Numbered from the stretch's first letter, positions 1-64,000 are shown. The stretch is DNA of 64,000 nt from an uncultured Candidatus Rokubacteria bacterium (GCA_963762145.1 CAVXJS010000021.1:832001-896000); one strand, 5' to 3'. The notes: a model not told the origin generated them from the sequence alone. Numbers and translations: made by a program.

Positions 1-781
1 CGAAGCCGCAGGAGACGTAGTCGCGTGCCTGCAGGCCGGCGGTGAGCAGGGCGAGCGGATCGTCGTACGGCATGCATCCCTTGGCCATGAAGGTGTTGAC
101 CACCGGGATGCCGTGGGCGCGGGAGAAGTCGCGCAGCTCCTTGGAGGCGCCGCCGCGGATCACCCCGTTGCCCGCGAAGATGAGCGGGAACGAGGCGGCC
201 TCGATGAGGCGCGCGGCCGACTGGAGCGCCTGGCGATCCGGCGACGGGCGCCGCGGGCGCTCGGTGGAGAGCGGCTCGCCCTCGGCCGCCTCCTCCGCCA
301 CGTCCTCGGGCACCTCGATGTGACAGGCGCCCGGCTTCTCGGCTTCGGCCACCTTGAAGGCCTTGCGGAACACCTCGGGGATGACCACCGGCATCTCGGC
401 GCGCGCGTTCCACTTGGTGAGCGGGCGCATGAGCTCGACGATGTCAACGTACTGGTGCGACTCCTTGTGAACGCGGTCCCGGCCCGCCTGCCCGGTGATC
501 GCCACGAGGGGCGCGTGGTCGAGGTTGGCGTCCGCCACGCCGGTGGCCAGGTTGGTGGCGCCGGGGCCCAGCGTGGCGAGACAGACGCCCGCCCGGCCGG
601 TGAGCCGGCCGTAGGCATCGGCCATGAACGCGGCGCCCTGCTCGTGGCGGGTGGGGATGAAGCGGACGTCCGAGTCGATCAGGGAGTCGACGATGTCGAG
701 GATCTCCTCGCCGGGGACCCCGAACACGTACTTGACCCCCTCGTTCTCCAGACAGCGGGCGATCAGATCGGATGCCTTCAT
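1..781 (-). CDS. ThDP-dependent acetolactate synthase-family enzyme (possible 2-oxoglutarate decarboxylase type); 3' part runs off the window
   Basis: Not in ORF track. Read manually from ATG at 781: MKASDLIARCLENEGVKYVFGVPGEE...TRHEQGAAFMADAYGRLTGRAGVCLATLGPGATN...HKESHQ; GGAGG RBS upstream. Confidence 0.9.
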   Translation of the reverse strand, partial: MKASDLIARCLENEGVKYVFGVPGEEILDIVDSLIDSDVRFIPTRHEQGAAFMADAYGRLTGRAGVCLATLGPGATNLATGVADANLDHAPLVAITGQAGRDRVHKESHQYVDIVELMRPLTKWNARAEMPVVIPEVFRKAFKVAEAEKPGACHIEVPEDVAEEAAEGEPLSTERPRRPSPDRQALQSAARLIEAASFPLIFAGNGVIRGGASKELRDFSRAHGIPVVNTFMAKGCMPYDDPLALLTAGLQARDYVSCGF

Positions 782-888
782 CGGTCCACCTCCACTCGCA
801 GTCTACGCTCCCGCCCGAGACGCGGCCACCGTGGCACCAGTTGCCGCGTCTTACTCTCGGGCGCACCATGAGGACAAGGAGGGATGCC

Positions 889-2253
889 ATGAGCGTTCAA
901 TCGATCAATCCGGCCACCGGCGAGGTCCTCGAGACGATCGAAGAGACGTCGAAAACGCAGATCGAGCAGGCCCTGGCGCAGGCGCACGCCGCCTTCCTCG
1001 AATGGCGCACCCGCCCGTTCGCGGATCGGGCCCGGCTCATGCGCGCCGCCGCCAAGGAGCTTCGCGCGAACAAGGCGGAGTACGCCCTGACCATGACCCG
1101 GGAGATGGGCAAGCCCATCACCCAGGCGGAAGCCGAGGTGGAGAAGAGCGCCGGGACCTGCGACTACTACGCCGAGCACGCGGAGGCGTTCCTGGCCGAG
1201 CAGCCGCGGGAGACCGATGCGAAACGGAGCTTCGTCCGCTTCGATCCGCTCGGGGTGGTGCTGGCCGTGATGCCGTGGAACTTCCCGTACTGGCAGGTCT
1301 TCCGCTTCGCGGCCCCGGCCCTCATGGCGGGCAACGGCGGCATCCTCAAGCACGCCTCCAACGTTCCGCGCTGCGCGCTGCAGATCGAGCAGGTGTTCCG
1401 CCGCGCCGGCTTCCCGGAAGGGCTGTTCCGGACCGTGCTCACCAACGCGGCGGGGGTGAAGGAGATCATCGCGGATCCGCGCATCGTCGCGGCGACCCTC
1501 ACCGGCAGCGAGCGCGCGGGCATGGCGGTGGCCGAGCAGGCCGGGCGCATGCTGAAGAAGACGGTGCTCGAGCTGGGCGGCAGCGATCCCTTCATCGTGC
1601 TGGCCGACGCGGACGTGGATGCGGCGGCCAGCGCCGCGGCGGACGCGCGGCTGATCAACAGCGGCCAGAGCTGCATCGCGGCCAAACGCTTCATCGTGGT
1701 CGAATCGGTGGGGGACCGCTTCCTCGAGCGGTTCAAGACGGAGCTGGGCGCGCGCCGCATGGGCGATCCCACGTCCCGGGACACCGCGGTCGGCCCCCAG
1801 GCGCGGCTGGACCTGCGCGACGAGCTCCACTCGCAGGTCACCGAGTCCATCAAGCGGGGGGCCCGGCGGATCCTGGGCGGCGAGGTGCCCGCGGGCAAGG
1901 GCGCCTTCTACCCGCCGACGCTCCTGGCCGCGGTGGACAAGGGCATGCCCGCCTTCGACGAGGAGACGTTCGGACCGGTGGCGGCGGTGATCGTGGCCAA
2001 GGACGCGGCGGATGCGATCCGCCTCGCGAACGACTCCCCCTACGGCCTGGGCGCGGCGCTGTGGACCGCCGACCGTGCACGCGCCGAGCACCTCGCCGCG
2101 CAGATCGAGGCGGGCGCGGTGTTCGTCAACGGGATCGTGAAATCCGACCCGCGCCTACCCTTCGGTGGCATCAAGCGCTCGGGCTACGGCCGCGAGCTCT
2201 CCGAGTACGGCATCCGCGAGTTCGTGAATATCAAGTCGGTGTGGATCTCGTAG
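889..2253 (+). CDS. NAD(P)-dependent succinate-semialdehyde dehydrogenase (Sad/GabD-like aldehyde dehydrogenase)
   Basis: MSVQSINPATGE, MPWNFP, LELGGSDP, GQSCIAAKR, EETFGP, PFGGIKRSGYGRE; AAGGAGG RBS. Confidence 0.92.
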   Translation: MSVQSINPATGEVLETIEETSKTQIEQALAQAHAAFLEWRTRPFADRARLMRAAAKELRANKAEYALTMTREMGKPITQAEAEVEKSAGTCDYYAEHAEAFLAEQPRETDAKRSFVRFDPLGVVLAVMPWNFPYWQVFRFAAPALMAGNGGILKHASNVPRCALQIEQVFRRAGFPEGLFRTVLTNAAGVKEIIADPRIVAATLTGSERAGMAVAEQAGRMLKKTVLELGGSDPFIVLADADVDAAASAAADARLINSGQSCIAAKRFIVVESVGDRFLERFKTELGARRMGDPTSRDTAVGPQARLDLRDELHSQVTESIKRGARRILGGEVPAGKGAFYPPTLLAAVDKGMPAFDEETFGPVAAVIVAKDAADAIRLANDSPYGLGAALWTADRARAEHLAAQIEAGAVFVNGIVKSDPRLPFGGIKRSGYGRELSEYGIREFVNIKSVWIS

Positions 2254-2327
2254 CACGCGCGAAGACGTAGGGAGGGCTATCGGGTCGGAGCTACCCGGTA
2301 GGTGTTACCGCCGTTAGCTTCTCTTTT

Positions 2328-2362
2328 GGAATGCGGGGGCCCAGAAATGGCCCCCGCATTCC
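2328..2362. repeat. 14-bp perfect inverted repeat (hairpin) between convergent genes
   Basis: GGAATGCGGGGGCC-7 nt-GGCCCCCGCATTCC; no downstream U tract on either strand. Confidence 0.7.
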
Positions 2363-2373
2363 CCCCGTCCCCG

Positions 2374-2907
2374 TCACTCGCCGTCCAGGGCCTCGGGCAT
2401 TTTTCGCAGCAGCCGGCCGTGGAAGTATGCGAGGGCGCCGACCATCGCCGCGGCGCCCAGGATGTGCCCGCCCAGGAAGATCACCGGGGTGACCGCCTGG
2501 CCGAGCCACTGCGAGAGCGCGTAGACCATCGCGAGGAACACCACCGCGAGGCAGCAGCCGAAGATGAAGATCAGCGCGAGGACACGCTTCTCGCGCTCGG
2601 CGAGCGCGAAGAGCCCCGCCACCCCGAGCCCGAGGGCCACGAAGCCGGCGAGGTGCACCGCGGTGTAGCCGGCCACCAGCCGCGCGGTCGGCGCGACCGC
2701 ATCCACGTCCCGCACCCCGTCGAAGAGCGCGGCGCCCAGCAGCGCGGGGGTCCGCAGGGGCACGCCCGCGGCCAAATCCACGATGAAGAACCACAGCATC
2801 ACGACGGCAGCTCCGATGAGCCCTACCGTGATGCCCTCTCGCACCGCGTGCGTCGATCGCCGCGACACGCGCGGCCGTGTTCCGTATCGCATCGTCGCTT
2901 CACTCAT
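2374..2907 (-). CDS. hypothetical integral membrane protein (about 4 TM helices)
   Basis: Hydrophobic segments; GGAGG RBS before ATG at 2907. Confidence 0.75.
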   Translation of the reverse strand: MSEATMRYGTRPRVSRRSTHAVREGITVGLIGAAVVMLWFFIVDLAAGVPLRTPALLGAALFDGVRDVDAVAPTARLVAGYTAVHLAGFVALGLGVAGLFALAEREKRVLALIFIFGCCLAVVFLAMVYALSQWLGQAVTPVIFLGGHILGAAAMVGALAYFHGRLLRKMPEALDGE

Positions 2908-3061
2908 GTCGTGTCCTCCCGCTGATCCCGAGTTGCACATTCGGGACCAGAACCCGGCGCCCACGGCGCGGAAAGAAGTACGCGGCACTCTTTACCGGAC
3001 CGAGGCGCAGCTCACCGGCGCGCGAGGGCCGATTGGCCAGCATCCTCGTGCCTTTAGGTCG

Positions 3062-3077
3062 TGGCATACCGCTTGCT
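3062..3077 (+). promoter_or_regulatory. sigma54 (-24/-12) promoter
   Basis: TGGCATACCGCTTGCT, GG-N10-GC spacing, upstream of the small-protein/BON cluster. Confidence 0.75.
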
Positions 3078-3133
3078 CTCTTCCCCATGCGTCACGCAGC
3101 GCGGAGCAATCACGTAGCGCACAGGAGGACATC

Positions 3134-3340
3134 ATGGCGCGACAGTCGAAGACGAGCGGGGAGCCGCGCATCGGGCGGAAGGATCTTCAGGATCCGGACC
3201 GCGATGTGCGCAGCCCGCGGAAGGGCACCGTGGAACCCGATGCCGAGCGTAGTGACCGGGAGGCCGGTGCGGGGCGGCCCGTGCAGCTCGACGAGGAAGG
3301 GCGCTCGCGGCCGGCCGACGACGCCCCGGTAGCTAAGTAG
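3134..3340 (+). CDS. small hydrophilic hypothetical protein
   Basis: AGGAGG RBS; MARQSKTSGEPRIGRKDLQDPD...; highly charged. Confidence 0.65.
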   Translation: MARQSKTSGEPRIGRKDLQDPDRDVRSPRKGTVEPDAERSDREAGAGRPVQLDEEGRSRPADDAPVAK

Positions 3341-3394
3341 AAAAGAACGGCGAAGTAGAAGGCAACCAAACTCGTTTCAAGGAGGAAGCAAACC

Positions 3395-3988
3395 ATGCGG
3401 TATGGCAAGACAATGACGACAGCCACGCTTCTCACCGCGCTCCTCGCGGCGGCTCCGTTCACCGCGGGCGCGCAGAGCAAGACGGAAGAGGCCAAGGACA
3501 AGACCAAGACGATGACCCAGGACGCGAAGGTCGCGGTCACCGACACCTGGATCACCTCGAAGACCAAGATGGCCATCTTCGCGGACGAGCGCGTGAAGGG
3601 GACGCAGGTCAGCGTCGACACCATGAAGGACGGCGTCGTGCACCTGCGCGGCAAGGTCGACTCGGCCGAGGCCAAGACGGCGGCCGGTGAGATCGCCAAG
3701 GGTATCGAGGGCGTGAAGTCGGTGAAGAACGACCTCCAGGTCGTGGCTCCGGCGGACCGCAAGATGGTGAACGCCAAGGACGAGGACATCGACAAGGCAG
3801 TGAAGGCGCGGCTCGCGAAGGACGCGCAGGCGAAGAAGGTCGACGTGCGTACCGATGCGGGCGTGGTGACGCTGACGGGCGAGGTGCCGAGCATCACCGC
3901 GGCGGCCAAGGCTTCCGAGATGGCGCGTGGCGTGGCCGGCGTGAAGGCGGTGAAGAACGAGCTGACCTTTCGCCAGGCCGGCAAGTAA
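3395..3988 (+). CDS. BON-domain protein (OsmY-like), secreted
   Basis: Signal peptide plus two BON domains (DTWITSKTK...GVVHLRGKV; GVVTLTGEV...VKAVKNEL). Confidence 0.9.
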   Translation: MRYGKTMTTATLLTALLAAAPFTAGAQSKTEEAKDKTKTMTQDAKVAVTDTWITSKTKMAIFADERVKGTQVSVDTMKDGVVHLRGKVDSAEAKTAAGEIAKGIEGVKSVKNDLQVVAPADRKMVNAKDEDIDKAVKARLAKDAQAKKVDVRTDAGVVTLTGEVPSITAAAKASEMARGVAGVKAVKNELTFRQAGK

Positions 3989-4019
3989 CGCCGGCAAGTA
4001 ACGAAGGAAGGATCGTTCC

Positions 4020-4211
4020 ATGGCCCGGCCGAGAGGCAAGGGCAGTCGCAAGGTCAAGAAGGTGATGGGCGAGTACAAGCGGGGCTCGCTCCGCTCGTCC
4101 TCGGGAGCAAAAGTTCGCAAGCGCAAGCAGGCCGTCGCCATCGCGCTGAGTGAGGCTCGCGAAGCCGGAGCCCGCATCCCACGGCGGCGGCGGAGATCCC
4201 GGGCTCGCTGA
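4020..4211 (+). CDS. DUF6496-type small basic protein
   Basis: KVKKVMGEYKRGSLRSSSGAKV..RKQAVAIALSEAREAGA. Confidence 0.8.
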   Translation: MARPRGKGSRKVKKVMGEYKRGSLRSSSGAKVRKRKQAVAIALSEAREAGARIPRRRRRSRAR

Positions 4212-4265
4212 CGCGGCCGGGAAGACCCGGCGCCTCGGGCGCCGGAAGGAAAGGAGTACGACGAC

Positions 4266-4415
4266 ATGGGCACCACGGAGAAGCAGGGCCAGCAGGGTCA
4301 GCCCGGTCACGACCGGGACAAGGACCGCCAGGGCCAGCAGCAGCAGGAGCCGGGCCGCAACCCGCAGCCGGGTGGCGGTCAGCCGGGTGGTGGTCAGGGC
4401 GAGCGTAATCGCTAG
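4266..4415 (+). CDS. 49-aa Gln/Gly-rich hydrophilin-like microprotein
   Basis: Below ORF cutoff; AAGGAG RBS; MGTTEKQGQQGQPGHDRDKDRQGQQQQEPGRNPQPGGGQPGGGQGERNR. Confidence 0.65.
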   Translation: MGTTEKQGQQGQPGHDRDKDRQGQQQQEPGRNPQPGGGQPGGGQGERNR

Positions 4416-4508
4416 TCGATAGCTCTTAGCTCCAGGGGCGGGCGTCGGGGAAATGGTTTCCCGGCGCCCGCCGGGCCACCCACGAAGGCCAGAAGAGGAG
4501 GACGCGCG

Positions 4509-4661
4509 GTGTCACTGATCTTGATCGTCATCCTGGTACTCATCCTACTCGGGACGCTGCCGACGTGGCCGTACAGCTCGGGGTGGGGTCCGTATCCGAG
4601 CGGGGGCGTCGGACTGGTGCTGTTGATCCTCGTGATCCTCTTGCTGACGGGACGACTCTGA
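4509..4661 (+). CDS. DUF3309-family small membrane protein (50 aa)
   Basis: Below ORF cutoff; GTG start; LILLGTLPTWPYSSGWGPYPSGGVGLVLLILVILLLTGRL. Confidence 0.85.
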   Translation: MSLILIVILVLILLGTLPTWPYSSGWGPYPSGGVGLVLLILVILLLTGRL

Positions 4662-4662
4662 C

Positions 4663-4878
4663 ATGAAAGCCTGCGCGGCGTCGGGACGGATCGCGGCGGC
4701 GGTGGCCCTCGCCATGGGCGGCCTCGGACTGGGGCTGCTCCTGCTGGGCAGTCGGCGCGCCGATCCGCTCCCGGTGGCGCGTTGTCCCATCCATGGAATC
4801 GCCTACGACGCCGAGCTCGAGGTTTGCCCCGAATGCGCCAAGACCGACGCGGCGGGCGGAAAGGGAGGCACGCGATGA
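4663..4878 (+). CDS. small membrane-anchored protein with CPIH...CPEC putative Zn site
   Basis: N-terminal hydrophobic helix; tightly packed in the operon. Confidence 0.6.
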   Translation: MKACAASGRIAAAVALAMGGLGLGLLLLGSRRADPLPVARCPIHGIAYDAELEVCPECAKTDAAGGKGGTR

Positions 4879-5039
4879 GCGGGATGCCGGCTCTGTACTG
4901 TCGGACCTGTAACACCTTTCGGGAGGTCGAAGACTGGCGCGAGCGGGGCGAAGCCCTCGTCATCGAGCTCGGACCCTGCGGCCACGAGATCCGGCGGAGT
5001 GCCGGCGTCGAATGGCCCATTCACACCGTGGCAGCGTGA
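4875..5039 (+). CDS. small putative zinc-ribbon protein
   Basis: ATGA overlap; GGAGG RBS; YCRTC...PCGH. Confidence 0.6.
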   Translation: MSGMPALYCRTCNTFREVEDWRERGEALVIELGPCGHEIRRSAGVEWPIHTVAA

Positions 5040-5052
5040 GAAGGAGAACGTC

Positions 5053-5295
5053 ATGTTGAGTCGATTCATGCTCGGAGCGATCGTGGGCGGCATCGCGGTC
5101 TACATGTGGGGCGACGAGATCCGTCGCTTCGCGGACACCAAGGGCCGCACCGCGCGGCTGGCGGCGGCGGACACGCTGAAGTCGGTCCAGGACACCGCGG
5201 AGGGTCTCTTCGATTCCGCGAAGGATCAGGTGACGTCGACCCTGCAGTCGGGTCAGGACGCCATCCGGCCCGCGCGGGCCACTCGGGAGCGGTGA
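5053..5295 (+). CDS. YtxH-like small membrane-anchored protein
   Basis: MLSRFMLGAIVGGIAVYMWG plus amphipathic helix; AAGGAG RBS. Confidence 0.7.
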   Translation: MLSRFMLGAIVGGIAVYMWGDEIRRFADTKGRTARLAAADTLKSVQDTAEGLFDSAKDQVTSTLQSGQDAIRPARATRER

Positions 5296-5993
5296 TGAGC
5301 GCGCGGGCAGTCGTTGGCGGCGCGCTCGTGGCCGTGACCTTGCTCGGCGGCTGCGCCATCGAGACCACGAGCGGGCCGACGGGCCGGCCGACCGAGACCA
5401 CGCGCCCGGCCCCCGGCCAGGCCCCGACGACCCCGCAGAAGACGGTCGACCCGGCGCAGGTCGAGCGGCTCAAGAAGGTGATGATCCCGCTGTTGCAGGC
5501 CATGAACAAACCGAAGGCGCCGGGCCAGGTCAAGATCGGGATTATCGACGATCCGTCGATCAATGCGGCGAACGCCGGCGGCGGCGAGTTCTACGTGACC
5601 ACCGGTCTCCTACAGAAGGCGTCCGACGATCAGCTCCTCGCCGTGATGGCCCACGAGGTCGCGCACGACGACCTCGGCCACGTGGCCAAGGCCCAGGCCC
5701 TCGGCACCGGGCTCGGGATCGGCGCGGTCATCCTCGACCAGATCATCCCGGGGGCTGGCCGGGTAGCGCCGATCGCGGGGGCGCTCATCCAGAGCAAGTA
5801 CAGCCGAAGCGAGGAATACCAGGCCGACGCCCATGGCGTGGAGCTGCTCAAGCGGGTGGGCCGGAACAAGGACGTGATGATCAACACCCTCACCTGGCTG
5901 ATGAGCACGGAGGGGAGCGGCGGCGGGGGCGGCGGCTTCTTGAGCACCCATCCCGAGACCGGAGATCGCATCGAAGAGCTTCGCCGGCTGTGA
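5295..5993 (+). CDS. M48 family metallopeptidase lipoprotein
   Basis: Lipobox LGGC; INAANAGGG, AVMAHEVAH (HExxH), YSRSEEYQAD, FLSTHP. Confidence 0.9.
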   Translation: MSARAVVGGALVAVTLLGGCAIETTSGPTGRPTETTRPAPGQAPTTPQKTVDPAQVERLKKVMIPLLQAMNKPKAPGQVKIGIIDDPSINAANAGGGEFYVTTGLLQKASDDQLLAVMAHEVAHDDLGHVAKAQALGTGLGIGAVILDQIIPGAGRVAPIAGALIQSKYSRSEEYQADAHGVELLKRVGRNKDVMINTLTWLMSTEGSGGGGGGFLSTHPETGDRIEELRRL

Positions 5994-7255
5994 GCACGAT
6001 GAGAGGGCGGGCGGCGACCCGCGTGGTCTCCGTCGCCTGCCTTCTCCTCTTGCTCGTCAGTTGCAACCACGTCCAGCCCCACCTCAAGATCCCCGATCTG
6101 CGGATCTCCGAGCCGGCGCTCCGCGCCACGCTCGTCGGCTACACCGGCGGCGCGGTGGTGACCGGCAACCGGGTCGAAGTCCTCCTGAACGGCGAGGAGA
6201 TCTTCCCGGCCAAGCTCGCGGTGATCCGGGCCGCGCGCAAGACCATCACCTACGCCCAGTACGTGTTCGAGGAGGGGGCGCCCGCCGAGGAGACCGCTCA
6301 GGCGCTCGCGGAGCGCTGCCGGGCTGGGGTCAAGGTGCACGTGCTCATCGATGCGGTCGGCTCGCTGCTGATGCCCACGCAGTACCGCGACCTGATGACC
6401 GAAGCCGGCTGCGAGGTCGCGCTCTACCGCCCGATCACCCCGTGGACCATGGACCGGGCCAACTACCGGAACCATCGGCGCATCCTGGTCGCGGACGGGC
6501 GGATGGGCGTCACCGGCGGCTCGGGCACCAGCGGCAAGTGGAGCGGCAACGGCAAGCAGGAAGGGCAGTGGCGCGACACCGACATGCGGGTCGAGGGCCC
6601 GGTGGTGAACCAGCTCCAGGGCGCGTTCGCGGAAAACTGGCTGGAGGCGACCGGGGCCGCGCTGGGAGGGGCCGACTACTTTCCGTGGCCCATCGAGGCC
6701 AAGGGCGGGGTCGAGTCCCAAATTGTGCGCAGCTCGCCGGCGGGCGGCAGCGTGGCGATGTACACCATGTTCCTGCTCGCGATGGCCTCGGCCCGCCGGA
6801 CGATCTACATCACCAATCCGTACTTCGTGCCCGACGAGAAGATGATCGAGACGCTGCTCCAGTCTCGGCAGCGGGGCGTGCGCGTCGTCCTGCTCCTGCC
6901 GGGAGCGATCGATCACAATCTCGTGCGGCAGGCCAGCCGCTCGCAGCTCGGCCGTCTGCTCCAGGCGGGCGTCCAGATCTACGAGTACCGGGCGGCGCTG
7001 CTGCACTCCAAGACCATGGTGATCGACTCCATCTGGGCCACCGTCGGCAGCACGAATCTCGACCGTCGCTCGTTCGAGCTGAACGAGGAGCTGAACCTGG
7101 TCGTCTACAACGCAGACGTCGCGCGGCGGCTCGAGCGCGTCTTCGAGGACGATCTGGGACAGTCCCGGCCGGTCACCTACGAGCAGTGGAAGGACCGCGG
7201 GTTCATGAGCCGCTTCCTCGAGATGCTCTCGATCCCGGTCCGCGGGCAGCTCTGA
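5990..7255 (+). CDS. cardiolipin synthase B-like phospholipase D family protein
   Basis: LLNGEEIFP; motifs NHRRILVAD and LHSKTMVID; GSTNLD..SFELNEE. Confidence 0.88.
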   Translation: MSTMRGRAATRVVSVACLLLLLVSCNHVQPHLKIPDLRISEPALRATLVGYTGGAVVTGNRVEVLLNGEEIFPAKLAVIRAARKTITYAQYVFEEGAPAEETAQALAERCRAGVKVHVLIDAVGSLLMPTQYRDLMTEAGCEVALYRPITPWTMDRANYRNHRRILVADGRMGVTGGSGTSGKWSGNGKQEGQWRDTDMRVEGPVVNQLQGAFAENWLEATGAALGGADYFPWPIEAKGGVESQIVRSSPAGGSVAMYTMFLLAMASARRTIYITNPYFVPDEKMIETLLQSRQRGVRVVLLLPGAIDHNLVRQASRSQLGRLLQAGVQIYEYRAALLHSKTMVIDSIWATVGSTNLDRRSFELNEELNLVVYNADVARRLERVFEDDLGQSRPVTYEQWKDRGFMSRFLEMLSIPVRGQL

Positions 7256-7292
7256 TCGCGCCGGCGGTTGACGGCCACGGTAGGCTGAAATC

Positions 7293-8382
7293 ATGAGCCG
7301 GTCGGCCACGCTCCTCCTCGCCGTCGCCCTGACCCTGCTCGCCGGCGATGGCTTCTCGCCCCTCGGGCCGGGAAGGTCGGGGGCCGAGAATGCGGTTCCG
7401 CGCGTCGCTCCTGGCTTCTTCGATCCCGCCCAGCGGGCGGGCAGCGCCTACAAGAACCTGGATCCCGAATACCGGCGCGCGTCCTACTGGGCTCGTCTGC
7501 ACTCGCTCGTGACTCGGCGCCACCTGGCTGGTGTCGGAGAGCCGGGTCGCGCCGCTGCCGCTCGGGACGCCGGATTGGGCCGCCCTGCGCGATCGCCGCC
7601 CGCACGCGCCGACCGTGACCTGGATCGGCCACTCGACCGTGCTGGTCCAGCTCGACGGCGTCAACTTCCTGACCGATCCGACCTGGGCCGATCGCAGCGG
7701 TCCCTTCAGCGGTTTCATCGGCGTGCGCCGCTACACGCCGCCCGGTATCCCCTTCGACGACCTGCCGCCCATCGACTTCGTCCTGATCTCCCACGACCAC
7801 TACGACCATCTCGACGAGCCCACCGTGCGCCGCCTGGCCCGCACGTCCGATCCGCTCTTCGTCGTGCCCCTCGGCATCAAGGCGTGGCTCGCCGATCGCG
7901 GCATCACCAACGCGGTGGAGCTCGACTGGGGAGAGTCGGTCACGGTCAAGGGGTTGACGGTGGTGTGTACACCGGCGCAGCACGGCGGCGGGCGCACCGC
8001 CATCGACCAGGGCCGTCGGCTCTGGTCATCGTGGGCGGTGCTGGGCTCGAAGCGCTTCTACTTCGGCGGCGACACCGGCTACTATCGCCACTTCGCGGAG
8101 ACCGGAGACCGGCTCGGCCCCTTCGACCTGGCCGCCCTGCCGATCGGGTCCTACACGCCGCGCGACATCGCCAAGGCCGTGCACATCTCGCCGGAGGAAG
8201 CGCTGCAGGCCGCGCTGGACCTGCGCGCTTCCCACATGCTCGGCGTGCACTGGGGCACCTTCGCCCTCGCCCGGGAGCCGTACGACGAGCCACCGGCCCG
8301 CATGCGCGCCGAGATCGAGCGGCGCGGGATCGACCCGGACACCGCCTGGATCCTCAAGCCCGGCGAGACCCGTACCTGGTAG
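7293..8382 (+). CDS. MBL-fold metallo-hydrolase (NAPE-PLD/RomA-like), apparent +1 frameshift near 7512
   Basis: Signal-peptide N-terminus in the 7293 frame; catalytic part TWIGHST, ISHDHYDHLD, GDTGY, HWGTF in the 7531 frame. Confidence 0.8.
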
Positions 8383-8388
8383 TTTTCT

Positions 8389-8423
8389 CCCTCTCCCCGA
8401 CGGGGAGAGGGCATGGTGAGGGG
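8389..8423. repeat. REP-like palindromic repeat (CCCTCACCCTGCCCTCTCCCC-N-GGGGAGAGGG family), copy 1
   Basis: CCCTCTCCCC-GAC-GGGGAGAGGG hairpin with GGTGAGGGG tail. Confidence 0.8.
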
Positions 8424-8424
8424 C

Positions 8425-8751
8425 CTACATCCAGTAGTACGGGAACCGGTAGTAGTCGTGCAGTCGGGTCTCGTAGTCGCGCGTGAAGTCGACGTCCGGC
8501 TTGTACTCGGGCGCCTCCTGGATGCGCTTCTTCTCGATGTTCATCACCAGTGTCTCCCGCTCGGGGGCCACACTGCTGATCCAGGCGGTCGAGAGGACCA
8601 CCTTCTTGCCGGGGAGCCAGTTGCCGGTGTCGATGACGAGGTAGCGCAGCTTCATCTCCTGGTCGTCGATGATGAGATCGCTGACGCTGCCGATCTCCCC
8701 GTCGGTGGCGAGAATCCGATAATTGAGCACGTTCTTGATGGGTCGCAGCAT
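8425..8751 (-). CDS. PRC-barrel domain protein
   Basis: ILATDGEIGSVSDLIIDDQEMKLRYLVIDTGNWLPGKKVVLS...LHDYY. Confidence 0.88.
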   Translation of the reverse strand: MLRPIKNVLNYRILATDGEIGSVSDLIIDDQEMKLRYLVIDTGNWLPGKKVVLSTAWISSVAPERETLVMNIEKKRIQEAPEYKPDVDFTRDYETRLHDYYRFPYYWM

Positions 8752-8793
8752 GGGGAGCTCCTTTCCGCAGAATGTGAATTCGACCGAAAACGG

Positions 8794-8809
8794 AGCAACA
8801 TCCATGCCG
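8794..8809 (-). promoter_or_regulatory. sigma54 promoter
   Basis: Minus strand CGGCATGGATGTTGCT (GG-N10-GC) upstream of the PRC-barrel gene. Confidence 0.7.
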
Positions 8810-8879
8810 CGATCGAAGCGGGCTCTGGCCGGCGTTTCCCCTGGGTGGGACGGCACTCGGGACGCGCGGCCGGAATCAA

Positions 8880-9374
8880 CTACTCGGTAGTATCGATGAC
8901 CTGGCGCACGTGGGAGGCGTCGCTCGTCTCGGCAAAGCGGCCGTCGCGGTACGCGCCACACACACCCCGCCAGAAACTGATCGCGGGCGCGTTGCGCGGG
9001 AGCTCGAAGATCTCCCACTGGCCCCTGAACCGGTCGAACAGCGTGAACACCGCCCGCCGGCCGATCCCCCGCCCGCGCTCGGACCGCAGCACGAAGAACT
9101 CGGACATCCGGAAGTCCATCCCCGGCCGCAGGTGGGGAGAGGGGGCGTGGTTGACGAGCGCGAAGCCGACCCGCCGGCCGTCCTCGACGATGATCAGCGG
9201 GTGGTCGGTGTCCTCCTGAAGCCAGCCCGGGAGGTGGTCCGGGCTCCAGAGACCGCGCTCGTCCAGCGTGTAGTAGGAGTCGTCGAACGCCGAGAGGTCG
9301 TGGAGATAGAACGGGTAGACGTTGATCAACCACTCCCGGTCGAGCAGCGAGCGACGCGCATCGCGTAGCTCCAC
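8880..9374 (-). CDS. GNAT family N-acetyltransferase
   Basis: YPFYLHDLS, MSEFFVLRSERGRGIGRRA, NAPAISFW; start approximate (GTG). Confidence 0.85.
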   Translation of the reverse strand: MELRDARRSLLDREWLINVYPFYLHDLSAFDDSYYTLDERGLWSPDHLPGWLQEDTDHPLIIVEDGRRVGFALVNHAPSPHLRPGMDFRMSEFFVLRSERGRGIGRRAVFTLFDRFRGQWEIFELPRNAPAISFWRGVCGAYRDGRFAETSDASHVRQVIDTTE

Positions 9375-9397
9375 CCGCGTGACTGGCGGAAGGGCGG

Positions 9398-10594
9398 CTA
9401 GGACGACTTCGAGTCGTCCACGTCCCGGGCGCCCACCGTGCGGTTGCGGAACTCGCTCGGGACGGCCCGGCCCGCGTCCGTGAACGCGCGGCGGACCGCC
9501 TCCACGTTGGGGCTGAAGATGGTCTTCCGGTTGCTGCGCGCCCACTCGTTGGAGTCGCGGATGGGGCCGAGCGACCCCTGGAAGCGCGGCATCACGTAGC
9601 GGGCGAACAGCTCGTAGCTCTTGAGGGTCTGCTCGCGGTTGGCCCACTCGTGGGCGCGGAAGAGGACGCCACCGAAGCCGCCCGCGCTCAGCTCCTCCAG
9701 CCGCTCGATGCCGCGAATCACGGTGTCGGGCGCGCCGACCAGCGTGGTGCCCATCTTCACGCCCTCGCGCAGCGGATCGTCGGCGCGGCCCGGCGGGCGG
9801 CCGAGGGTGTCCTCGAAGTAGGTGATGGTCTCGTGGCGCTCGCCCCGCGACACCTCCCGGAGCGCCTGCTCGTCGTCATCGGAGACGTGCACGTTGACCA
9901 CGAGCCGCCACTTCTTCCGGTCCATGGTCTTGCCGTGCTTGGCCGCGGTCTCCTCGGCGATCTTCCACTGATTGGAGAGCGCCTCGGGCCCGCCGGGCAG
10001 CCCGGCTCCGAGCGAGAGCACGCCGATGCCGTGCTTGCCCGCGGTCATGACCCCCGCCGGCGTGATGGTGCTGGCCACCGCGATCGGGAAGTGCGGATCG
10101 GTGTAGGGCGCGAGGTGCAGCCGGGCCTCGCGCAGCTCGAACCAGTCGGTCTTCATCGTGACCGGCTCCTCGCACCGGAGGAGCTGCATGATCGCGTCGA
10201 GAGACTCGTCCATCCGCGCGCGCTGGGTCACCGGCTCGATGCCCATCATGTACGCGTCGGAGACGAGCGCCCCGGGCCCGATGCCGAGCATGGCGCGGCC
10301 GCGGGTCATGTGGTCGAGCTGCACGAAGCGCTGGGCCACCATGAGCGGGTGATGGTAGGGGAGGCTCGTGACCCCGGAGCCCAGCATGATGTGACGCGTG
10401 CGCTCGGCCGCGGCGGCGATGAACACCTCGGGGGAGGCGATCAGCTCCCAGCCCGCCGAGTGGTGCTCGCCGATCCACACCTCGTCGTAGCCGAGGTGGT
10501 CCATCCACTCGATCAGCTCCATGTCGCGGTTCATCGCGAGCGTGGGGTTCTCGCCGACCCGGTGGAAGGGCGCGAGGAAGATGCCGAACTTCAT
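9398..10594 (-). CDS. LLM-class flavin-dependent monooxygenase (limonene 1,2-monooxygenase-like)
   Basis: MKFGIFLAPFH, GYDEVWIGEHHSAGWELIASPE, LPYHHPLMVA, SYELFARYVMPRFQ. Confidence 0.9.
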   Translation of the reverse strand: MKFGIFLAPFHRVGENPTLAMNRDMELIEWMDHLGYDEVWIGEHHSAGWELIASPEVFIAAAAERTRHIMLGSGVTSLPYHHPLMVAQRFVQLDHMTRGRAMLGIGPGALVSDAYMMGIEPVTQRARMDESLDAIMQLLRCEEPVTMKTDWFELREARLHLAPYTDPHFPIAVASTITPAGVMTAGKHGIGVLSLGAGLPGGPEALSNQWKIAEETAAKHGKTMDRKKWRLVVNVHVSDDDEQALREVSRGERHETITYFEDTLGRPPGRADDPLREGVKMGTTLVGAPDTVIRGIERLEELSAGGFGGVLFRAHEWANREQTLKSYELFARYVMPRFQGSLGPIRDSNEWARSNRKTIFSPNVEAVRRAFTDAGRAVPSEFRNRTVGARDVDDSKSS

Positions 10595-10699
10595 GCCTTT
10601 GTGAGCCAATGCCGCCTCCGTGGCCAGGGAATCCGCGTCGAGATACGGCTGAATGTAGCATGCCTTGAGTCGGCGGCCCACCGGTGCTAGAAGAGGCCC

Positions 10700-11890
10700 A
10701 TGGATTTCACCTACACGCCCGAGCAGGAGAGCTTCCGCGCCGAGATCCGCGACTGGCTCCGCGCCAACCTCACCGACGATCTGCGCATCGAGGATCCGAC
10801 CGACGAGCGGGTCGCGCCCGATCGCGCGACGTTCGAGCGCCGGCGCGACTGGCAGCGCCGCATGTACGCGGCGGGCTGGGTCGGGATCTCGTGGCCCAAG
10901 GACTACGGCGGGCGCGGCGCCACCCTGATGGAGCAGGTCATCTACGACGAGGAGTGCTTCCGGGCGCGTGCCCCCGTGCTCCCCGGCTACTCCGGCATCG
11001 GGATGGCGGGCCCGACCATCATCGAGTGGGGCACCGAGGCCCAGAAGCAGCGCTACCTGCCCCGCATCCTCGGCGCCGACGACATCTGGTGCCAGGGCTA
11101 CTCGGAGCCGGGGGCGGGCTCGGACCTGGCCGGCCTCAGCACCCGCGCCGACGACCGGGGTGACCACTTCGTGGTCAACGGCCAGAAGGTGTGGACCTCG
11201 GGCGCGCAGTACGCGGACTGGATCTATCTCCTCGTGCGCACCGATCCCGCCGCGCCCAAGCACCGCGGCATCAGCTATCTCCTGGTCGACATGAAGACGC
11301 CCGGCATCGCGGTGCGGCCGCTCGTGCTGCTCAACGGGCACCGGCACTTCAACGAAGTGTTCTTCGTCGACGTGGCGGTACCGAAGGCCAACCTCATCGG
11401 CCGGCAGAACGAGGGGTGGAAGCCCGCGATGACCACGCTCATGTACGAGCGCAAGGGCGGCGGCGGGCGCGGCCACGAGGAGCAGCTGGCGCGGCTGCGC
11501 GCGCTGGCCATGACGGTGCCGCTCGACGGCCGGCCCGCGTGGGAGCACCCGGTGATCCGCCAGCGCTTCGCCCAGCTCGTCATCGACGCGCAGTGCCAGC
11601 GCTACACGCGCATGCGCAACCTCACCCGGCAGCTCCGCGGCGAGCCGCCCGGGCCGGAGGGGTCGATCCTCAAGCTCTTTGGCTCCGAGCTGGGCGTGCG
11701 CATCGCCGACTTCGCGGGGGAGCTGCTCGGCCCGCACGCGCTCGTGAACCGCGCGAGCCCCCAGGTGCCCGATGGCCCCCGCTGGTACAACCGCGTGCTG
11801 AGCGCGCGGCAGTACACGATCGCGGGCGGCACCAGCGAGATTCAGCGCAACATCATCGGCGAGCGGGTACTCGGGCTCCCCAAAGACTAG
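10700..11890 (+). CDS. acyl-CoA dehydrogenase family protein
   Basis: WCQGYSEPGAGSDLA, NGQKVWTS, FNEVFF, TIAGGTSEIQRNIIGERVLGLPK. Confidence 0.93.
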   Translation: MDFTYTPEQESFRAEIRDWLRANLTDDLRIEDPTDERVAPDRATFERRRDWQRRMYAAGWVGISWPKDYGGRGATLMEQVIYDEECFRARAPVLPGYSGIGMAGPTIIEWGTEAQKQRYLPRILGADDIWCQGYSEPGAGSDLAGLSTRADDRGDHFVVNGQKVWTSGAQYADWIYLLVRTDPAAPKHRGISYLLVDMKTPGIAVRPLVLLNGHRHFNEVFFVDVAVPKANLIGRQNEGWKPAMTTLMYERKGGGGRGHEEQLARLRALAMTVPLDGRPAWEHPVIRQRFAQLVIDAQCQRYTRMRNLTRQLRGEPPGPEGSILKLFGSELGVRIADFAGELLGPHALVNRASPQVPDGPRWYNRVLSARQYTIAGGTSEIQRNIIGERVLGLPKD

Positions 11891-11902
11891 GCGCCGTTGA
11901 AG

Positions 11903-11997
11903 GGCGAGGTGCAGCCGAAGGCGAGCCGGTGGCACGGCGAGGTGCAGCCGAAGGCGAGCGGTGGCACGCGAGGTGCAGCGAGGCAGCCGAGCGAATC
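11903..11997. repeat. intergenic tandem repeat, ~33-bp unit x ~3 (degenerating)
   Basis: GGCGAGGTGCAGCCGAAGGCGAGCCGGTGGCAC at 11903, near copy at 11936, divergent third copy at 11968. Confidence 0.8.
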
Positions 11998-12015
11998 CAA
12001 AAAGGGGGTCACCGT

Positions 12016-12402
12016 TTGAGCGACACGAACCGAGAGCAGCAGGCGGAAGCGCTCATCGCGAAGATGAAGGCCGCGCGGGGCTACATGTACCCGGAGTGGG
12101 AATTCGCGGCGCGGCAGGACCCCGAGTTCGTCGAGGCCTACAACCGTCTCTACGAGCTCTCTCTGGGCGAGGGCCGGCACGTCTCGGCCAAGGTGCGCGA
12201 GTTCGTGGCCATCGCGCTCCTCTGCTTCCGCGGGGGCGAGCGGGCCGGTCTGGTGGCGCACATGCGCCGCGCGATCCAGTTCGGGGCGACCCCCGCCGAG
12301 CTCTTCGAGGTGCTCGAGGCCTGCGTGGTGCCGGGGGGCGCCCCCACCTTCCACCGGGGTCTGGGCGCGCTCATGGAGGTCGTGGGCCCCGCACCGCGCT
12401 AG
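12016..12402 (+). CDS. carboxymuconolactone decarboxylase (AhpD-like) family protein
   Basis: TTG start after AAGGGGG; SAKVREFVAIALL...HMRRAIQFGATPAELFEVL. Confidence 0.85.
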   Translation: MSDTNREQQAEALIAKMKAARGYMYPEWEFAARQDPEFVEAYNRLYELSLGEGRHVSAKVREFVAIALLCFRGGERAGLVAHMRRAIQFGATPAELFEVLEACVVPGGAPTFHRGLGALMEVVGPAPR

Positions 12403-12408
12403 GCCGTC

Positions 12409-12438
12409 TTGACAGGTCCCCGCCGCGGGGCCTAGAGT
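12409..12438 (+). promoter_or_regulatory. sigma70-type promoter of ABC module 1
   Basis: TTGACA-18 nt-TAGAGT. Confidence 0.7.
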
Positions 12439-12601
12439 GCCGGACACGCTTGCCAGCTGGTCGCTTCGCGGAGGCACGGATGGAGTCAGTGCCTGATCAC
12501 GAACGCTCCTCTCGGTGCGCCGCTCGCGCAAACCCTGTCGTCCTGCTTTCCCGAGCAGTGAACCGCCCCCCATCTGTCCGCCTCGACGCGGAGGAGGTCC
12601 C

Positions 12602-13879
12602 ATGAGCACTCGACGCGAATTCCTGACCACGGCCATCGCCGGGGGCGCCGCCGCGGCGGCCCTCGGGCCCCGACGCGCCGGCGCCGCCCCCAAGTCGATG
12701 GGGGTCGTCCACGAGAGCTCGTTCATCAAGGGTTTCGACGATTTCTTCGTGAAGACCCTCTCCCCCGAGTACGAGAAGCTCACCGGCATCAAGGTCGCGT
12801 ACGAGCCGGTGAGCGTCGGCAGCATGCTCACCCGGCTCACCACGATCATCGAGACCAAGTCCGGCCCCGAGATCGTCGCCACCGGCGTCAACTGGCCCCA
12901 TCTCTTCGACCCGGGCCTGCTCGACGTCACCGACGTGGCCAACGAGATCGGCAAGAAGATCGGCCCCTGGCACGACAACATCCTCGACTCGGTGGTGGTG
13001 AACAAGAAGTGGAAGGCGCTGCCCTGGGGCAACATCGGCCAGCTCGAGGTCTACCGCACGGACTGGTTCAAGGAAGTGGGCGTGACCAAGTTCCCGGACA
13101 CCTGGGAAGATCTCCTCACCGTGGGCCGCATGCTCAAGAAGAAGGGGCACCCCTTCGGCTTCGAGCTGGGCCACGGGTTCGGCGACAACCACGGCTGGAT
13201 GTACCCGCTGCTGTGGTCCTACGGCGGCCGCGAAGTGGACAAGGACGGCAAGACGGTGCTGATCGACTCCAGCGAGACCGCCCAGGCGGTGGATTTCTGC
13301 CGCCGGTTCTACAAGGAGACGATGCTCGAGGACGTGCTGGGCTGGACCGACGTCAACAACAACAAGGCGTTCTTCGGCGAGCAGATCTCCTGCACCAACA
13401 ACGCGATGTCGATCCTGATCGTGGCCAAGCGTGATTTCCCGGACATCGCGAAGGTCACCGACCACGGCCTCAATCCCCAGGGGCCGAAGGGCCGCTACCA
13501 CCTCTACAATCCGCAGTCCCACGCGATCGCCTCGCACGCGCCCGACCCGGCGGCGGCCAAGGCCTTCCTGCGCTGGCTCTACGACGACAAGCAGCTCTCC
13601 CGCTGGCTCGTCTCGGGCGACGCCTACTACGCGCCGTTCCTGAACGGCTACGACAATCACCCGATGTGGAACGTGGATCCGCGCTACATGCCCTTCAAGG
13701 AGTCGTTGAAGACGTCGCGCCTGCACGGGTGGCCCGGCCCTCCCGGCCACGCGATGTCGGAGAGCGTGGCGAAGTACGTGCTCTGCGACATGTTCGCCAA
13801 GGCCTGCCGGGGCGATTCGACGAAGGACGTCATCGCCACCGCGGCCGCACAGCTCAAGCAGATCTACAAGGCGAAGTAG
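12602..13879 (+). CDS. carbohydrate-type ABC transporter extracellular solute-binding protein (Tat signal)
   Basis: STRREFL Tat motif; YRTDWF, FPDTWEDL, NNKAFF. Confidence 0.9.
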   Translation: MSTRREFLTTAIAGGAAAAALGPRRAGAAPKSMGVVHESSFIKGFDDFFVKTLSPEYEKLTGIKVAYEPVSVGSMLTRLTTIIETKSGPEIVATGVNWPHLFDPGLLDVTDVANEIGKKIGPWHDNILDSVVVNKKWKALPWGNIGQLEVYRTDWFKEVGVTKFPDTWEDLLTVGRMLKKKGHPFGFELGHGFGDNHGWMYPLLWSYGGREVDKDGKTVLIDSSETAQAVDFCRRFYKETMLEDVLGWTDVNNNKAFFGEQISCTNNAMSILIVAKRDFPDIAKVTDHGLNPQGPKGRYHLYNPQSHAIASHAPDPAAAKAFLRWLYDDKQLSRWLVSGDAYYAPFLNGYDNHPMWNVDPRYMPFKESLKTSRLHGWPGPPGHAMSESVAKYVLCDMFAKACRGDSTKDVIATAAAQLKQIYKAK

Positions 13880-13882
13880 GCG

Positions 13883-14818
13883 ATGGCGGTCCGGCCCGAC
13901 CTGGTGGCCCGATCGGCCCAGGTCGCGGCCCGGCCGCGCCTGTTTCACGGCGTGCTCGAGCGGGAAGCGGCGTTCAGCTGGATCATGCTGGCGCCGGGCG
14001 TCCTCTTCCTGCTCGCGTTCGTCGCCTACCCGCTCTTCTACGGCGTCTGGCTGAGCCTGCACGATCGGCCGGTCGCCAAGCCCGGCGTCTTCACCGGGCT
14101 CGGCAACTTCGTCACGCTCGCCCACGACGCGGTGTTCTGGCAGGTGACCCGCAACACCTTCGTGTACACCATCGTCACCACCGTGCTGAAGCTGCTGGGC
14201 GGGCTCGCGATGGCCCTCGTGATCAATCAGCACTTCCGCGGGCGGAGTCTCGTCCGCGCCTTCCTGCTCCTGCCCTTCATCGTGCCGACCATCCTCAGCA
14301 CGGTGGCCTGGATGTGGATCTTCGATCCCACCTTCAGCGTCATCAACTGGACGCTCGTCAAGACCGGCGTCGTCAGCAGCGGATTCTCGTGGCTGGGCAA
14401 CAAGGATCTCGCGATGGTGGCGATCATCATCGTCAATACCTGGCGCGGCATTCCCTTCTACGGCATCACCCTACTCGCGGGCCTCCAGACCATCTCGCCC
14501 GAGCTCTACGAGGCCGCCGCCATCGACGGGGCGTCGGTTCGACAGCGGTTTCTTCACGTGACGCTGCCGATCATCATGCCGATCCTGATCATCGTGACCA
14601 TGTTCTCGGTGATCTTCACCTTCTCCGACTTCCAGATCGTCTACGCCCTCACCCACGGCGGCCCCGCCAATGCCACCCAGGTGTTCGTCACCTACGCCTT
14701 CGACGTCGCGATGTCGGGAGGACAGCTCGGCATGGGCGCGGCGGCGGCCCTCGCCATGCTCCCGGCCCTCGCGGTCATGATCGTGGCCCTCACGCTCTAT
14801 CTGAGGCGTCAGTCGTGA
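13883..14818 (+). CDS. carbohydrate ABC transporter permease (MalF-like)
   Basis: EAA loop LYEAAAIDGAS; multiple TM helices. Confidence 0.92.
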   Translation: MAVRPDLVARSAQVAARPRLFHGVLEREAAFSWIMLAPGVLFLLAFVAYPLFYGVWLSLHDRPVAKPGVFTGLGNFVTLAHDAVFWQVTRNTFVYTIVTTVLKLLGGLAMALVINQHFRGRSLVRAFLLLPFIVPTILSTVAWMWIFDPTFSVINWTLVKTGVVSSGFSWLGNKDLAMVAIIIVNTWRGIPFYGITLLAGLQTISPELYEAAAIDGASVRQRFLHVTLPIIMPILIIVTMFSVIFTFSDFQIVYALTHGGPANATQVFVTYAFDVAMSGGQLGMGAAAALAMLPALAVMIVALTLYLRRQS

Positions 14819-15660
14819 TCGACGGGCGCGGCTGGGGCTCGCGGATCCTCCGGATCTACCTGCCGGTGCTCGTCTGCCTGGTGGTGATGCTGTTCCCGTT
14901 CTACTGGATGCTCATCGCGTCCATCAAGCCGAACCGGGAGCTCTACAACGCCAAGATCATGCCGCTGGTCGTCTACCAGCCCACGCTCAAGCACTACTAC
15001 GACCTGCTCGCCGACACGAACTTCCTGCTGTGGACCTACAACACCATGCTGGTCGCGGTGATCACCACCGCGGTCTCCCTGGTCCTCGGGGCGATGATCG
15101 CCTACCCGCTCGCCCGCATGAACTTCCCCGGCGCCGCGATCGTGGCGATCGGGGTCGCCGCCACCTACCTGGTCCCTCAGCCGCTCCTCTTCATCCCGAT
15201 GGCCGACATCATCAACCGGCTCGACCTGGGGAACACCTTGAGCGCGGTGATGCTGACATACCCCACCCTGCTCATCCCGTTCTGCTCGTGGCTGCTCATG
15301 GGCTACTTCAAGAGCGTGCCGCGGGAGCTGGAGGAGGCGGCCCGGATCGACGGGGCGAGCCGCTTCCAGGCGATGTGGCGCGTGGTGCTGCCGCTGACCA
15401 CCCCCGGCCTGCTCTCCGCCGGCATCTTCGCCTTCACGCTGGCCCAGAACGAGTTCCTCTACGCGCTGATCTTCCTCGCCAAGAGCGAGGTGCGCACCGT
15501 GCCGGTCGGCGTGATCACCGAGTTGATCCGCGGGGACGTCTTCTACTGGGGCCAGCTCATGGCGGCGGCGCTCCTCGGCTCCATCCCCGTTGCGGTCATC
15601 TACTCCTTCTTCGTGGACTACTACGTGGCGGGGCTCACCGCGGGGTCCGTCAAGAGCTAG
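14815..15660 (+). CDS. carbohydrate ABC transporter permease (MalG-like)
   Basis: GTGA overlap; PRELEEAARIDGAS; GLTAGSVKS end. Confidence 0.92.
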   Translation: MIDGRGWGSRILRIYLPVLVCLVVMLFPFYWMLIASIKPNRELYNAKIMPLVVYQPTLKHYYDLLADTNFLLWTYNTMLVAVITTAVSLVLGAMIAYPLARMNFPGAAIVAIGVAATYLVPQPLLFIPMADIINRLDLGNTLSAVMLTYPTLLIPFCSWLLMGYFKSVPRELEEAARIDGASRFQAMWRVVLPLTTPGLLSAGIFAFTLAQNEFLYALIFLAKSEVRTVPVGVITELIRGDVFYWGQLMAAALLGSIPVAVIYSFFVDYYVAGLTAGSVKS

Positions 15661-15703
15661 CGTCGTCCCTCCCGCCGACCCCCCGCCCCACGGGGGCCGC
15701 GCC

Positions 15704-15733
15704 TTGACAGGGGCCGGGCGCCCAGCCTAAAGT
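15704..15733 (+). promoter_or_regulatory. sigma70-type promoter of ABC module 2
   Basis: TTGACA-18 nt-TAAAGT; homologous to the 12409 promoter. Confidence 0.7.
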
Positions 15734-15856
15734 GCCGCACACGCCTGAATAGGCTGGTGTTCTTGGAGGCCGGATCTGGCAGAACCCCTCTCCCGGGGGC
15801 AGGATGTTCGGCGCACGACCCAATGGCAATACCACGCCACATACAAGGGGAAATGC

Positions 15857-17155
15857 ATGGCACAGCCCAAACAGTCGAAGGCCACCCGTCGTAGCTTTCT
15901 GAAGCTCGCCGCCGCCGGGGCCGCCGGGGTCGCCGCGGGTCCCTGGATCTCCCGCAATGCCCAGGCCAAGCCGGTATCGATCACGTTCGCTCGCGAAAGC
16001 TCCTACGTGAAGAACTTCGACGTGCACTTCCAGAACGTGATGGCGCCGGCCTACGAGAAGGCCACCGGCATCAAGATCGAGTACCAGATCCAGGCCGCGG
16101 GCGGCAGCGCGGTGCCCCAGCTCGTCTCCATGGTCGAGAACAAGGCCGGCGCCGACCTGGCCTGGGTGCAGCAGGAGTGGCTCTATCGCGACGCCCTGGT
16201 GGACGTGTCCGACATCGCCGAGGAGGTGGGCAAGCAGCAGGGCGGCTGGTACGACGAGATCAAGCTCCTGTCCGTCGAGAAGGGCAAGTGGAAGTCCATC
16301 CCCAACGGGAACATCGGCCAGCTGATGAACTACCGGAAGGACTGGTTCGACGAGGCCGGCGTCAAGAGCTTCCCCGAGACGTGGGACGAGTTCCTGGAGG
16401 CCGGCATCAAGCTGAAGGCCAAGGGCCATCCCTTCGGCATGTCCATGGGACACGGCTTCGCCGACAACTACTCCTGGCTCTACCCCCTGCTGTGGTCCTA
16501 CGGGGTGACGGTCATGGACAAGGACGGCAAGAAGGTGGCGCTCGACACCAACGAGACCGCGCGGGCCGTCGAGTACGTACAGAAGCTGTACAAGCAGGCC
16601 TGCATCGAGGACTGCATCGGGTGGCTGGATCCGGCCAACAACAAGGCCTTCCTGACCAGCCAGATCTCGTGCACCAACAACGCCTACAGCATCATGGTCT
16701 CGGCCAAGCGCGACCTGCCCGAGATGGGCAAGGTGATCGAGCATGGGCTGAATCCCAAGGGCCCCACCGGCAAGCGCTACCACGCGCTCGTACCGGTGAC
16801 GCACGGCGTGTTCGCCCACAGCAAGGACCCGCAGGCGGCCAAGGATTTCCTACGCTGGATGATGGACCCGAAGCAGTACCGGCCGTGGATCGCCTCGGGC
16901 GACATGTACTTCGCCCCCTACCTGCACGCGTTCGACAAGGTGCCCGAGTGGGACGTCGAGCCGCGGGTGAAGCCGTTCCAGAAGGTGCTCGAGACCGGCA
17001 AGCTCACGTCGTGGCCGGCGCCCGCCAACCGCCAGCACGGCGAAGTGGTCAATCGCTGGATCGTGATCGACATGTTCACCAAGGCCTGCACGGGCACGCC
17101 GGTCAAGTCGGCCATCGCGGAGGCCGTGAAGCAGCTCAAGACCATCTACGGGTAG
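15857..17155 (+). CDS. carbohydrate-type ABC solute-binding protein (Tat signal), paralogue of 12602
   Basis: TRRSFLK; GNIGQL, YRKDWF, KGHPFG..GHGF.DN, DMFTKAC shared with 12602. Confidence 0.9.
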   Translation: MAQPKQSKATRRSFLKLAAAGAAGVAAGPWISRNAQAKPVSITFARESSYVKNFDVHFQNVMAPAYEKATGIKIEYQIQAAGGSAVPQLVSMVENKAGADLAWVQQEWLYRDALVDVSDIAEEVGKQQGGWYDEIKLLSVEKGKWKSIPNGNIGQLMNYRKDWFDEAGVKSFPETWDEFLEAGIKLKAKGHPFGMSMGHGFADNYSWLYPLLWSYGVTVMDKDGKKVALDTNETARAVEYVQKLYKQACIEDCIGWLDPANNKAFLTSQISCTNNAYSIMVSAKRDLPEMGKVIEHGLNPKGPTGKRYHALVPVTHGVFAHSKDPQAAKDFLRWMMDPKQYRPWIASGDMYFAPYLHAFDKVPEWDVEPRVKPFQKVLETGKLTSWPAPANRQHGEVVNRWIVIDMFTKACTGTPVKSAIAEAVKQLKTIYG

Positions 17156-17157
17156 GG

Positions 17158-18096
17158 ATGAGCAAGATGCTCGAGGCCTCTCGGGCGGGCGCCCTCGCGG
17201 CGCCCGCCCGGCGGCCGTTCCGGCTCCGCGCGTTCCTGGAGCGGGAGTCCGTGTTCTCCTGGCTCATGGTCACGCCGCCGGTGCTGTTCCTGCTGTTGTT
17301 CCTGGGCTATCCGTTCTTCTACGGCGTCTATCTCAGCTTCTTCCAGCGAGAAGTCGCCCGCCCTCCCTCCTTCGTGGGCCTGGGAAACTTCGTCACCCTC
17401 TCGAACGACCCGATCTTCTGGCAGGCGGTCAGGAACACCCTCCTGTTCACCGCGGTGGCGACCGTGCTCAAGGCGGGCGGCGGGCTGGCCATGGCCCTGG
17501 TGATGAACCAGAACTTCCGGATGAAGGCCGTCACCCGGGCCATGCTCCTGCTCCCGTTCATCGTGCCCACCGTGCTCAGCACGGTGGCGTGGCAGTGGAT
17601 CCTGGACCCCGGCATGGGCCTGTTCAACCGTCTGCTGGTGGTGAGCGGCCTGGCGACGACGGGCCCGTCCTGGCTCGGCACCCCGACCATGGCCATGATC
17701 TCCATCATCATGGTCAACACGTGGCGCGGGCTGCCGTTCTTCGGCATCTCGATCCTCGCGGGCCTGCAGACCATTCCGGTCGACCTGCACGAGTCGGCGA
17801 CCATCGACGGCGCCGGCACCTGGGGCCGCTTCCGGTACGTGACGCTGCCCGCGCTCCTCCCGGTCATCTTCATCGTGACCACGTTCTCGATCGTCATCAC
17901 CTTCTTCGACTTCCAGCTCGTCTACGTGCTCACCGGCGGCGGCCCCGCCAACTCCACGCACCTCATGGCGACCTACGCCTACAGCCTGAGCATGGGGGCG
18001 GGCCAGATGGGGCTCGGCTCCGCGGTCGCGCTCAGCATGGTCCCGGTCCTGGGCCTCCTGCTGGTGCTGCTCACCCTCTACGTGCGCAAGGACTGA
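17158..18096 (+). CDS. carbohydrate ABC transporter permease (MalF-like)
   Basis: LHESATIDGAG; paralogue of 13883. Confidence 0.92.
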   Translation: MSKMLEASRAGALAAPARRPFRLRAFLERESVFSWLMVTPPVLFLLLFLGYPFFYGVYLSFFQREVARPPSFVGLGNFVTLSNDPIFWQAVRNTLLFTAVATVLKAGGGLAMALVMNQNFRMKAVTRAMLLLPFIVPTVLSTVAWQWILDPGMGLFNRLLVVSGLATTGPSWLGTPTMAMISIIMVNTWRGLPFFGISILAGLQTIPVDLHESATIDGAGTWGRFRYVTLPALLPVIFIVTTFSIVITFFDFQLVYVLTGGGPANSTHLMATYAYSLSMGAGQMGLGSAVALSMVPVLGLLLVLLTLYVRKD

Positions 18097-18114
18097 GCGC
18101 CAAGGAATGAGTGA

Positions 18115-18960
18115 ATGGTCGGCGAGCTGACCTGGCGCAAGCGAATCTTCGGTCTCTGGCTGCCGTTGCTGGCGTTCGTCGTGATCGCGCTGTTCCCGTT
18201 CACGTGGATGGCGGCCACCTCGCTCAAGACCAATGCCGAGCTGTACAACCCGAAGGCCAATCCGCTGACGATCCAGCACCCCTCGCTGGTCCACTACATC
18301 GACCTGCTGAAGGAGACCAACTTCCTGACCTGGGTGGTCAACACCATGCTGGTGGCCGGGGTCGCCACCTTCATCTCCCTGCTCCTCGGGAGCATGCTGG
18401 CCTACCCGCTGGCGCGCATGCGGTTCCGGGGCGCTCCGCTGCTGGCCATCGCGGTGGCGGTGACGTATCTGATCCCCCAGACGCTGCTGTTCGTTCCGAT
18501 GGCCGATCTCATCGGCCGGATGAAGCTGGGCAATACGCTCAGCGCGGTGATGCTGACCTACCCGACGCTGCTCGTGCCATTCATCGCCTGGCTGCTGATG
18601 GGATACTTCAAGACGGTGCCGAAGGAGCTCGAGGAGCAGGCCATGATCGACGGCGCGAGCCGCTGGCGCGCCATGACGAGGATCATCCTTCCGCTCTGCC
18701 TGCCCGGCTTCCTGTCCGCCGGGATCTTCGCCTTCACGCTGTCGCAGAACGAGTTTCTCTACGCGCTCCTCTTCCTCAGCAAGTCGAGCGTGCGGACCGT
18801 GCCGATCGGCGTGGTGGGCGAGCTGATCCGCGGCGACGCCTTCTACTGGGGCCAGCTGATGGCGGGGGCGCTGCTGGGCTCCATCCCGGTCGCGCTCATC
18901 TACTCCTTCTTCGTGAAGTACTACGTCGCCGGGCTCACCGCGGGGGCCGTCAAGGGGTAG
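18115..18960 (+). CDS. carbohydrate ABC transporter permease (MalG-like)
   Basis: PKELEEQAMIDGAS; paralogue of 14815. Confidence 0.92.
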   Translation: MVGELTWRKRIFGLWLPLLAFVVIALFPFTWMAATSLKTNAELYNPKANPLTIQHPSLVHYIDLLKETNFLTWVVNTMLVAGVATFISLLLGSMLAYPLARMRFRGAPLLAIAVAVTYLIPQTLLFVPMADLIGRMKLGNTLSAVMLTYPTLLVPFIAWLLMGYFKTVPKELEEQAMIDGASRWRAMTRIILPLCLPGFLSAGIFAFTLSQNEFLYALLFLSKSSVRTVPIGVVGELIRGDAFYWGQLMAGALLGSIPVALIYSFFVKYYVAGLTAGAVKG

Positions 18961-18987
18961 CTCCGCCTGCCCCGGCGCCTGGTCACC

Positions 18988-19152
18988 GGCCGGACGCGGG
19001 CGGGGGTGGCGGGGGGTGGGGCTCTGACCACGACACGCTTTCTCGTCTTGTTGCGCGAGTAGTTCCCAATCTGGGATGGCTTGGCTCCGGCGTTCGTTGG
19101 CGGGAAACGGGTCACCCGCCCCACCCCCCGCCACCCCCGCCCGCGTCCGGCC
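18988..19152. mobile_element. MITE-like element: 35-bp perfect inverted repeats around a 95-bp core
   Basis: GGCCGGACGCGGGCGGGGGTGGCGGGGGGTGGGGC at 18988-19022 and exact reverse complement at 19118-19152; no target duplication seen. Confidence 0.55.
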
Positions 19153-19178
19153 TCCCGCGTGGTCTCTTTCTGCTTCAA

Positions 19179-19213
19179 CCCTCTCCCCTCTGGGGAGAGG
19201 GTAGGGTGAGGGG
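19179..19213. repeat. REP-like palindromic repeat, copy 2
   Basis: CCCTCTCCCC-TCT-GGGGAGAGGG-TAGGGTGAGGGG. Confidence 0.8.
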
Positions 19214-19224
19214 CGCTGGCTCGC

Positions 19225-20040
19225 CTACTTCACGCTTCCGGCGGTGAGGCCGCCCACGAGGTAGGGCTCGATCAGCGCGAAGAGAATCACCACTGGGACG
19301 ATGGCGATCGTCGAGGCGGCGAAGAGGAGGTCCCAGTGCTGGACGTAGGCGGTCACGTAGGAGGTGATGCCGACGGTGAGGGGGCGCATCGAGGCGTCGG
19401 TCATCAGGGTGAGCGCGACGATGTACTCGTTCCAGGCCGCGATGAAGGCGAAGATGCCCGCGGTCACGATCCCGGGCGCCGCCACCGGGAGGATGATGCG
19501 GAAGAGGGTGCCGGTTGTTCCGCAACCGTCCACCGCGGCGGCCTCCTCGATCTCGCGAGGGATGGAGGCGAAGAAGGCGCGGAGGATCCAGATCGCGAAG
19601 GCCAGGTTGAAGGCGGCGTTGACCGCGATGAGCGCGGCGTAGGTGTTGATGAGGCCGAGCTCGAAGAACTCGCGGTAGAGGCCCACCACCAGCGCGGTCG
19701 GCGCGAACATCTGGGTCACCAGGACCAGGAACAGGAAGGCGGCACGGCCCGGGAACCGATGGCGCGCGGTGTGGTACGCGGCGGGCACCGCGGCCACCAG
19801 CACCAGCAGCGTGGATACGATGGCCACCACCAGCGAGACGGTGAGCCAGGACTGGAACTCCGGATCGCGCAGCACCGTCCAGAAGTTCTGCGGCCGCCAC
19901 TCGAGCGGCAGGAGCCGCGGCGGGCTCACGCGCAGCTCGGCCTCCGGCTTGAGCGAGGTGAGGAGCATCACCGCGTACGGCGCCAGCAGCGCGCTGGCCA
20001 GCAGCCACCCCGCCGCGCCCAGCGCCGCCTTGCGGATCAG
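19225..20040 (-). CDS. carbohydrate ABC transporter permease (MalG-like)
   Basis: PREIEEAAAVDGC; GLTAGSVK; probable CTG start overlapping the upstream TGA. Confidence 0.88.
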   Translation of the reverse strand: MIRKAALGAAGWLLASALLAPYAVMLLTSLKPEAELRVSPPRLLPLEWRPQNFWTVLRDPEFQSWLTVSLVVAIVSTLLVLVAAVPAAYHTARHRFPGRAAFLFLVLVTQMFAPTALVVGLYREFFELGLINTYAALIAVNAAFNLAFAIWILRAFFASIPREIEEAAAVDGCGTTGTLFRIILPVAAPGIVTAGIFAFIAAWNEYIVALTLMTDASMRPLTVGITSYVTAYVQHWDLLFAASTIAIVPVVILFALIEPYLVGGLTAGSVK

Positions 20041-20930
20041 ACCGGCTCCTCCCGCCAGCGCGCCACCCGCAGGTAGGCGACCACCGCGGCCAGGATCAGC
20101 AGCACGTTGACCACACCCAGCGCGGCGGCCAGGCCCACGTCCCGGAGCGCGCTCTTGAACGCGATCTTGTACATGAACGTGATCATCGTGTCATGGGCGA
20201 AGCCGGGGTTGCGGTCGTTGAGCGTCCACACGATCGGAAAGGAGTTGAACACGTAGATCAGGTTCAGCACCGCGGCCACCAGCAGCGCGGGCCGGAGCAG
20301 CGGCAGCGTGATCAGGCGGTAGCTGCGCCAGCCCGCCGCCCCGTCCACCCGGGCCGCCTCGTAGACCTCGCCCGGAATGGTCTGGAGCCCCGCGAGCAGG
20401 ACGTAGGTCGTGAACGGCAGCGACACGAAGACCCCGACCGCGATCATCGCCGCCATCACGGTGCGGTCGTCGCCCAGCCAGTCGATCGGCGCCAGGCCCG
20501 CCGCGGCGGTCACGCGGTTGAGCAGGCCGAAGTAGTAGTCGTAGATCCACACGAAGAGCTTCGAGGTCATGATGAGAGAGGCGGCCCACGGCACGATGAG
20601 CGCCCACCGCACGAGCCGGCGGCCCGGGAAGGACTCGTTCAGGAGCTGGGCCAGGCCGAGCGAGAGCGCGACGGTGACCGCCACCACCGCCACGACCCAC
20701 ACCACGGTGTTCGCGGCCACCCCGGGCAGCGCCTCCTGCTCGACCAGGCGCGCGTAGTTGCGCAGGCCCACCGCGCCCTGGTAGAGGCCGGTGATCGAGT
20801 AGCGGCCGAGGGAAGCGCGGACGAGCTCGACCGCGGGATAGATCACCACCGCCGCGATCAGCAGGAGGCTCGGGCCGAGCCACAGGAGCGCCCGGCCCGC
20901 GCCCGGGCCCCGCGGGCGCGGCCCCGTCAG
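20037..20930 (-). CDS. carbohydrate ABC transporter permease (MalF-like)
   Basis: VYEAARVDGA; probable CTG start overlapping the binding-protein stop. Confidence 0.88.
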   Translation of the reverse strand: MTGPRPRGPGAGRALLWLGPSLLLIAAVVIYPAVELVRASLGRYSITGLYQGAVGLRNYARLVEQEALPGVAANTVVWVVAVVAVTVALSLGLAQLLNESFPGRRLVRWALIVPWAASLIMTSKLFVWIYDYYFGLLNRVTAAAGLAPIDWLGDDRTVMAAMIAVGVFVSLPFTTYVLLAGLQTIPGEVYEAARVDGAAGWRSYRLITLPLLRPALLVAAVLNLIYVFNSFPIVWTLNDRNPGFAHDTMITFMYKIAFKSALRDVGLAAALGVVNVLLILAAVVAYLRVARWREEPV

Positions 20931-22153
20931 CGAGCGCTCTCCGCCGCGTTCTTCTGGAGGCGGTCGAGTACCTGCTTCGGATCGCCGCCCGGCTGGACCG
21001 CCGCGCCGATGCTCTGCTGGACGTCGAGCTTCACCTTGTCCCAGGTGGGGTCGGTGGTGGGCGCCAGCCGCGCGCTCGGCAGCGCGTCGAGATACGGCTT
21101 GAGCTTCTCGTTGCCGCTCATGCGCTCGCGGCCCGACTTGGTCACGGGCAGGAAGCCTTCGGCGGTGATCCAGCGCGTGATCTGCTCGGGCTGATAGTAG
21201 AGGTCGAGGAACTGGCGCACCGCCTCCTGGTTGCCCTTCTTCTTGAAGGCCATCAGGTAGTCCTCGACCCCGAGAGTCACCGGCGTTCCCACGTTGGTCG
21301 GCATCTGGGTGACGCCGTAATTCACCTTCTTCTCGGCGTCGAGCTGCGCGGCGAGTGGGCTGAACCCCATGACCATGCCGACCTTGCCGTCCTTGAAGAG
21401 CTGGAACGCGCCGTCGGTGCGGTTGGTCTTGCCCGGATTGATCTGGGTCACCTTGTGGGTGTTGGCGAGCGCGGCCAGGAACTGGAGCGTCTGCACGTTC
21501 TTCTCGCTGTTGATCGTCCACGCCTCGCCGCTCTTCCAGTCGCCGCTGTTGTTCCACATCCAGATGGACCACTCGGCCTGCGCCTCCTCCGGCCCGAGCG
21601 GCAGCGCGTAGCCGATCGTCCCGTCCCCCAGGGCCTGCACCCGCTTCGCGGCCGACACGAACTCGTCCCAGGTCCGCGGCGGCGCGGCCACCCCGGCCCG
21701 GGCGAGCAGGTCGCGGTTGTAGAAGAACGCGCGCGCGCTGGCCAGGATCGGGAAGCCGTAGAGCTTGTCGCGATAGGTGCCGCCGCGCGCGAACGCTTCG
21801 AGGAAATCGTCCCGCGTCTTGGGCGACAGGGCCTCGTCGCCCGAATAGAGGAGGCCGTCCTTGGCGTAGCTGGAGAACGAGTTGAGGTTGAGCACGTCGG
21901 GCGGCTGGTTGTTCTGGATCATGGTGCTGACCTGCTGATCGATGGAGTTCCAGTCGATCACCTGCAGGTCGACCTTGACCCCGGTCTGCTTGGTGTACTG
22001 GTCGGCCAGAGCCTGCCAGAATGGACGGGTATGGTCGCGGCTGTACTCCGCGATGACCACCTTGATGGACTGGGGCTTGTCGCCGCCGCAGCCGCCGGGG
22101 GCGAAGGCGGCCACGCCGAGGACGACGAGGGCCAGGAAACCGCGGCGCGTCAT
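20927..22153 (-). CDS. carbohydrate ABC solute-binding lipoprotein
   Basis: TRRGFL..GGC signal; PPDVLN, LYGFP, FFYNRDLL, PRTWDEF. Confidence 0.9.
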   Translation of the reverse strand: MTRRGFLALVVLGVAAFAPGGCGGDKPQSIKVVIAEYSRDHTRPFWQALADQYTKQTGVKVDLQVIDWNSIDQQVSTMIQNNQPPDVLNLNSFSSYAKDGLLYSGDEALSPKTRDDFLEAFARGGTYRDKLYGFPILASARAFFYNRDLLARAGVAAPPRTWDEFVSAAKRVQALGDGTIGYALPLGPEEAQAEWSIWMWNNSGDWKSGEAWTINSEKNVQTLQFLAALANTHKVTQINPGKTNRTDGAFQLFKDGKVGMVMGFSPLAAQLDAEKKVNYGVTQMPTNVGTPVTLGVEDYLMAFKKKGNQEAVRQFLDLYYQPEQITRWITAEGFLPVTKSGRERMSGNEKLKPYLDALPSARLAPTTDPTWDKVKLDVQQSIGAAVQPGGDPKQVLDRLQKNAAESAR

Positions 22154-22268
22154 CGAGCCCATACTACAAAAGATCCGCCCCGGGGCGTAAGTCTTCCCGC
22201 ACAGCCCGCCCGCACATGCATAGAATGGGATGTCTCACTACTGCTGGCCCCATGGGAGGTTATCCCCG

Positions 22269-22682
22269 ATGCCAATGACACGTGTCCTCATCGTCGGCGC
22301 GCTCGTGCTGATGCTGACGTCGTGCGCCTCGTCCGGTCCGGCGCGGCAGCGGAGCGAGTTCGAGGACGTCCCGGTTCCCGCGGGCCTCACCCTGGACCAG
22401 GACCGGACCACCATCATCGAGTCGCCGACCGTGAAGGCGGCGCGCCTCTTCTACAAGAGCCGCATCAAGCCCGAGAGCCTCGGCCTCGCCTACCGGTCCT
22501 CGCTCGAGGCCAACGGATGGCGACACGTGTCCTCCACGACGTCGTCCTCCAAGGGCACGACCCAGGTCTACGAGAAGCAGGACAGCTCGCTGCAGATCAT
22601 GATCTACGAGGGGTGGTACTACACGTGGACCGAGGTCTCGACGACCCGGATCGTCGGGCGTCCGCCCGCGCCGAGCCGGTAG
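22269..22682 (+). CDS. hypothetical lipoprotein
   Basis: Lipobox LTSC; FEDVPVP...ANGW; GGAGG RBS. Confidence 0.75.
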   Translation: MPMTRVLIVGALVLMLTSCASSGPARQRSEFEDVPVPAGLTLDQDRTTIIESPTVKAARLFYKSRIKPESLGLAYRSSLEANGWRHVSSTTSSSKGTTQVYEKQDSSLQIMIYEGWYYTWTEVSTTRIVGRPPAPSR

Positions 22683-22699
22683 CCACCAAGGAGGACGCC

Positions 22700-23323
22700 A
22701 TGAGGAAGCGAATGGGAGTTCTGTCCCCGGCCCTGCTGTGGCTGGTCACGGGCTGCGCGGCCACCGAGCCGGCCTACGTCACGCCGGTTCCGGCCGCGCA
22801 ACCGACCCGCACGGCGCAGGCGGACGAGCGCGTCGCCGCTGTCGAGAAGCGCGTGAACGAGATGGGCCAGCGCGTGGAGACCCTCGAAGGCGGCGTCGCG
22901 AGCGCGCAGAGCCGGGCCGACGAGGCCGCCCGGAAGGCGGAAGGCGTGGACGGCCGGCTCACGCGCCTCTGGTCGAACCGCTTCAACCAGAAGACGGCCG
23001 ACAGCCTCGAGGTGTTTTTCTCGCCCGATAGCATCGACCTGAGCGATGCGGCCCAGACCGCCCTCACCGCGGTCGTGGCCGAGATGAAGGCGCATCCGAC
23101 CCTGACCGTCGAGCTGGGCGGCTACACCGACCCGCGGGGCGCCCTCGACTACAACTACGCACTGAGCCAGCGGCGGGTCGACGCCGTCCGTCGCTTTCTG
23201 ATGGACCGGGGCATCCAGCTCGCGCGGATCCAGTCGGCCAGCCTCGGGCCGATCTCCAGCACCGACATTCCAGACGTGAAGAAGCGGCGGGTCACCCTGC
23301 GCCTCATGGTCGACCAGGAGTAG
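22700..23323 (+). CDS. OmpA-family peptidoglycan-binding lipoprotein
   Basis: Lipobox VTGC; coiled coil; GYTDPRGALDYNYALSQRRVDAV. Confidence 0.88.
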   Translation: MRKRMGVLSPALLWLVTGCAATEPAYVTPVPAAQPTRTAQADERVAAVEKRVNEMGQRVETLEGGVASAQSRADEAARKAEGVDGRLTRLWSNRFNQKTADSLEVFFSPDSIDLSDAAQTALTAVVAEMKAHPTLTVELGGYTDPRGALDYNYALSQRRVDAVRRFLMDRGIQLARIQSASLGPISSTDIPDVKKRRVTLRLMVDQE

Positions 23324-23331
23324 CGCCCGGG

Positions 23332-23691
23332 GTGCAACCCGACGACGAACCGGCCGCGTCGTGCACGCGCGGGGGCGCGCGGAGCCCGTGGCGAGCGGCC
23401 GCCGCGGCCACGCTCGTCACGCTGCTCCTGGCGGGCTGTGCGGCCACCCAGCCCGGCCTCGTCAAGCGCCCGCCGCCGCAGCCGCCGCGGCGGGCCGAGA
23501 TCGCGCCGGTGGCGCCCACGCGCGCCCACGTCTGGGTGCCCGGCCAGTGGGCGTGGCACCAAGAGCGCTACGTGTGGGTGCCGGGGCGCTGGGAGGTGCC
23601 GCCCGCCCCGGGACTCACATGGGTCCCGGGCGGCTGGATGCCGCGGGAGGGCGCGTTCGTCTGGGTTGAGGGGTACTGGCGCGCTCGCTGA
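23332..23691 (+). CDS. YXWGXW-repeat lipoprotein
   Basis: LAGC lipobox; repeated WVPGQW/WVPGRW/WVPGGW/WVEGYW; start uncertain. Confidence 0.8.
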   Translation: MQPDDEPAASCTRGGARSPWRAAAAATLVTLLLAGCAATQPGLVKRPPPQPPRRAEIAPVAPTRAHVWVPGQWAWHQERYVWVPGRWEVPPAPGLTWVPGGWMPREGAFVWVEGYWRAR

Positions 23692-23719
23692 GTGGGCGCC
23701 GCGAAGGTCGCGAGCCGCC

Positions 23720-25087
23720 TCACGGCCAGAGCTCCTTGCCCTCCGCGGCGGGCAGCGCGAGGTTGAGACGGCGCGCGAGCGTGGTCGCGATGTCCCGCAT
23801 GTCGATGAGGCCGAGCGCGCGGCCGGCCGGCACGCCCGGCCCCACCACGAAGAAGGACGCGTGCAGGTCGGGTAGGTCCGGCAGGTGACCGTGCATGCCC
23901 GCCATCGCCGGTTTGCCCACCAGCGGGCCGGTCAGGCTCGAGCCCGCGTGCCAGTCCGGCTTGAGCCCGACGACGAACGCGGCGGTGGGAAATCCGCCGC
24001 GAGCCCGGAGCGCGGCCGCGTCCAGCACGCGATCGATCCCGTGCGCGGGATCGGCGGCCAGGCGGTCGAGCAGGGCCCGGACCGTCGCCAGGGTGTCCGC
24101 GTCGGCCGGATCCTTCAGCACGACCGCGATCGTGCCGCCGGCCGTCCACGACATCGCCTTCCAGTCGGTGACCTTGCCCGCGCTCACCGTGACCAGCCCC
24201 GCGCGGCGCAGCTCGGCGAGCAGGTTGAGCTCCATCGTGGTCTTGCCGAAGCCGTGGTCCGACACGATCGCGACGTGGGCACCCCCCGGGGCCACCGTCT
24301 CCGCGGATGCGCGCAGCGTGCCGACGAGCGTGTCGATCCGCTCGAGCACCGCCATGGTCTCGGCCGTGAACGGCCCGGTGACGTGCTGCACGTGATCGAG
24401 CGCGATGAGATGCAGCGTCAACAGGTTGGGCCGCTTCTTCTCGAGAATGCGCACCGCGTACCGCACGCGCTGCTCGTCCGACTCCACGGTGAGCGCGCGC
24501 GGATAAGGGCCGAGCTCCAGCTCGAGCTCGGCGAGCAGGCCCGGGGTGGACACCGCCCGGAGGAGCTTGGCGTCGTCGGGCGCGCCCGACCGCCAGAACT
24601 CGGGAATGTTCCAGGTCACGCGCGCGCCCACGCTGGCCGGCCACTGCACGCTGGCGGTGCTGAGCCCCGCGCGCGCCGCCGCGTCCCAGAGGGTGGCCAC
24701 CCGGATGTCCTCGCTGTACCAGTACCAGCCGCTCTGGTTCTCGCGCAACGGGTCGAACGTGAGATTGGCGTGGATCCCGTGAGTGGCCGGCGAGACACCG
24801 GTGATCAGCGTGGTGTGGCTCGGGTAGGTGACGGTGGGGATCACGCCCACCACGCCCTGGGCGAAGGCGCCCTCCCGGAGGAAGCGGCGCAGGTTCGGGA
24901 TCTTCGCGCCGTACGCGTCGGCGGCGGTCACGTAGTCGGGCCGGAGCCCGTCGATCGAGATCATGACGAGCAGCGGGGTCTGCACCGGCTGCTGCGCCGC
25001 CGCCCCCCCGACCAGGACCAGCACCGCGGCCACCAGGAGGAGGGCCCGCGGCGCGAGCCTGACCTGGCGGAGCCGGTCGGGTATCAT
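23720..25087 (-). CDS. nucleotide pyrophosphatase/phosphodiesterase (alkaline phosphatase superfamily), secreted
   Basis: MISIDGLRPD, PTVTYPSHTTLITG, DHVQH, VSDHG, GMHG. Confidence 0.9.
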   Translation of the reverse strand: MIPDRLRQVRLAPRALLLVAAVLVLVGGAAAQQPVQTPLLVMISIDGLRPDYVTAADAYGAKIPNLRRFLREGAFAQGVVGVIPTVTYPSHTTLITGVSPATHGIHANLTFDPLRENQSGWYWYSEDIRVATLWDAAARAGLSTASVQWPASVGARVTWNIPEFWRSGAPDDAKLLRAVSTPGLLAELELELGPYPRALTVESDEQRVRYAVRILEKKRPNLLTLHLIALDHVQHVTGPFTAETMAVLERIDTLVGTLRASAETVAPGGAHVAIVSDHGFGKTTMELNLLAELRRAGLVTVSAGKVTDWKAMSWTAGGTIAVVLKDPADADTLATVRALLDRLAADPAHGIDRVLDAAALRARGGFPTAAFVVGLKPDWHAGSSLTGPLVGKPAMAGMHGHLPDLPDLHASFFVVGPGVPAGRALGLIDMRDIATTLARRLNLALPAAEGKELWP

Positions 25088-25124
25088 GGCGCCCACAGCA
25101 TATAGCACGGGCGCGGAGAGGACC

Positions 25125-25454
25125 ATGACGAGGCGGGCGACGGGCGTGGTGGGCATGCTGCTGCTGATCGCGACGCATGCGGGGCCGGCCTCCGCCCAGG
25201 AGGCGGAGAAGATGGCGATGGCGCGGGTCCGGCTCACCACCGAGCCCGGCCTCACCCAGGGCTGCGAGCGCGTCGGCACCACGCGCGACAACTCGATCAG
25301 GGACCTCCGGCGCAAGATCGTGAAGATGGGCGGCAACACCGCGGTCCTCGCCTTCGGCGGCAGCGAGGATCTCGCCATGGTCTACGCGGAAGTGTTCCGC
25401 TGCGGCGACCTGCCCGCCAGCGCGCCGGGCACCGCGCCGGCCCCGGCCCGCTGA
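25125..25454 (+). CDS. small secreted hypothetical protein
   Basis: Signal peptide ending ASA-QE; GCERVG..., MGGNTAV, EVFRC. Confidence 0.65.
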   Translation: MTRRATGVVGMLLLIATHAGPASAQEAEKMAMARVRLTTEPGLTQGCERVGTTRDNSIRDLRRKIVKMGGNTAVLAFGGSEDLAMVYAEVFRCGDLPASAPGTAPAPAR

Positions 25455-25455
25455 C

Positions 25456-26223
25456 ATGGCCTGGGATCCCGCGCAGTACCTGAAGTTCGCCGACCACCGG
25501 CTGCGGCCGGCCATCGACCTGCTGAGCCGCGTCGGCCTCCCGCACCCGGGCGAGATCTACGACCTCGGCGCGGGCGCCGGCAACGTCACGCGCCTCATCA
25601 AGGAGCGCTGGCCCGAGGCGCGCGTCACCGGGGTGGACGACTCGCCGGCCATGCTCGCCAAGGCCGCGGCCACCGCCCCCGCGATCATCTGGGAGCAGGC
25701 GGACCTGGCCACCTGGAGGCCGGCGCGGCCGGCCGATCTCGTCTACTCGAACGCGGCGCTCCACTGGCTCACCGGGCACGAGCGGTTGTTCCCGGCCCTG
25801 CTCGCGACCCTGGCGCCCGCGGGGGTGCTGGCGGTCCAGATGCCGCGTAACTTCGGGGCACCGTCGCACACGCTGATCTCGGAGGCCGCGCGCGGCGGGC
25901 CGTGGCGCGCGACCCTCGAGCCCCTGCTCCGGCCGGCGCCGGTGGCCGATCCCGATTTCTACTACGACGCGCTCGCCTCCCGCGCCGCGACGCTCGATAT
26001 CTGGGAGACGGAGTACCTGCAGATTCTCGAGGGCGCCGATCCGGTCAAGGAGTGGACCAAGGGCACCTGGCTCAAGCCGCTGCTCGACGCGCTGGAGGAG
26101 CCGGAGCGGAGCCGCTTCGAGGCGCGGTACGCGGAGCTGGTGGCCCACGCCTATCCCCCGCGTCCGGACGGGCGCACGCTCTTTCCGTTCCGGCGCCTCT
26201 TCATCGTGGCCCGGGCGCGCTGA
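25456..26223 (+). CDS. tam: trans-aconitate 2-methyltransferase
   Basis: MAWDPAQYLKFADHRLRPAIDLL, SNAALHW, LAVQMP, FPFRRLFIVA. Confidence 0.88.
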   Translation: MAWDPAQYLKFADHRLRPAIDLLSRVGLPHPGEIYDLGAGAGNVTRLIKERWPEARVTGVDDSPAMLAKAAATAPAIIWEQADLATWRPARPADLVYSNAALHWLTGHERLFPALLATLAPAGVLAVQMPRNFGAPSHTLISEAARGGPWRATLEPLLRPAPVADPDFYYDALASRAATLDIWETEYLQILEGADPVKEWTKGTWLKPLLDALEEPERSRFEARYAELVAHAYPPRPDGRTLFPFRRLFIVARAR

Positions 26224-26230
26224 GGACCGC

Positions 26231-27358
26231 ATGAAGATCGACGCGATCGACGTCTACTGGATGAGGCTCCCGCTCGCCTTCGTGTGGAAGACGTCCTACG
26301 CCGACCAGTCCGTCACCGACACCATCCTGGTGCGGATGGAGGGCGGCGGCCACGAGGCGTGGGGCGAGAGCTGCCCGCCGTTCATCCCGGGCTACTCCGC
26401 CGAGCACACCCTCGCCGTCTTCCACACCCTGCGCGAGCACATGGTCCCGCGCATCATCGGCCAGGACATCGAGACCGCCCGGGACCTGCTCGACCGGCTG
26501 GCCTTCATCAAGGGCAACCAGTTCGCGCGGGCCGCGCTCGACATCGCCTGGTGGGTGCTGGACGCCAAGCGGCGCGGCCTGCCGCTGCACCGCGCCCTCG
26601 GGGGGACCGCGGACCGGGTCGCGGTCGGCGCCGACTTCGGGATCCAGGATTCGCTCGACCTCCTGATGGAGAAGATCCAGGGCGCGATCGACGCCGGCTT
26701 CCCGCGGGTCAAGCTCAAGTTCCGGCCCGGCTGGGATCTGTTCATGGTGGAGGCGGTCCGGTCCACCTTCCCCGACTTCACCTTTCACATCGACTGCAAC
26801 GCGGCCTACACGCCCGCGGACACCGAGCTCTTCCGGAAGCTCGACCGGTTCCGGCTCGCCATGATCGAGCAGCCCCTGGCCGACGACGGCATGAGCCTGG
26901 TCAACCACGCGGACCTGCAGCAGCGGATCGGGACGCCGGTCTGCCTCGACGAGAGCGCCCAGAGCCTGGCCCACGTGCAGGCGGCGATTCGCCTCAAGAG
27001 CTGCCGGGTCGTGAACATCAAGATGGCGCGGGTGGGCGGGCTCACCGAGTCGCGGGAGATCCAGGCCCTGTGCGCCCAGCACGACATCCCCTGCTGGGTG
27101 GGCGGCATGCTGGAGAGCGCGATCGGCGGAGCCATCTGCGCCGAGCTGGCCACCCTGCCCAACTTCACCTACGCGGGCGACATCTTCCCGTCCTCGTACT
27201 TCTACGCGAACGATCTCGGCAAGCCCGAGATCGTGCTGAGCGGCCGCGGCGAGGTCGCCACGTCCCGGGTGCCGGGCATCGCTCAGGCGCCCGATCCCGA
27301 GCTGCTCAAGCGCTGGACCGCCGAGCACGCGGCGTTTCGCCCCGCCTCGACCCGGTAA
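26231..27358 (+). CDS. menC: o-succinylbenzoate synthase / N-acylamino acid racemase (enolase superfamily)
   Basis: KLKFRPG, HIDCN, IEQPL, CLDES, NIKMARVGG, WVGGMLES; no men genes nearby, so racemase function is plausible. Confidence 0.8.
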   Translation: MKIDAIDVYWMRLPLAFVWKTSYADQSVTDTILVRMEGGGHEAWGESCPPFIPGYSAEHTLAVFHTLREHMVPRIIGQDIETARDLLDRLAFIKGNQFARAALDIAWWVLDAKRRGLPLHRALGGTADRVAVGADFGIQDSLDLLMEKIQGAIDAGFPRVKLKFRPGWDLFMVEAVRSTFPDFTFHIDCNAAYTPADTELFRKLDRFRLAMIEQPLADDGMSLVNHADLQQRIGTPVCLDESAQSLAHVQAAIRLKSCRVVNIKMARVGGLTESREIQALCAQHDIPCWVGGMLESAIGGAICAELATLPNFTYAGDIFPSSYFYANDLGKPEIVLSGRGEVATSRVPGIAQAPDPELLKRWTAEHAAFRPASTR

Positions 27359-27428
27359 GAACGCCCGGATCCGATCAGCGTTCGCTTGCGCGGGCTGGTT
27401 TATCGCCGCCTTTCGCGAACCGCGTTCG

Positions 27429-27444
27429 TGGCATCTCAGTTGCT
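27429..27444 (+). promoter_or_regulatory. sigma54 promoter
   Basis: TGGCATCTCAGTTGCT (GG-N10-GC). Confidence 0.7.
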
Positions 27445-27529
27445 TGTGAGTGAATGGCATGAGTTCTTCATCGAGCTGCCATCACGGTGTCGCAGGCGGG
27501 CGCTACGGTTTGGTCTACGGAGGCCGATC

Positions 27530-27724
27530 ATGAACGTTCGCGAAAACGCGGCGAGGATCGCGACACAGTTCGAGGGCCGATGCACCTGCGCAGCCATGGA
27601 CGGCGGCGTGGATTGCCCCTGGTGCCAGGTCTTCTACGACGTGCTCCAGGGGTTTCCGATCACCCCACCTCCCGCCCCGCGGGGCGGCGCCCCGGAACGG
27701 CGGCTGTCACCCACCGCGGCCTGA
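27530..27724 (+). CDS. small Cys-rich protein (CTC...CPWC)
   Basis: GGAGG RBS; MNVRENAARIATQFEGRCTCAAMDGGVDCPWCQVFYDVL. Confidence 0.65.
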   Translation: MNVRENAARIATQFEGRCTCAAMDGGVDCPWCQVFYDVLQGFPITPPPAPRGGAPERRLSPTAA

Positions 27725-27730
27725 CCGGGG

Positions 27731-28521
27731 TCAGTTCAGCCGCTGACGCGGCTGGCGGCTCGTCTGCAGGTTGCGCTGGAGGAACGGGATGAGCTTGTCC
27801 CACGCGTCGCGCGCGGGGCCTTCCCGGTAGGTGGCGGGGTTCGTGAAGTTCAGAAACGCGTGCCCCGCGTCCGGGTAGCGGTGGAACTCGTGGGGCTTGC
27901 GGTACTTGTCGAGCTGGGCCGAGATCCGGTCCACGTCCTCTGGCGAGGGATTGGCGTCCTCGGCCCCGAAGAACCCCACGATCGGACAGTGCACGTAGGG
28001 CGTCAGATCGAACGGGGTCGGGCCGTTCCCCCACGCCTTCATGATGTTGCCGCCGTAGAAGACGGCGGCCGCCTTGAAGACCGGCTTGGACGCGGCCATC
28101 AAGTAGGCGACGCGTCCCCCCATGCAGAAGCCGATGATGCCCACGTCCCCGAGCTGGGTGTCCTTCAGCCGACGCGCGTAGTTGACCGCGGCGTTGACGT
28201 CGGCGATCACCTCCGGATCCCGGAGGCGGCCGATGCGGGTCATCACGTCGCCGTCATCTGAAACACCGGCCGCGGCGCTTGAAACACGGCCGCGGCGCTT
28301 GAAACACCGGCCGCGGCGCTGTCCTGCCGGTGGTAAAGGTCGGGGGCGATGGCCAGGTAGCCGAGCTGGGCCAGGTTGTCGACCCGGTCCTCGATGAACT
28401 TGTCCACGCCGGGGCCGTGCTGGATCACGATCACCGCGGGGAAGGCCCGGCCGAGGCTCGGCATGCCGACGTAAAGACGCATCGGGGACCCATCGACGTC
28501 CATGCGGTCCCACTGCGCCAT
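27731..28521 (-). CDS. dienelactone hydrolase family protein, frameshifted within an internal tandem repeat
   Basis: N-part PAVIVIQH..GYLAIAPDLYHR; C-part GFCMGG, FYGG, YPDAGHAF in another frame. Confidence 0.85.
28259..28320. repeat. intragenic 21-bp tandem repeat x3 (middle copy 20 bp)
   Basis: TGAAACACCGGCCGCGGCGCT units; encodes SAAAGVS on the minus strand. Confidence 0.9.
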
Positions 28522-28851
28522 GCCGCGGCTTCCTCCGAGTACGTGAGAGAAACGGCCCGGCGGCGGAACCGGTCAGCCGCCCACCGGGCCTTGCTTTCTC
28601 GCGCGCAGGCCCTTTGCCTGCGGCATGTCCCGACCAAGGGCCGGGATCTAGGGTGCTCTAGCTGGGCTCGCGCGTCATCAGGCAGGACCCACGCCCGACG
28701 ACGCGCCGTACGAGCCGGGTGGCGTGTTCTCCATATCCTGACCTCCTGTGGGTTCACGGCACGACAGCCGGCGGCGCCTCACCGTCCGTCCAGTTCCAGG
28801 AAACCGCCGCGCGCGCTCGTTGTCAAGCGGGAGGAGGAGTAGACTGCAACC

Positions 28852-29241
28852 ATGTACCGGTTGGCCAGGCTCTCGCTGGTCGTGCTCGCCCTGCTCACGC
28901 TGGGGCCCTTAGGCGCATGGGCCGACGACCGGATGGGCGGGCGCCCGGGCTCGCCATTCCGGCCGCACCGGCCGTCCCGGCCCATTGCCCGGCCGCTCCC
29001 GATCATCGGATGCTGTCTGGACGGAGGGTACTTCCCTCCGGCACCGCCGGTGGTCGTGATCCCGCCGCCCCCGCCGGTCTACGTGATCGTCCCGTCGCCG
29101 CCGAGCCTCGTGTACATCCCGACGCCGCGGGTCGAGCCTGCGCCCGAGATCACGCTGCCCACCGGACGCTGGGCGCGCCACGGCAATGGCGTGGATTACC
29201 CGTACGTGTGGGTGTGGGTGGGCCCTGCCGCAGCCCGCTGA
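28852..29241 (+). CDS. secreted proline-rich hypothetical protein
   Basis: Signal peptide; PPVVVIPPPPPVYV; GRWARHGNGVDYPYVWVWV. Confidence 0.7.
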   Translation: MYRLARLSLVVLALLTLGPLGAWADDRMGGRPGSPFRPHRPSRPIARPLPIIGCCLDGGYFPPAPPVVVIPPPPPVYVIVPSPPSLVYIPTPRVEPAPEITLPTGRWARHGNGVDYPYVWVWVGPAAAR

Positions 29242-29247
29242 GCGAGC

Positions 29248-30744
29248 TCAGCCTCGCACGACGTAGCCGTAGCGGCGGTTGCTGCGGCCCATCCCGCGCC
29301 GCTCGTACTCGGCCTTGAGCTCGGCGAGCCGGCTGGGTCCCGCGAGCTCCACGTGGCGGTTGTAGCGATAGAGGCGCGCGACGTTCTCCCCGAAGATCGC
29401 GGTCTTCACCGGGCCGTCGGCCGCCCCGAGCGGCGCGAAGCCGTGCTTTCGCTGCATGTCCTCCGGGATCTCGAGCCGCCGCAGCCCTTCGATCTGCCAT
29501 TGCGGCGCGCCGGTCCACACCGCGTCGGTTCCCCAGATGACGTGGTCGGCGCCCATCCCGCGCACCAGCATGCCCATGAGGGCCGCGGTGAGGCGCGGCT
29601 GGGCCACCGTGGTCAGCGCGAAGAGCTGGCCGAGGTCGGCGTAGACGTTGCTCACCCCGTACTTGCCGGGGATCTCGGCCAGGTCCGTCACCCACTCCAC
29701 GCGGCCGGTCTGCTCGAACTGGGCCAGCGCGTCGGCGGGATCGCCGCCGCCCGCGAAGCGATACGCCCCGTGGTAGATGATGAAGTTGAGCTGCGGCCAG
29801 TCCTTCGCCGCCTTCCCCATGTCGCGCACGTCGCAGTAGGCGCGCAGGTTCGGGAACCGCTGGTCGAGCGCGGGCGCGAAGAGGCCCTTGTGGATGCAGA
29901 CGTTGATCACGCCCGCCTTCGCCATCTTCTCGTAGGCCGGGTAGAGTAGCTTCTCGTCGTCGAGCCGCCACGGGTGCCGGCTCTGGTCCTTGTTGGTGTT
30001 GTCCCCGATCGTGTAGCCCTTCATCGAATCGGGCTTGAGATCCACCAGCGCGCGATCGAGCGCCTCCATCCAGCCGGGCTGGCCCGGGGTGAAGATGGCG
30101 TGGGTGAGCAGCCGGCGCCCGCCGAGCCGCGCGTTCACGGTGGCGCGGGCCTGCGCCATCATCTCGTTGGTGAGGAACCAGTCGGAGGGCACGTCGGAGG
30201 GCGCGCTGCTGATGAGCGCCACCTTGGTGTCGCTGTCGAGGAAGATCTCCTTGAAGTAGTTGTCGAATTTTAGATCTTCGATGGTCTGCGGCCGGCCCGC
30301 GAGCCCCGGGTTCCACCCCGCCCGGCCCACCGCTTCCCGCATGCGCACGAAGCCGGTGAGGCGCGTGTCGTCCTTCAGGAAATGGGTGTGCGTGTCCATG
30401 ATGAACTGCCCGGCGAGCGCCTTCGCGCGCTCCGCCGCCATGTCCTTGTCGGCGGCCTCGGCGCAGGTGGCCGCGAAGAGCGGCCCGTACACCTCGTTCA
30501 TGGCCACGTAGGCCGCCGCCATGCCCGCCGCGGTGCGGAAGAAGGCGCGGCGGCTCAACCCCTGTCGGGCGCCCAGCTCGTCGCCGAGCGCCCGGGTCCG
30601 CACCTCGACCTCCCGCTGCGCCGCGGTCTGGCGCGTCGGGAAATACTCCTCGCTCGACACGATCTGGGTGGGCACGGGCCCGCGGAAGGCGTGGGTCTCG
30701 GCGGGCAGGAGCTGGTGCATCTCCTCGGCGCTCAGCAGTCTCAT
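29248..30744 (-). CDS. amidohydrolase 2 family protein
   Basis: DTHTH, CIHKG, IIYHG, WGTDAVW; internal SRRAFF twin-arginine-like motif. Confidence 0.88.
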   Translation of the reverse strand: MRLLSAEEMHQLLPAETHAFRGPVPTQIVSSEEYFPTRQTAAQREVEVRTRALGDELGARQGLSRRAFFRTAAGMAAAYVAMNEVYGPLFAATCAEAADKDMAAERAKALAGQFIMDTHTHFLKDDTRLTGFVRMREAVGRAGWNPGLAGRPQTIEDLKFDNYFKEIFLDSDTKVALISSAPSDVPSDWFLTNEMMAQARATVNARLGGRRLLTHAIFTPGQPGWMEALDRALVDLKPDSMKGYTIGDNTNKDQSRHPWRLDDEKLLYPAYEKMAKAGVINVCIHKGLFAPALDQRFPNLRAYCDVRDMGKAAKDWPQLNFIIYHGAYRFAGGGDPADALAQFEQTGRVEWVTDLAEIPGKYGVSNVYADLGQLFALTTVAQPRLTAALMGMLVRGMGADHVIWGTDAVWTGAPQWQIEGLRRLEIPEDMQRKHGFAPLGAADGPVKTAIFGENVARLYRYNRHVELAGPSRLAELKAEYERRGMGRSNRRYGYVVRG

Positions 30745-30842
30745 GGCAGGCTCCTCACGGCGCCCCCGGGCGCCGGATGGTGTGCGTGCCGGGATTCTGG
30801 CATACTCGGGCGCAATCCGGCGCGAAAGGAGCACCGTTCCCG

Positions 30843-31613
30843 ATGACGCGAGCGAATCTGAACGGCATCGAGATCGATTACGAGGCGACCGGCGCCGGCC
30901 CGGTGGTGCTCCTGAGCCACGGCTATTCCGCCACGCGCCGCATGTGGGACGATCAGCATCGCGCCCTCGGCGACCGCTACCGCGTCATCAGCTGGAGCAT
31001 GCGCGGCCACGGCGCGACCGAGAGCCCGGCGGACCCGGCCCGCTACTCGGCCCCCCTCACCATCGCGGACATGAAGGCCCTGCTCGGCCACCTGGGGGTG
31101 GAGCGGGCGGTCATCGGCGGGCTCTCCCTCGGCGGGTACGTCTCGCTCGGCTTCGCGCTCGAGCATCCGGGCATGACGCGCGCGCTCGTGATCTGCGACT
31201 CCGGTCCCGGCTATCGCAACGCCGACGCGCGCGAGGCGTGGAACGCGCGGGCCCGCGAGCGCGCGGTGTCGCTCGAGACGCGGGGGCTCGAGGCCCTCGG
31301 CAAGAGCCGCGAGGTCCGGGAGTCGGCGAGCCTTCACCGCTCGGCCCAGGGCCTGGCCCACGCCGCGCGAGGGATGCTCGCGCAGGAGGGCTCGCGGGTG
31401 ATGGACGGGCTCGCGGACATCCGGGTGCCGACTCTCATCATCGTGGGCGATCAGGACCAGCCGTTCCTCGCCCCCTGCGAGTACATGGCGAAGAAGATCC
31501 CGGGGGCGAGGCTCGAGGTCATCCGGGGCGCCGGACACTCCTCGAACCTCGACCAGCCGGAGGCCTTCAACCGCGTGCTGCTCGACTTCCTCGACGCGCT
31601 GCCGCCCGCCTAG
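30843..31613 (+). CDS. alpha/beta hydrolase
   Basis: GLSLGG nucleophile elbow, VGDQD, GAGHSSN. Confidence 0.9.
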   Translation: MTRANLNGIEIDYEATGAGPVVLLSHGYSATRRMWDDQHRALGDRYRVISWSMRGHGATESPADPARYSAPLTIADMKALLGHLGVERAVIGGLSLGGYVSLGFALEHPGMTRALVICDSGPGYRNADAREAWNARARERAVSLETRGLEALGKSREVRESASLHRSAQGLAHAARGMLAQEGSRVMDGLADIRVPTLIIVGDQDQPFLAPCEYMAKKIPGARLEVIRGAGHSSNLDQPEAFNRVLLDFLDALPPA

Positions 31614-31619
31614 ACGCCG

Positions 31620-32237
31620 TTACTGGACGGGCGAGAAGGCCGACGGGAGCATGATCTTGTTGGCCATCGTGAGCAGCGAGTCGGCGCCGCCCGGAGGCGG
31701 CCACACCCCCATCTCGCGCGCCTTGTTCCGCACCGCGGTCCGCTCGTCGAGGCTCTTGTAGGCCCAGATGTGGATGAAGCGGTTGGCCTCGCCGTGCTCG
31801 ACGTGCCCGGCCAGCGCGACCGGCGACATCTTGACGCGCTCCTCGATCTTCGACTGCCAGCGCTTGATCAGGTCCGGAAGCGTGCCCGGCCGCATCGCGT
31901 AGTAGCGCATCTCGAAGAACGGGCCCATCTTCCCCGGCTTGAGGTCGGGCAGGAAGTCGAACGGCACCACGATCTCCGACTGCATGGTCTCGATGAACTC
32001 GGCGATCTTGGGCGGCCAGTTGCCCGCCTTCACCGCGTCCGCCCGGAGGCGGTTGCGCTCGCTCATGTTCTCGTACGGCCACACGTGGATGATCTCGTTC
32101 AGCGGCCCGATCTCGGTGTGCCAGAAGGCGGCCAGCGGGGAGATCTTCTTGCGGTGCTCGTAGCCCTCGCCGAAGCGCTTCTCCACCTCGGGGAGGCTGC
32201 CCACCTTCACGCGGTACGTGCGGATCTCGTAGATCAC
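31620..32237 (-). CDS. NIPSNAP family protein (two domains)
   Basis: MIYEIRTY..GPLNEIIHVWPY and FFEMRYY..FIHIWAY. Confidence 0.9.
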   Translation of the reverse strand: MIYEIRTYRVKVGSLPEVEKRFGEGYEHRKKISPLAAFWHTEIGPLNEIIHVWPYENMSERNRLRADAVKAGNWPPKIAEFIETMQSEIVVPFDFLPDLKPGKMGPFFEMRYYAMRPGTLPDLIKRWQSKIEERVKMSPVALAGHVEHGEANRFIHIWAYKSLDERTAVRNKAREMGVWPPPGGADSLLTMANKIMLPSAFSPVQ

Positions 32238-32292
32238 GACGCCACTCCTTCTCGACTGCGGGGGAACTGCGGGCGCTGCGGTTTCTCCGATG

Positions 32293-33045
32293 CTACTGGG
32301 CCGTCCAGCCTCCGTCGATCACCAGCTCGCTCCCGGTCACGAAGGACGACTCGTCCGAAGCGAGATACAGAACCCCGTAGGCGACCTCGTCCGGCTCGCC
32401 GTAACGGCCGAGCGGGATGCGCGAGACCATGTACTCGTAGTGCCCGGGGTCGCCGCGGCGCGCCTCGGTCATGGGGGTCACGATCGGCCCCGGGTGCACC
32501 GAGTTGGCGCGGATGCGCTCGCGCGCGTACTGCACCGCGGTCAGCTTGGTCAGGGTCCGCACCGCGCCCTTGGAGGCCTGGTACTGCGGGCTGCTGCGCT
32601 CGAGGCCCACCATTCCGAGCTGCGAGGAGATGTTGACGATCGAGCCCCCGCCCGCCCGGCGCATCGCGGGGATCGCGGCCTTGGTGCCCAGGAAGACGCC
32701 CTTGGCGTTGACGTCCATGCCGTGATCCCACGCCTCCGCGGTCGTGTGCTCGAGCAGGCTGCCCCCGCCCACCCCCGCGTTGTTCACCAGCACGTCGAGG
32801 CGCCCGAAGCGGGAGACCGCGGTGGCCACCGCGCGCTCCCAGTCCGGCTCGCTCGTCACGTCGAGGCGCACGTAGACCGCCTCCCCGCCCTTGCCGGTGA
32901 TCTCGGCCTCGACCCGCTTGCCCTCCGCGTCGAGGATGTCGCCCAGGACCACGCGCGCGCCTTCCCGCGCGAACAGGATCGCCTCCGACGCGCCCATGCC
33001 GCGCGCGCCGCCGCTGATCAGGGCGACCTTGCCCGCGAGTCTCAC
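32293..33045 (-). CDS. short-chain dehydrogenase/reductase
   Basis: [28 protein letters not shown]. Confidence 0.93.
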
Positions 33046-33672
33046 TTGGTGCCGAAGAGCCGGTCGCCCGCGTCGCCGAGGCCGGGGACGATGTAGCCGT
33101 GCTCGTTCAGGTGGCTGTCGATGGCCGCGGTGTAGACCGGCACGTCGGGGTGCTCCTGGTGGAAGTGCTCGAGGCCTTCCGGGCAGGTCAGGAGGCAGAC
33201 GAAGCGGATCGAGCGGGGGCCGGTGGCCTTCACGCGGTGGATCGCGGCGACCGCCGAGTTGCCGGTGGCGAGCATGGGATCGAGCACGACCGCGTCACGC
33301 TCTCCCATCTCGTGCGGCACCTTGAAGTAGTACTCGACCGCCTGGAGCGTCGTTCGGATCGCGGTAGAGGCCCACGTGGCCGACGCGCGCGCTCGGCAGG
33401 ATACGGAGCATGCCGTCGAGGAGGCCGTTGCCCGCGCGCAGGATCGAGATCAGCACGATCTTCTTGCCGTCCAGGAGCCGGATCGTGGCGGGCCCCACCG
33501 GGGTCTCGGCCGCGACCTCGTGGGTGGGCAGCTCACGGGTCACCTCGTAGGCCAGCAGCATGCTGATCTCCGCGAGCAGGCTGCGGAACTCGGACGTGCT
33601 CGTCTCGCGCCTCCGCATGAGGCCGAGCTTGTGCTGCACGAGCGGGTGGCCGATGACGACGACGTCGTCCAG
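33042..33672 (-). CDS. upp: uracil phosphoribosyltransferase, apparent +1 frameshift near 33354
   Basis: [22 protein letters not shown] in one frame; [34 protein letters not shown] in another; start uncertain (CTG). Confidence 0.9.
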
Positions 33673-33682
33673 GGCTAGAGGG

Positions 33683-33755
33683 CTCGGAGGGGGCTGCGCC
33701 CCCTGCCGAACCTCCCCCCAAAGGCAGATCGCGCGGGCCAAGCCCGCGCTCGGAG
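33683..33755. repeat. double-hairpin intergenic repeat element
   Basis: GGGGGC-TGC-GCCCCC and GCGCGGGC-CAA-GCCCGCGC hairpins with CTCGGAG at both ends. Confidence 0.6.
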
Positions 33756-33803
33756 CGGACCCTCCAACCGGCTACGCGTCATGATGGGGTACCAGGACAG
33801 ACC

Positions 33804-34742
33804 CTAGACCAGTTCGAGCTGCGAGCGGCCCCAGGTCACGTCGACCTCGCGGGCCGGGCTGACCATCGCGGGTCCCTCGTCGGGGGCGGTCGGCCCCTCG
33901 CCGGCCACGGTGGTGCGGTGCATGACCCGCCGGTACTTCGACTCGTCCCACGGGCGCCCGCGGTGGAGCATGCACCGGTTGTCCCACATGACCAGGTCGC
34001 CGACCCGCCACTGGTGCGTGTAGACCAGCTCGGGCCGGGTGGCGGCCTCCCGCAGCTCGCGCAGGAGCGCGCGCGCCTCCGCGGTGGGCATGCCCACGAT
34101 CTCGCAGGCGTGCGAGCCCACGTAGAACGCCTTGCGTCCGTTCGCGGGATTGGCGCGGACCAGGGCCTGCCGCACCGGCGGCACCTGGGCCGCGTGCTCG
34201 GGTGGCATCAGCCCGTCGTCCACGAGCCCCCGCGAGTACACGAAACTGTGGACGGCCACCTTGCCCTCGAGGAAGCGCTGCATGTCCACCGGCAGGCGCT
34301 CGTAGGCCACCCGCATGCTCGCGAACTGGGTCTCGCCGCCCTCCGGCGGGATCTCGCGGGCGGAGAGCAGCGACGCGTGCGCGGGCACCTTCTTGAACGA
34401 GCTGTCGGTGTGCCACATCTGATTGCCCGCATTGAAGAGATTGCGCTTGTCGCCCGCCGGGATCAGGCGGCCCTCCCCGTCCACGTTGGACAGGTTCGAG
34501 ATCTGGGGCGGGGTGCTCGCCAGGGTGTTGATGCTCCGGATGGTCGTCTCGAGCGGCCCGAAGCGCCGGCTGAACGCGACCTGCTCCTCGTCGGTGAGGG
34601 ATTGCCCGCGGAAGAGCAGCACCGAGCGCTCGTTGAACGCGGCGACGAGCTCCTGAAACACGGGCTCCTCCACCGTCTTGACGTCGACGCCCACGATCTC
34701 GGCTCCGAACAGGGGGTGGAGCGTCCTCGTCGTCAGTGACAT
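33804..34742 (-). CDS. TauD/TfdA family Fe(II)/2-oxoglutarate dioxygenase
   Basis: WHTDSSF, GGETQFAS, MWDNRCMLHR, RRVMHRTT. Confidence 0.92.
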   Translation of the reverse strand: MSLTTRTLHPLFGAEIVGVDVKTVEEPVFQELVAAFNERSVLLFRGQSLTDEEQVAFSRRFGPLETTIRSINTLASTPPQISNLSNVDGEGRLIPAGDKRNLFNAGNQMWHTDSSFKKVPAHASLLSAREIPPEGGETQFASMRVAYERLPVDMQRFLEGKVAVHSFVYSRGLVDDGLMPPEHAAQVPPVRQALVRANPANGRKAFYVGSHACEIVGMPTAEARALLRELREAATRPELVYTHQWRVGDLVMWDNRCMLHRGRPWDESKYRRVMHRTTVAGEGPTAPDEGPAMVSPAREVDVTWGRSQLELV

Positions 34743-34848
34743 GGCGTGCCCTCCTCCGGGGTCCCGATCATAAGCGAGCGGGTCGGGGGCCCGCAACCGC
34801 TTGCGCCCCCGGGCCCGGCGGGTATGCTCTCTGCCGGGAGGCCCCACC

Positions 34849-35320
34849 ATGTCCACCGTCTCGTCCCCGATCAGCATCGTCATCGACCGCCTGGCTGGAG
34901 GTCCCACCGCGCCCGGGGCCGGCGGCGCGACCCCGCTGCGCACCCGTGTCGCCGAGGTCGTCGCGCAGATGGGCCCGGCCCCTTGGTCGCGGCGCATCAT
35001 CGCCGACGAGCGCAACCTGGTGACCCTCATCGCCTCTCCGCCGGGCGGCGGCAACCGGCCGCACTGGCATCGCGAGTTCGACGAGTGGTGGGTGGTGCTC
35101 GCGGGGCGCCTGCAGTGGGAGCTGACCGGCGGCGTGGTGGTGGACGCGGCCAAGGACGACATCGTGTGGGTGCCGCGCGGCGCGCGTGCACCACATCCGG
35201 AACGTCGGGACCGACCTGTCGCTGCGCCTGGCGGTGGCGATGCCGCCCGCCTGGCACTTCTACCACCCGTGCGAGCAGTGCGGCTTCAGCGACGATGGCC
35301 CGGAGTCGTGGTGTGCTTGA
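34849..35320 (+). CDS. cupin domain protein, apparent +1 frameshift near 35184
   Basis: PHWHREFDEWW...WVPRG, then in the shifted frame VHHIRNVG...HPCEQCGF..WCA stop. Confidence 0.8.
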
Positions 35321-35422
35321 TCGGAGGGGGCCTCAGGGACGCTTGCGGAGGGTGACGCGCCTGCTTATGCTTTGGCCCACTACGCAGCATCGGATAGCGG
35401 AGCACCGGAAAGGGGAGCGTCC

Positions 35423-36484
35423 ATGACGACGTCAGCGGGTCCCTCTCACGTCTACGTTGGAGCAGCGAAGTGGACCGGCGGGAGCAAGAGCGGGGTGTTC
35501 CGGCGCGGCGAGGACGACACGCGCTGGGAGCTCTGCAACAAGGGCCTGCCCGACGACGTGCACGTGCAGGCGATCACGGTGCACCCGACGAATCCGGACG
35601 TGGTCTACGTGGGCACCCAGGACGGCCCCTACCGGAGCGTGGACCGCGGCGAGCGCTGGGACCGCCTGCCCTTCCCGGAGGACGGCGGCCAGGTCTGGTC
35701 GATCACGGTGCATCCGAAGAACCCGCGCACGCTCCTCATCGGCACCTCGCCGGTCGGCATCTATCGCAGCGACGACGAGGGCGCCTCGTGGCGGAAGCTG
35801 CCGAACGCGGTGCAGCCCGAGCGCGTGAAGATGCCGTTCGCGTGCCGGGTGATGCGCATCGACATCGATCCCGCCCAGCCCGACCACATCTACGCCGCGC
35901 TCGAGGTGGGCGGCGCCATGCGGAGCCTCGACGGCGGCGTGACCTGGAACGATTGCAGCGCCGACCTCGTGAAGCTCTCCGATCTGCCGCATCTCAAGAG
36001 CCGCATCGTGAGCGACAGTGAGATGGAAGGCATGCTCGACGGCCACGCGCTCTGCGTGAGCCCGGCCGCCTCCGGCACCGTGATCCTGGCCCTGCGCATG
36101 GGCCTCTTCCGCAGCACCGATAACGCAGCGCACTGGAAGGACATGGAGGTCGGCCGGTTCTCCCCGCTGACCTACAGCCGCGACATCCGCGTGTCGCCGC
36201 AGGACCCGCGTGTGCTCTACGCCTGCCTGAGCCCGGCCGCGCGCAGCGAGGACGGCTCGGTCTACCGGAGCGCCGACCTGGGCGAGACCTGGACGCGCTT
36301 CGACCGCGGCGTCAAGGCGGAGAGCACGATGATGGCGGTGGCGCTCCACCCACGCGACGCGGCCCGCGTCTACTGCGTGAGCCGTACTGGCCAGGTGTTC
36401 GGCACCCAGGACGCCGGGCGCACGTGGAGCGAGAACCGGCTGCCCGAGGGCGTCGGGGACGTCTACGCGATCGCCTGCGGGTGA
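35423..36484 (+). CDS. BNR/Asp-box repeat beta-propeller protein
   Basis: Repeated YRSxDxGxxW Asp-boxes; no signal peptide. Confidence 0.85.
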   Translation: MTTSAGPSHVYVGAAKWTGGSKSGVFRRGEDDTRWELCNKGLPDDVHVQAITVHPTNPDVVYVGTQDGPYRSVDRGERWDRLPFPEDGGQVWSITVHPKNPRTLLIGTSPVGIYRSDDEGASWRKLPNAVQPERVKMPFACRVMRIDIDPAQPDHIYAALEVGGAMRSLDGGVTWNDCSADLVKLSDLPHLKSRIVSDSEMEGMLDGHALCVSPAASGTVILALRMGLFRSTDNAAHWKDMEVGRFSPLTYSRDIRVSPQDPRVLYACLSPAARSEDGSVYRSADLGETWTRFDRGVKAESTMMAVALHPRDAARVYCVSRTGQVFGTQDAGRTWSENRLPEGVGDVYAIACG

Positions 36485-37137
36485 AGCTCCTCCTCGGCCC
36501 CCTCGGCACCAGGCCCCTCACCCTGCCCTCTCCCCAGTGGGGAGAGGGTAGAGGGAGTGAGGTCGCGGACGAAACAGCGCACGTCGCCCAGGTGCTCGTA
36601 GTGCTCGGTGTGGGCTGGCAGGCCGGCCTTCGCCGCGTCGAGCCCGAGTGATCTCAAAACCGGCTCGGTGAGGAGCGCGTAGCCGCCCTTCCGTTCGAGA
36701 CCGTTCTTCAGCAGCCGGTGCACCAGGATGACCGCGGTGCCGGTCACGCGGTTCCGCCCGCCGACCATGTGGCGCAGGAACGGGCCGTGGTGAACCACCA
36801 TCTTGAGATCGAGCGACCCGCTCTGCTGACACGCGCCGCACGGGCAGGTCTCGATTTCCTGCATCGCCCGCTGCCGCGCTTTGAAGGCGGCGAAGGCATC
36901 TTCCAGGACCTCGAGGAGCCGCTCCTTGGGCAATGGAGACCCCTCCCCACCGAGGGCGAACACCGCGTCGCCCTCGATCTCCTGGATCTCGAGCGGCGGC
37001 GACAGGTGCCCGACCACCTCGTCGAGCAGGGCCGCGATGATGTCGGAGCCGTGCTCGAGCTCCGTGGTGGTCACGAAGCGGGTGAAGCCGGACACATCGG
37101 CCAGGATCAGGAATCCGTGATCGGTTCGGTTGTTCAT
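36463..37137 (-). CDS. DUF2652 domain protein (nucleotide cyclase-like fold)
   Basis: ILADVSGFTRF, EIEGDAV, CPCGAC, LKMVVHHG, ILVHRLLKN. Confidence 0.85.
   Translation of the reverse strand: MNNRTDHGFLILADVSGFTRFVTTTELEHGSDIIAALLDEVVGHLSPPLEIQEIEGDAVFALGGEGSPLPKERLLEVLEDAFAAFKARQRAMQEIETCPCGACQQSGSLDLKMVVHHGPFLRHMVGGRNRVTGTAVILVHRLLKNGLERKGGYALLTEPVLRSLGLDAAKAGLPAHTEHYEHLGDVRCFVRDLTPSTLSPLGRGQGEGPGAEGAEEELHPQAIA
36514..36548. repeat. REP-like palindromic repeat, copy 3 (inside the DUF2652 C-terminus)
   Basis: CCCCTCACCCTGCCCTCTCCCC-AGT-GGGGAGAGGG. Confidence 0.85.
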
Positions 37138-37481
37138 GCGTTACCTCCGGTCCGGCCGGTGGCCGAGACGATATCGAGGACCTGGACTGAGCGGGGCAGC
37201 TCGATGAGGAACTCGGCATCCCCTTCCAGGTGGTGGATGCGCCGCGGGTCCGGGCCGGCGAAGCGCGACATCGCCTCGATGCTCTCCCAGTAGGAGATCG
37301 TCACGAACTCGGTCTCGGTCGCGCGATCCTCGCGGAGCATGTGGACGCCCAGGGCCTTCGCCTCGAGGGGCCGGATGCCGTGCTCGTAGAGATACTGCGC
37401 GTACTCGTCGGCCCGGGCGGCCGTCGTGCGCCCGCGCCAGATACGCGCGATCGTGGGGCGGGAAGTCGGTGACTGGCTCAT
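37134..37481 (-). CDS. ABM-like dimeric alpha-beta barrel protein
   Basis: IARIWRGRT..ADEY, EFVTISYWESIEAMSRFAG. Confidence 0.8.
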   Translation of the reverse strand: MSQSPTSRPTIARIWRGRTTAARADEYAQYLYEHGIRPLEAKALGVHMLREDRATETEFVTISYWESIEAMSRFAGPDPRRIHHLEGDAEFLIELPRSVQVLDIVSATGRTGGNA

Positions 37482-37530
37482 GCCCCTGAGACACCGGCCG
37501 AGGGCGGATGTGAAACAGGCCGGGTAGGGG

Positions 37531-38661
37531 CTAAGTCCGCTCCAGGATGTGCAAACCTCGGCCCCGGTCGATCAGGTAGAAGAGACCACGACCGTCCACC
37601 TCGACGTCGTTGCTGGAGACGCGGGCGTGACCGGCGGGGGGCTCCGGCAGGAAGTGGGCGACCTCGCGCGGGGCGTGAGGATTGGCGACGTCCACGACGC
37701 GGAGCCCGTAGGCGAACCAGGCCACCGGGATCTCGGTCCCGGTCACCCGCTCGCAGGGCTGATGGCAGCCGGTGAACTCGGGCTGAGGGTCGCCGTTCAC
37801 TCCCGGCACCTGGAAGGTCGAGATCGGCACCGGGTGGCGCTCGTCGGTGATGTCCACCAGCCAGAGGAACGACGGCGGCCCCGGGGCGGTCTTGGCCACG
37901 TCCTCGTCGGCGGCCAGCATGATCCGGCGACCGTGGAGCGGGAACGGCAGCGGCAGCGCGGTATGGGTCGGCGTGATGTAAGGCGGGCTCCAGTCGAGGC
38001 CGGAGACGAAACGGGGCTTGCTCATGTCCTCGATGTCGAGGATCACGAAGCCGCCGTGCCAGTAGCTCACGTAGAGCCGGTTGCCCGCGCGGATCGGGTG
38101 GTGGCAGCGATGATGGCGCCCCGACCACGCCGGCTTCTCGCCACCCGCGGTCCACTGCCCCGGCATCCACCAGCGCCCCACTTCCTTCGGGTTCGCGGGG
38201 TCCTGCAGATCGAGGATCATCACGATGTTGCCGACGTAGCCGTCCATCTCGGGCGAGATGTAAGCGTAGCGCCCGTCGAAGGTGAAGCGGTGCACGCCCG
38301 CGCCGCCGCACTTCCAGAACGTGATCTCGCGCGGCTTGCTCGGGGTGGACACGTCGTAGATCACGAGGCCGCCGCCGACGCCGGCCGGGGGCTGGTGGGC
38401 GGGCTGGGCCTCGCGGTTCACCAGCATGAGCCCGTTGGCCACGCGCACCTTGTGCGAGTGGGTCTGGGGCGGCACCTCGACGGTGGCGAGGATGCGGGGC
38501 CGGGCCGGGTCGCTCACGTCCACGATGCTGGTGCCGTGGGGCGCCTTCATGTGGGCGATGTAGGCGGTGGTCCCGTCGACGGAGACCTGGCCCCCGCCCG
38601 GGCAGTCGAGCCAGGACACCTGCCTGATGCCCTGCACGCTCGGCGCGATCGCGGTCGTCAT
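37531..38661 (-). CDS. LVIVD-repeat beta-propeller protein
   Basis: IVDVSDPARP, IYDVSTPSKP, ILDLQDPANP, VVDVANPHAP; His-rich (HSHK, HHRCHH, PTHT). Confidence 0.88.
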   Translation of the reverse strand: MTTAIAPSVQGIRQVSWLDCPGGGQVSVDGTTAYIAHMKAPHGTSIVDVSDPARPRILATVEVPPQTHSHKVRVANGLMLVNREAQPAHQPPAGVGGGLVIYDVSTPSKPREITFWKCGGAGVHRFTFDGRYAYISPEMDGYVGNIVMILDLQDPANPKEVGRWWMPGQWTAGGEKPAWSGRHHRCHHPIRAGNRLYVSYWHGGFVILDIEDMSKPRFVSGLDWSPPYITPTHTALPLPFPLHGRRIMLAADEDVAKTAPGPPSFLWLVDITDERHPVPISTFQVPGVNGDPQPEFTGCHQPCERVTGTEIPVAWFAYGLRVVDVANPHAPREVAHFLPEPPAGHARVSSNDVEVDGRGLFYLIDRGRGLHILERT

Positions 38662-38712
38662 GACGGCCGGAGCCTAGCAGACCGGGGGCCCGTCGCCAAG
38701 CCCGGGGGCCAT

Positions 38713-38742
38713 TTGACAGCCCCCGCCGGGGCGTGACACATT
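38713..38742 (+). promoter_or_regulatory. sigma70-type promoter
   Basis: TTGACA-18 nt-CACATT. Confidence 0.5.
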
Positions 38743-38769
38743 CTCCGCAACTCGCAAAGGAGCGTCGCC

Positions 38770-40344
38770 ATGGCCACCTCCGTCGACCGGTCCCTGCGCC
38801 CCGAGATCAGCACTGCCTATGCGCGCCTCGAGGAGAAGATCCTGGAGCGGGACCAGAAGGGGGCCAGCGACATCTTCTATGACCTGGTGCGGGCCCAGGT
38901 CCCCCTCGCGGAGCTGGCCGGCCAGATCGTCCGCATCCACGCGCCCTACACGCACGTGCCGTACCATCAGCGCCTCGACGACGGCGTGCCGCGGTTCGTC
39001 AACAACGACCACTGCCTGCTCAGCTCCCGCGCCAGCCTCGACCTGATGCCGCTGATGCCGCCCGAGCTGGCCTACCTGCCCTACGCCCAGACCATCTGGT
39101 ACATGCCGACGGGCCTGGATCCCTGGAACCAGCTCCTCGGCAAGATGCCCGGGCACTACGTGCGCCTCTACGAGATCAAGTTCGAGGGCAAGCCGCCCCT
39201 GCCCGAGGTGCACTGGCCGGACCAGGCCCCGCTGCCGATCGAGGGGACGTGGCCCGAGCGGCTCAACACGTGGCTCACGCTCGTGCAGCGCGGCGAGGTC
39301 ATCAACTCCTATCGCGTCTTCCTCGGGCTCTGGGACGAGGCGGTGGGCGACGAGGCGAAGCGCACCACGCTGCTCGCCCAGCTCGTCTTCGCCGGACTCA
39401 TCGACGTGCAGGACCGCGTGCTGCACAATCGCTCCTACACCACCGGCCACAAGTCCTACCGTGCCCGCGCCACCGTGGAGGTCGCGCGCGCGGTGGGCTG
39501 GAAGCACGCGCACTCCATCCTGTACGCGGGCGTGCCCGACATCGCGGTGGGGCCGCGCTGGTACTCGACCTACGAGATGGGCTGCCTCGTGATCCAGAAC
39601 CTGCTCGACGGCCGGGACCGCGAGCTGCTCGAGAACGACCTGCCGCTGACGCCGGTCGAGTCGCTCGCGCTCCAGCAGGCGATCCTGAGCGGCCAGGAGC
39701 CGGCCTTCATCGACCTGATCGTGGCGCTGCTCAAGTCCGGCCGCGGCCACCGCCAGATCATCGACACGATCCAGCTCGCCTCGGCCCAGCTCATCATCGA
39801 GACCGGCGACGTCAACGCCTACTCGATGCCGCAGCACAGCTACGAGTACTGCAACACGGTGCGCTGGTTCTTCGACACCTTCCAGCACCCGCACCGCCTC
39901 AAGCTGCTCTTCGTGGCCGCCGCCTTCGTCACCCGCGCCGCGCACCACCAGAGGCACACCCCGGACAACAACCCGGTGAAGATCGCGCCCCCCAAGGGCT
40001 CCGACGCGCTCACCTCGTCGGAGGTGCTCAAGCGCCTGGACGGCGCGCTCGACGGCCTGCGCGCCTTCGAGGCGATGGACTGGGTCGCCGCCTACCTGCG
40101 AGACGGCGCGGACCGCGGCCCGCTGCTGCAGACGCTCGCGGTGGGTGCGGCGAAGGCGGGCAACGATCCGCACAACCAGGAGCTGGGGATCTGCCTGCTC
40201 GACGACTACCGCCACTCGACCGCGGAGGAGCGCGACCGTCTGCTCTACGCCTCGGCCAAGCACACCGCGGGGCATCGCAAGTACGGCAGCCACCTGGACG
40301 CGTGGCGGCGGTACGCGGACGCCTTCGGCCTCGCCCGCTCCTGA
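38770..40344 (+). CDS. hypothetical 524-aa helical protein with four His-bearing repeats
   Basis: AAGGAG RBS; host-like codon use; family not recognised. Confidence 0.85.
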   Translation: MATSVDRSLRPEISTAYARLEEKILERDQKGASDIFYDLVRAQVPLAELAGQIVRIHAPYTHVPYHQRLDDGVPRFVNNDHCLLSSRASLDLMPLMPPELAYLPYAQTIWYMPTGLDPWNQLLGKMPGHYVRLYEIKFEGKPPLPEVHWPDQAPLPIEGTWPERLNTWLTLVQRGEVINSYRVFLGLWDEAVGDEAKRTTLLAQLVFAGLIDVQDRVLHNRSYTTGHKSYRARATVEVARAVGWKHAHSILYAGVPDIAVGPRWYSTYEMGCLVIQNLLDGRDRELLENDLPLTPVESLALQQAILSGQEPAFIDLIVALLKSGRGHRQIIDTIQLASAQLIIETGDVNAYSMPQHSYEYCNTVRWFFDTFQHPHRLKLLFVAAAFVTRAAHHQRHTPDNNPVKIAPPKGSDALTSSEVLKRLDGALDGLRAFEAMDWVAAYLRDGADRGPLLQTLAVGAAKAGNDPHNQELGICLLDDYRHSTAEERDRLLYASAKHTAGHRKYGSHLDAWRRYADAFGLARS

Positions 40345-40496
40345 GGTTCCAACTCGACTCCCGAACCATAGAAGACTTACCTGCCCAGGTCTGGAACTTC
40401 TTACTTGGCTTGATCGGGTTTCGCCGATCGGGGGCCGCTAAGTATTCACTGCGGTACAAAGACCGCTTTGGCTCGCCTCTTGCCCCGTGAGGGCTC

Positions 40497-40751
40497 ATGG
40501 GGTCTCAGAAGCCCCGCGCGGCCGGCGATGATTCAGCAGGCAACGACGCCACCGGGGTGACGGCATTGCTCGCGGAGCTCAGTCCGAGTACCGACTTGCC
40601 GTCGCTGGTCGAACGAGTGTCTCGGAGCGATCTCTCCCGGATCGTGATCCCGGCTGCAACCCTTGCCGCCTGGAAACGACGGGACCCCTCAGGCTTGGCC
40701 AAGGTCCTTACCTGGCTCGAAGCCAAGGGGGTCACGATCGCGGCTACTTGA
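40497..40751 (+). CDS. small hypothetical protein in a lower-GC patch
   Basis: GAGGG RBS; RIVIPAATLAAWKRRDPSG..WLEAKGVTI. Confidence 0.5.
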   Translation: MGSQKPRAAGDDSAGNDATGVTALLAELSPSTDLPSLVERVSRSDLSRIVIPAATLAAWKRRDPSGLAKVLTWLEAKGVTIAAT

Positions 40752-40783
40752 CGGTATCGGCGAACAGGCGCTAGATAAGTCCT

Positions 40784-41527
40784 GTGACTGCCCGCGTCTA
40801 CTACCGCCAGGGCTGAAGCTCCTGCGCCAAGACGAAAGAGTTGCTTTCGTCATGGGGAGTGGCCTTCGAGGGCTTCGACGTCGAGGCCCAGCCGGAGCGC
40901 CGGGCTGACCTCGAAGCGTTTGGCGTGATGCGCGTGCCCGCCACCATCGTGGGGGAGCGCATCGTGCACGGCTGGAACCCGCAGGCGCTGGCCGAGCTGG
41001 TCGGCGTGCGCTATCGCGCGCCGAAGAAGCTGACCCCGGCCCAGCTCGCCGAGCGGATGGACCTCGTCCTGGCCGCGACCCAGCGGGCGATCCGGCAGGT
41101 GCCGCGCGAGCACCTCGGCATGAAGTACCCGGGGCGCGATCGGACGGTGCACCAGCTCGGCTTTCACGTGTTCCGGGTGGCCGCCTCGTACGCGGACACC
41201 CGGGAGCAGGGCAATCTCGACGGCGCCTGGTTCGAGGAGAACGCGCCGCCCGAGATGGCCGACGGCGACGCGGTGGCGCGCTACGGGGAGACGGTCCGCG
41301 CGCGCCTACGGGCGTTCTTCGCGCGGCCCGGGTGGTGCGATGGCGAGGTGAGCACCTACTACGGCCCGCAGTCGGCGCCCGAGTTCATGGAGCGCACGAC
41401 GTGGCACTCGGCCCAGCACCTGCGACAGATTTACTGGTTCCTGGACGAGCTCCACGTGAACAAGGACGCGCCGCTCACCGACGCGGACCTCGAGGGGCTG
41501 CCGTTCCCGCGCGAGGTTTGGTCTTAG
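40784..41527 (+). CDS. putative selenoprotein: glutaredoxin-like (UxxC) domain fused to DinB-like domain
   Basis: GTG at 40784 reads MTARVYYRQG-TGA(40814)-SSCAKTKELLSSWGV, in frame with ORF 40841..41527 (RVPATIVG cis-Pro loop; HQLGFH; WHSAQHLRQ). Confidence 0.82.
40817..40860 (+). promoter_or_regulatory. bacterial SECIS-like hairpin
   Basis: GACGAAAG-AGTTG-CTTTCGTC perfect 8-bp stem starting 14 nt after the UGA; lower CTCC/GGAG pairing possible. Confidence 0.7.
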
Positions 41528-41888
41528 CCCCCTCACCCTGCCCTCTCCCCCTCCGGGGGAGAGGGTTCTTGTTCGCGATGAAGGTGTGGGCCTCGCACAC
41601 CACCTGCTCGACCCGCTTCCAGCTCGGGCGCCCGTCGAGGCGCACCCCCACCCAGCCGCGCACCCCGACGTAGGGCGGCACGAAGAACCGCTCCGAATCC
41701 TCTCGGACGAGCAGCGCCTGGGCGCCGAGCGGCATCGCGAGCCAGACGCCCACGTGCGGGGCGCCGTGGTGATGGTTGTCGAACGTGGCGAACATCCGGC
41801 CACTCACCCAGAACGTGGGCTCACCGTGGGAGATCTTCTCCGCGGTCCCCGGCAGCGCGAGGCAGATGCGCCGCAGACGCGCCAGCAG
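41475..41888 (-). CDS. MmcQ/YjbR family protein
   Basis: RLRRICLALP..SHGEPTF..FFVPPYVG.RGWVGVRLD; start codon unclear; C-terminus runs through a REP. Confidence 0.8.
   Translation of the reverse strand: MLARLRRICLALPGTAEKISHGEPTFWVSGRMFATFDNHHHGAPHVGVWLAMPLGAQALLVREDSERFFVPPYVGVRGWVGVRLDGRPSWKRVEQVVCEAHTFIANKNPLPRRGRGQGEGAKTKPRAGTAAPRGPRR
41528..41565. repeat. REP-like palindromic repeat, copy 4
   Basis: CCCCCTCACCCTGCCCTCTCCCCC-TCC-GGGGGAGAGGG. Confidence 0.85.
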
Positions 41889-41890
41889 CG

Positions 41891-42841
41891 TTACGGCGTC
41901 ACGTGCTTGATGAACCGCTCCGGCGGATCCTCGCCCCACTGGCTCACCAGCCCCTCTTCCGCGGACAGGAGGTTCGAGCCGCTGCGCGCGTTCAGCCGGT
42001 CGGTGTCGGCCCACCGCTCGTGCACGCGGCCCCACGGGTCGCTCCAGTAGTCGTAGACCTGGCTGCCCAGGAGATGCCGGCCCACGCCCCACATGTGGTC
42101 GTACTTGCCGAGCCCGGCCAGGTACTCGTGATCCTTGAACACCGCGTCCACGTCCGGCACCTCGAACGAGACGTGGTTCATGCCCGCGCGTTCGTTCATC
42201 ACGCAGAAGAGCGTGTGATGGTCCACGTACTCGTCGCCCCGGTCGCAGCGGTTGAACGAGCCGATGATGTGATCCTTCGCGCCCGCGTAGATGTCGTCGG
42301 AGCCGATGAAGCCGAGCGTGTCGCGGAACCACTGCGCGGTCTCCCGCACCCGCGGCGTGCCCATGACGCCGTGGCCGATCCGCTTGATCGGAGTCGGCGA
42401 CTTGCGCAGGCGCATCAGCGTCCCCGCGCGACGCAGGGGCTCGGCGCCGGTGTTCATCGGGGTGTAGTCCACCGGGATCGCGGGCAGGGTCTCGAGCCCC
42501 CACACCACCTCGACCTGGTAGCCGTTCGGCTCGCGCAGGCGCACCCGCCGGCCGCCGCCCGGCTCGTCGATCGCCTCCACCGGGGAGGCGCCGGGCTCCG
42601 TCGCCACGCGCGCCAGGTCGGCCTCGCCCGCCGCGTGGTAGGCGAAGCCCACGAAGCCGGCGTCGTCGGCCTTCTCGGTGACGTGAATGTGGTGCATGGG
42701 GTCGGTCCCGCGCATGTAGAGCGCCTCCGGCGTCCGCGCAGCGCGCGTGAGGCCGAAGTGGGTGAGGAACTCCTCCTGCGCGTCCAGATCCGGGGCGCGC
42801 AGCCGAACCCACGCCAGGTCTCGCACTTTGATCGTTGCCAT
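41891..42841 (-). CDS. VOC family protein (extradiol dioxygenase-like, two domains)
   Basis: IGHGV, DHHTL, MNHVSFE, WGVGRHLLGSQVYDYWSDPWG..HE. Confidence 0.88.
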   Translation of the reverse strand: MATIKVRDLAWVRLRAPDLDAQEEFLTHFGLTRAARTPEALYMRGTDPMHHIHVTEKADDAGFVGFAYHAAGEADLARVATEPGASPVEAIDEPGGGRRVRLREPNGYQVEVVWGLETLPAIPVDYTPMNTGAEPLRRAGTLMRLRKSPTPIKRIGHGVMGTPRVRETAQWFRDTLGFIGSDDIYAGAKDHIIGSFNRCDRGDEYVDHHTLFCVMNERAGMNHVSFEVPDVDAVFKDHEYLAGLGKYDHMWGVGRHLLGSQVYDYWSDPWGRVHERWADTDRLNARSGSNLLSAEEGLVSQWGEDPPERFIKHVTP

Positions 42842-42847
42842 CGCTAT

Positions 42848-42883
42848 CCCCCTCACCCTGCCCTCTCCCCTGAGGGGAGAGGG
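42848..42883. repeat. REP-like palindromic repeat, copy 5
   Basis: CCCCCTCACCCTGCCCTCTCCCC-TGA-GGGGAGAGGG. Confidence 0.85.
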
Positions 42884-42891
42884 AGACTAGA

Positions 42892-44049
42892 TTAGCCCGC
42901 GAAAGTGAAACGTGGGTCGGCGGCCGGGATCTCGACCTCCGGCAGCTTCAGCTCGCGGCGCACGATGTTCGCCCCCAGATTGATCGCCACGCTCTTGTAG
43001 AACGCGATGCGCCGGGCCAGCCCCTCCCGGCCGAATCCGCAGTCGGTGCTGAGGATGAGCCGCTCCGGCGGCACGTATTCGAGCGCCTTGCGGATCAGGC
43101 TCGCCACCACCTCGGGCGGCTCCACCGCCGCGGTCGAGTGGTTCACCACCCCGATGGCGATCTTCTTGTCGGTGCGGTGCTTCCCGAGGAGCGGCAGGTC
43201 GCGCCCGCTGGTGGAGGCGCACTCGAGCGTGAGCACGTCGGCGTTGGTGGCCAGCAGGTACGGCAGCGACCGCTCGTAGGACGGCCGCTCCCAGTGCAGC
43301 GGCTGCTGGTTCGGATTGCCCCAGCACGTGTGCAGCCAGATCTCGGTGTCGACCCCCGCGATCTCCCGGTTCACCGACTCGGTGTAGAACTCGAGGTCCT
43401 TGTCGGAGGCGCCGATGGCGCCCGCGATGTGGTGCTGCGGCTCCTCCACCTGGATGACCCGGCACCCCGCAGCCGCGACCTCCCGGAGCTCCGCGTTGAA
43501 GATATCGGCGAGGGCCAGGATCACGTCGCGGTCCCCGCCGTAGTGACGGTCCACCAGCATCTTGGCGAGCGACTGGGCGGTGATCGCGCCGAACTTGACC
43601 GGCTTGTTGGCGAGCCGCTGCGCGGTCTTGAAGAGGGCCGCGTACTGGAGCGGGCCGCCCTCGAGCTTGGCGCCCACCACCGCGGGCTGGTAGGCCTCCA
43701 TCACCTCGTAGAGGATATGGCCGGGCCGGAGCGATTTCCAGCCGCCGCCGGTCGAGCGGTCCTGGGCCCCGGTGATGCCGCGGAGGCGCTCGATCACGTA
43801 ATAGAACCAGGACTTGCCGCCCACCGTGAGGTCGAAGCGGGAGTCGCCGTCGGTCACGAAGTCGAGCCCGGCCATCTCCTGCTCGCGGACGAGGCAGGCC
43901 ACCGCGTCGAGGTACTGCTCGCGGAACCGGGAATCGCCCAGCGCGTCCTTGAAGCCGCGCCCGCGCAGCTCCTCGGTGAACCAGTGGGGGCGCGGATAGG
44001 AGCCGGTGATGGTGGTGGGCAGGACGAGGTCGCGGGTGGCGTTGAGCAT
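42892..44049 (-). CDS. cobalamin-independent methionine synthase II (single-barrel MetE-like) family protein
   Basis: TTITGSYPRP, QEMAGLDFVTDGD, HTCWGN, STDCGF Zn ligands. Confidence 0.88.
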   Translation of the reverse strand: MLNATRDLVLPTTITGSYPRPHWFTEELRGRGFKDALGDSRFREQYLDAVACLVREQEMAGLDFVTDGDSRFDLTVGGKSWFYYVIERLRGITGAQDRSTGGGWKSLRPGHILYEVMEAYQPAVVGAKLEGGPLQYAALFKTAQRLANKPVKFGAITAQSLAKMLVDRHYGGDRDVILALADIFNAELREVAAAGCRVIQVEEPQHHIAGAIGASDKDLEFYTESVNREIAGVDTEIWLHTCWGNPNQQPLHWERPSYERSLPYLLATNADVLTLECASTSGRDLPLLGKHRTDKKIAIGVVNHSTAAVEPPEVVASLIRKALEYVPPERLILSTDCGFGREGLARRIAFYKSVAINLGANIVRRELKLPEVEIPAADPRFTFAG

Positions 44050-44056
44050 GGGCCCG

Positions 44057-44124
44057 ACTCTAGCGCGCCCGGGAACGCTGTCAAGCCCGCCAAGGTTGAC
44101 AAATCAGAGGCCCGTCCCTAGTGT
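44057..44124. promoter_or_regulatory. back-to-back sigma70 promoters
   Basis: Minus: TTGACA(44084-44079)-16-TAGAGT, 7 nt before ATG at 44049. Plus: TTGACA(44096)-17-TAGTGT. Confidence 0.7.
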
Positions 44125-44168
44125 AGCGGCGCGAGCACCCGTTCCCTCACCGACGAGGAGGCATCCCC

Positions 44169-45410
44169 ATGCAGAGGCGACAGTTCCTGGTAGCGATGAG
44201 CAGCGTCGCGGCCGCCGCGGCGGTCCGGCCTTCCCGGGCCCGTGGCGCGGAGCCGATCAAGATCGGCTACTTCGGTCCGCTGACCGGCAACTTCTCCCAG
44301 ACCGGCAAGGACATGACCGACGGCTTCAACCTCTTCTGGGAAGAGGTGGGCATGAAGGTCGCGGGCCGCGAGGTGAAGGTGATCGTCGAGGACTCCGACC
44401 CCGAGCCCACCGGCGCGCTCACCAAGGTGCGCCGCCTCGTCGAGCAGGAGAAGGTGCACACGATCGCGGGCGGGCTCCTGGCCGCCACCGGATACGCGAT
44501 CGTGCCCTACATCGAGCAGAACAAGATCCCGACGGTGTACCCGATCACCGCGCCCGACGACATCACCCAGCGCAAGCCCGTGCGCTGGATCGTGCGCACC
44601 TCGGCCTCGGGCAGCCAGATGACCCATCCGCTCGGGGACTACGCCTACAAGCAGCTCAAGCTTCGGCGGATGGCGACGATCAGCATGGACTACGCGTTCG
44701 GCTGGGAGACCAATGCGGGCTTCCAGCGCGTGTTCGAGGATCAGGGCGGCAAGGTGGTGCAGCGGATCTGGACGCCGCTCAACATCCAGGACTACGCGCC
44801 GTTCCTCGCCTCGCTCAAGAAAGACATCGACGGCGTCTTCGCCTGCCACACTGGGGGCCTGTCGCCCCGTTTCATAAAGACCTGGAGCGACGTCGGGCTC
44901 AAGGACAAGATCACGCTCGTCGGGGTCGGCACCCTCACCGACGAGAACGTGCTCAAGGCCATGGGCGACGAGGCGATCGGAGTGATCACCTCGCTCCACT
45001 ACAGCGCTGCGCTCGACACCCCCGCCAACAAGAAGTTCTCCGCCGCCTACGAGAAGCGCTTCGGCCGCAGCACCTCGCTCTACTCCGCCCAGGGTTACAC
45101 CGGGGCGCGGTTCTACTACGAGGCGCTCAAGGCCATCAATGGGGAGGCCGAGAACAAGGAGAAGTTCGTCGCCGCCCTCCGGCAGGTGGCGGTCAGCGAC
45201 GATCCGCGCGGCCCCATGAAGATGGACGATCTGAACAACCCCGTGCAGAACGTCTACATCCGCAAGGTAGAGCGCACCGGCGGCAAGCTGCAGAACACCG
45301 TGATCCAGACCTACCCGAACGTCTCGCAGTTCTGGACCTACAAGCAGGAGGAGTACCTGAAGACCCCCGTCTACGACCGCAACAATCCCGCGTGCAAATT
45401 CTGTGAATAA
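44169..45410 (+). CDS. ABC branched-chain amino acid/aromatic-type solute-binding protein (Tat)
   Basis: QRRQFL; IKIGYFGPLTG; DYAFG; PRGP. Confidence 0.9.
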   Translation: MQRRQFLVAMSSVAAAAAVRPSRARGAEPIKIGYFGPLTGNFSQTGKDMTDGFNLFWEEVGMKVAGREVKVIVEDSDPEPTGALTKVRRLVEQEKVHTIAGGLLAATGYAIVPYIEQNKIPTVYPITAPDDITQRKPVRWIVRTSASGSQMTHPLGDYAYKQLKLRRMATISMDYAFGWETNAGFQRVFEDQGGKVVQRIWTPLNIQDYAPFLASLKKDIDGVFACHTGGLSPRFIKTWSDVGLKDKITLVGVGTLTDENVLKAMGDEAIGVITSLHYSAALDTPANKKFSAAYEKRFGRSTSLYSAQGYTGARFYYEALKAINGEAENKEKFVAALRQVAVSDDPRGPMKMDDLNNPVQNVYIRKVERTGGKLQNTVIQTYPNVSQFWTYKQEEYLKTPVYDRNNPACKFCE

Positions 45411-45426
45411 CGCCCCGAGGAGACCC

Positions 45427-46452
45427 ATGACGAAATCCCTGGCCTGGAGCACGCTGGCCGTGGTCCTGCTCGCGCTCACCGCCGCCGGCGCCTCCACGCC
45501 CGCCCCGGTGGCCGCGCAGGCGAAGCCGATCGTGTGGAACCTGCCCCACATCTCGGCCCCGACCTACTACCACACGATCAACTACACCGCGTTCGGCAAC
45601 AAGGTGAAGGAGAAGTCGGGCGGCCGCATGGAGATCCGCTTCCACGCGGCCTCCTCCCTCTACCCCGGGCCCGAGCTGCTCCCCGCGGTGCTCGACGGCC
45701 GCGCCGAGATCGGGCCGGTGCTGGCCTCGTATCTCACCGACGTGCTGCTCGAGATGGGCCCGCTCGAGCTGCCGTTCATGACCAGCAGCATGGAGGAGCA
45801 CAAGAAGGCCGCCTTCGCGTTGCGGGGGTTCTACACCGAGATGCTGGCCAAGAAGGGCCTCAAGATGCTCGCGATGAGCACGTGGCCCTCGCAGCAGATC
45901 TTCTCCACCGCGCCGATCCGCACCGTGGCCGACTGGAAGGGTAAGAAGATCCGCGTCTACGGCGCCGACTCCGCCAACATCACCCGGATCCTGGGCGGCG
46001 CGCCGGTCAACATCGCCTTCGGCGAGGTCTACTCCGCGCTCGAGAAGAAGACGGTGGACGGGGCCATGACCTCCGCCACCAACGCGGAGCCGATGAAGTT
46101 CTTCGAGGTCGCGAAGTACGTGGACTACTGGTACCTGGCCGGCGCCGCGCAGGAGTGGATCGTGGCCAACCAGAAGGCGTGGGACTCTCTCCCCAAGGAT
46201 CTCCAGCAGATCGTGCTCGATGCGATCAAGGAGACCAACCTCGAGGAGAAGGAGTGGGGCGACGCCATCGCGTTCGACGAGCGGGTGCGCAAGCGCCTGC
46301 CCGAGCTCGGCATCACGATCGTGGATCCGCCCAAGGAGGAGCTGGCCAAGGCGCGCCAGGCCGCCAAGGCCGCCTGGGACACCTGGCTCACCCGCACCGG
46401 GGCCGACGGCAAGCGCGGCCTCGAGATGGCGCTGAAGGCCCTCGGTCGCTGA
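45427..46452 (+). CDS. dctP: TRAP transporter substrate-binding protein DctP
   Basis: KVKEKSGGRMEI, ELPF, WKGKKIRV, FGEVYSALEKKTVDG, WDSLPKDLQ. Confidence 0.9.
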   Translation: MTKSLAWSTLAVVLLALTAAGASTPAPVAAQAKPIVWNLPHISAPTYYHTINYTAFGNKVKEKSGGRMEIRFHAASSLYPGPELLPAVLDGRAEIGPVLASYLTDVLLEMGPLELPFMTSSMEEHKKAAFALRGFYTEMLAKKGLKMLAMSTWPSQQIFSTAPIRTVADWKGKKIRVYGADSANITRILGGAPVNIAFGEVYSALEKKTVDGAMTSATNAEPMKFFEVAKYVDYWYLAGAAQEWIVANQKAWDSLPKDLQQIVLDAIKETNLEEKEWGDAIAFDERVRKRLPELGITIVDPPKEELAKARQAAKAAWDTWLTRTGADGKRGLEMALKALGR

Positions 46453-46467
46453 TCCCCTCCTTCCCCA

Positions 46468-46507
46468 CCCTCTCCCCCGCCGAGGGGGAGAGGGCAGGGT
46501 GAGGGGG
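46468..46507. repeat. REP-like palindromic repeat, copy 6
   Basis: CCCTCTCCCCC-GCCGA-GGGGGAGAGGG-CAGGGTGAGGGGG. Confidence 0.85.
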
Positions 46508-46544
46508 TAGCGCAGTACGTCCCCGCCTCAAGGGAGCCACATTC

Positions 46545-47780
46545 ATGAGACCACTCCGCGTCGGCCTGACCGCAGCGCTCTTCCTCGCCCTCGCCGCGTT
46601 CCCGACGCGTCCGGCCGCCGCCGCGGAGACCATCCGCATCGGCTTCATGGGCCCGCTCACCGGGATCTTCGCCCAGGCCGGCAAGGACATGCTGGACGGC
46701 CTCAAGATGGCGCTCGAGCAGGTCAACTACCAGGCGGGTGGGCGCAAGATCGAGCTGATCGAGGAGGACACCGAGGGCAACTCGGCCACCGCCCTCGCGA
46801 AGTACCGCAAGCTGGTGGATCACGACAAGATCCACGTGATGACCGGCATCCTCCTGGTCAACGTGGGCAACAGCCTGGTCCCGCTGATCGAGCGCGACCG
46901 GCTCCCGACCCTGTTTCTCACCACGCCCGACGACCTTACCAAGCGCAAGGTCGCCAAGTGGATCCTCCGCTCCAACTTCTCGGCCAGCCAGATCATGCAC
47001 CCGCTGGGCGACTACGCGGCGCGCACGCTCAAGTACCGCCGCGTGGCCACCATCGCGATGGACAACGGCTTCGGCCACGAGGAGGTCGGCGGCTTCCAGC
47101 GGGTCTTCGAGGATGCCGGCGGCAAGGTGGTCCAGAAGATCTGGGTGCCGCTCAATGCGCTCGACTTCGCGCCCTATCTCTCGCAGATGGCCCGGGACGT
47201 GGACGCGGTCTGCGCGGTCTTCGTGGCCGGCCAGGCGGTGCGCTTCGTGAAGCAGTACGGCGAGTCCGCGCTCAAGGGCAAGACCCCGCTCATCGGCACC
47301 GGAGTCATGATCGACGAGAGCGCGCTACGGGGCATGGGCGACGAGGCGGTCGGCGTCGTGGGGTCTCTGCTCTGGAGCCCGACGCTCCAGAGCCCGGCCA
47401 ACCAGACCTTCATGAAGATGGCCGAGGCCAAGCTCGGACGGACGCCGGCCTACTTCCACGCGATCATGTACAGCTCGGGGCGCTGGATCACGGAGGCCGC
47501 CAATGCCCTCAGCGGGCAGGTGGAGGATCGCGAGAAGCTCGTGGCCGCCATCCGACGGGCCATCGAGACCACGCCGGATCCGCGCGGGCCCATCAAGCTG
47601 GACGACTGGGGCAATCCCACCGAGAACGTCTACATCCTCCGCGTGGACAAGGTCGGAGGCAAGCTCGTCACCACCGTGATCCACACCTACCCGGCGGTGT
47701 CGCAGTTCTGGACCTACAAGCCGGAGGAGTTCCTCAAGACCCCGCCCTACTCGCGCGACTATCCGCCCGCCAAGCCCTGA
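46545..47780 (+). CDS. ABC solute-binding protein, paralogue of 44169
   Basis: IRIGFMGPLTG; shared HPLGDYA, GFQRVFED.GGKVVQ, VSQFWTYK.EE.LKTP.Y. Confidence 0.9.
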   Translation: MRPLRVGLTAALFLALAAFPTRPAAAAETIRIGFMGPLTGIFAQAGKDMLDGLKMALEQVNYQAGGRKIELIEEDTEGNSATALAKYRKLVDHDKIHVMTGILLVNVGNSLVPLIERDRLPTLFLTTPDDLTKRKVAKWILRSNFSASQIMHPLGDYAARTLKYRRVATIAMDNGFGHEEVGGFQRVFEDAGGKVVQKIWVPLNALDFAPYLSQMARDVDAVCAVFVAGQAVRFVKQYGESALKGKTPLIGTGVMIDESALRGMGDEAVGVVGSLLWSPTLQSPANQTFMKMAEAKLGRTPAYFHAIMYSSGRWITEAANALSGQVEDREKLVAAIRRAIETTPDPRGPIKLDDWGNPTENVYILRVDKVGGKLVTTVIHTYPAVSQFWTYKPEEFLKTPPYSRDYPPAKP

Positions 47781-47792
47781 GCGGCGGGCGCG

Positions 47793-48791
47793 ATGCGCTT
47801 CGGCTTCTTCTTCTGGCCGTACACGCCCGAGTACACCGCGCGCATGGCGCGGCGGGGCGAGGAGCTGGGCTTCGATCTGGTCGGCATCGCCGACACCCCC
47901 GGCAACGCACTCGACCCGTGGGTGGCCATGACGCTCGCGGCCGCCGCGACGTCGCGGGTGACGCTGGCCACTTGTGTCACCAACCTCGTCACGCGCCACC
48001 CGTCGATCACCGCGTCGGCCGCCGCGTCGGCGGACGCGGCGGCCGGCGGGCGGACGATCCTGGGCATCGGCGCGGGGCACAGCGGCGTCGCCAACGTGGG
48101 CGGGACGCCGAGCCGCCCCGCGGATCTCCGCGAGGGGCTCACGTTCCTGAAGGCGGCGCTGAGCGGGGCGCCCGCATCCTGGCGCGGCGCCTCCACGCAC
48201 CTCTCTTGGATCAAGCGTACAATCCCCGTCTACGCGGCCGCCTCGGGACCCGCGGCCCTGCGCGCGGTGGGCGCGGCGGCCGACGGCGCCTTCGTCAACT
48301 ACGGCCTCGGCGCGCCGCACGTCAGCCGGGTGCGCGAGCTGATCGCGGAGGGCGCGGCCGGCGCGCCCCGCCCCTCGAGCGCGATCGATGTGTGGTCCAT
48401 CGCCTGCCTCGACGTGGCCGACCGGCGTGACGACGCCTTCGAGAAGCTCGGGAACATCCTGGGCTTCGTCGCGGCGTACATCCTCGGGCCGGACCCGGCC
48501 GGGCGCGGCGTGCCGGCCGATCTCGTGCCCGCCGTCCGCGAGCTGCGCGCCACCTACACCACCCGACGGCGCGACATGGATCCCGCACTCACCAAGCGGC
48601 TCGGCCTCTTCGACTACCTGCGCGGCCGCCTCGCCATCGCGGGGACGCCGGAGGACTGCATCGCCCAGGTGCGCGCCGCCGAGGCCGCCGGGGTCACCCA
48701 GCTCATGTTCACGGTGAGCCTCGCCGCCGATCCCGAGCAAACCGTGGAGCTGTTCGGCCGCACGGTGTTGCCCCGTTTCGCCCGCGGCTGA
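47793..48791 (+). CDS. LLM-class (Mer-like) flavin/F420-dependent oxidoreductase
   Basis: GFDLVGIAD, VTNLVTRHP, ILGIGAG, IAGTPEDC. Confidence 0.88.
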   Translation: MRFGFFFWPYTPEYTARMARRGEELGFDLVGIADTPGNALDPWVAMTLAAAATSRVTLATCVTNLVTRHPSITASAAASADAAAGGRTILGIGAGHSGVANVGGTPSRPADLREGLTFLKAALSGAPASWRGASTHLSWIKRTIPVYAAASGPAALRAVGAAADGAFVNYGLGAPHVSRVRELIAEGAAGAPRPSSAIDVWSIACLDVADRRDDAFEKLGNILGFVAAYILGPDPAGRGVPADLVPAVRELRATYTTRRRDMDPALTKRLGLFDYLRGRLAIAGTPEDCIAQVRAAEAAGVTQLMFTVSLAADPEQTVELFGRTVLPRFARG

Positions 48792-48809
48792 TCCAGTACA
48801 ATACGCGGC

Positions 48810-49643
48810 ATGCGCGTCGGCATCTCGATCGACCCTCCGCTCGCCGCCATTCCCGCGCTGCTCCGGGACGAAGGCGTGGACGTCTACCAGACCGTGCTCC
48901 GCGACCCCGGCCGCTTCGGCAACTACGGCGTCCCCGAGCCGGCCGACCGCGCCGCGCTGGTCGAGGGGCTCCGCGATCGCCCCGTCTGGGGCGTGGCCCA
49001 CGGCTCGCTGCTCGTCAACCTGGCGAGTCCGGAGGGCCGCATCCGCAATTCCTCGGTCTCGAGCCTGCTCGCCGATCTCAAGGTCGCGGCCGAGGTCGGG
49101 CTCGACGCGGTGTGCTTTCACGTGGGCTACGCGAAGGGGCATCCGAGCGCGGACGCCGCGCTGATCCTGGCCACCCGCAAGCTCGGCGAGCTCATCGCGA
49201 AGATGCCGGCGGGCCCGCGGCTCCTGATCGAGAATTCCTGCGAGGGCAGCGAGCTCGGCCAGACCATCGCCGAGCTGGCCCGGCTGGTCCGCGACGTGGG
49301 GGCGCCGCCCGAGCAGCTCGGCCTGCTCATCGACACCTGCCATCTCCACGCCGCCGGCTTCGACCTCGCCGGCGCGGACTCGGGCCAGCGCCTGGCCGAC
49401 GCGCTCTCCGCCGAGGGCGTGCTCGAGCGGGTCGTCGCCTTTCACCTGAACGATTCCCAGCTCGCGTGCGGCGCGCACCGGGATCGCCACGCGATCCCCG
49501 GCGCGGGCACCATCGGCGAGGGCGTGGCCTCGGTAGCGAGCCATCCGGCCTTCGCGGCGCTGCCCGGCGTGATCGAGCTCTCGGTGGAGGACGCGCGCCA
49601 GGGGCTCGCGTTCCTGCGCGAGCGGGGGGCGGCCGGCGGCTGA
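48810..49643 (+). CDS. endonuclease IV-like TIM-barrel protein
   Basis: HGSLLVNLAS, FHVG, IENS, IDTCHLHAAG, HLNDS, HRDRH. Confidence 0.82.
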   Translation: MRVGISIDPPLAAIPALLRDEGVDVYQTVLRDPGRFGNYGVPEPADRAALVEGLRDRPVWGVAHGSLLVNLASPEGRIRNSSVSSLLADLKVAAEVGLDAVCFHVGYAKGHPSADAALILATRKLGELIAKMPAGPRLLIENSCEGSELGQTIAELARLVRDVGAPPEQLGLLIDTCHLHAAGFDLAGADSGQRLADALSAEGVLERVVAFHLNDSQLACGAHRDRHAIPGAGTIGEGVASVASHPAFAALPGVIELSVEDARQGLAFLRERGAAGG

Positions 49644-49785
49644 GCCGGCGGAAGGATTTGCGTATTCTCGCGTTGGCCAGCCGGTAGAGGCCGACGACCT
49701 ACTCTGGGTAGCCGCGTTCCCAACAAGAATTGCACGTCCCGGCCCGGTGACCGCTAACCCGCCGATTTGCCGTCGTTCCTCCGCC

Positions 49786-49801
49786 TGGCCCGGGCCTTGC
49801 C
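49786..49801 (+). promoter_or_regulatory. sigma54 promoter
   Basis: TGGCCCGGGCCTTGCC (GG-N10-GC), 13 nt before the PilZ ATG. Confidence 0.6.
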
Positions 49802-49814
49802 TCTATGAGGCGCC

Positions 49815-50150
49815 ATGGACACCTTGATTGCGCCAGCCCCCATGAAGGCCATCCCATCAGTTGGCGGCCAGCATCAGCGGACTCGCCGCATCAATCGCCG
49901 GGCCAATGTCACGTGGACGGTCTTTGCCCGCGTCCGGGGACAGCGGCTCCGCTTCCACACCGTGGACGTCAGCGCGCGGGGCGCGAAGCTCCGGCCCAGG
50001 GGCGATCTGCAGGCCGGCACCTCGCTGACCCTGCAGTTCGTCAAGCCGAACGGGAAACCGGTTCGCGTGGCCGCGATGGTGTGGCGCGTGGACTCGGACG
50101 GTCTCGGCGTGCTCTTCCTGGGCAGCGAGTCGGAAGGCCTGATGGCCTGA
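49815..50150 (+). CDS. stand-alone PilZ domain protein
   Basis: RRINRR and DVSARG c-di-GMP motifs; VWR...GLGVLF. Confidence 0.85.
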   Translation: MDTLIAPAPMKAIPSVGGQHQRTRRINRRANVTWTVFARVRGQRLRFHTVDVSARGAKLRPRGDLQAGTSLTLQFVKPNGKPVRVAAMVWRVDSDGLGVLFLGSESEGLMA

Positions 50151-50205
50151 AACTCGCTGAGGTAAGATTGCGGGGCCGCCGCGCCGGCATGCGCGCGCGG
50201 CCCCC

Positions 50206-50655
50206 ATGACGACCACCGGCCACTCGTTTCTCGCCGCGCGCACGCGCTCGGCGACCCAGGGATTCGGCCGGCCGATCCCGCGCAAGGAGGACGCGCGCCT
50301 CGTCACCGGGCGCGGCCGCTTCAGCGACGACTTCACCCTGCCGGGGCAGGTCCACGCGCATCTCGTCCGCTCCCTGCACGCCCACGCGCGGGTGCTGTCG
50401 ATCGAGGCCGCCGCCGCGCTCGCGGTCGCGGGCGTGCTCGCGGTCCTCACCGGGCGCGACCCGGTGGCCGACGGGATCGGCTCGATCCCCCACAACCCGG
50501 TGCCGACCAACCCGAACGAGTTCCCGCTGGGCGGCCGCGAGGCCGGACGAGTGCTCGTCACCCCGCACCCGCCACTGGCCGTCGACATCGCGCGCTTCTC
50601 GGGCGAGGCGGTGGCGGTGGTGATCACCGAGACCGCCGCCGTCGCGGCGGACGCT
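50206..50655 (+). pseudogene. truncated xanthine dehydrogenase/CoxL-family large subunit (first ~150 aa)
   Basis: GRPIPRKEDARLVTGRGRFSDD..VRSLHAHA..RFSGEAVAVV; similarity to 50731..53112 ends at ETAAVAADA. Confidence 0.82.
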
Positions 50656-50730
50656 CGGGCGGGCGGTTCATGTCCAAGTCGGGCGAGGTCCACTACGACC
50701 CGAGGTATAGCTGATGGACGCGTCCTATTT

Positions 50731-53112
50731 CTACGCGCTCGATCCGGGTGGGCGCCGCGCAGCCTGGATCGCTTGCCAGACGCGTTCGGGCGTCGCCGGC
50801 ACCTCGATGTGCTCGACGCCCAGTTCGGCCAACGCGTCGCAGATCGCGTTCACCACCGCGCCGAGCGCGGGCGTGGTGCCGCCCTCGCCGCCGCCGCGCA
50901 GGCCGAGGGGGTTCGAGGTCGACTCGACCTCGCTGATCTCGGTGGCGAACGACGGGAGCAGGTCGGCGCGCGGCATCGCGTAGTCCATGAAGGTGGCGGA
51001 GCGGAGCTGGCCAGACTCCGGGTCGTAGTCGGAGAGCTCCCAGAGCGCCTGGCCGACTCCCTGCGCGATGCCGCCGTGGGTCTGGCCGTGCACAATCAAC
51101 GGGTTGATGGCGCGCCCCACGTCGTCCACGCTGCTGTAGCGCACGATCTCGACCACGCCGGTCTCCGGATCGACCTCGACCTCGCACACCGCGGAGCCGT
51201 AGGGGAAGGACGGCGTGCTCACCGTCTCGTCGCACTCGCCCTCGAGGGGGCCGCGCAGGTCGGCCGGCGCGTCGTCCCGCTGCGCGGCAGCCGCGACCGC
51301 GAAGAGGTCGACCGCGCGGTCGGTCCCGCGGACGCCGAAGCGCCGCTCGGCGAACTCCACGTCCTCCACCGCGGATTCCAGGAGCCACGCCGCGAGCCGG
51401 GCCCCACGCTCCACGAGCCGGTCGGAGGCCTTGGCCATCACCACGCCGCCCAGGCGCATGGAGCGGCCAGAGTGCGAGCCGCCGCCCACCGCCACCCGGT
51501 CGGTGTCGCCCGCGATCAGGCGCACCCGATCGGGCTCTACGCCGAGCCACTCCGCGATGAGCTGTGCGAAGGCGGTCTCGTGCCCCTGCCCGGCCGAGAG
51601 CGTGCCGATCACCACTTCGACGACGCCGTCCGGGCGCGCGGTCACCTGCGCCCGCTCGCGGGGCGCGCCGGTGGCGATCTCGATGTAGTTGGCGAGGCCG
51701 ATGCCTCGGTAGCGCCCGCGGCGCCGGGCTTCCGCGCGGCGCGCCTCGAAACCGGACCAGTCGGCGATCGTGAGCACGCGGTCCTGCGTGCCCGGGTAGT
51801 CGCCGCTGTCGTAGACGATACCGAAGGGGTTCGTGTAGGGCATCGCCCCCGGCGGGACCAGGTTGCGCCGACGCAGGTTCACCCGGTCGAAGCCGTGGCG
51901 GCGGGCGGCCAGGTCGATCAGCCGCTCCATCACGAACATGACCTGGGGCCGGCCCGCGCTGCGGTAGGCGGAGAGCGGCGAGGTGTTGCTGTGCACCGCG
52001 CGGCCGCGGACGGCGGCGACCGGCAGGCGATAGACGGTCGTGGACAGCTCGCGGCCCTTGTTGAGCGGCACGAAGGTCACCGCGTGGGCGCCGACATTGC
52101 TCGTGTTGGTGCCGCGCAGTCCGAGGAAGCTCCCGTCCGCGTCGAGGGCCAGCTCCATGGTCGAGACCAGATCGCGGGCCTGGTAGTCGGAAAAAAACAT
52201 CTCGCGCCGGTCGCCGGTCCACTTGACCGGCCGACCGAGGCGCCGGGCCGCCCAGACCACCAGCGAGTACTCGGGGTAGGAGCTGTTGCGGGTGCCGTAG
52301 TTGCCGCCCACATCCTGGGCGATCACCCGCACGCTGGCCTCGGGCACGCGCAGCACCTCGGCGAGATCGCTCTTGAGGCGCACCGACCCGCCCGAACCCG
52401 CGTAGAGGGTAACGCGACCGGTGGCCACGTCGTGAACGCCGAGGGCGACGCGCGGCTCCATCGGCACGCCGGTGATGCGCGGCACCCAGGTGTCGAGCCG
52501 CACCACGTGGGCGGCCGCCGCGAAGGCGGCGTCGGCGGCGCGTGTGTCGCCCGCCACCGAGTCGACGCACAGGTTGCCGGCGAGAGAATCCCAGAGCTGA
52601 GGCGCGCCGCGGCCGACCGCGTCGCGGGTGGCGGTCACCGCCGGAAGCGGCTCCCAGTCGATACGCACCCGCTCGGCCGCGTCGGCGGCGACGGCCGCGG
52701 TCTCAGCGACCACCATCGCCACCGCCTCGCCCGCGAAGCGCGCCCGGTCGGTGGGCAGCGGCGGGTACGGCGCGACGAAGATCGGCGCGTTCTCGGGGCC
52801 GGCGAGCGGGTACTCGTTCGGGTTGGTCGGCACCGGGCGATGAGGGATGTCCGCGAGGCCGTCGGCCGCCGCGTCCCGCCCGGTCAGCACCGCGAGCACG
52901 CCCGGCATGGCGAGCACGGCAGCGGGGTCGATACGTCCGAGGCGCGCGTGCGCATGCGGAGAGCGCACGAAGCACGCGTAGGCCTGGCCGGGCAGATTGA
53001 CATCATCGCTGTAGCAACCCGCACCGACGAGCAGGCGCGCGTCCTCCTTGCGCAGGACCGGCTTGCCGAATCCTTCGCGGGCCGAGCGGGCTCGCGATTG
53101 AAGGAAGGACAC
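50731..53112 (-). CDS. xanthine dehydrogenase/CoxL-family molybdopterin-binding subunit
   Basis: RKEDARLLVG, PMEPR, DVGGNYG, AYRSAGRP, GQGHET, GGSHSGRS, HGQTHGGIAQG, RGGGEGG. Confidence 0.93.
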   Translation of the reverse strand: MSFLQSRARSAREGFGKPVLRKEDARLLVGAGCYSDDVNLPGQAYACFVRSPHAHARLGRIDPAAVLAMPGVLAVLTGRDAAADGLADIPHRPVPTNPNEYPLAGPENAPIFVAPYPPLPTDRARFAGEAVAMVVAETAAVAADAAERVRIDWEPLPAVTATRDAVGRGAPQLWDSLAGNLCVDSVAGDTRAADAAFAAAAHVVRLDTWVPRITGVPMEPRVALGVHDVATGRVTLYAGSGGSVRLKSDLAEVLRVPEASVRVIAQDVGGNYGTRNSSYPEYSLVVWAARRLGRPVKWTGDRREMFFSDYQARDLVSTMELALDADGSFLGLRGTNTSNVGAHAVTFVPLNKGRELSTTVYRLPVAAVRGRAVHSNTSPLSAYRSAGRPQVMFVMERLIDLAARRHGFDRVNLRRRNLVPPGAMPYTNPFGIVYDSGDYPGTQDRVLTIADWSGFEARRAEARRRGRYRGIGLANYIEIATGAPRERAQVTARPDGVVEVVIGTLSAGQGHETAFAQLIAEWLGVEPDRVRLIAGDTDRVAVGGGSHSGRSMRLGGVVMAKASDRLVERGARLAAWLLESAVEDVEFAERRFGVRGTDRAVDLFAVAAAAQRDDAPADLRGPLEGECDETVSTPSFPYGSAVCEVEVDPETGVVEIVRYSSVDDVGRAINPLIVHGQTHGGIAQGVGQALWELSDYDPESGQLRSATFMDYAMPRADLLPSFATEISEVESTSNPLGLRGGGEGGTTPALGAVVNAICDALAELGVEHIEVPATPERVWQAIQAARRPPGSSA

Positions 53113-53653
53113 GCGAGTGACGGCTCAGGATGGCAAATGGAACCGGATGCCGTGCATGACCACCTCGCGGGACAAGGCCGCGCCCTCAGGCGCTCTCCAC
53201 TCCGCCGCCGTCAGGAAGAACACGTCGGAAAGCCGGCGAAGGGCATTGTCTCCCGCCAGTGACCCGAAGGCAGCCCTCTCGCAGCCGGCTCGCCGAGTGA
53301 CAACCGTGGTGATCACGTGTCGCAGGTCGGCGGGCGCGCGCTCTCGGTCAAGAACGGCGACACCGGGCGAACTCGATGACTTGTTCGGCATATCCTTTTT
53401 CGGTGAAGCGAGTATACGCGGCTCGACTGCATCGATCTCCCCCTCGATGCTCTCACTCTGCCCCACTATGCTCAGCTCACCGACGCCGCCCCGGGCGAGC
53501 CCGCCGGCATCATCCGCGCGCGTGCTGGGGCTCGGACGCTTCTCGGGCTCGGGAACCAGCACTTGGAACCAGCCCGCAAATCCTCGTAAGCACGAGCGAT
53601 CTTAGCGGGGTAGTGATAATTAAACAGTTGCGAAGCTGCTGAGAAAAGATAGG

Positions 53654-53675
53654 GCTCCGACCGAGCTACCCCGGC
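53654..53675 (-). pseudogene. tRNA 5' remnant (degenerate)
   Basis: Minus strand GCCGGGG-TA-GCTC-GGTCG-GAGC (acceptor strand plus D-arm), then diverges. Confidence 0.55.
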
Positions 53676-53858
53676 GTTCGTCCGTAAACTCTACCACTTC
53701 CTGCGCGTTCGTCCCGCTGCCCCCCCTCTGGCACCCGTCACAGACGGTGGGTGCCGGCGGCTGGAACGTGAGACGATCGAGCAGGTGCTCAGGGTGCCGG
53801 AGATCCGCTCAATCAGTGCCGTAACTTTTATCACCCGCAACATGGGGCGAGCGGTCCG
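53663..53858. repeat. ~200-bp direct repeat, copy A (copy B at 63804-64000)
   Basis: Near-identical from GAGCTACCC to CATGGGGCGAGCGGTCCG. Confidence 0.92.
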
Positions 53859-54158
53859 GTTCCTACGAGGCACTCGGCTTCTCAATGGCCTACGGAGGCG
53901 AAACAGAGGCCTTCCAGGGTCGGGACGGAATCCCTGAATCTTGCGAGGGCCGATGATCCGTCGCCTTCGACGAATACAATGCGCGTCATTTTCCACGTCG
54001 ACGACGTTGACGCCATGTATGCGCACGTCCTGGCCCCGGGGTTCACGCCGGATACGCCGCCCAGCGACGCGGCATGGGGCGAGCGCTACTTTCACCTGAC
54101 CGACCCCGATGGCCACGCCCTTTCATTTGCCCGGCCCTTTCGGGGTGCGGACGGATGA
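53794..54158 (+). pseudogene. VOC/glyoxalase family pseudogene
   Basis: MPEIRSISAVTFITRNMGRAVRF, frameshift, YEALGF ... RVIFHVDDVDAMY..DAAWGERYFHLTDPDGH. Confidence 0.8.
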
Positions 54159-54312
54159 TCAGGCGCTTCCGTATCTGGTAACATCAATGATCCGCCCGCG
54201 CAGGAGCGACTGGGGTATCGTCAGACCGAGCGCCTTGGCGGTCATGGCAATGGCGATCCGTGCAGTCGCGCCATCCTAGTGCGTAAAGGCTTCCTGCAGC
54301 ACTGGCACTTCG

Positions 54313-54507
54313 CTACCTCCATCCGGGAGACTGGTACTCGCAGTAACCGTCGAGTATGTTCGGGCGCCACCACCCGCCTTGTCGCTCGCAAGTGGCCTTG
54401 AGCTCTTCCGGCGTATACAGCGGCGGGCGCGGGGTGCCGCCGCAGCCGACCAGGACGGCCACGACCAAGCCGACAAGGAACGCCCGGCTCCACGCCATCG
54501 GGGGCAT
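54313..54507 (-). CDS. small lipoprotein
   Basis: LVGC lipobox; YTPEELKATCERQGGWWR..GYCEYQ. Confidence 0.7.
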   Translation of the reverse strand: MPPMAWSRAFLVGLVVAVLVGCGGTPRPPLYTPEELKATCERQGGWWRPNILDGYCEYQSPGWR

Positions 54508-54740
54508 CACGCGAACTAACTGACGGTCCACATTTCTAATCTGCCGGTGGGGATCAACCGCGTCCACTTCAGCGCCGAAGACTCCGGAACCCGCCGGGAA
54601 TCCGGTCTCGGCTGCCGGAACTTTGGGGGCGGAATGGCGCCCGGCAGAACGACCACGCTACCGGCAACAGGCGCGGCTGGTGTCACGGAGATCGCGGTAG
54701 TGCAGGCAAGGTTACGACGAGATCTCCGGCGCCGGGTCCG

Positions 54741-55490
54741 TTAAGTGCCCGGGGGGATTCCTGCGGCTAGCGCCCGGTGGTCCGCCAGGCGCGCCAGGCG
54801 CAGCAGCATGAGCACCCGGATCACGACCCACGAGGGATCGAACTCGAAGCGGCCCATGCTGAACTTGGGGCTCGAGGGATACGCGTGGTGGTTGTTGTGC
54901 AGGCTCTCGCCGCCGGTGAGCCAGGCGAGCACGCGCAGGTTCGTGGCCGAGTTGTTGCCGAAGTTCCGCCGGCCCCACCAGTGGCCGAGGCCGTTGATGG
55001 ACGGGGCCAGCACGAAGACGTAGAGCACGAAGTGGCTCACCGCCAGGAGCAGCCCCCAGGCGGGGCCGAGGACCAGCATGGCCGCGGCGATGCCGAGCAC
55101 CCCGCCGAGCGTGCCCTTGTTGAAGAGCACGCGATCCCACACGTCGTCCCGGATGTCCTTGGCCCAGCGGGCGAGGGTCTCGGGGTTGCGGGCCTCGCGC
55201 ACGTAGTAATAGACGTTCCAGAGCTGGATCTTCCAGAAGCCGTGGACGAGGGGGCTGTGGGGATCCCGCTCGGTGTCGGTGAAGGCGTGATGCTTGCGGT
55301 GCACCGCCACCCACTCGCGGCGGTTCTGGCCGGTCGTGAACCAGAGCACGAAGCGGAAGACCCAGTCCGCGAAGGGATGCAGATTGAGCGCGCGGTGCGC
55401 GAGCCCGCGGTGCAAGTACACCGACGTTGCGATGACGGCGGCTTGCGTCACCAGAAGCGTGCCGATCACGTACAAGAGCGGTCGAAGCAT
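54741..55490 (-). CDS. membrane fatty acid (delta-9-type) desaturase
   Basis: His boxes HRGLAH, HRKHH, HNNHH; DPHSP; EFDP. Confidence 0.92.
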   Translation of the reverse strand: MLRPLLYVIGTLLVTQAAVIATSVYLHRGLAHRALNLHPFADWVFRFVLWFTTGQNRREWVAVHRKHHAFTDTERDPHSPLVHGFWKIQLWNVYYYVREARNPETLARWAKDIRDDVWDRVLFNKGTLGGVLGIAAAMLVLGPAWGLLLAVSHFVLYVFVLAPSINGLGHWWGRRNFGNNSATNLRVLAWLTGGESLHNNHHAYPSSPKFSMGRFEFDPSWVVIRVLMLLRLARLADHRALAAGIPPGT

Positions 55491-55505
55491 GGCGGGGACT
55501 TGACC

Positions 55506-55763
55506 CTAAGCCCGGCGCGGCCCGCGCGCGATCATCCGATACGCGACCAACAATACAATCGCTCCCAGCACGGCCATGATGAACCCTACCGGATCATTCG
55601 GGCCATACCAGCCGAACACGCGGCCAACAAGACCGCCAACGAGGGCGCCCGCGACGCCAAGAAGAGTTGTGACGATGAAACCGCCCGGATCCCGTCCGGG
55701 AGTGAGGAACTTGGCGGCGATTCCGACGATGAGGCCGAAGACAATCCAGCCAATGACTCCCAT
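55506..55763 (-). CDS. GlsB/YeaQ/YmgE family stress-response membrane protein
   Basis: IGWIVFGLIVGIAAKFLTPGRDPGGFIVT..AVLGAIVLL. Confidence 0.9.
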   Translation of the reverse strand: MGVIGWIVFGLIVGIAAKFLTPGRDPGGFIVTTLLGVAGALVGGLVGRVFGWYGPNDPVGFIMAVLGAIVLLVAYRMIARGPRRA

Positions 55764-55815
55764 GTTGTGTTCTCCTCTGTTCATCTGATGAGCGTGTGTG
55801 GTCTTTAGAATGGCT

Positions 55816-56305
55816 TCATGGTCCTCGGCGTGAACAGCGACTTTCGGCATCGAAGCCAGGCAGGATCGCCTTGGACCTGCGCAACACCGTGATCGTCCAG
55901 AACCAGCATCCCGATCCCCCGGTCGCGATAGCTCGGGGTCGTGGTCTTGTTGATGAGCCCGAAATTGCTCTCGACGATGTCGAACCGATCGACCCGGAGC
56001 TGCAGACCTGGGCCCTGGGGCTGATCGGCCGCTTTAGCGTTTCGCGGGTCGCCTCTTTTGCCGCGCCCGCCTTAGCAGGAGTCTGAATGTAGTCCACGCG
56101 GATGCCGTCCAGGCTCGCGTTCATCTTGTCTTCGGTATAGAGGCGCAGCGGTTCGTCGATGAAGAAGAGCGCGATCACGGAGGCCACGAGCAGGAGCACG
56201 ACGAGCGCGCGAGGAGCCAGCGGCGCGGGTCACGGTCGTGGCAGGCTGTTCCACCCGCTTCACACCCGGGGCCACGAGTTCCTCGGGGCTATCCTCATCG
56301 AGCAT
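55816..56305 (-). pseudogene. degraded fragment of a DUF748-like envelope protein gene
   Basis: FFIDEPLRLYTEDKMNASLDG plus further pieces in shifting frames. Confidence 0.45.
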
Positions 56306-56720
56306 GCTGACCGGGGCGTATCAGGCGTTCCAGCGCGGCCTTGATGAAGACAGCGGCAGCGGCCGAGCCCGCCGCTCCGATGATGCGCCGGGTCGCGGTC
56401 GGCTCAACCGCGACTCGCTCAGGCCGATCGATCATCCGGCTGAACGCCTCGCGTAGGCGCCCGCTGCGGGCCGTCAGCGTGTTGCGGCGGCGTGCCCGCC
56501 ATACCTTCAGAGCGATCCAGCCCCCTATGATTGCTCCCGCCGCAAGCACGGTGGATGTGGCACCCAGCGCATGTCGCCGAACCTGGAGCCCGACGTTCGT
56601 GAACTCGTGACTACGCCGGGTCAACTCACCCATGAGCCTGGTGAGTTCTGCCCGGCGCCGCACGATGTCCGCCTCGATGGGTTGCGGATCGCGCGGCGCC
56701 TCCGCGTCGGCCTCGGTCAC
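56295..56720 (-). CDS. DUF3618-like membrane-associated protein
   Basis: IEADIVRRRAELTRLMGELTRR plus TM segment; GTGA coupling with the upstream gene. Confidence 0.65.
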   Translation of the reverse strand: MTEADAEAPRDPQPIEADIVRRRAELTRLMGELTRRSHEFTNVGLQVRRHALGATSTVLAAGAIIGGWIALKVWRARRRNTLTARSGRLREAFSRMIDRPERVAVEPTATRRIIGAAGSAAAAVFIKAALERLIRPGQHAR

Positions 56721-57121
56721 CCGACCTGTTGCTTCAGCCACTCCCAGTCCTCCTTGAGCGATTTCCGCGTGAGGGCCAGCGGTGAACTCGGACGCTGCTG
56801 CCAGCCTATGTAGCCGGCCCCGGCACCCACCCCGAGCACGATCCCCGCCACCACGAGTGCGGCCAGCCAGCCCGGCACCAGCATGGCCAGCCCCAGGACC
56901 GCCGAGACTAGGAGCAGCGTGACACCGACGAGCGCCGCCACCGTCGCCACGCCGAGCCCCACCAGGGCCCGACGTGCCGACCGCACACTGCTCGCCAGCT
57001 CGGCACGCGCCAGCTCCACCTCGGCCTGGGCGAGTTGCACGAGCTGGCTGCCGATCTCGCCGACCAGCTCCCGAGTGCCTGGTCCGCCGTTATGCCCGCG
57101 CACTTGATGGTACGAGGCCAC
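56717..57121 (-). CDS. phage holin-like family (DUF1469-type) membrane protein
   Basis: ELVGEIGSQLVQLAQAEVELARAEL, two TM helices, TRKSLKEDWEWLK. Confidence 0.85.
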   Translation of the reverse strand: MASYHQVRGHNGGPGTRELVGEIGSQLVQLAQAEVELARAELASSVRSARRALVGLGVATVAALVGVTLLLVSAVLGLAMLVPGWLAALVVAGIVLGVGAGAGYIGWQQRPSSPLALTRKSLKEDWEWLKQQVG

Positions 57122-57915
57122 TACGAGGAGCGCTTCCCTGACGCGCCGGGCCGGGAGCGGCTGATCTTCTTTCCGCCGGACGCGCTTCGGCGCGAGCCTT
57201 CCTCCAGGTCTTCTCCCGCGACCCCTTCGCCCTCCACCTCCGGGCGGCCTTGCCCAGCCGCCAGCCAGCTTCGCACCTTTTCCAGGTGCTCCTGTTCCGT
57301 GAGCAACGCTTCTTCACACCGCTGGGCCACTTCCTCGTGCCCCGCTAGACGCGCCAACCCCGTGAGTGTCTCCCAACACTCGTTGTCGGCCAGCTCCGCC
57401 ATCAGGATAGCTTCGAGCGACTGGAGGAGGGTTGTCCGGGGGTCCACGAGCACCTGACCGACGCCGTGCGATGCCGTCAGCTGCACGTTGGCCGCCGGCG
57501 TGAGCTCGGTCGGATCCGCCCCCAGGGATTTCACCAGTTCGACAAGCAAGCGGAAGTGCTGCAGCTCCTCGCTCAGGATTAGGGTAATGTCGTCCCGCGA
57601 GGGCCCCCCCTCAAACGAGCCATAGGCGTCATGCTTCGATAGCAGGGCTTCGTAGAGCCGGGTCCCAGTTCGTTCGAAGGCGAGCCGCTCTCCAAGCTTG
57701 TCCAGCAACAGGGACGTCTCCTCGATCAGACGGAGTCGGTCGGGCTCCTCGTCGGCACCCTCCCGCGCATACTGAACGCGTACAGCGGCAACGGCCAGCG
57801 CATTGCCCTCTGACGTGGGGGGAAACTCCTCGACCGCAGTGATCATCTGGGCGGCGCGATCTGGGGCCGCGGCGACCCCCGTTCGGTTCGCCGGGCTCGT
57901 CCGATTAGCGGGCAT
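57121..57915 (-). CDS. ferritin-like domain protein
   Basis: DKLGERLAFERTGTRLYEA, EELQH, AELADNECWE, EQEH (ExxH di-metal motifs); AAGGAG RBS. Confidence 0.85.
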   Translation of the reverse strand: MPANRTSPANRTGVAAAPDRAAQMITAVEEFPPTSEGNALAVAAVRVQYAREGADEEPDRLRLIEETSLLLDKLGERLAFERTGTRLYEALLSKHDAYGSFEGGPSRDDITLILSEELQHFRLLVELVKSLGADPTELTPAANVQLTASHGVGQVLVDPRTTLLQSLEAILMAELADNECWETLTGLARLAGHEEVAQRCEEALLTEQEHLEKVRSWLAAGQGRPEVEGEGVAGEDLEEGSRRSASGGKKISRSRPGASGKRSS

Positions 57916-59122
57916 CTTTGGCTCCTTTGCGGCCGGCATGAGCGCCGGCGGGCTGTCCATCGTCCGTCATAGTGGCGAGTTCGGTTCCTGGCATCCAGAC
58001 ATAGCCCCCCGCGACCGTGTCGGACGGGGACCCCTTCGCGTTCAGTTGGTCTCGATAGGCGCGGGTGGCGGAGCTCTCCTTGCTTCTCTCTACGTAGTCG
58101 GACCCCACTGCGCTGAGGTTGACCTCGGCTCGCAGTACGTCGCGGACAAATTCTCGGTGGCTCTCGTATCGGATGGGCTCGGGAAGCGATGCCGGCAGGA
58201 TCTCGGCGGCGTCACGTCCCTCGTGTTCTTGAAAGAGATCCGCCACGAACCGAAGCTGACCGAGTTCGTAGTCAAGGAACCGTTCCCAAATCCTCTTGAT
58301 CCGGGGATTGGTCTCGAACTCGACGCAGCTCCAGTAGTTATAGACTTCGCCCGCTTCGTGTAGCAGCCACTTTTCGAGCCACGTTTCATTTGGATCGATG
58401 ATGCTTTCGTACTGAGTGACATGCTGTTCCTCGATCGAGGCAATCTCCGCATAGAGCTGGCGGGCGATCGGGTCGGCGAACATCGGGCCGATGGTCATGT
58501 AGTAGTCGTGGGTCTGATGCTCGCCGGCCATGATGGTGAGCGCGTTGAGCTTGGTGATCGCCTCCGCGCTCTGACGGTTGTACGGGCGCCGGAGGTCATC
58601 CAGCGGGTGTCGATGCTCCCGCTCGGTCGGCCGCCCGGGGACGATATCGGAGTAGCTCTGGACCAGCGCGTTAGCGTCCTTGCCTTCGATGCGATCCATC
58701 AGAGCCGAGTACCGGTAGAGGTGGTCGAAATCCTCGAGTAGGCCGAAGCGATACGTCTGCGCCAGATACGGATCCGGCTCGGCCTGGGCCACGCTGGCCG
58801 TGACCTCAATGGCGACCTGCTCGAAGCCAATCGTGGTTTCGAGAGGCGTCTGGTCGGGCGGATTGAGCCAGTTCACCAGGGTTTGCTGGTGCTGCTCGAT
58901 GCGTCGGATCTGGGCCAACGGCGCCTGAAGGGCTGCGTTCATTCGGGCGCAGGCATGCGAGAATCGGACGGCTTCCGACTCGATCCCGTTCATCAGGATG
59001 ACTCGCACCCGGGTGAACGCGTCGTCAGTCACTTTGCAGTAGGGCGCTTGAACCAGGTCCTTCCAGGTGAACACCTGCTTGTCCACCGGAACTCCTTTAT
59101 CCTTGAGAAGTTTCAAAGCCAT
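57905..59122 (-). CDS. conserved hypothetical ferritin-like (multi-ExxH) protein
   Basis: MNGIESE, IEQHQQ, FEQVA, EDFDH, GEHQTHDYY, IEEQHVTQY, ELGQL. Confidence 0.82.
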   Translation of the reverse strand: MALKLLKDKGVPVDKQVFTWKDLVQAPYCKVTDDAFTRVRVILMNGIESEAVRFSHACARMNAALQAPLAQIRRIEQHQQTLVNWLNPPDQTPLETTIGFEQVAIEVTASVAQAEPDPYLAQTYRFGLLEDFDHLYRYSALMDRIEGKDANALVQSYSDIVPGRPTEREHRHPLDDLRRPYNRQSAEAITKLNALTIMAGEHQTHDYYMTIGPMFADPIARQLYAEIASIEEQHVTQYESIIDPNETWLEKWLLHEAGEVYNYWSCVEFETNPRIKRIWERFLDYELGQLRFVADLFQEHEGRDAAEILPASLPEPIRYESHREFVRDVLRAEVNLSAVGSDYVERSKESSATRAYRDQLNAKGSPSDTVAGGYVWMPGTELATMTDDGQPAGAHAGRKGAKDAR

Positions 59123-59197
59123 ACGAGTCCTCCGAAGTCGCTCAAAGCGACTAACGTTTCTGGTTAGGTCGGATCAGGGATGCTGCCTACGACCCCT

Positions 59198-59347
59198 TCA
59201 AGTCGGGCGGCTACGATTCCTCATGGCCCTTAACGACTCTCGCAGGCGCCGGCGGCGGTCCGCGATGCTCGGTCGGCCCAACCCGCGCACGATGAACCAT
59301 CCGGCGAAGAAGCCAGCTAGGATCCAGAGAAAAGTCAGGTCGAGCAT
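59198..59347 (-). CDS. small single-TM protein (49 aa)
   Basis: AAGGGGAG RBS; MLDLTFLWILAGFFAGWFIVRG plus basic tail. Confidence 0.5.
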   Translation of the reverse strand: MLDLTFLWILAGFFAGWFIVRGLGRPSIADRRRRLRESLRAMRNRSRPT

Positions 59348-59402
59348 TACTCCCCTTCCGCGCAGCACCGCCAGGAGATCCGGCGATGTTACCCACCTGC
59401 AA

Positions 59403-59418
59403 AGCAAACGGTGTGCCG
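59403..59418 (-). promoter_or_regulatory. sigma54 promoter
   Basis: Minus strand CGGCACACCGTTTGCT. Confidence 0.78.
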
Positions 59419-59798
59419 GGAGAAACGGGGTGGCCGCCGCTGCTTCGGTTGGGCTGGAGGAAGAGCGGCTATCGAGAGGTAACGGCGCCAGAGACGTGCT
59501 TGTAGCGACCGGAGAGACGAACGGCACAAAAGCCGCGGTAATACTCGCCAACCAATGCGGGCAACCTATCGCAACAAGAACGCCGAGCCCGCCGCATAGA
59601 GACGACAGCAACAGCGAGCCTCGGCGCGCGCACTCTACCGTCGTCGGGTGAGCTCTAGGCAACATACAGTACGTGTGACAGTAAGTGTGACTCAGCAAAT
59701 CCTTGCACTAGCGAATCTCCTACCGGCGCCGGTGGCGGCGCGGGCCAGTGCCCGGCGCCGCTTCGGGCTTCCTTTACAGCTTCCAAGGGGTTAGCTCT

Positions 59799-60107
59799 TC
59801 ACTTCCCCGACGTCAACCGACCCAGCGCGCGACAATGACGTGTCCCCGTCGGACCTGTTCGGCCGGTCGGTCGCGAGCGCCCCGACCCGCTCGAGCGGAC
59901 CTTTTCCCGTGCGCTTCCGAGCCGCGAAGAGAGTTGCTCCTTCGCTTGGTCGAGCAGGACCTCGGACGTGCTTTGGACCGTCCGGAGCAGCCCCTCGACC
60001 TTCTCTCTGGCTGGTTCGGAGTTGCCTTTCGCGTACTCACGGAGTGAATCCCGATATTTCCACACCACGAGCCCGGCAATTGCCGCTACCAAGAGTCGTC
60101 CCAGCAT
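59799..60107 (-). CDS. YtxH-like membrane-anchored protein, paralogue of 5053
   Basis: MLGRLLVAAIAGLVVWKYRD..TVQSTSEVLLDQAKEQLSS; AGGAG RBS. Confidence 0.7.
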   Translation of the reverse strand: MLGRLLVAAIAGLVVWKYRDSLREYAKGNSEPAREKVEGLLRTVQSTSEVLLDQAKEQLSSRLGSAREKVRSSGSGRSRPTGRTGPTGTRHCRALGRLTSGK

Positions 60108-60182
60108 GTCTGTTCTCCTAAAGTTATGAGGTTCACTCCTCCCACCGCATTCGTGCGTGCCTAAGCAGAAGGGGACGCCGGA

Positions 60183-60416
60183 CTACTTCGTCCCCTTAGC
60201 GGTGGGTGGCTCGCACGGATGGCCGGCGGCATTCAAACCGCCCGGACCGCCCGGGCACGGCTCGGTCCGTCCAGGGACAGCGGGATGGACCGGGGGCGTA
60301 GCCGTGGCTGGTGACTCGGTTCGCGGTGCCCGCTCCCCAGCAGTGTCCGACCGCTCGCAACCCAAGGCGACCAGAGACAAGCTAGCCAACCCGACCACAA
60401 GGCCTACTCGTATCAT
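60183..60416 (-). CDS. small lipoprotein
   Basis: ALGC lipobox; GGGGAG RBS. Confidence 0.6.
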   Translation of the reverse strand: MIRVGLVVGLASLSLVALGCERSDTAGERAPRTESPATATPPVHPAVPGRTEPCPGGPGGLNAAGHPCEPPTAKGTK

Positions 60417-60454
60417 CAACTGTCTCCCCTCTAGCTTTATAGGTCGCAATAGGG

Positions 60455-60470
60455 AGCATACGGCGTGCCG
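60455..60470 (-). promoter_or_regulatory. sigma54 promoter
   Basis: Minus strand CGGCACGCCGTATGCT. Confidence 0.72.
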
Positions 60471-60755
60471 TACCGCGCTACGTGCCCCCGTGTCTCAGTA
60501 AGATCGAACTGACGCCAAAGACGCGTAGAATGTCCGAACATCAGCCGGCCTGTGGAGTCAGCGGGGCCAACTGCGGATAGATGGCTTACGCGTTTGCAGA
60601 GTGATCCTTACCGGCTCGGGCGATTCGGATCCCCCGCAAAGGGACTAGCCGCGGGTGATTCGATCAGGCACGCTAGGGTGGCATACGCGAGCGGTTGGCG
60701 ACGGCCTAAGGGCACGATTCAGCTCCCAGCTTGATCCAGCTCCAGCTTAAGGACA

Positions 60756-61826
60756 TTGATGAAAGCGCCAAGAAGCGCGGCCCACCTTCAGCAGCAACTC
60801 TCGGAGCTCACAGCCTCGGGTGTCCTGACTGAAAGCGGCTTGGACGGGCGTTTGAGCTGTACGGCCTGCGCGCATCGGTGCGCGCTCCCGGATGGAGGCG
60901 CGGGCTTGTGTCGAGTTCGTCGGCGTGAGGGGTCCGAGCTACGAGTGCCGTTTGGTTATGTCGCGGCCTGGCGTGTCATGCCCGTGGAGCGCAACACCAT
61001 CTACCACTTGAAACCAGGCAGCCTCGGCCTGACCTTCGGGATGTTCGGGTGCGACCTGCGCTGTCCGTGGTGCAGTAACGCTGACATTTCCCAAGCGTTG
61101 CGGTCCGATGATCTCGTTCCGCCTCGCGTCGAGCGAATATCCGCGCCGGAGCTGGTCAGCCGGGCGCGGGCCGCAGGGTGCCGGATAGTCGTCAGTGCCT
61201 TCAACGAGCCCATGATCACCGCGGAATGGGCGTATGCCGTATTCTCCGAAGCTCGGCATCACGGGCTGGCGACCGCGGTGGTCTCGGACGGAAATACCAC
61301 TCCCGAGGCGCTGGCCTTCCTCCGCCCGGTCACCGATGTCTTCCGTCTCGACATTAAGGCGACGGAGGCGGCCCATTACCGCCTGGTTGGCGCAGTCCCC
61401 GACGCTCCATTGGCGGCCCTGCGCGAGGCGCGTCGGCTAGGATATTGGGTCGAGGCCGTTACCATGGTTGTACCGGGCGTGAATGACGGCCTCGAAGGTC
61501 TCGCGAAGCTGGCGGCCGACCTGGCTGCCATCGACCGAGATCTCCCGTGGCATTTGAACGGCTTCGTTCCCCGCTACCAGATGAAGGACCGGCCAGCTCT
61601 CTCAACGCGGGTCCTCGTAGCCGCCGCCCACCTCGCCTATGCGACCGGCCTCAGGTATGTCTACGTCGGAAACGTTGCGGATCGGCTCGTTGAGTTGTCT
61701 CACACGCGGTGTCCGGAGTGCCATCTGGAAGTCGTGCAGCGGGCGAACTACGCGACGAGAAGGATGACGCTTCGCAAAGGCCGATGCCCCCGCTGCGCCA
61801 CCGTGATACCCGGCCGGTGGGCGTGA
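60756..61826 (+). CDS. AmmeMemoRadiSam-type radical SAM enzyme (AmrS-like)
   Basis: CTACAHRC, GLCRVR, GCDLRCPWCSN (CxxxCxxC), FNEP, YVYVGNV, CPEC..CPRC. Confidence 0.88.
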   Translation: MMKAPRSAAHLQQQLSELTASGVLTESGLDGRLSCTACAHRCALPDGGAGLCRVRRREGSELRVPFGYVAAWRVMPVERNTIYHLKPGSLGLTFGMFGCDLRCPWCSNADISQALRSDDLVPPRVERISAPELVSRARAAGCRIVVSAFNEPMITAEWAYAVFSEARHHGLATAVVSDGNTTPEALAFLRPVTDVFRLDIKATEAAHYRLVGAVPDAPLAALREARRLGYWVEAVTMVVPGVNDGLEGLAKLAADLAAIDRDLPWHLNGFVPRYQMKDRPALSTRVLVAAAHLAYATGLRYVYVGNVADRLVELSHTRCPECHLEVVQRANYATRRMTLRKGRCPRCATVIPGRWA

Positions 61827-62148
61827 GCTTTGCTAGGCCAGCCAGATCACAGCCGCCGGAGAAAGCCCAACACGTCCGCCTAGTCGCGCGCGCCGAGCGC
61901 GGTCAGCTCGAGGGCGATGCGCCGGACGGCGCGGCCGGGCCCGCCCGCGGTGAGGCCGGCAAAGAGCAGGAACGAGCGCCGGTTGACGTCGTAGACCTGC
62001 CCCACGTCGAAGGCGGGCGTTTCCGAGCGCTCAACAGCAAGGGCTGTGAGTGGTATGCGCTGCTGCTAACCGGAGAGGTCACCCGGCTCGGGGCACGTGG
62101 CGGAGATGGGCCCTGCCGCAGGGGTCGGTAGCGCCCCACTCCGTACAC

Positions 62149-62164
62149 CGGCACGCTCTTTGCG
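62149..62164 (+). promoter_or_regulatory. sigma54 promoter
   Basis: CGGCACGCTCTTTGCG. Confidence 0.75.
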
Positions 62165-62194
62165 ATTTTGCGGGATGCAAGGAGGTTAGGCGCT

Positions 62195-62569
62195 ATGGCG
62201 GCGGATTCACGGGGGCGCAGAAATACCGGACTGAGGAGGTTCTGGCAGAACTACAACCTGAGCATCATCCTTTCCGCGCTCTTTTTCATTTCATGGGTTC
62301 TTCAGACCTGGGCGGGGTGGGTGAAATTCTCCGCCAACCAGGAGGAGCATCAGCAGGTCGCAGAGCTCTTCGGTCGCTCCGGCTATATCTTCGAGTGGCT
62401 GGCGGCCACCATGGAAAATTGGCAATCCGAGTTCCTCCAGCTCCTGACGTTTGTCGTGCTGACGGCCTCGTTCATCCATAAGGGCAGCCACGAGTCCAAG
62501 GACAGTGATGAAGAGCTGAAGGCGATGATCCGGCGCATCGAAGAACGGCTGGCCAAGATCAAATCATGA
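62195..62569 (+). CDS. DUF6766-family membrane protein
   Basis: AAGGAGG RBS; ATMENWQSEFLQL, HKGSHESKD. Confidence 0.85.
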   Translation: MAADSRGRRNTGLRRFWQNYNLSIILSALFFISWVLQTWAGWVKFSANQEEHQQVAELFGRSGYIFEWLAATMENWQSEFLQLLTFVVLTASFIHKGSHESKDSDEELKAMIRRIEERLAKIKS

Positions 62570-62612
62570 ATCACGGCGGGAATTACCGGGTTGCGGTTAC
62601 CGGGAGGAAAGC

Positions 62613-63330
62613 GTGCGGTCTACCGTAACGCTGGATCCTGGGCCGGCGCTTGGCCGGCTACCGTATATCCCGGACCGGCCGGCGCCTGTCCGGCTGCCGG
62701 TAATGTTCCAGAACTGGTACCGTATATCGTTTCTGCACTGGCCCTGCGATCCCTCGCTGCTTCAGACGCGCCTGCCGGTCGGCTTGGCGATTGATACTCC
62801 AGCAGACGGCCTGGGTTGGCCTCACGCCGTTCCATCTTATGGGCCTGCGGCCGCCCTTCCTGCCGGCAATCTCGTGTGTGTCAGATCTTCCTAAGATGAA
62901 CCTCCGGATCCATGTGCGGGGGCCGTCCGGCCCCGGCATCTGGTTTTTTTCCCTCGATGCCGCGGCCGTGACGGCGGTGCTGGGGGCGCGCTTGACCTAT
63001 GGCCTGCCGTACTACCTGACCTATGGCCTGCCGTACCACTGGTCGCGCATGACGGTCCGCGCCACCGGAAGACGCCGGATACATCACACGAGTGCCAGGA
63101 CTGGAGCGGCGGCGAACATCACGGTTGACGCGGCGAAGCCCTCGCCGAGCCGGACGATCTCACGGTGTTCCTGACCGAGCGCTACCGGCTCTATACCAGC
63201 TTCCGGGGCCGGCTTGCGACGGCGCCAGTCGAGTATGAGCCGGGGCCCTTGCACCGTGCCGCCGTCGTCCGCTTCGAGTCAGCATTCACTGCCCTTACTG
63301 TGTGGTCAGGGCTCGCCATCATTTGAGGGC
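62613..63330 (+). pseudogene. YqjF/DUF2071 family pseudogene
   Basis: MFQNW..FLHW / AWVGLTPF..PGIWFFSLDA..LTYGLPY (duplicated) / FLTERYRLY in shifting frames. Confidence 0.8.
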
Positions 63331-63369
63331 TGACGGCCAGATCTCCCAAAGTGCGGTGGGTGTCACTAA

Positions 63370-63535
63370 CATTCTCGATCTCGCCTGACCGGACGACGAA
63401 GAACTTGAAGTCGCGCTCTCCGACCCGGATGAGGGTCTGCCCGGCCCCGTATTGCTTGAGGGACGCCCCGGCGCAATGCCCCAGCGCGGCCATCTGGGCC
63501 TCGTCGAGCTTCGCGGCCGCAAACATCGAGTCCAT
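63370..63535 (-). pseudogene. N-terminal cNMP-binding fragment (thioredoxin reductase-fusion-like)
   Basis: KLDEAQMAAL..GQTLIRVGERDFKFFVVRSGEIE then abrupt loss of similarity. Confidence 0.6.
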
Positions 63536-63737
63536 CGTGTCGTCCCTATGGGTAGGCGGATTGCATTCCGAATGCCAAGATCATCAGAACCTCGGGTCCT
63601 CGGGTCAGCGACCCCGGCGCGAAACCACCAGCGTCACCTCAGATCGAGGGTCGCTCCTTTTGGTTCCATTCCGTTTCCAACACACGTCGACCGAGGAGGC
63701 TACAGGATGACGCGGGTCACGGCTGTTTGGTCTGATT

Positions 63738-63815
63738 GCCGGGGGTTACGTCGTGCTGCGTACTGTCGGGGGGCGCCTGATGTTGCTCAGTTGCTCTGCC
63801 ACTGAGCTACCCGGC
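63738..63815 (-). pseudogene. degenerate tRNA-Thr-like sequence
   Basis: Minus strand GCCGGG-TA-GCTC-AGTGGCA-GAGC-A-ACTGA-GCAACA-TCAGG...CCCCGGC-A; no T-loop GTTC and no valid 7-nt anticodon loop. Confidence 0.6.
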
Positions 63816-64000
63816 GTTCGTCCGTAGACTCTACCACTTCCTGCGCGTCCTGTCCTCGCTGTCCCACCTCTGGCACCCGTCACAGACGGTGGGTGCCGGC
63901 GGCTGGAACGTGAGACGATCGAACAGGTGCTCAGGGTGCCGGAAATCCGCTCAATCAGTGCCGTAACTTTTGCCACCCGCAACATGGGGCGAGCGGTCCG
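63804..64000. repeat. ~200-bp direct repeat, copy B (runs off window; includes the start of a second VOC gene at ~63936)
   Basis: Matches 53663-53858. Confidence 0.92.

Follow-up and report, generated by a model that had tools for sequence, protein, structure and literature searches.

The closest described relatives of the gene reported here belong to the "Grx-like" family of the GOS selenoproteome, a UxxC family that was related to pfam00462 at e>0.001 and for which 42 selenoproteins and 255 Cys homologues were counted (Zhang and Gladyshev, 2008, Table 2, PMC2398784). In the "#Grx-like" section of Dataset S1 of that study, as far as it was at hand, the full-length members have an N-terminal (P/S)(G/H)-U-(S/T)-S-C motif followed by K-(D/E)-(F/Y)-L, and further along the sequences carry ER(T/S)xWHSxQHxRQ and a C-terminal GLPL(P/S)..LW. 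The family is treated in the main text only as a distant glutaredoxin, and the term DinB has 0 occurrences there. The 2005 Sargasso paper, in the portion available, lists ten "Glutaredoxin" UxxC selenoproteins without detail. Table 1 of a 2026 inventory of prokaryotic selenoproteins (PMC13188914) places Grx (PF00462, UxxC) among the experimentally verified selenoproteins and contains no Grx-DinB fusion; the same review, in the sections at hand, gives a record of 63 predicted selenoprotein genes in one Methylomirabilota genome.

In titles and abstracts on glutaredoxin-DinB fusions and on selenoproteins of Rokubacteria or Methylomirabilota we found no description of the protein, and the literature examined held no discussion of the pairing of a redoxin with DinB. 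The DinB/YfiT superfamily includes metal-dependent bacillithiol, mycothiol and glutathione S-transferases, and we know of no member with a fused redoxin or with Sec. The gene described below is a mis-annotated, ordinary member of an already catalogued Sec/Cys family. The family is not new, because Sec-containing members were catalogued in 2008, as seen in the available part of that dataset (PMC2398784).

The gene lies in a 64-kb window (the whole stretch of DNA that was analysed, 64,000 nucleotides) from a soil Methylomirabilota (Rokubacteria) genome of 6.26 Mb in 25 contigs. We consider it very probable (about 0.92) that it is a genuine selenoprotein gene with Sec at the UGA at 40814. A GTG at 40784, an in-frame TGA at 40814-40816, an 8-bp hairpin and a frame extending to TAG 41527 had all been proposed in the first-pass annotation, and every one of these coordinates is exact. 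The TGA is directly followed by AGC TCC TGC (S-S-C) and, when it is read as U, the frame comprises 247 residues with no further stop up to the TAG at 41525-41527. No start other than GTG 40784 is available, because an in-frame TAG lies three codons upstream. As a gene with Sec in place of the first Cys of a thioredoxin-fold CxxC, it is of a kind expected among selenoproteins. In the proposed course of expression, translation would begin at GTG 40784, the hairpin at 40831-40851 would recruit SelB and tRNA-Sec for the decoding of UGA 40814 as selenocysteine, and the ribosome would continue to TAG 41527 to give a 247-residue product.

Table. Features of the predicted selenoprotein locus, in positions of the window.
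Feature	Position	Strand	Description
Predicted selenoprotein coding sequence	40784..41527	+	247 residues, GTG start, TGA = Sec at codon 11, TAG stop
GTG start codon	40784..40786	+	sole start candidate between the upstream in-frame TAG and the TGA
Glutaredoxin/NrdH-like thioredoxin-fold domain	40793..41002	+	residues 4-73
Predicted UGA selenocysteine codon	40814..40816	+	first position of the U-S-S-C redox motif (40814-40825)
Predicted SECIS hairpin	40831..40851	+	8-bp stem GACGAAAG/CUUUCGUC, loop AGUUG, starting 14 nt after the UGA
Table-11 ORF, N-terminally truncated	40841..41527	+	228 aa, TTG start; the type of model in public annotation
DinB/YfiT-like four-helix-bundle domain	41036..41449	+	residues 85-222
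His128 codon	41165..41167	+	first of the putative metal-binding His triad; at least 90% conserved (A2)
H208-S-A-Q-H212 (HxxxH)	41405..41419	+	within the E-R-T-x-W-H-x-A-Q-H-x-R-Q block; both His invariant
Palindrome CCCTCTCCCCC-TCC-GGGGGAGAGGG	41541..41565	.	GC-rich, repeated element, 14 nt past the stop

The 120 best database proteins are all N-terminally truncated, with lengths of 215-228 aa and a query coverage of no more than 92%; each is either called "hypothetical protein" or has no name. A 156-aa fragment is named "DinB family protein [Methylomirabilota bacterium]," as is a Chloroflexota relative, and Cys forms of the family are annotated "glutaredoxin." The conventional ORF of this gene begins in the middle of the thioredoxin fold, as had been noticed from the sequence: its TTG at 40841 falls within the hairpin loop, and strand 1 and the redox motif upstream are cut off. 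Annotation of such genes as truncated had also been anticipated, and all of the 120 best database proteins are without the catalytic N-terminus. We regard this as a systematic annotation error, in which gene callers truncate the Sec forms of the family; a dedicated model would correct at least hundreds of entries and improve counts of the Methylomirabilota selenoproteome.

What all of these 120 entries assume is that the TGA is a true stop. The product would then be a DinB-type protein of 222-228 aa, for which both TTG 40841 and the GTG at codon 26 are usable starts, and the 10 codons upstream would be a mini-ORF or leader. Such a product lacks strand 1 and the redox motif, although the Pfam match begins at residue 5 and the structural model folds confidently from residue 3. 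Moreover, conservation at the protein level extends to the upstream codons, at identities as low as 47%, 44 homologues continue through the column with Cys, and a SECIS-type hairpin with covariation lies behind the TGA. A true stop is thus extremely improbable.

The reading as a selenoprotein gene presupposes Sec machinery, which the first-pass annotation had proposed to look for, and selA, selB, selC and selD were all found in the source genome above curated cut-offs. The tRNA-Sec scored 69.3 bits (cut-off 47), selA 577 bits, selB 363 bits and selD 341 bits. The genes for tRNA-Sec, SelA and SelB are together on one contig, and selD itself holds one in-frame TGA. The absence of this machinery, which had been named as fatal to the proposal, was therefore not what we observed.

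We tallied orthologues in the source genome and 60 relatives, from two main families, and counted a match as full-length if it started at or before query residue 5 and ended at or after residue 245. A full-length orthologue with exactly one in-frame TGA was found in 42 of the 61 genomes, at 47-100% identity. Five more genomes have N-terminal fragments at contig ends, TGA included, and the genome G029 (flagged as unpublished) gave only a partial match, on which none of the conclusions depends. The motif G-U-S-S-C occurs at the TGA in 29 of the 30 loci that were fetched, the thirtieth (L037) being split over frames, and in these 29 the residues just before the TGA follow the conserved pattern (V/L)Y(Y/H/F)R(Q/P/H)G. 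The orthologues start with ATG, GTG or TTG, 7-15 codons before the TGA. A lack of conservation upstream of the UGA would have spoken for a stop; the upstream codons are in fact kept in homologues down to 47% identity. A scan of public genome contigs with the single protein returned 16 loci, all close relatives. Nine of these 16 are titled Methylomirabilota, Methylomirabilia or Rokubacteria, and the other seven appear under discordant names despite 89-94% identity and are probably mislabelled bins.

A single full-length match in the 61-genome tally has no stop at all. It is a paralogue with RRG-C-SSC, from a genome in which the Sec form is present as well. We placed it in a maximum-likelihood tree of 73 sequences, where the 28 Sec forms and this Cys paralogue make up one clade (100/100), with the paralogue on a long branch inside a 99/97 node. 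This placement fits a Sec-to-Cys change after duplication; as the tree is rooted at its midpoint only, the direction of the change is not proven.

More distant relatives were sought in an exhaustive search of 1.84 billion cluster representatives, which gave 843 relatives at E-values up to 1e-3, 391 of them at up to 1e-10. From these relatives we made an alignment of 45 sequences (A2), the query and 44 full-length homologues of 247-276 aa that are 27-40% identical to it. The column of the Sec residue is an invariant Cys in all 44 of the distant homologues, within CSSC (26), CTSC (16), CSAC (1) or CSGC (1). The other invariant columns of A2 are C14, P52, G194, R204, H208, H212, R214 and Q215, and H128, E203, W207 and Q211 are at least 90% conserved. 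P52, which stands ahead of strand 3, is presumably the cis-Pro of the thioredoxin fold. The hidden selenoprotein that had been suspected is accordingly borne out by the TGA kept in orthologues, by Cys at the same column in homologues and by the conservation of the upstream codons.

The 150 best representatives divide into 44 Cys forms, 51 that start after the motif and 55 fragments or others. The 51 reach the C-terminal end of the family and start 2-34 residues past the motif ("MKEFLS...", "MLSSW..."), and they may be gene calls cut by an upstream TGA, judging by their sequences. Metagenome scans with alignment A3 and then with P0293 for DNA upstream of the "MKEFLS..." forms gave no match. The selenium form may have been acquired in roughly half of the lineages, because 51 of the 95 C-terminally complete representatives among the 150 best start just after the motif.

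The hairpin behind the TGA has the DNA arms GACGAAAG (40831-40838) and CTTTCGTC (40844-40851), with the loop AGTTG between them, and it belongs to the minimum-free-energy fold of 40811-40875. This 65-nt stretch is unremarkable when folded alone (z = -1.6; its stability is equalled or exceeded by 16 of 200 shuffles), so the case for a SECIS rests on comparative data. We aligned 29 orthologous sites, corresponding to 24 distinct rows. The stem is paired in all 192 cells of the distinct rows, and two of its pairs show compensatory changes: pair 28-40 is AU in 19 distinct rows and CG in 5, and pair 29-39 is GC in 14 and AU in 10. Pair 30-38 is a G-U wobble in 3 rows. None of 500 shuffles reached the covariation score of the stem, and as a control, sliding the 3′ arm by 1-3 columns reduced pairing to 32-60%. 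The compensatory changes track clades, so that the independent events behind them may number perhaps two or three, not 15; they also coincide with K/R and S/A replacements. All but one of the 29 rows have the same loop, AGUUG.

The codons AAA, AGA, TTG and TCA are rare in GC-rich genomes. Because they are retained in the hairpin region, the sequences point to selection on the RNA. The Cys paralogue (n = 1) has AAG GAG CTC CTC at the place of the hairpin, so that an A-C mismatch arises and the loop reads AGCUC.

A covariance model built from the SECIS alignment found only two significant sites in the whole genome. One is the site at 40831-40851 (94.5 bits). The other (43.3 bits) lies in a gene for a small Grx-like selenoprotein with the motif U-G-P-C, whose hairpin, GCGAAAG-AGUUU-CUUUCGU, is nearly identical and at equal distance from its UGA. 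The UGA of selD is followed by a different 8-bp palindrome. A scan of 40700-41000 against Rfam, at E-values up to 10, detected no bacterial SECIS family; matches to mir-4526 and sR19 (14 and 9 bits) are at chance level and were rejected.

Bacterial SECIS elements have been described as a stem-loop directly 3′ of the UGA with a small apical loop that contains G, according to the part of the source at hand (PMC1088965). The hairpin at 40831-40851 has this form, with an 8-bp stem, the 5-nt loop AGUUG and a distance of 14 nt after the UGA. The first-pass annotation had called it SECIS-like on account of its perfect 8 bp, the G in the loop and the spacing of 14 nt downstream of the TGA; the covariation among orthologues adds to that description.

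We also weighed read-through of the UGA with insertion of a standard residue such as Cys or Trp, by near-cognate suppression or an unusual tRNA, which would agree with the use of Cys at this position in much of the family. The genome, however, has a full Sec pathway, and its selD itself contains a TGA. A hairpin of the SelB type stands at the canonical distance and is maintained by compensatory change. Several orthologues of this gene end with TGA as their ordinary stop codon, and TGA is therefore not reassigned genome-wide. Finally, a lineage that needs Cys could use TGC, as its paralogue does. Given these observations, insertion of a standard residue is very improbable, and we retain selenocysteine as the reading of the UGA.

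An error of assembly at the TGA is likewise at odds with contigs of other data sets. Four runs, each from a different study, gave contigs over 40786-40861: one is identical DNA, one is DNA of a relative and two are from metatranscriptome libraries. Among the 40 of 71 contig differences that were listed, none falls on the TGA at 40814-40816, which argues against an assembly error; TGC or TGT at 40814, the reading in which the first-pass annotation would have been mistaken, did not appear among them. The contigs from the RNA libraries (X15 and X16) derive from relatives and may contain DNA. As RNA libraries can contain DNA, these metatranscriptome contigs are at most a weak hint that the gene is transcribed.

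At the protein level, the prediction of a glutaredoxin-like domain holds: with U read as C, Pfam PF00462 matches residues 5-60, motif included, at 41.2 bits, above the gathering cut-off of 22.9 (E 2e-10). The match of residues 93-216 to PF12867 (DinB_2) has 21.3 bits, below the gathering cut-off of 24.8 (E 4e-4), and 11 of the 120 best database homologues have a precomputed PF12867 match. In a profile search of solved structures, the best match was the glutaredoxin 7c10, at E 5.6e-17 (positions 8-86), and 6iz2 was found at E 6.7e-4.

The AlphaFold2 model, which was built on the 45-sequence alignment A2, has a pLDDT of 94.6 and a pTM of 0.89. Its N-terminal thioredoxin-fold domain, residues 3-73, has strands at residues 3-7, 28-32, 53-56 and 59-62 and helices at 12-23, 37-45 and 66-73, with U-S-S-C at the start of helix 1, after the strand 3-7. 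Foldseek matched this domain to NrdH (1h75, TMt 0.84) and BC3987 (3zit, TMt 0.87), and the C-terminal domain to YjoA (3dka, TMt 0.77), DR0053 (6iz2, 0.79) and YfiT (1rxq, 0.68). The fold matches to 3dka, 6iz2 and 1rxq, together with a conserved His triad, substantiate the DinB-like domain that had been suggested. The suggested His pattern is real: H128, H208 and H212 are conserved in the 45 members, whereas H123, the first His of "HQLGFH," is not a conserved column. H128, H208 and H212 may be equivalent to the metal ligands of YfiT.

In the enzyme that we propose, the nucleophile of the NrdH/glutaredoxin-like domain would be Sec, at the first position of U-S-S-C, and the H128/H208/H212 triad of the DinB/YfiT-type bundle would resemble the triads with which that superfamily binds a divalent metal. 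A substrate at the DinB metal site, either a disulfide or an electrophile, might be attacked by the selenolate; Cys14 might then resolve the adduct to give a selenenyl-sulfide, from which a reductase or thiol from outside might restore the enzyme. This would make the protein a redox enzyme in a single chain, with a domain order that recalls glutathione transferases. A catalytic link between Sec and the putative metal site of the His triad is plausible as a proposal. The first-pass annotation went further than the evidence with its suggestion that such a thiol-transferase might regenerate itself from its thiol conjugate.

The two domains could also work as separate active sites. The DinB domain would then use a free low-molecular-weight thiol, in the manner of stand-alone DinB/YfiT enzymes, for a metal-dependent S-transferase or hydrolase reaction, and the Sec-redoxin would only reduce or de-thiolate the products or the protein itself, or pass on electrons from a partner of the thioredoxin-reductase type. 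Small Sec-Grx genes and DinB-only paralogues do exist in the same genomes, and both halves of the model have matches among solved proteins that stand alone. A pTM of 0.89, in contrast, indicates a fixed and confident arrangement of the domains, the fusion is kept in the 45 full-length sequences of A2 (27-40% identity to the query), and CxxC/UxxC and the His triad are conserved jointly. We consider separate sites to be somewhat unlikely, and propose an enzyme in which Sec and the His triad would act together.

A bolder form of this coupled mechanism would be an undescribed class of enzyme, in which a selenolate or thiolate borne by the protein replaces the free low-molecular-weight thiol at the His-triad metal site of DinB. 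We put this forward as doubtful. If it were true, the protein would be a self-contained, GST-like detoxifying or reducing enzyme, arrived at convergently from two unrelated folds. At the level of the family, what we have is a widespread and conserved Sec/Cys group in which a redoxin is joined to a putative metal-binding DinB domain.

The gene neighborhood was considered as a further source of information on function. Upstream of the gene are a 524-aa ORF without a Pfam match and an 84-aa ORF; downstream are a convergent YjbR gene, a VOC-family gene and a MetE-like gene. Further neighbors encode a TauD-type dioxygenase, BNR and LVIVD repeat proteins, binding proteins and a luciferase-like monooxygenase, and no nrd genes are nearby. 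The VOC neighbor occurs in 21 of 46 loci, none of them from the second family, and gene order is kept only within the genus. The catabolic setting pointed out in the first-pass annotation, with VOC, MetE-like and luciferase-like neighbors, is not conserved beyond the genus (VOC in 21/46 loci). Because it is conserved only within the genus, gene context says little about function, and we rejected operon context as a functional argument.

The palindrome that follows the stop codon is present in 6 copies in the 64-kb window versus 0 expected, and is a possible terminator in common with the convergent YjbR gene. Contig depth at 41518-41551 rises from about 5 to 151 in one run (X5).

How the protein relates to named families was assessed with NCBIfam, in which no model reached its cut-off for this protein or for the five Cys homologues tested. 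The best scores, in the NrdH and YruB families (TIGR02194 and TIGR02196), were 50.9 bits for YruB (cut-off 88.55) and 35.9 bits for NrdH (cut-off 85.75). Because these scores are far below the curated cut-offs, we rejected membership in NrdH or YruB, although in structure the N-terminal domain most resembles NrdH-redoxins and YruB-type proteins (PDB 1h75, 4hs1 and 3zit; TMt 0.75-0.87). TIGR03086 was sub-threshold (26.7 bits, cut-off 83). The UXX-star and HUGP/GUXX-star models NF041212, NF041211, NF047338 and NF045501 gave 30.3, 17.9, 19.8 and 13.9 bits (cut-offs 66-325), and Uxx_star membership was rejected at 30.3 versus 66 bits. In UXX-star families Sec is near the C-terminus, whereas here it is residue 11.

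Comparison with systems of known structure places each half of the protein. Stand-alone Sec glutaredoxins (7c10 and 7c12) have the same fold, and Sec is likewise the first residue of their redox motif. They are single-domain proteins of about 80-85 residues, whereas the protein described here has about 165 further residues of DinB type and the motif USSC. With the DinB/YfiT superfamily (1rxq, 3dka and 6iz2) it has the four-helix bundle in common, and its conserved His...HxxxH triad may correspond to the metal ligands there. Canonical glutathione S-transferases, many of which appear in the Foldseek list, have the same order of a thioredoxin-fold domain and then an all-helical domain. Membership among them was rejected, as whole-chain TM is 0.26-0.35 with an rmsd of 10-17 A and the fold of the helical domain differs; the resemblance is an analogy of layout and not membership. 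The GOS "Grx-like" proteins have the same layout as this gene, and their motifs, in the part of the dataset at hand and judged by eye, match the invariant columns of A2 (PMC2398784). Those members come from marine reads, whereas this gene is from the genome of a soil Methylomirabilota.

The genome that carries the studied gene encodes a second, small glutaredoxin (Grx)-like selenoprotein (locus L056), whose SECIS hairpin is nearly identical to that of the studied gene, with equal spacing from the UGA. Small Grx-like matches with one TGA, similar to L056, occur in most of the 60 relatives. The selenium machinery genes of this genome are listed in the table; in selD (L018), an 8-bp palindrome is located 3′ of the UGA.

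Coordinates of features in the window, in the source organism's own genome (G000) and in a same-genus relative (G013)
Feature	Location	Strand	Details
ORF directly upstream of the studied gene	window 38770-40344	+	524 aa
Small Grx-like selenoprotein gene, L056	G000:C11:432575-432805	-	...VFSSPT-U-GPC-KAAKEFLSS...
selD, L018	G000:C11:419505-420437		itself a selenoprotein gene; AYAACAG-U-ASK
Second selD-like gene	G000:C14:136744-137655		without TGA; 280 bits
selB, selA and tRNA-Sec	G000:C9:751777-756726		clustered within 5 kb, all on the same strand
Paralogue of the DinB-like half, L057	G000:C13:106888-107385		35% identity over residues 66-238
Orthologue of the studied gene, L037	G013:C4:89136-89872		three pieces in different frames
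GC-rich palindrome	window 8389-8411
GC-rich palindrome	window 19179-19201
GC-rich palindrome	window 36526-36548
GC-rich palindrome	window 41541-41565
GC-rich palindrome	window 42861-42883
GC-rich palindrome	window 46468-46494

The pieces of L037 correspond to residues 3-83 (containing the TGA), 73-224 and 224-247; two explanations for this split are a pseudogene with frameshifts and a fault in the assembly, and one of them must apply. The database fragment P0236 (121 aa; 75% identity to the studied protein over residues 2-72) reads Y-R-P-G-R-S-S-C, with Arg in the Sec column, which on one reading would derive from a TGA-to-CGA variant. In the giant database protein P0149 (4561 aa), 28 separate stretches match residues 29-78 of the Grx domain, which suggests that Grx-like repeats are strung together there in a long array.

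The DinB-like half also occurs on its own. At the position of the WHSAQH block, which holds H208 and H212 of the putative metal-binding His triad, the paralogue L057 reads ...ERVAGAAAGQLRVLH..., and thus both His residues appear to have been lost. Many relatives carry similar DinB-only paralogues.

Among 16 public records, seven (L058-L061, L064, L068 and L070) share 89-94% identity with the studied gene but bear unrelated taxon titles (Nitrosotalea, Verrucomicrobiia, Dormiibacterota and others). Such identity under unrelated titles suggests that these are mislabelled metagenome bins.

The upstream 524-aa ORF had no Pfam matches, and in at least two genomes of the same genus (L027 and L032) recognizable homologues of this ORF precede the orthologue of the studied gene. 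Across the whole window, the GC-rich palindrome CCCTCTCCCC-N3-7-GGGGAGAGGG was observed in six copies, versus zero expected, and those copies that were placed relative to genes directly follow gene ends. Over window positions 41518-41551, the depth of soil metagenome contigs rises from ~5 to 151. The palindrome resembles either a repeated element of the REP-like kind or a terminator shared within this lineage.
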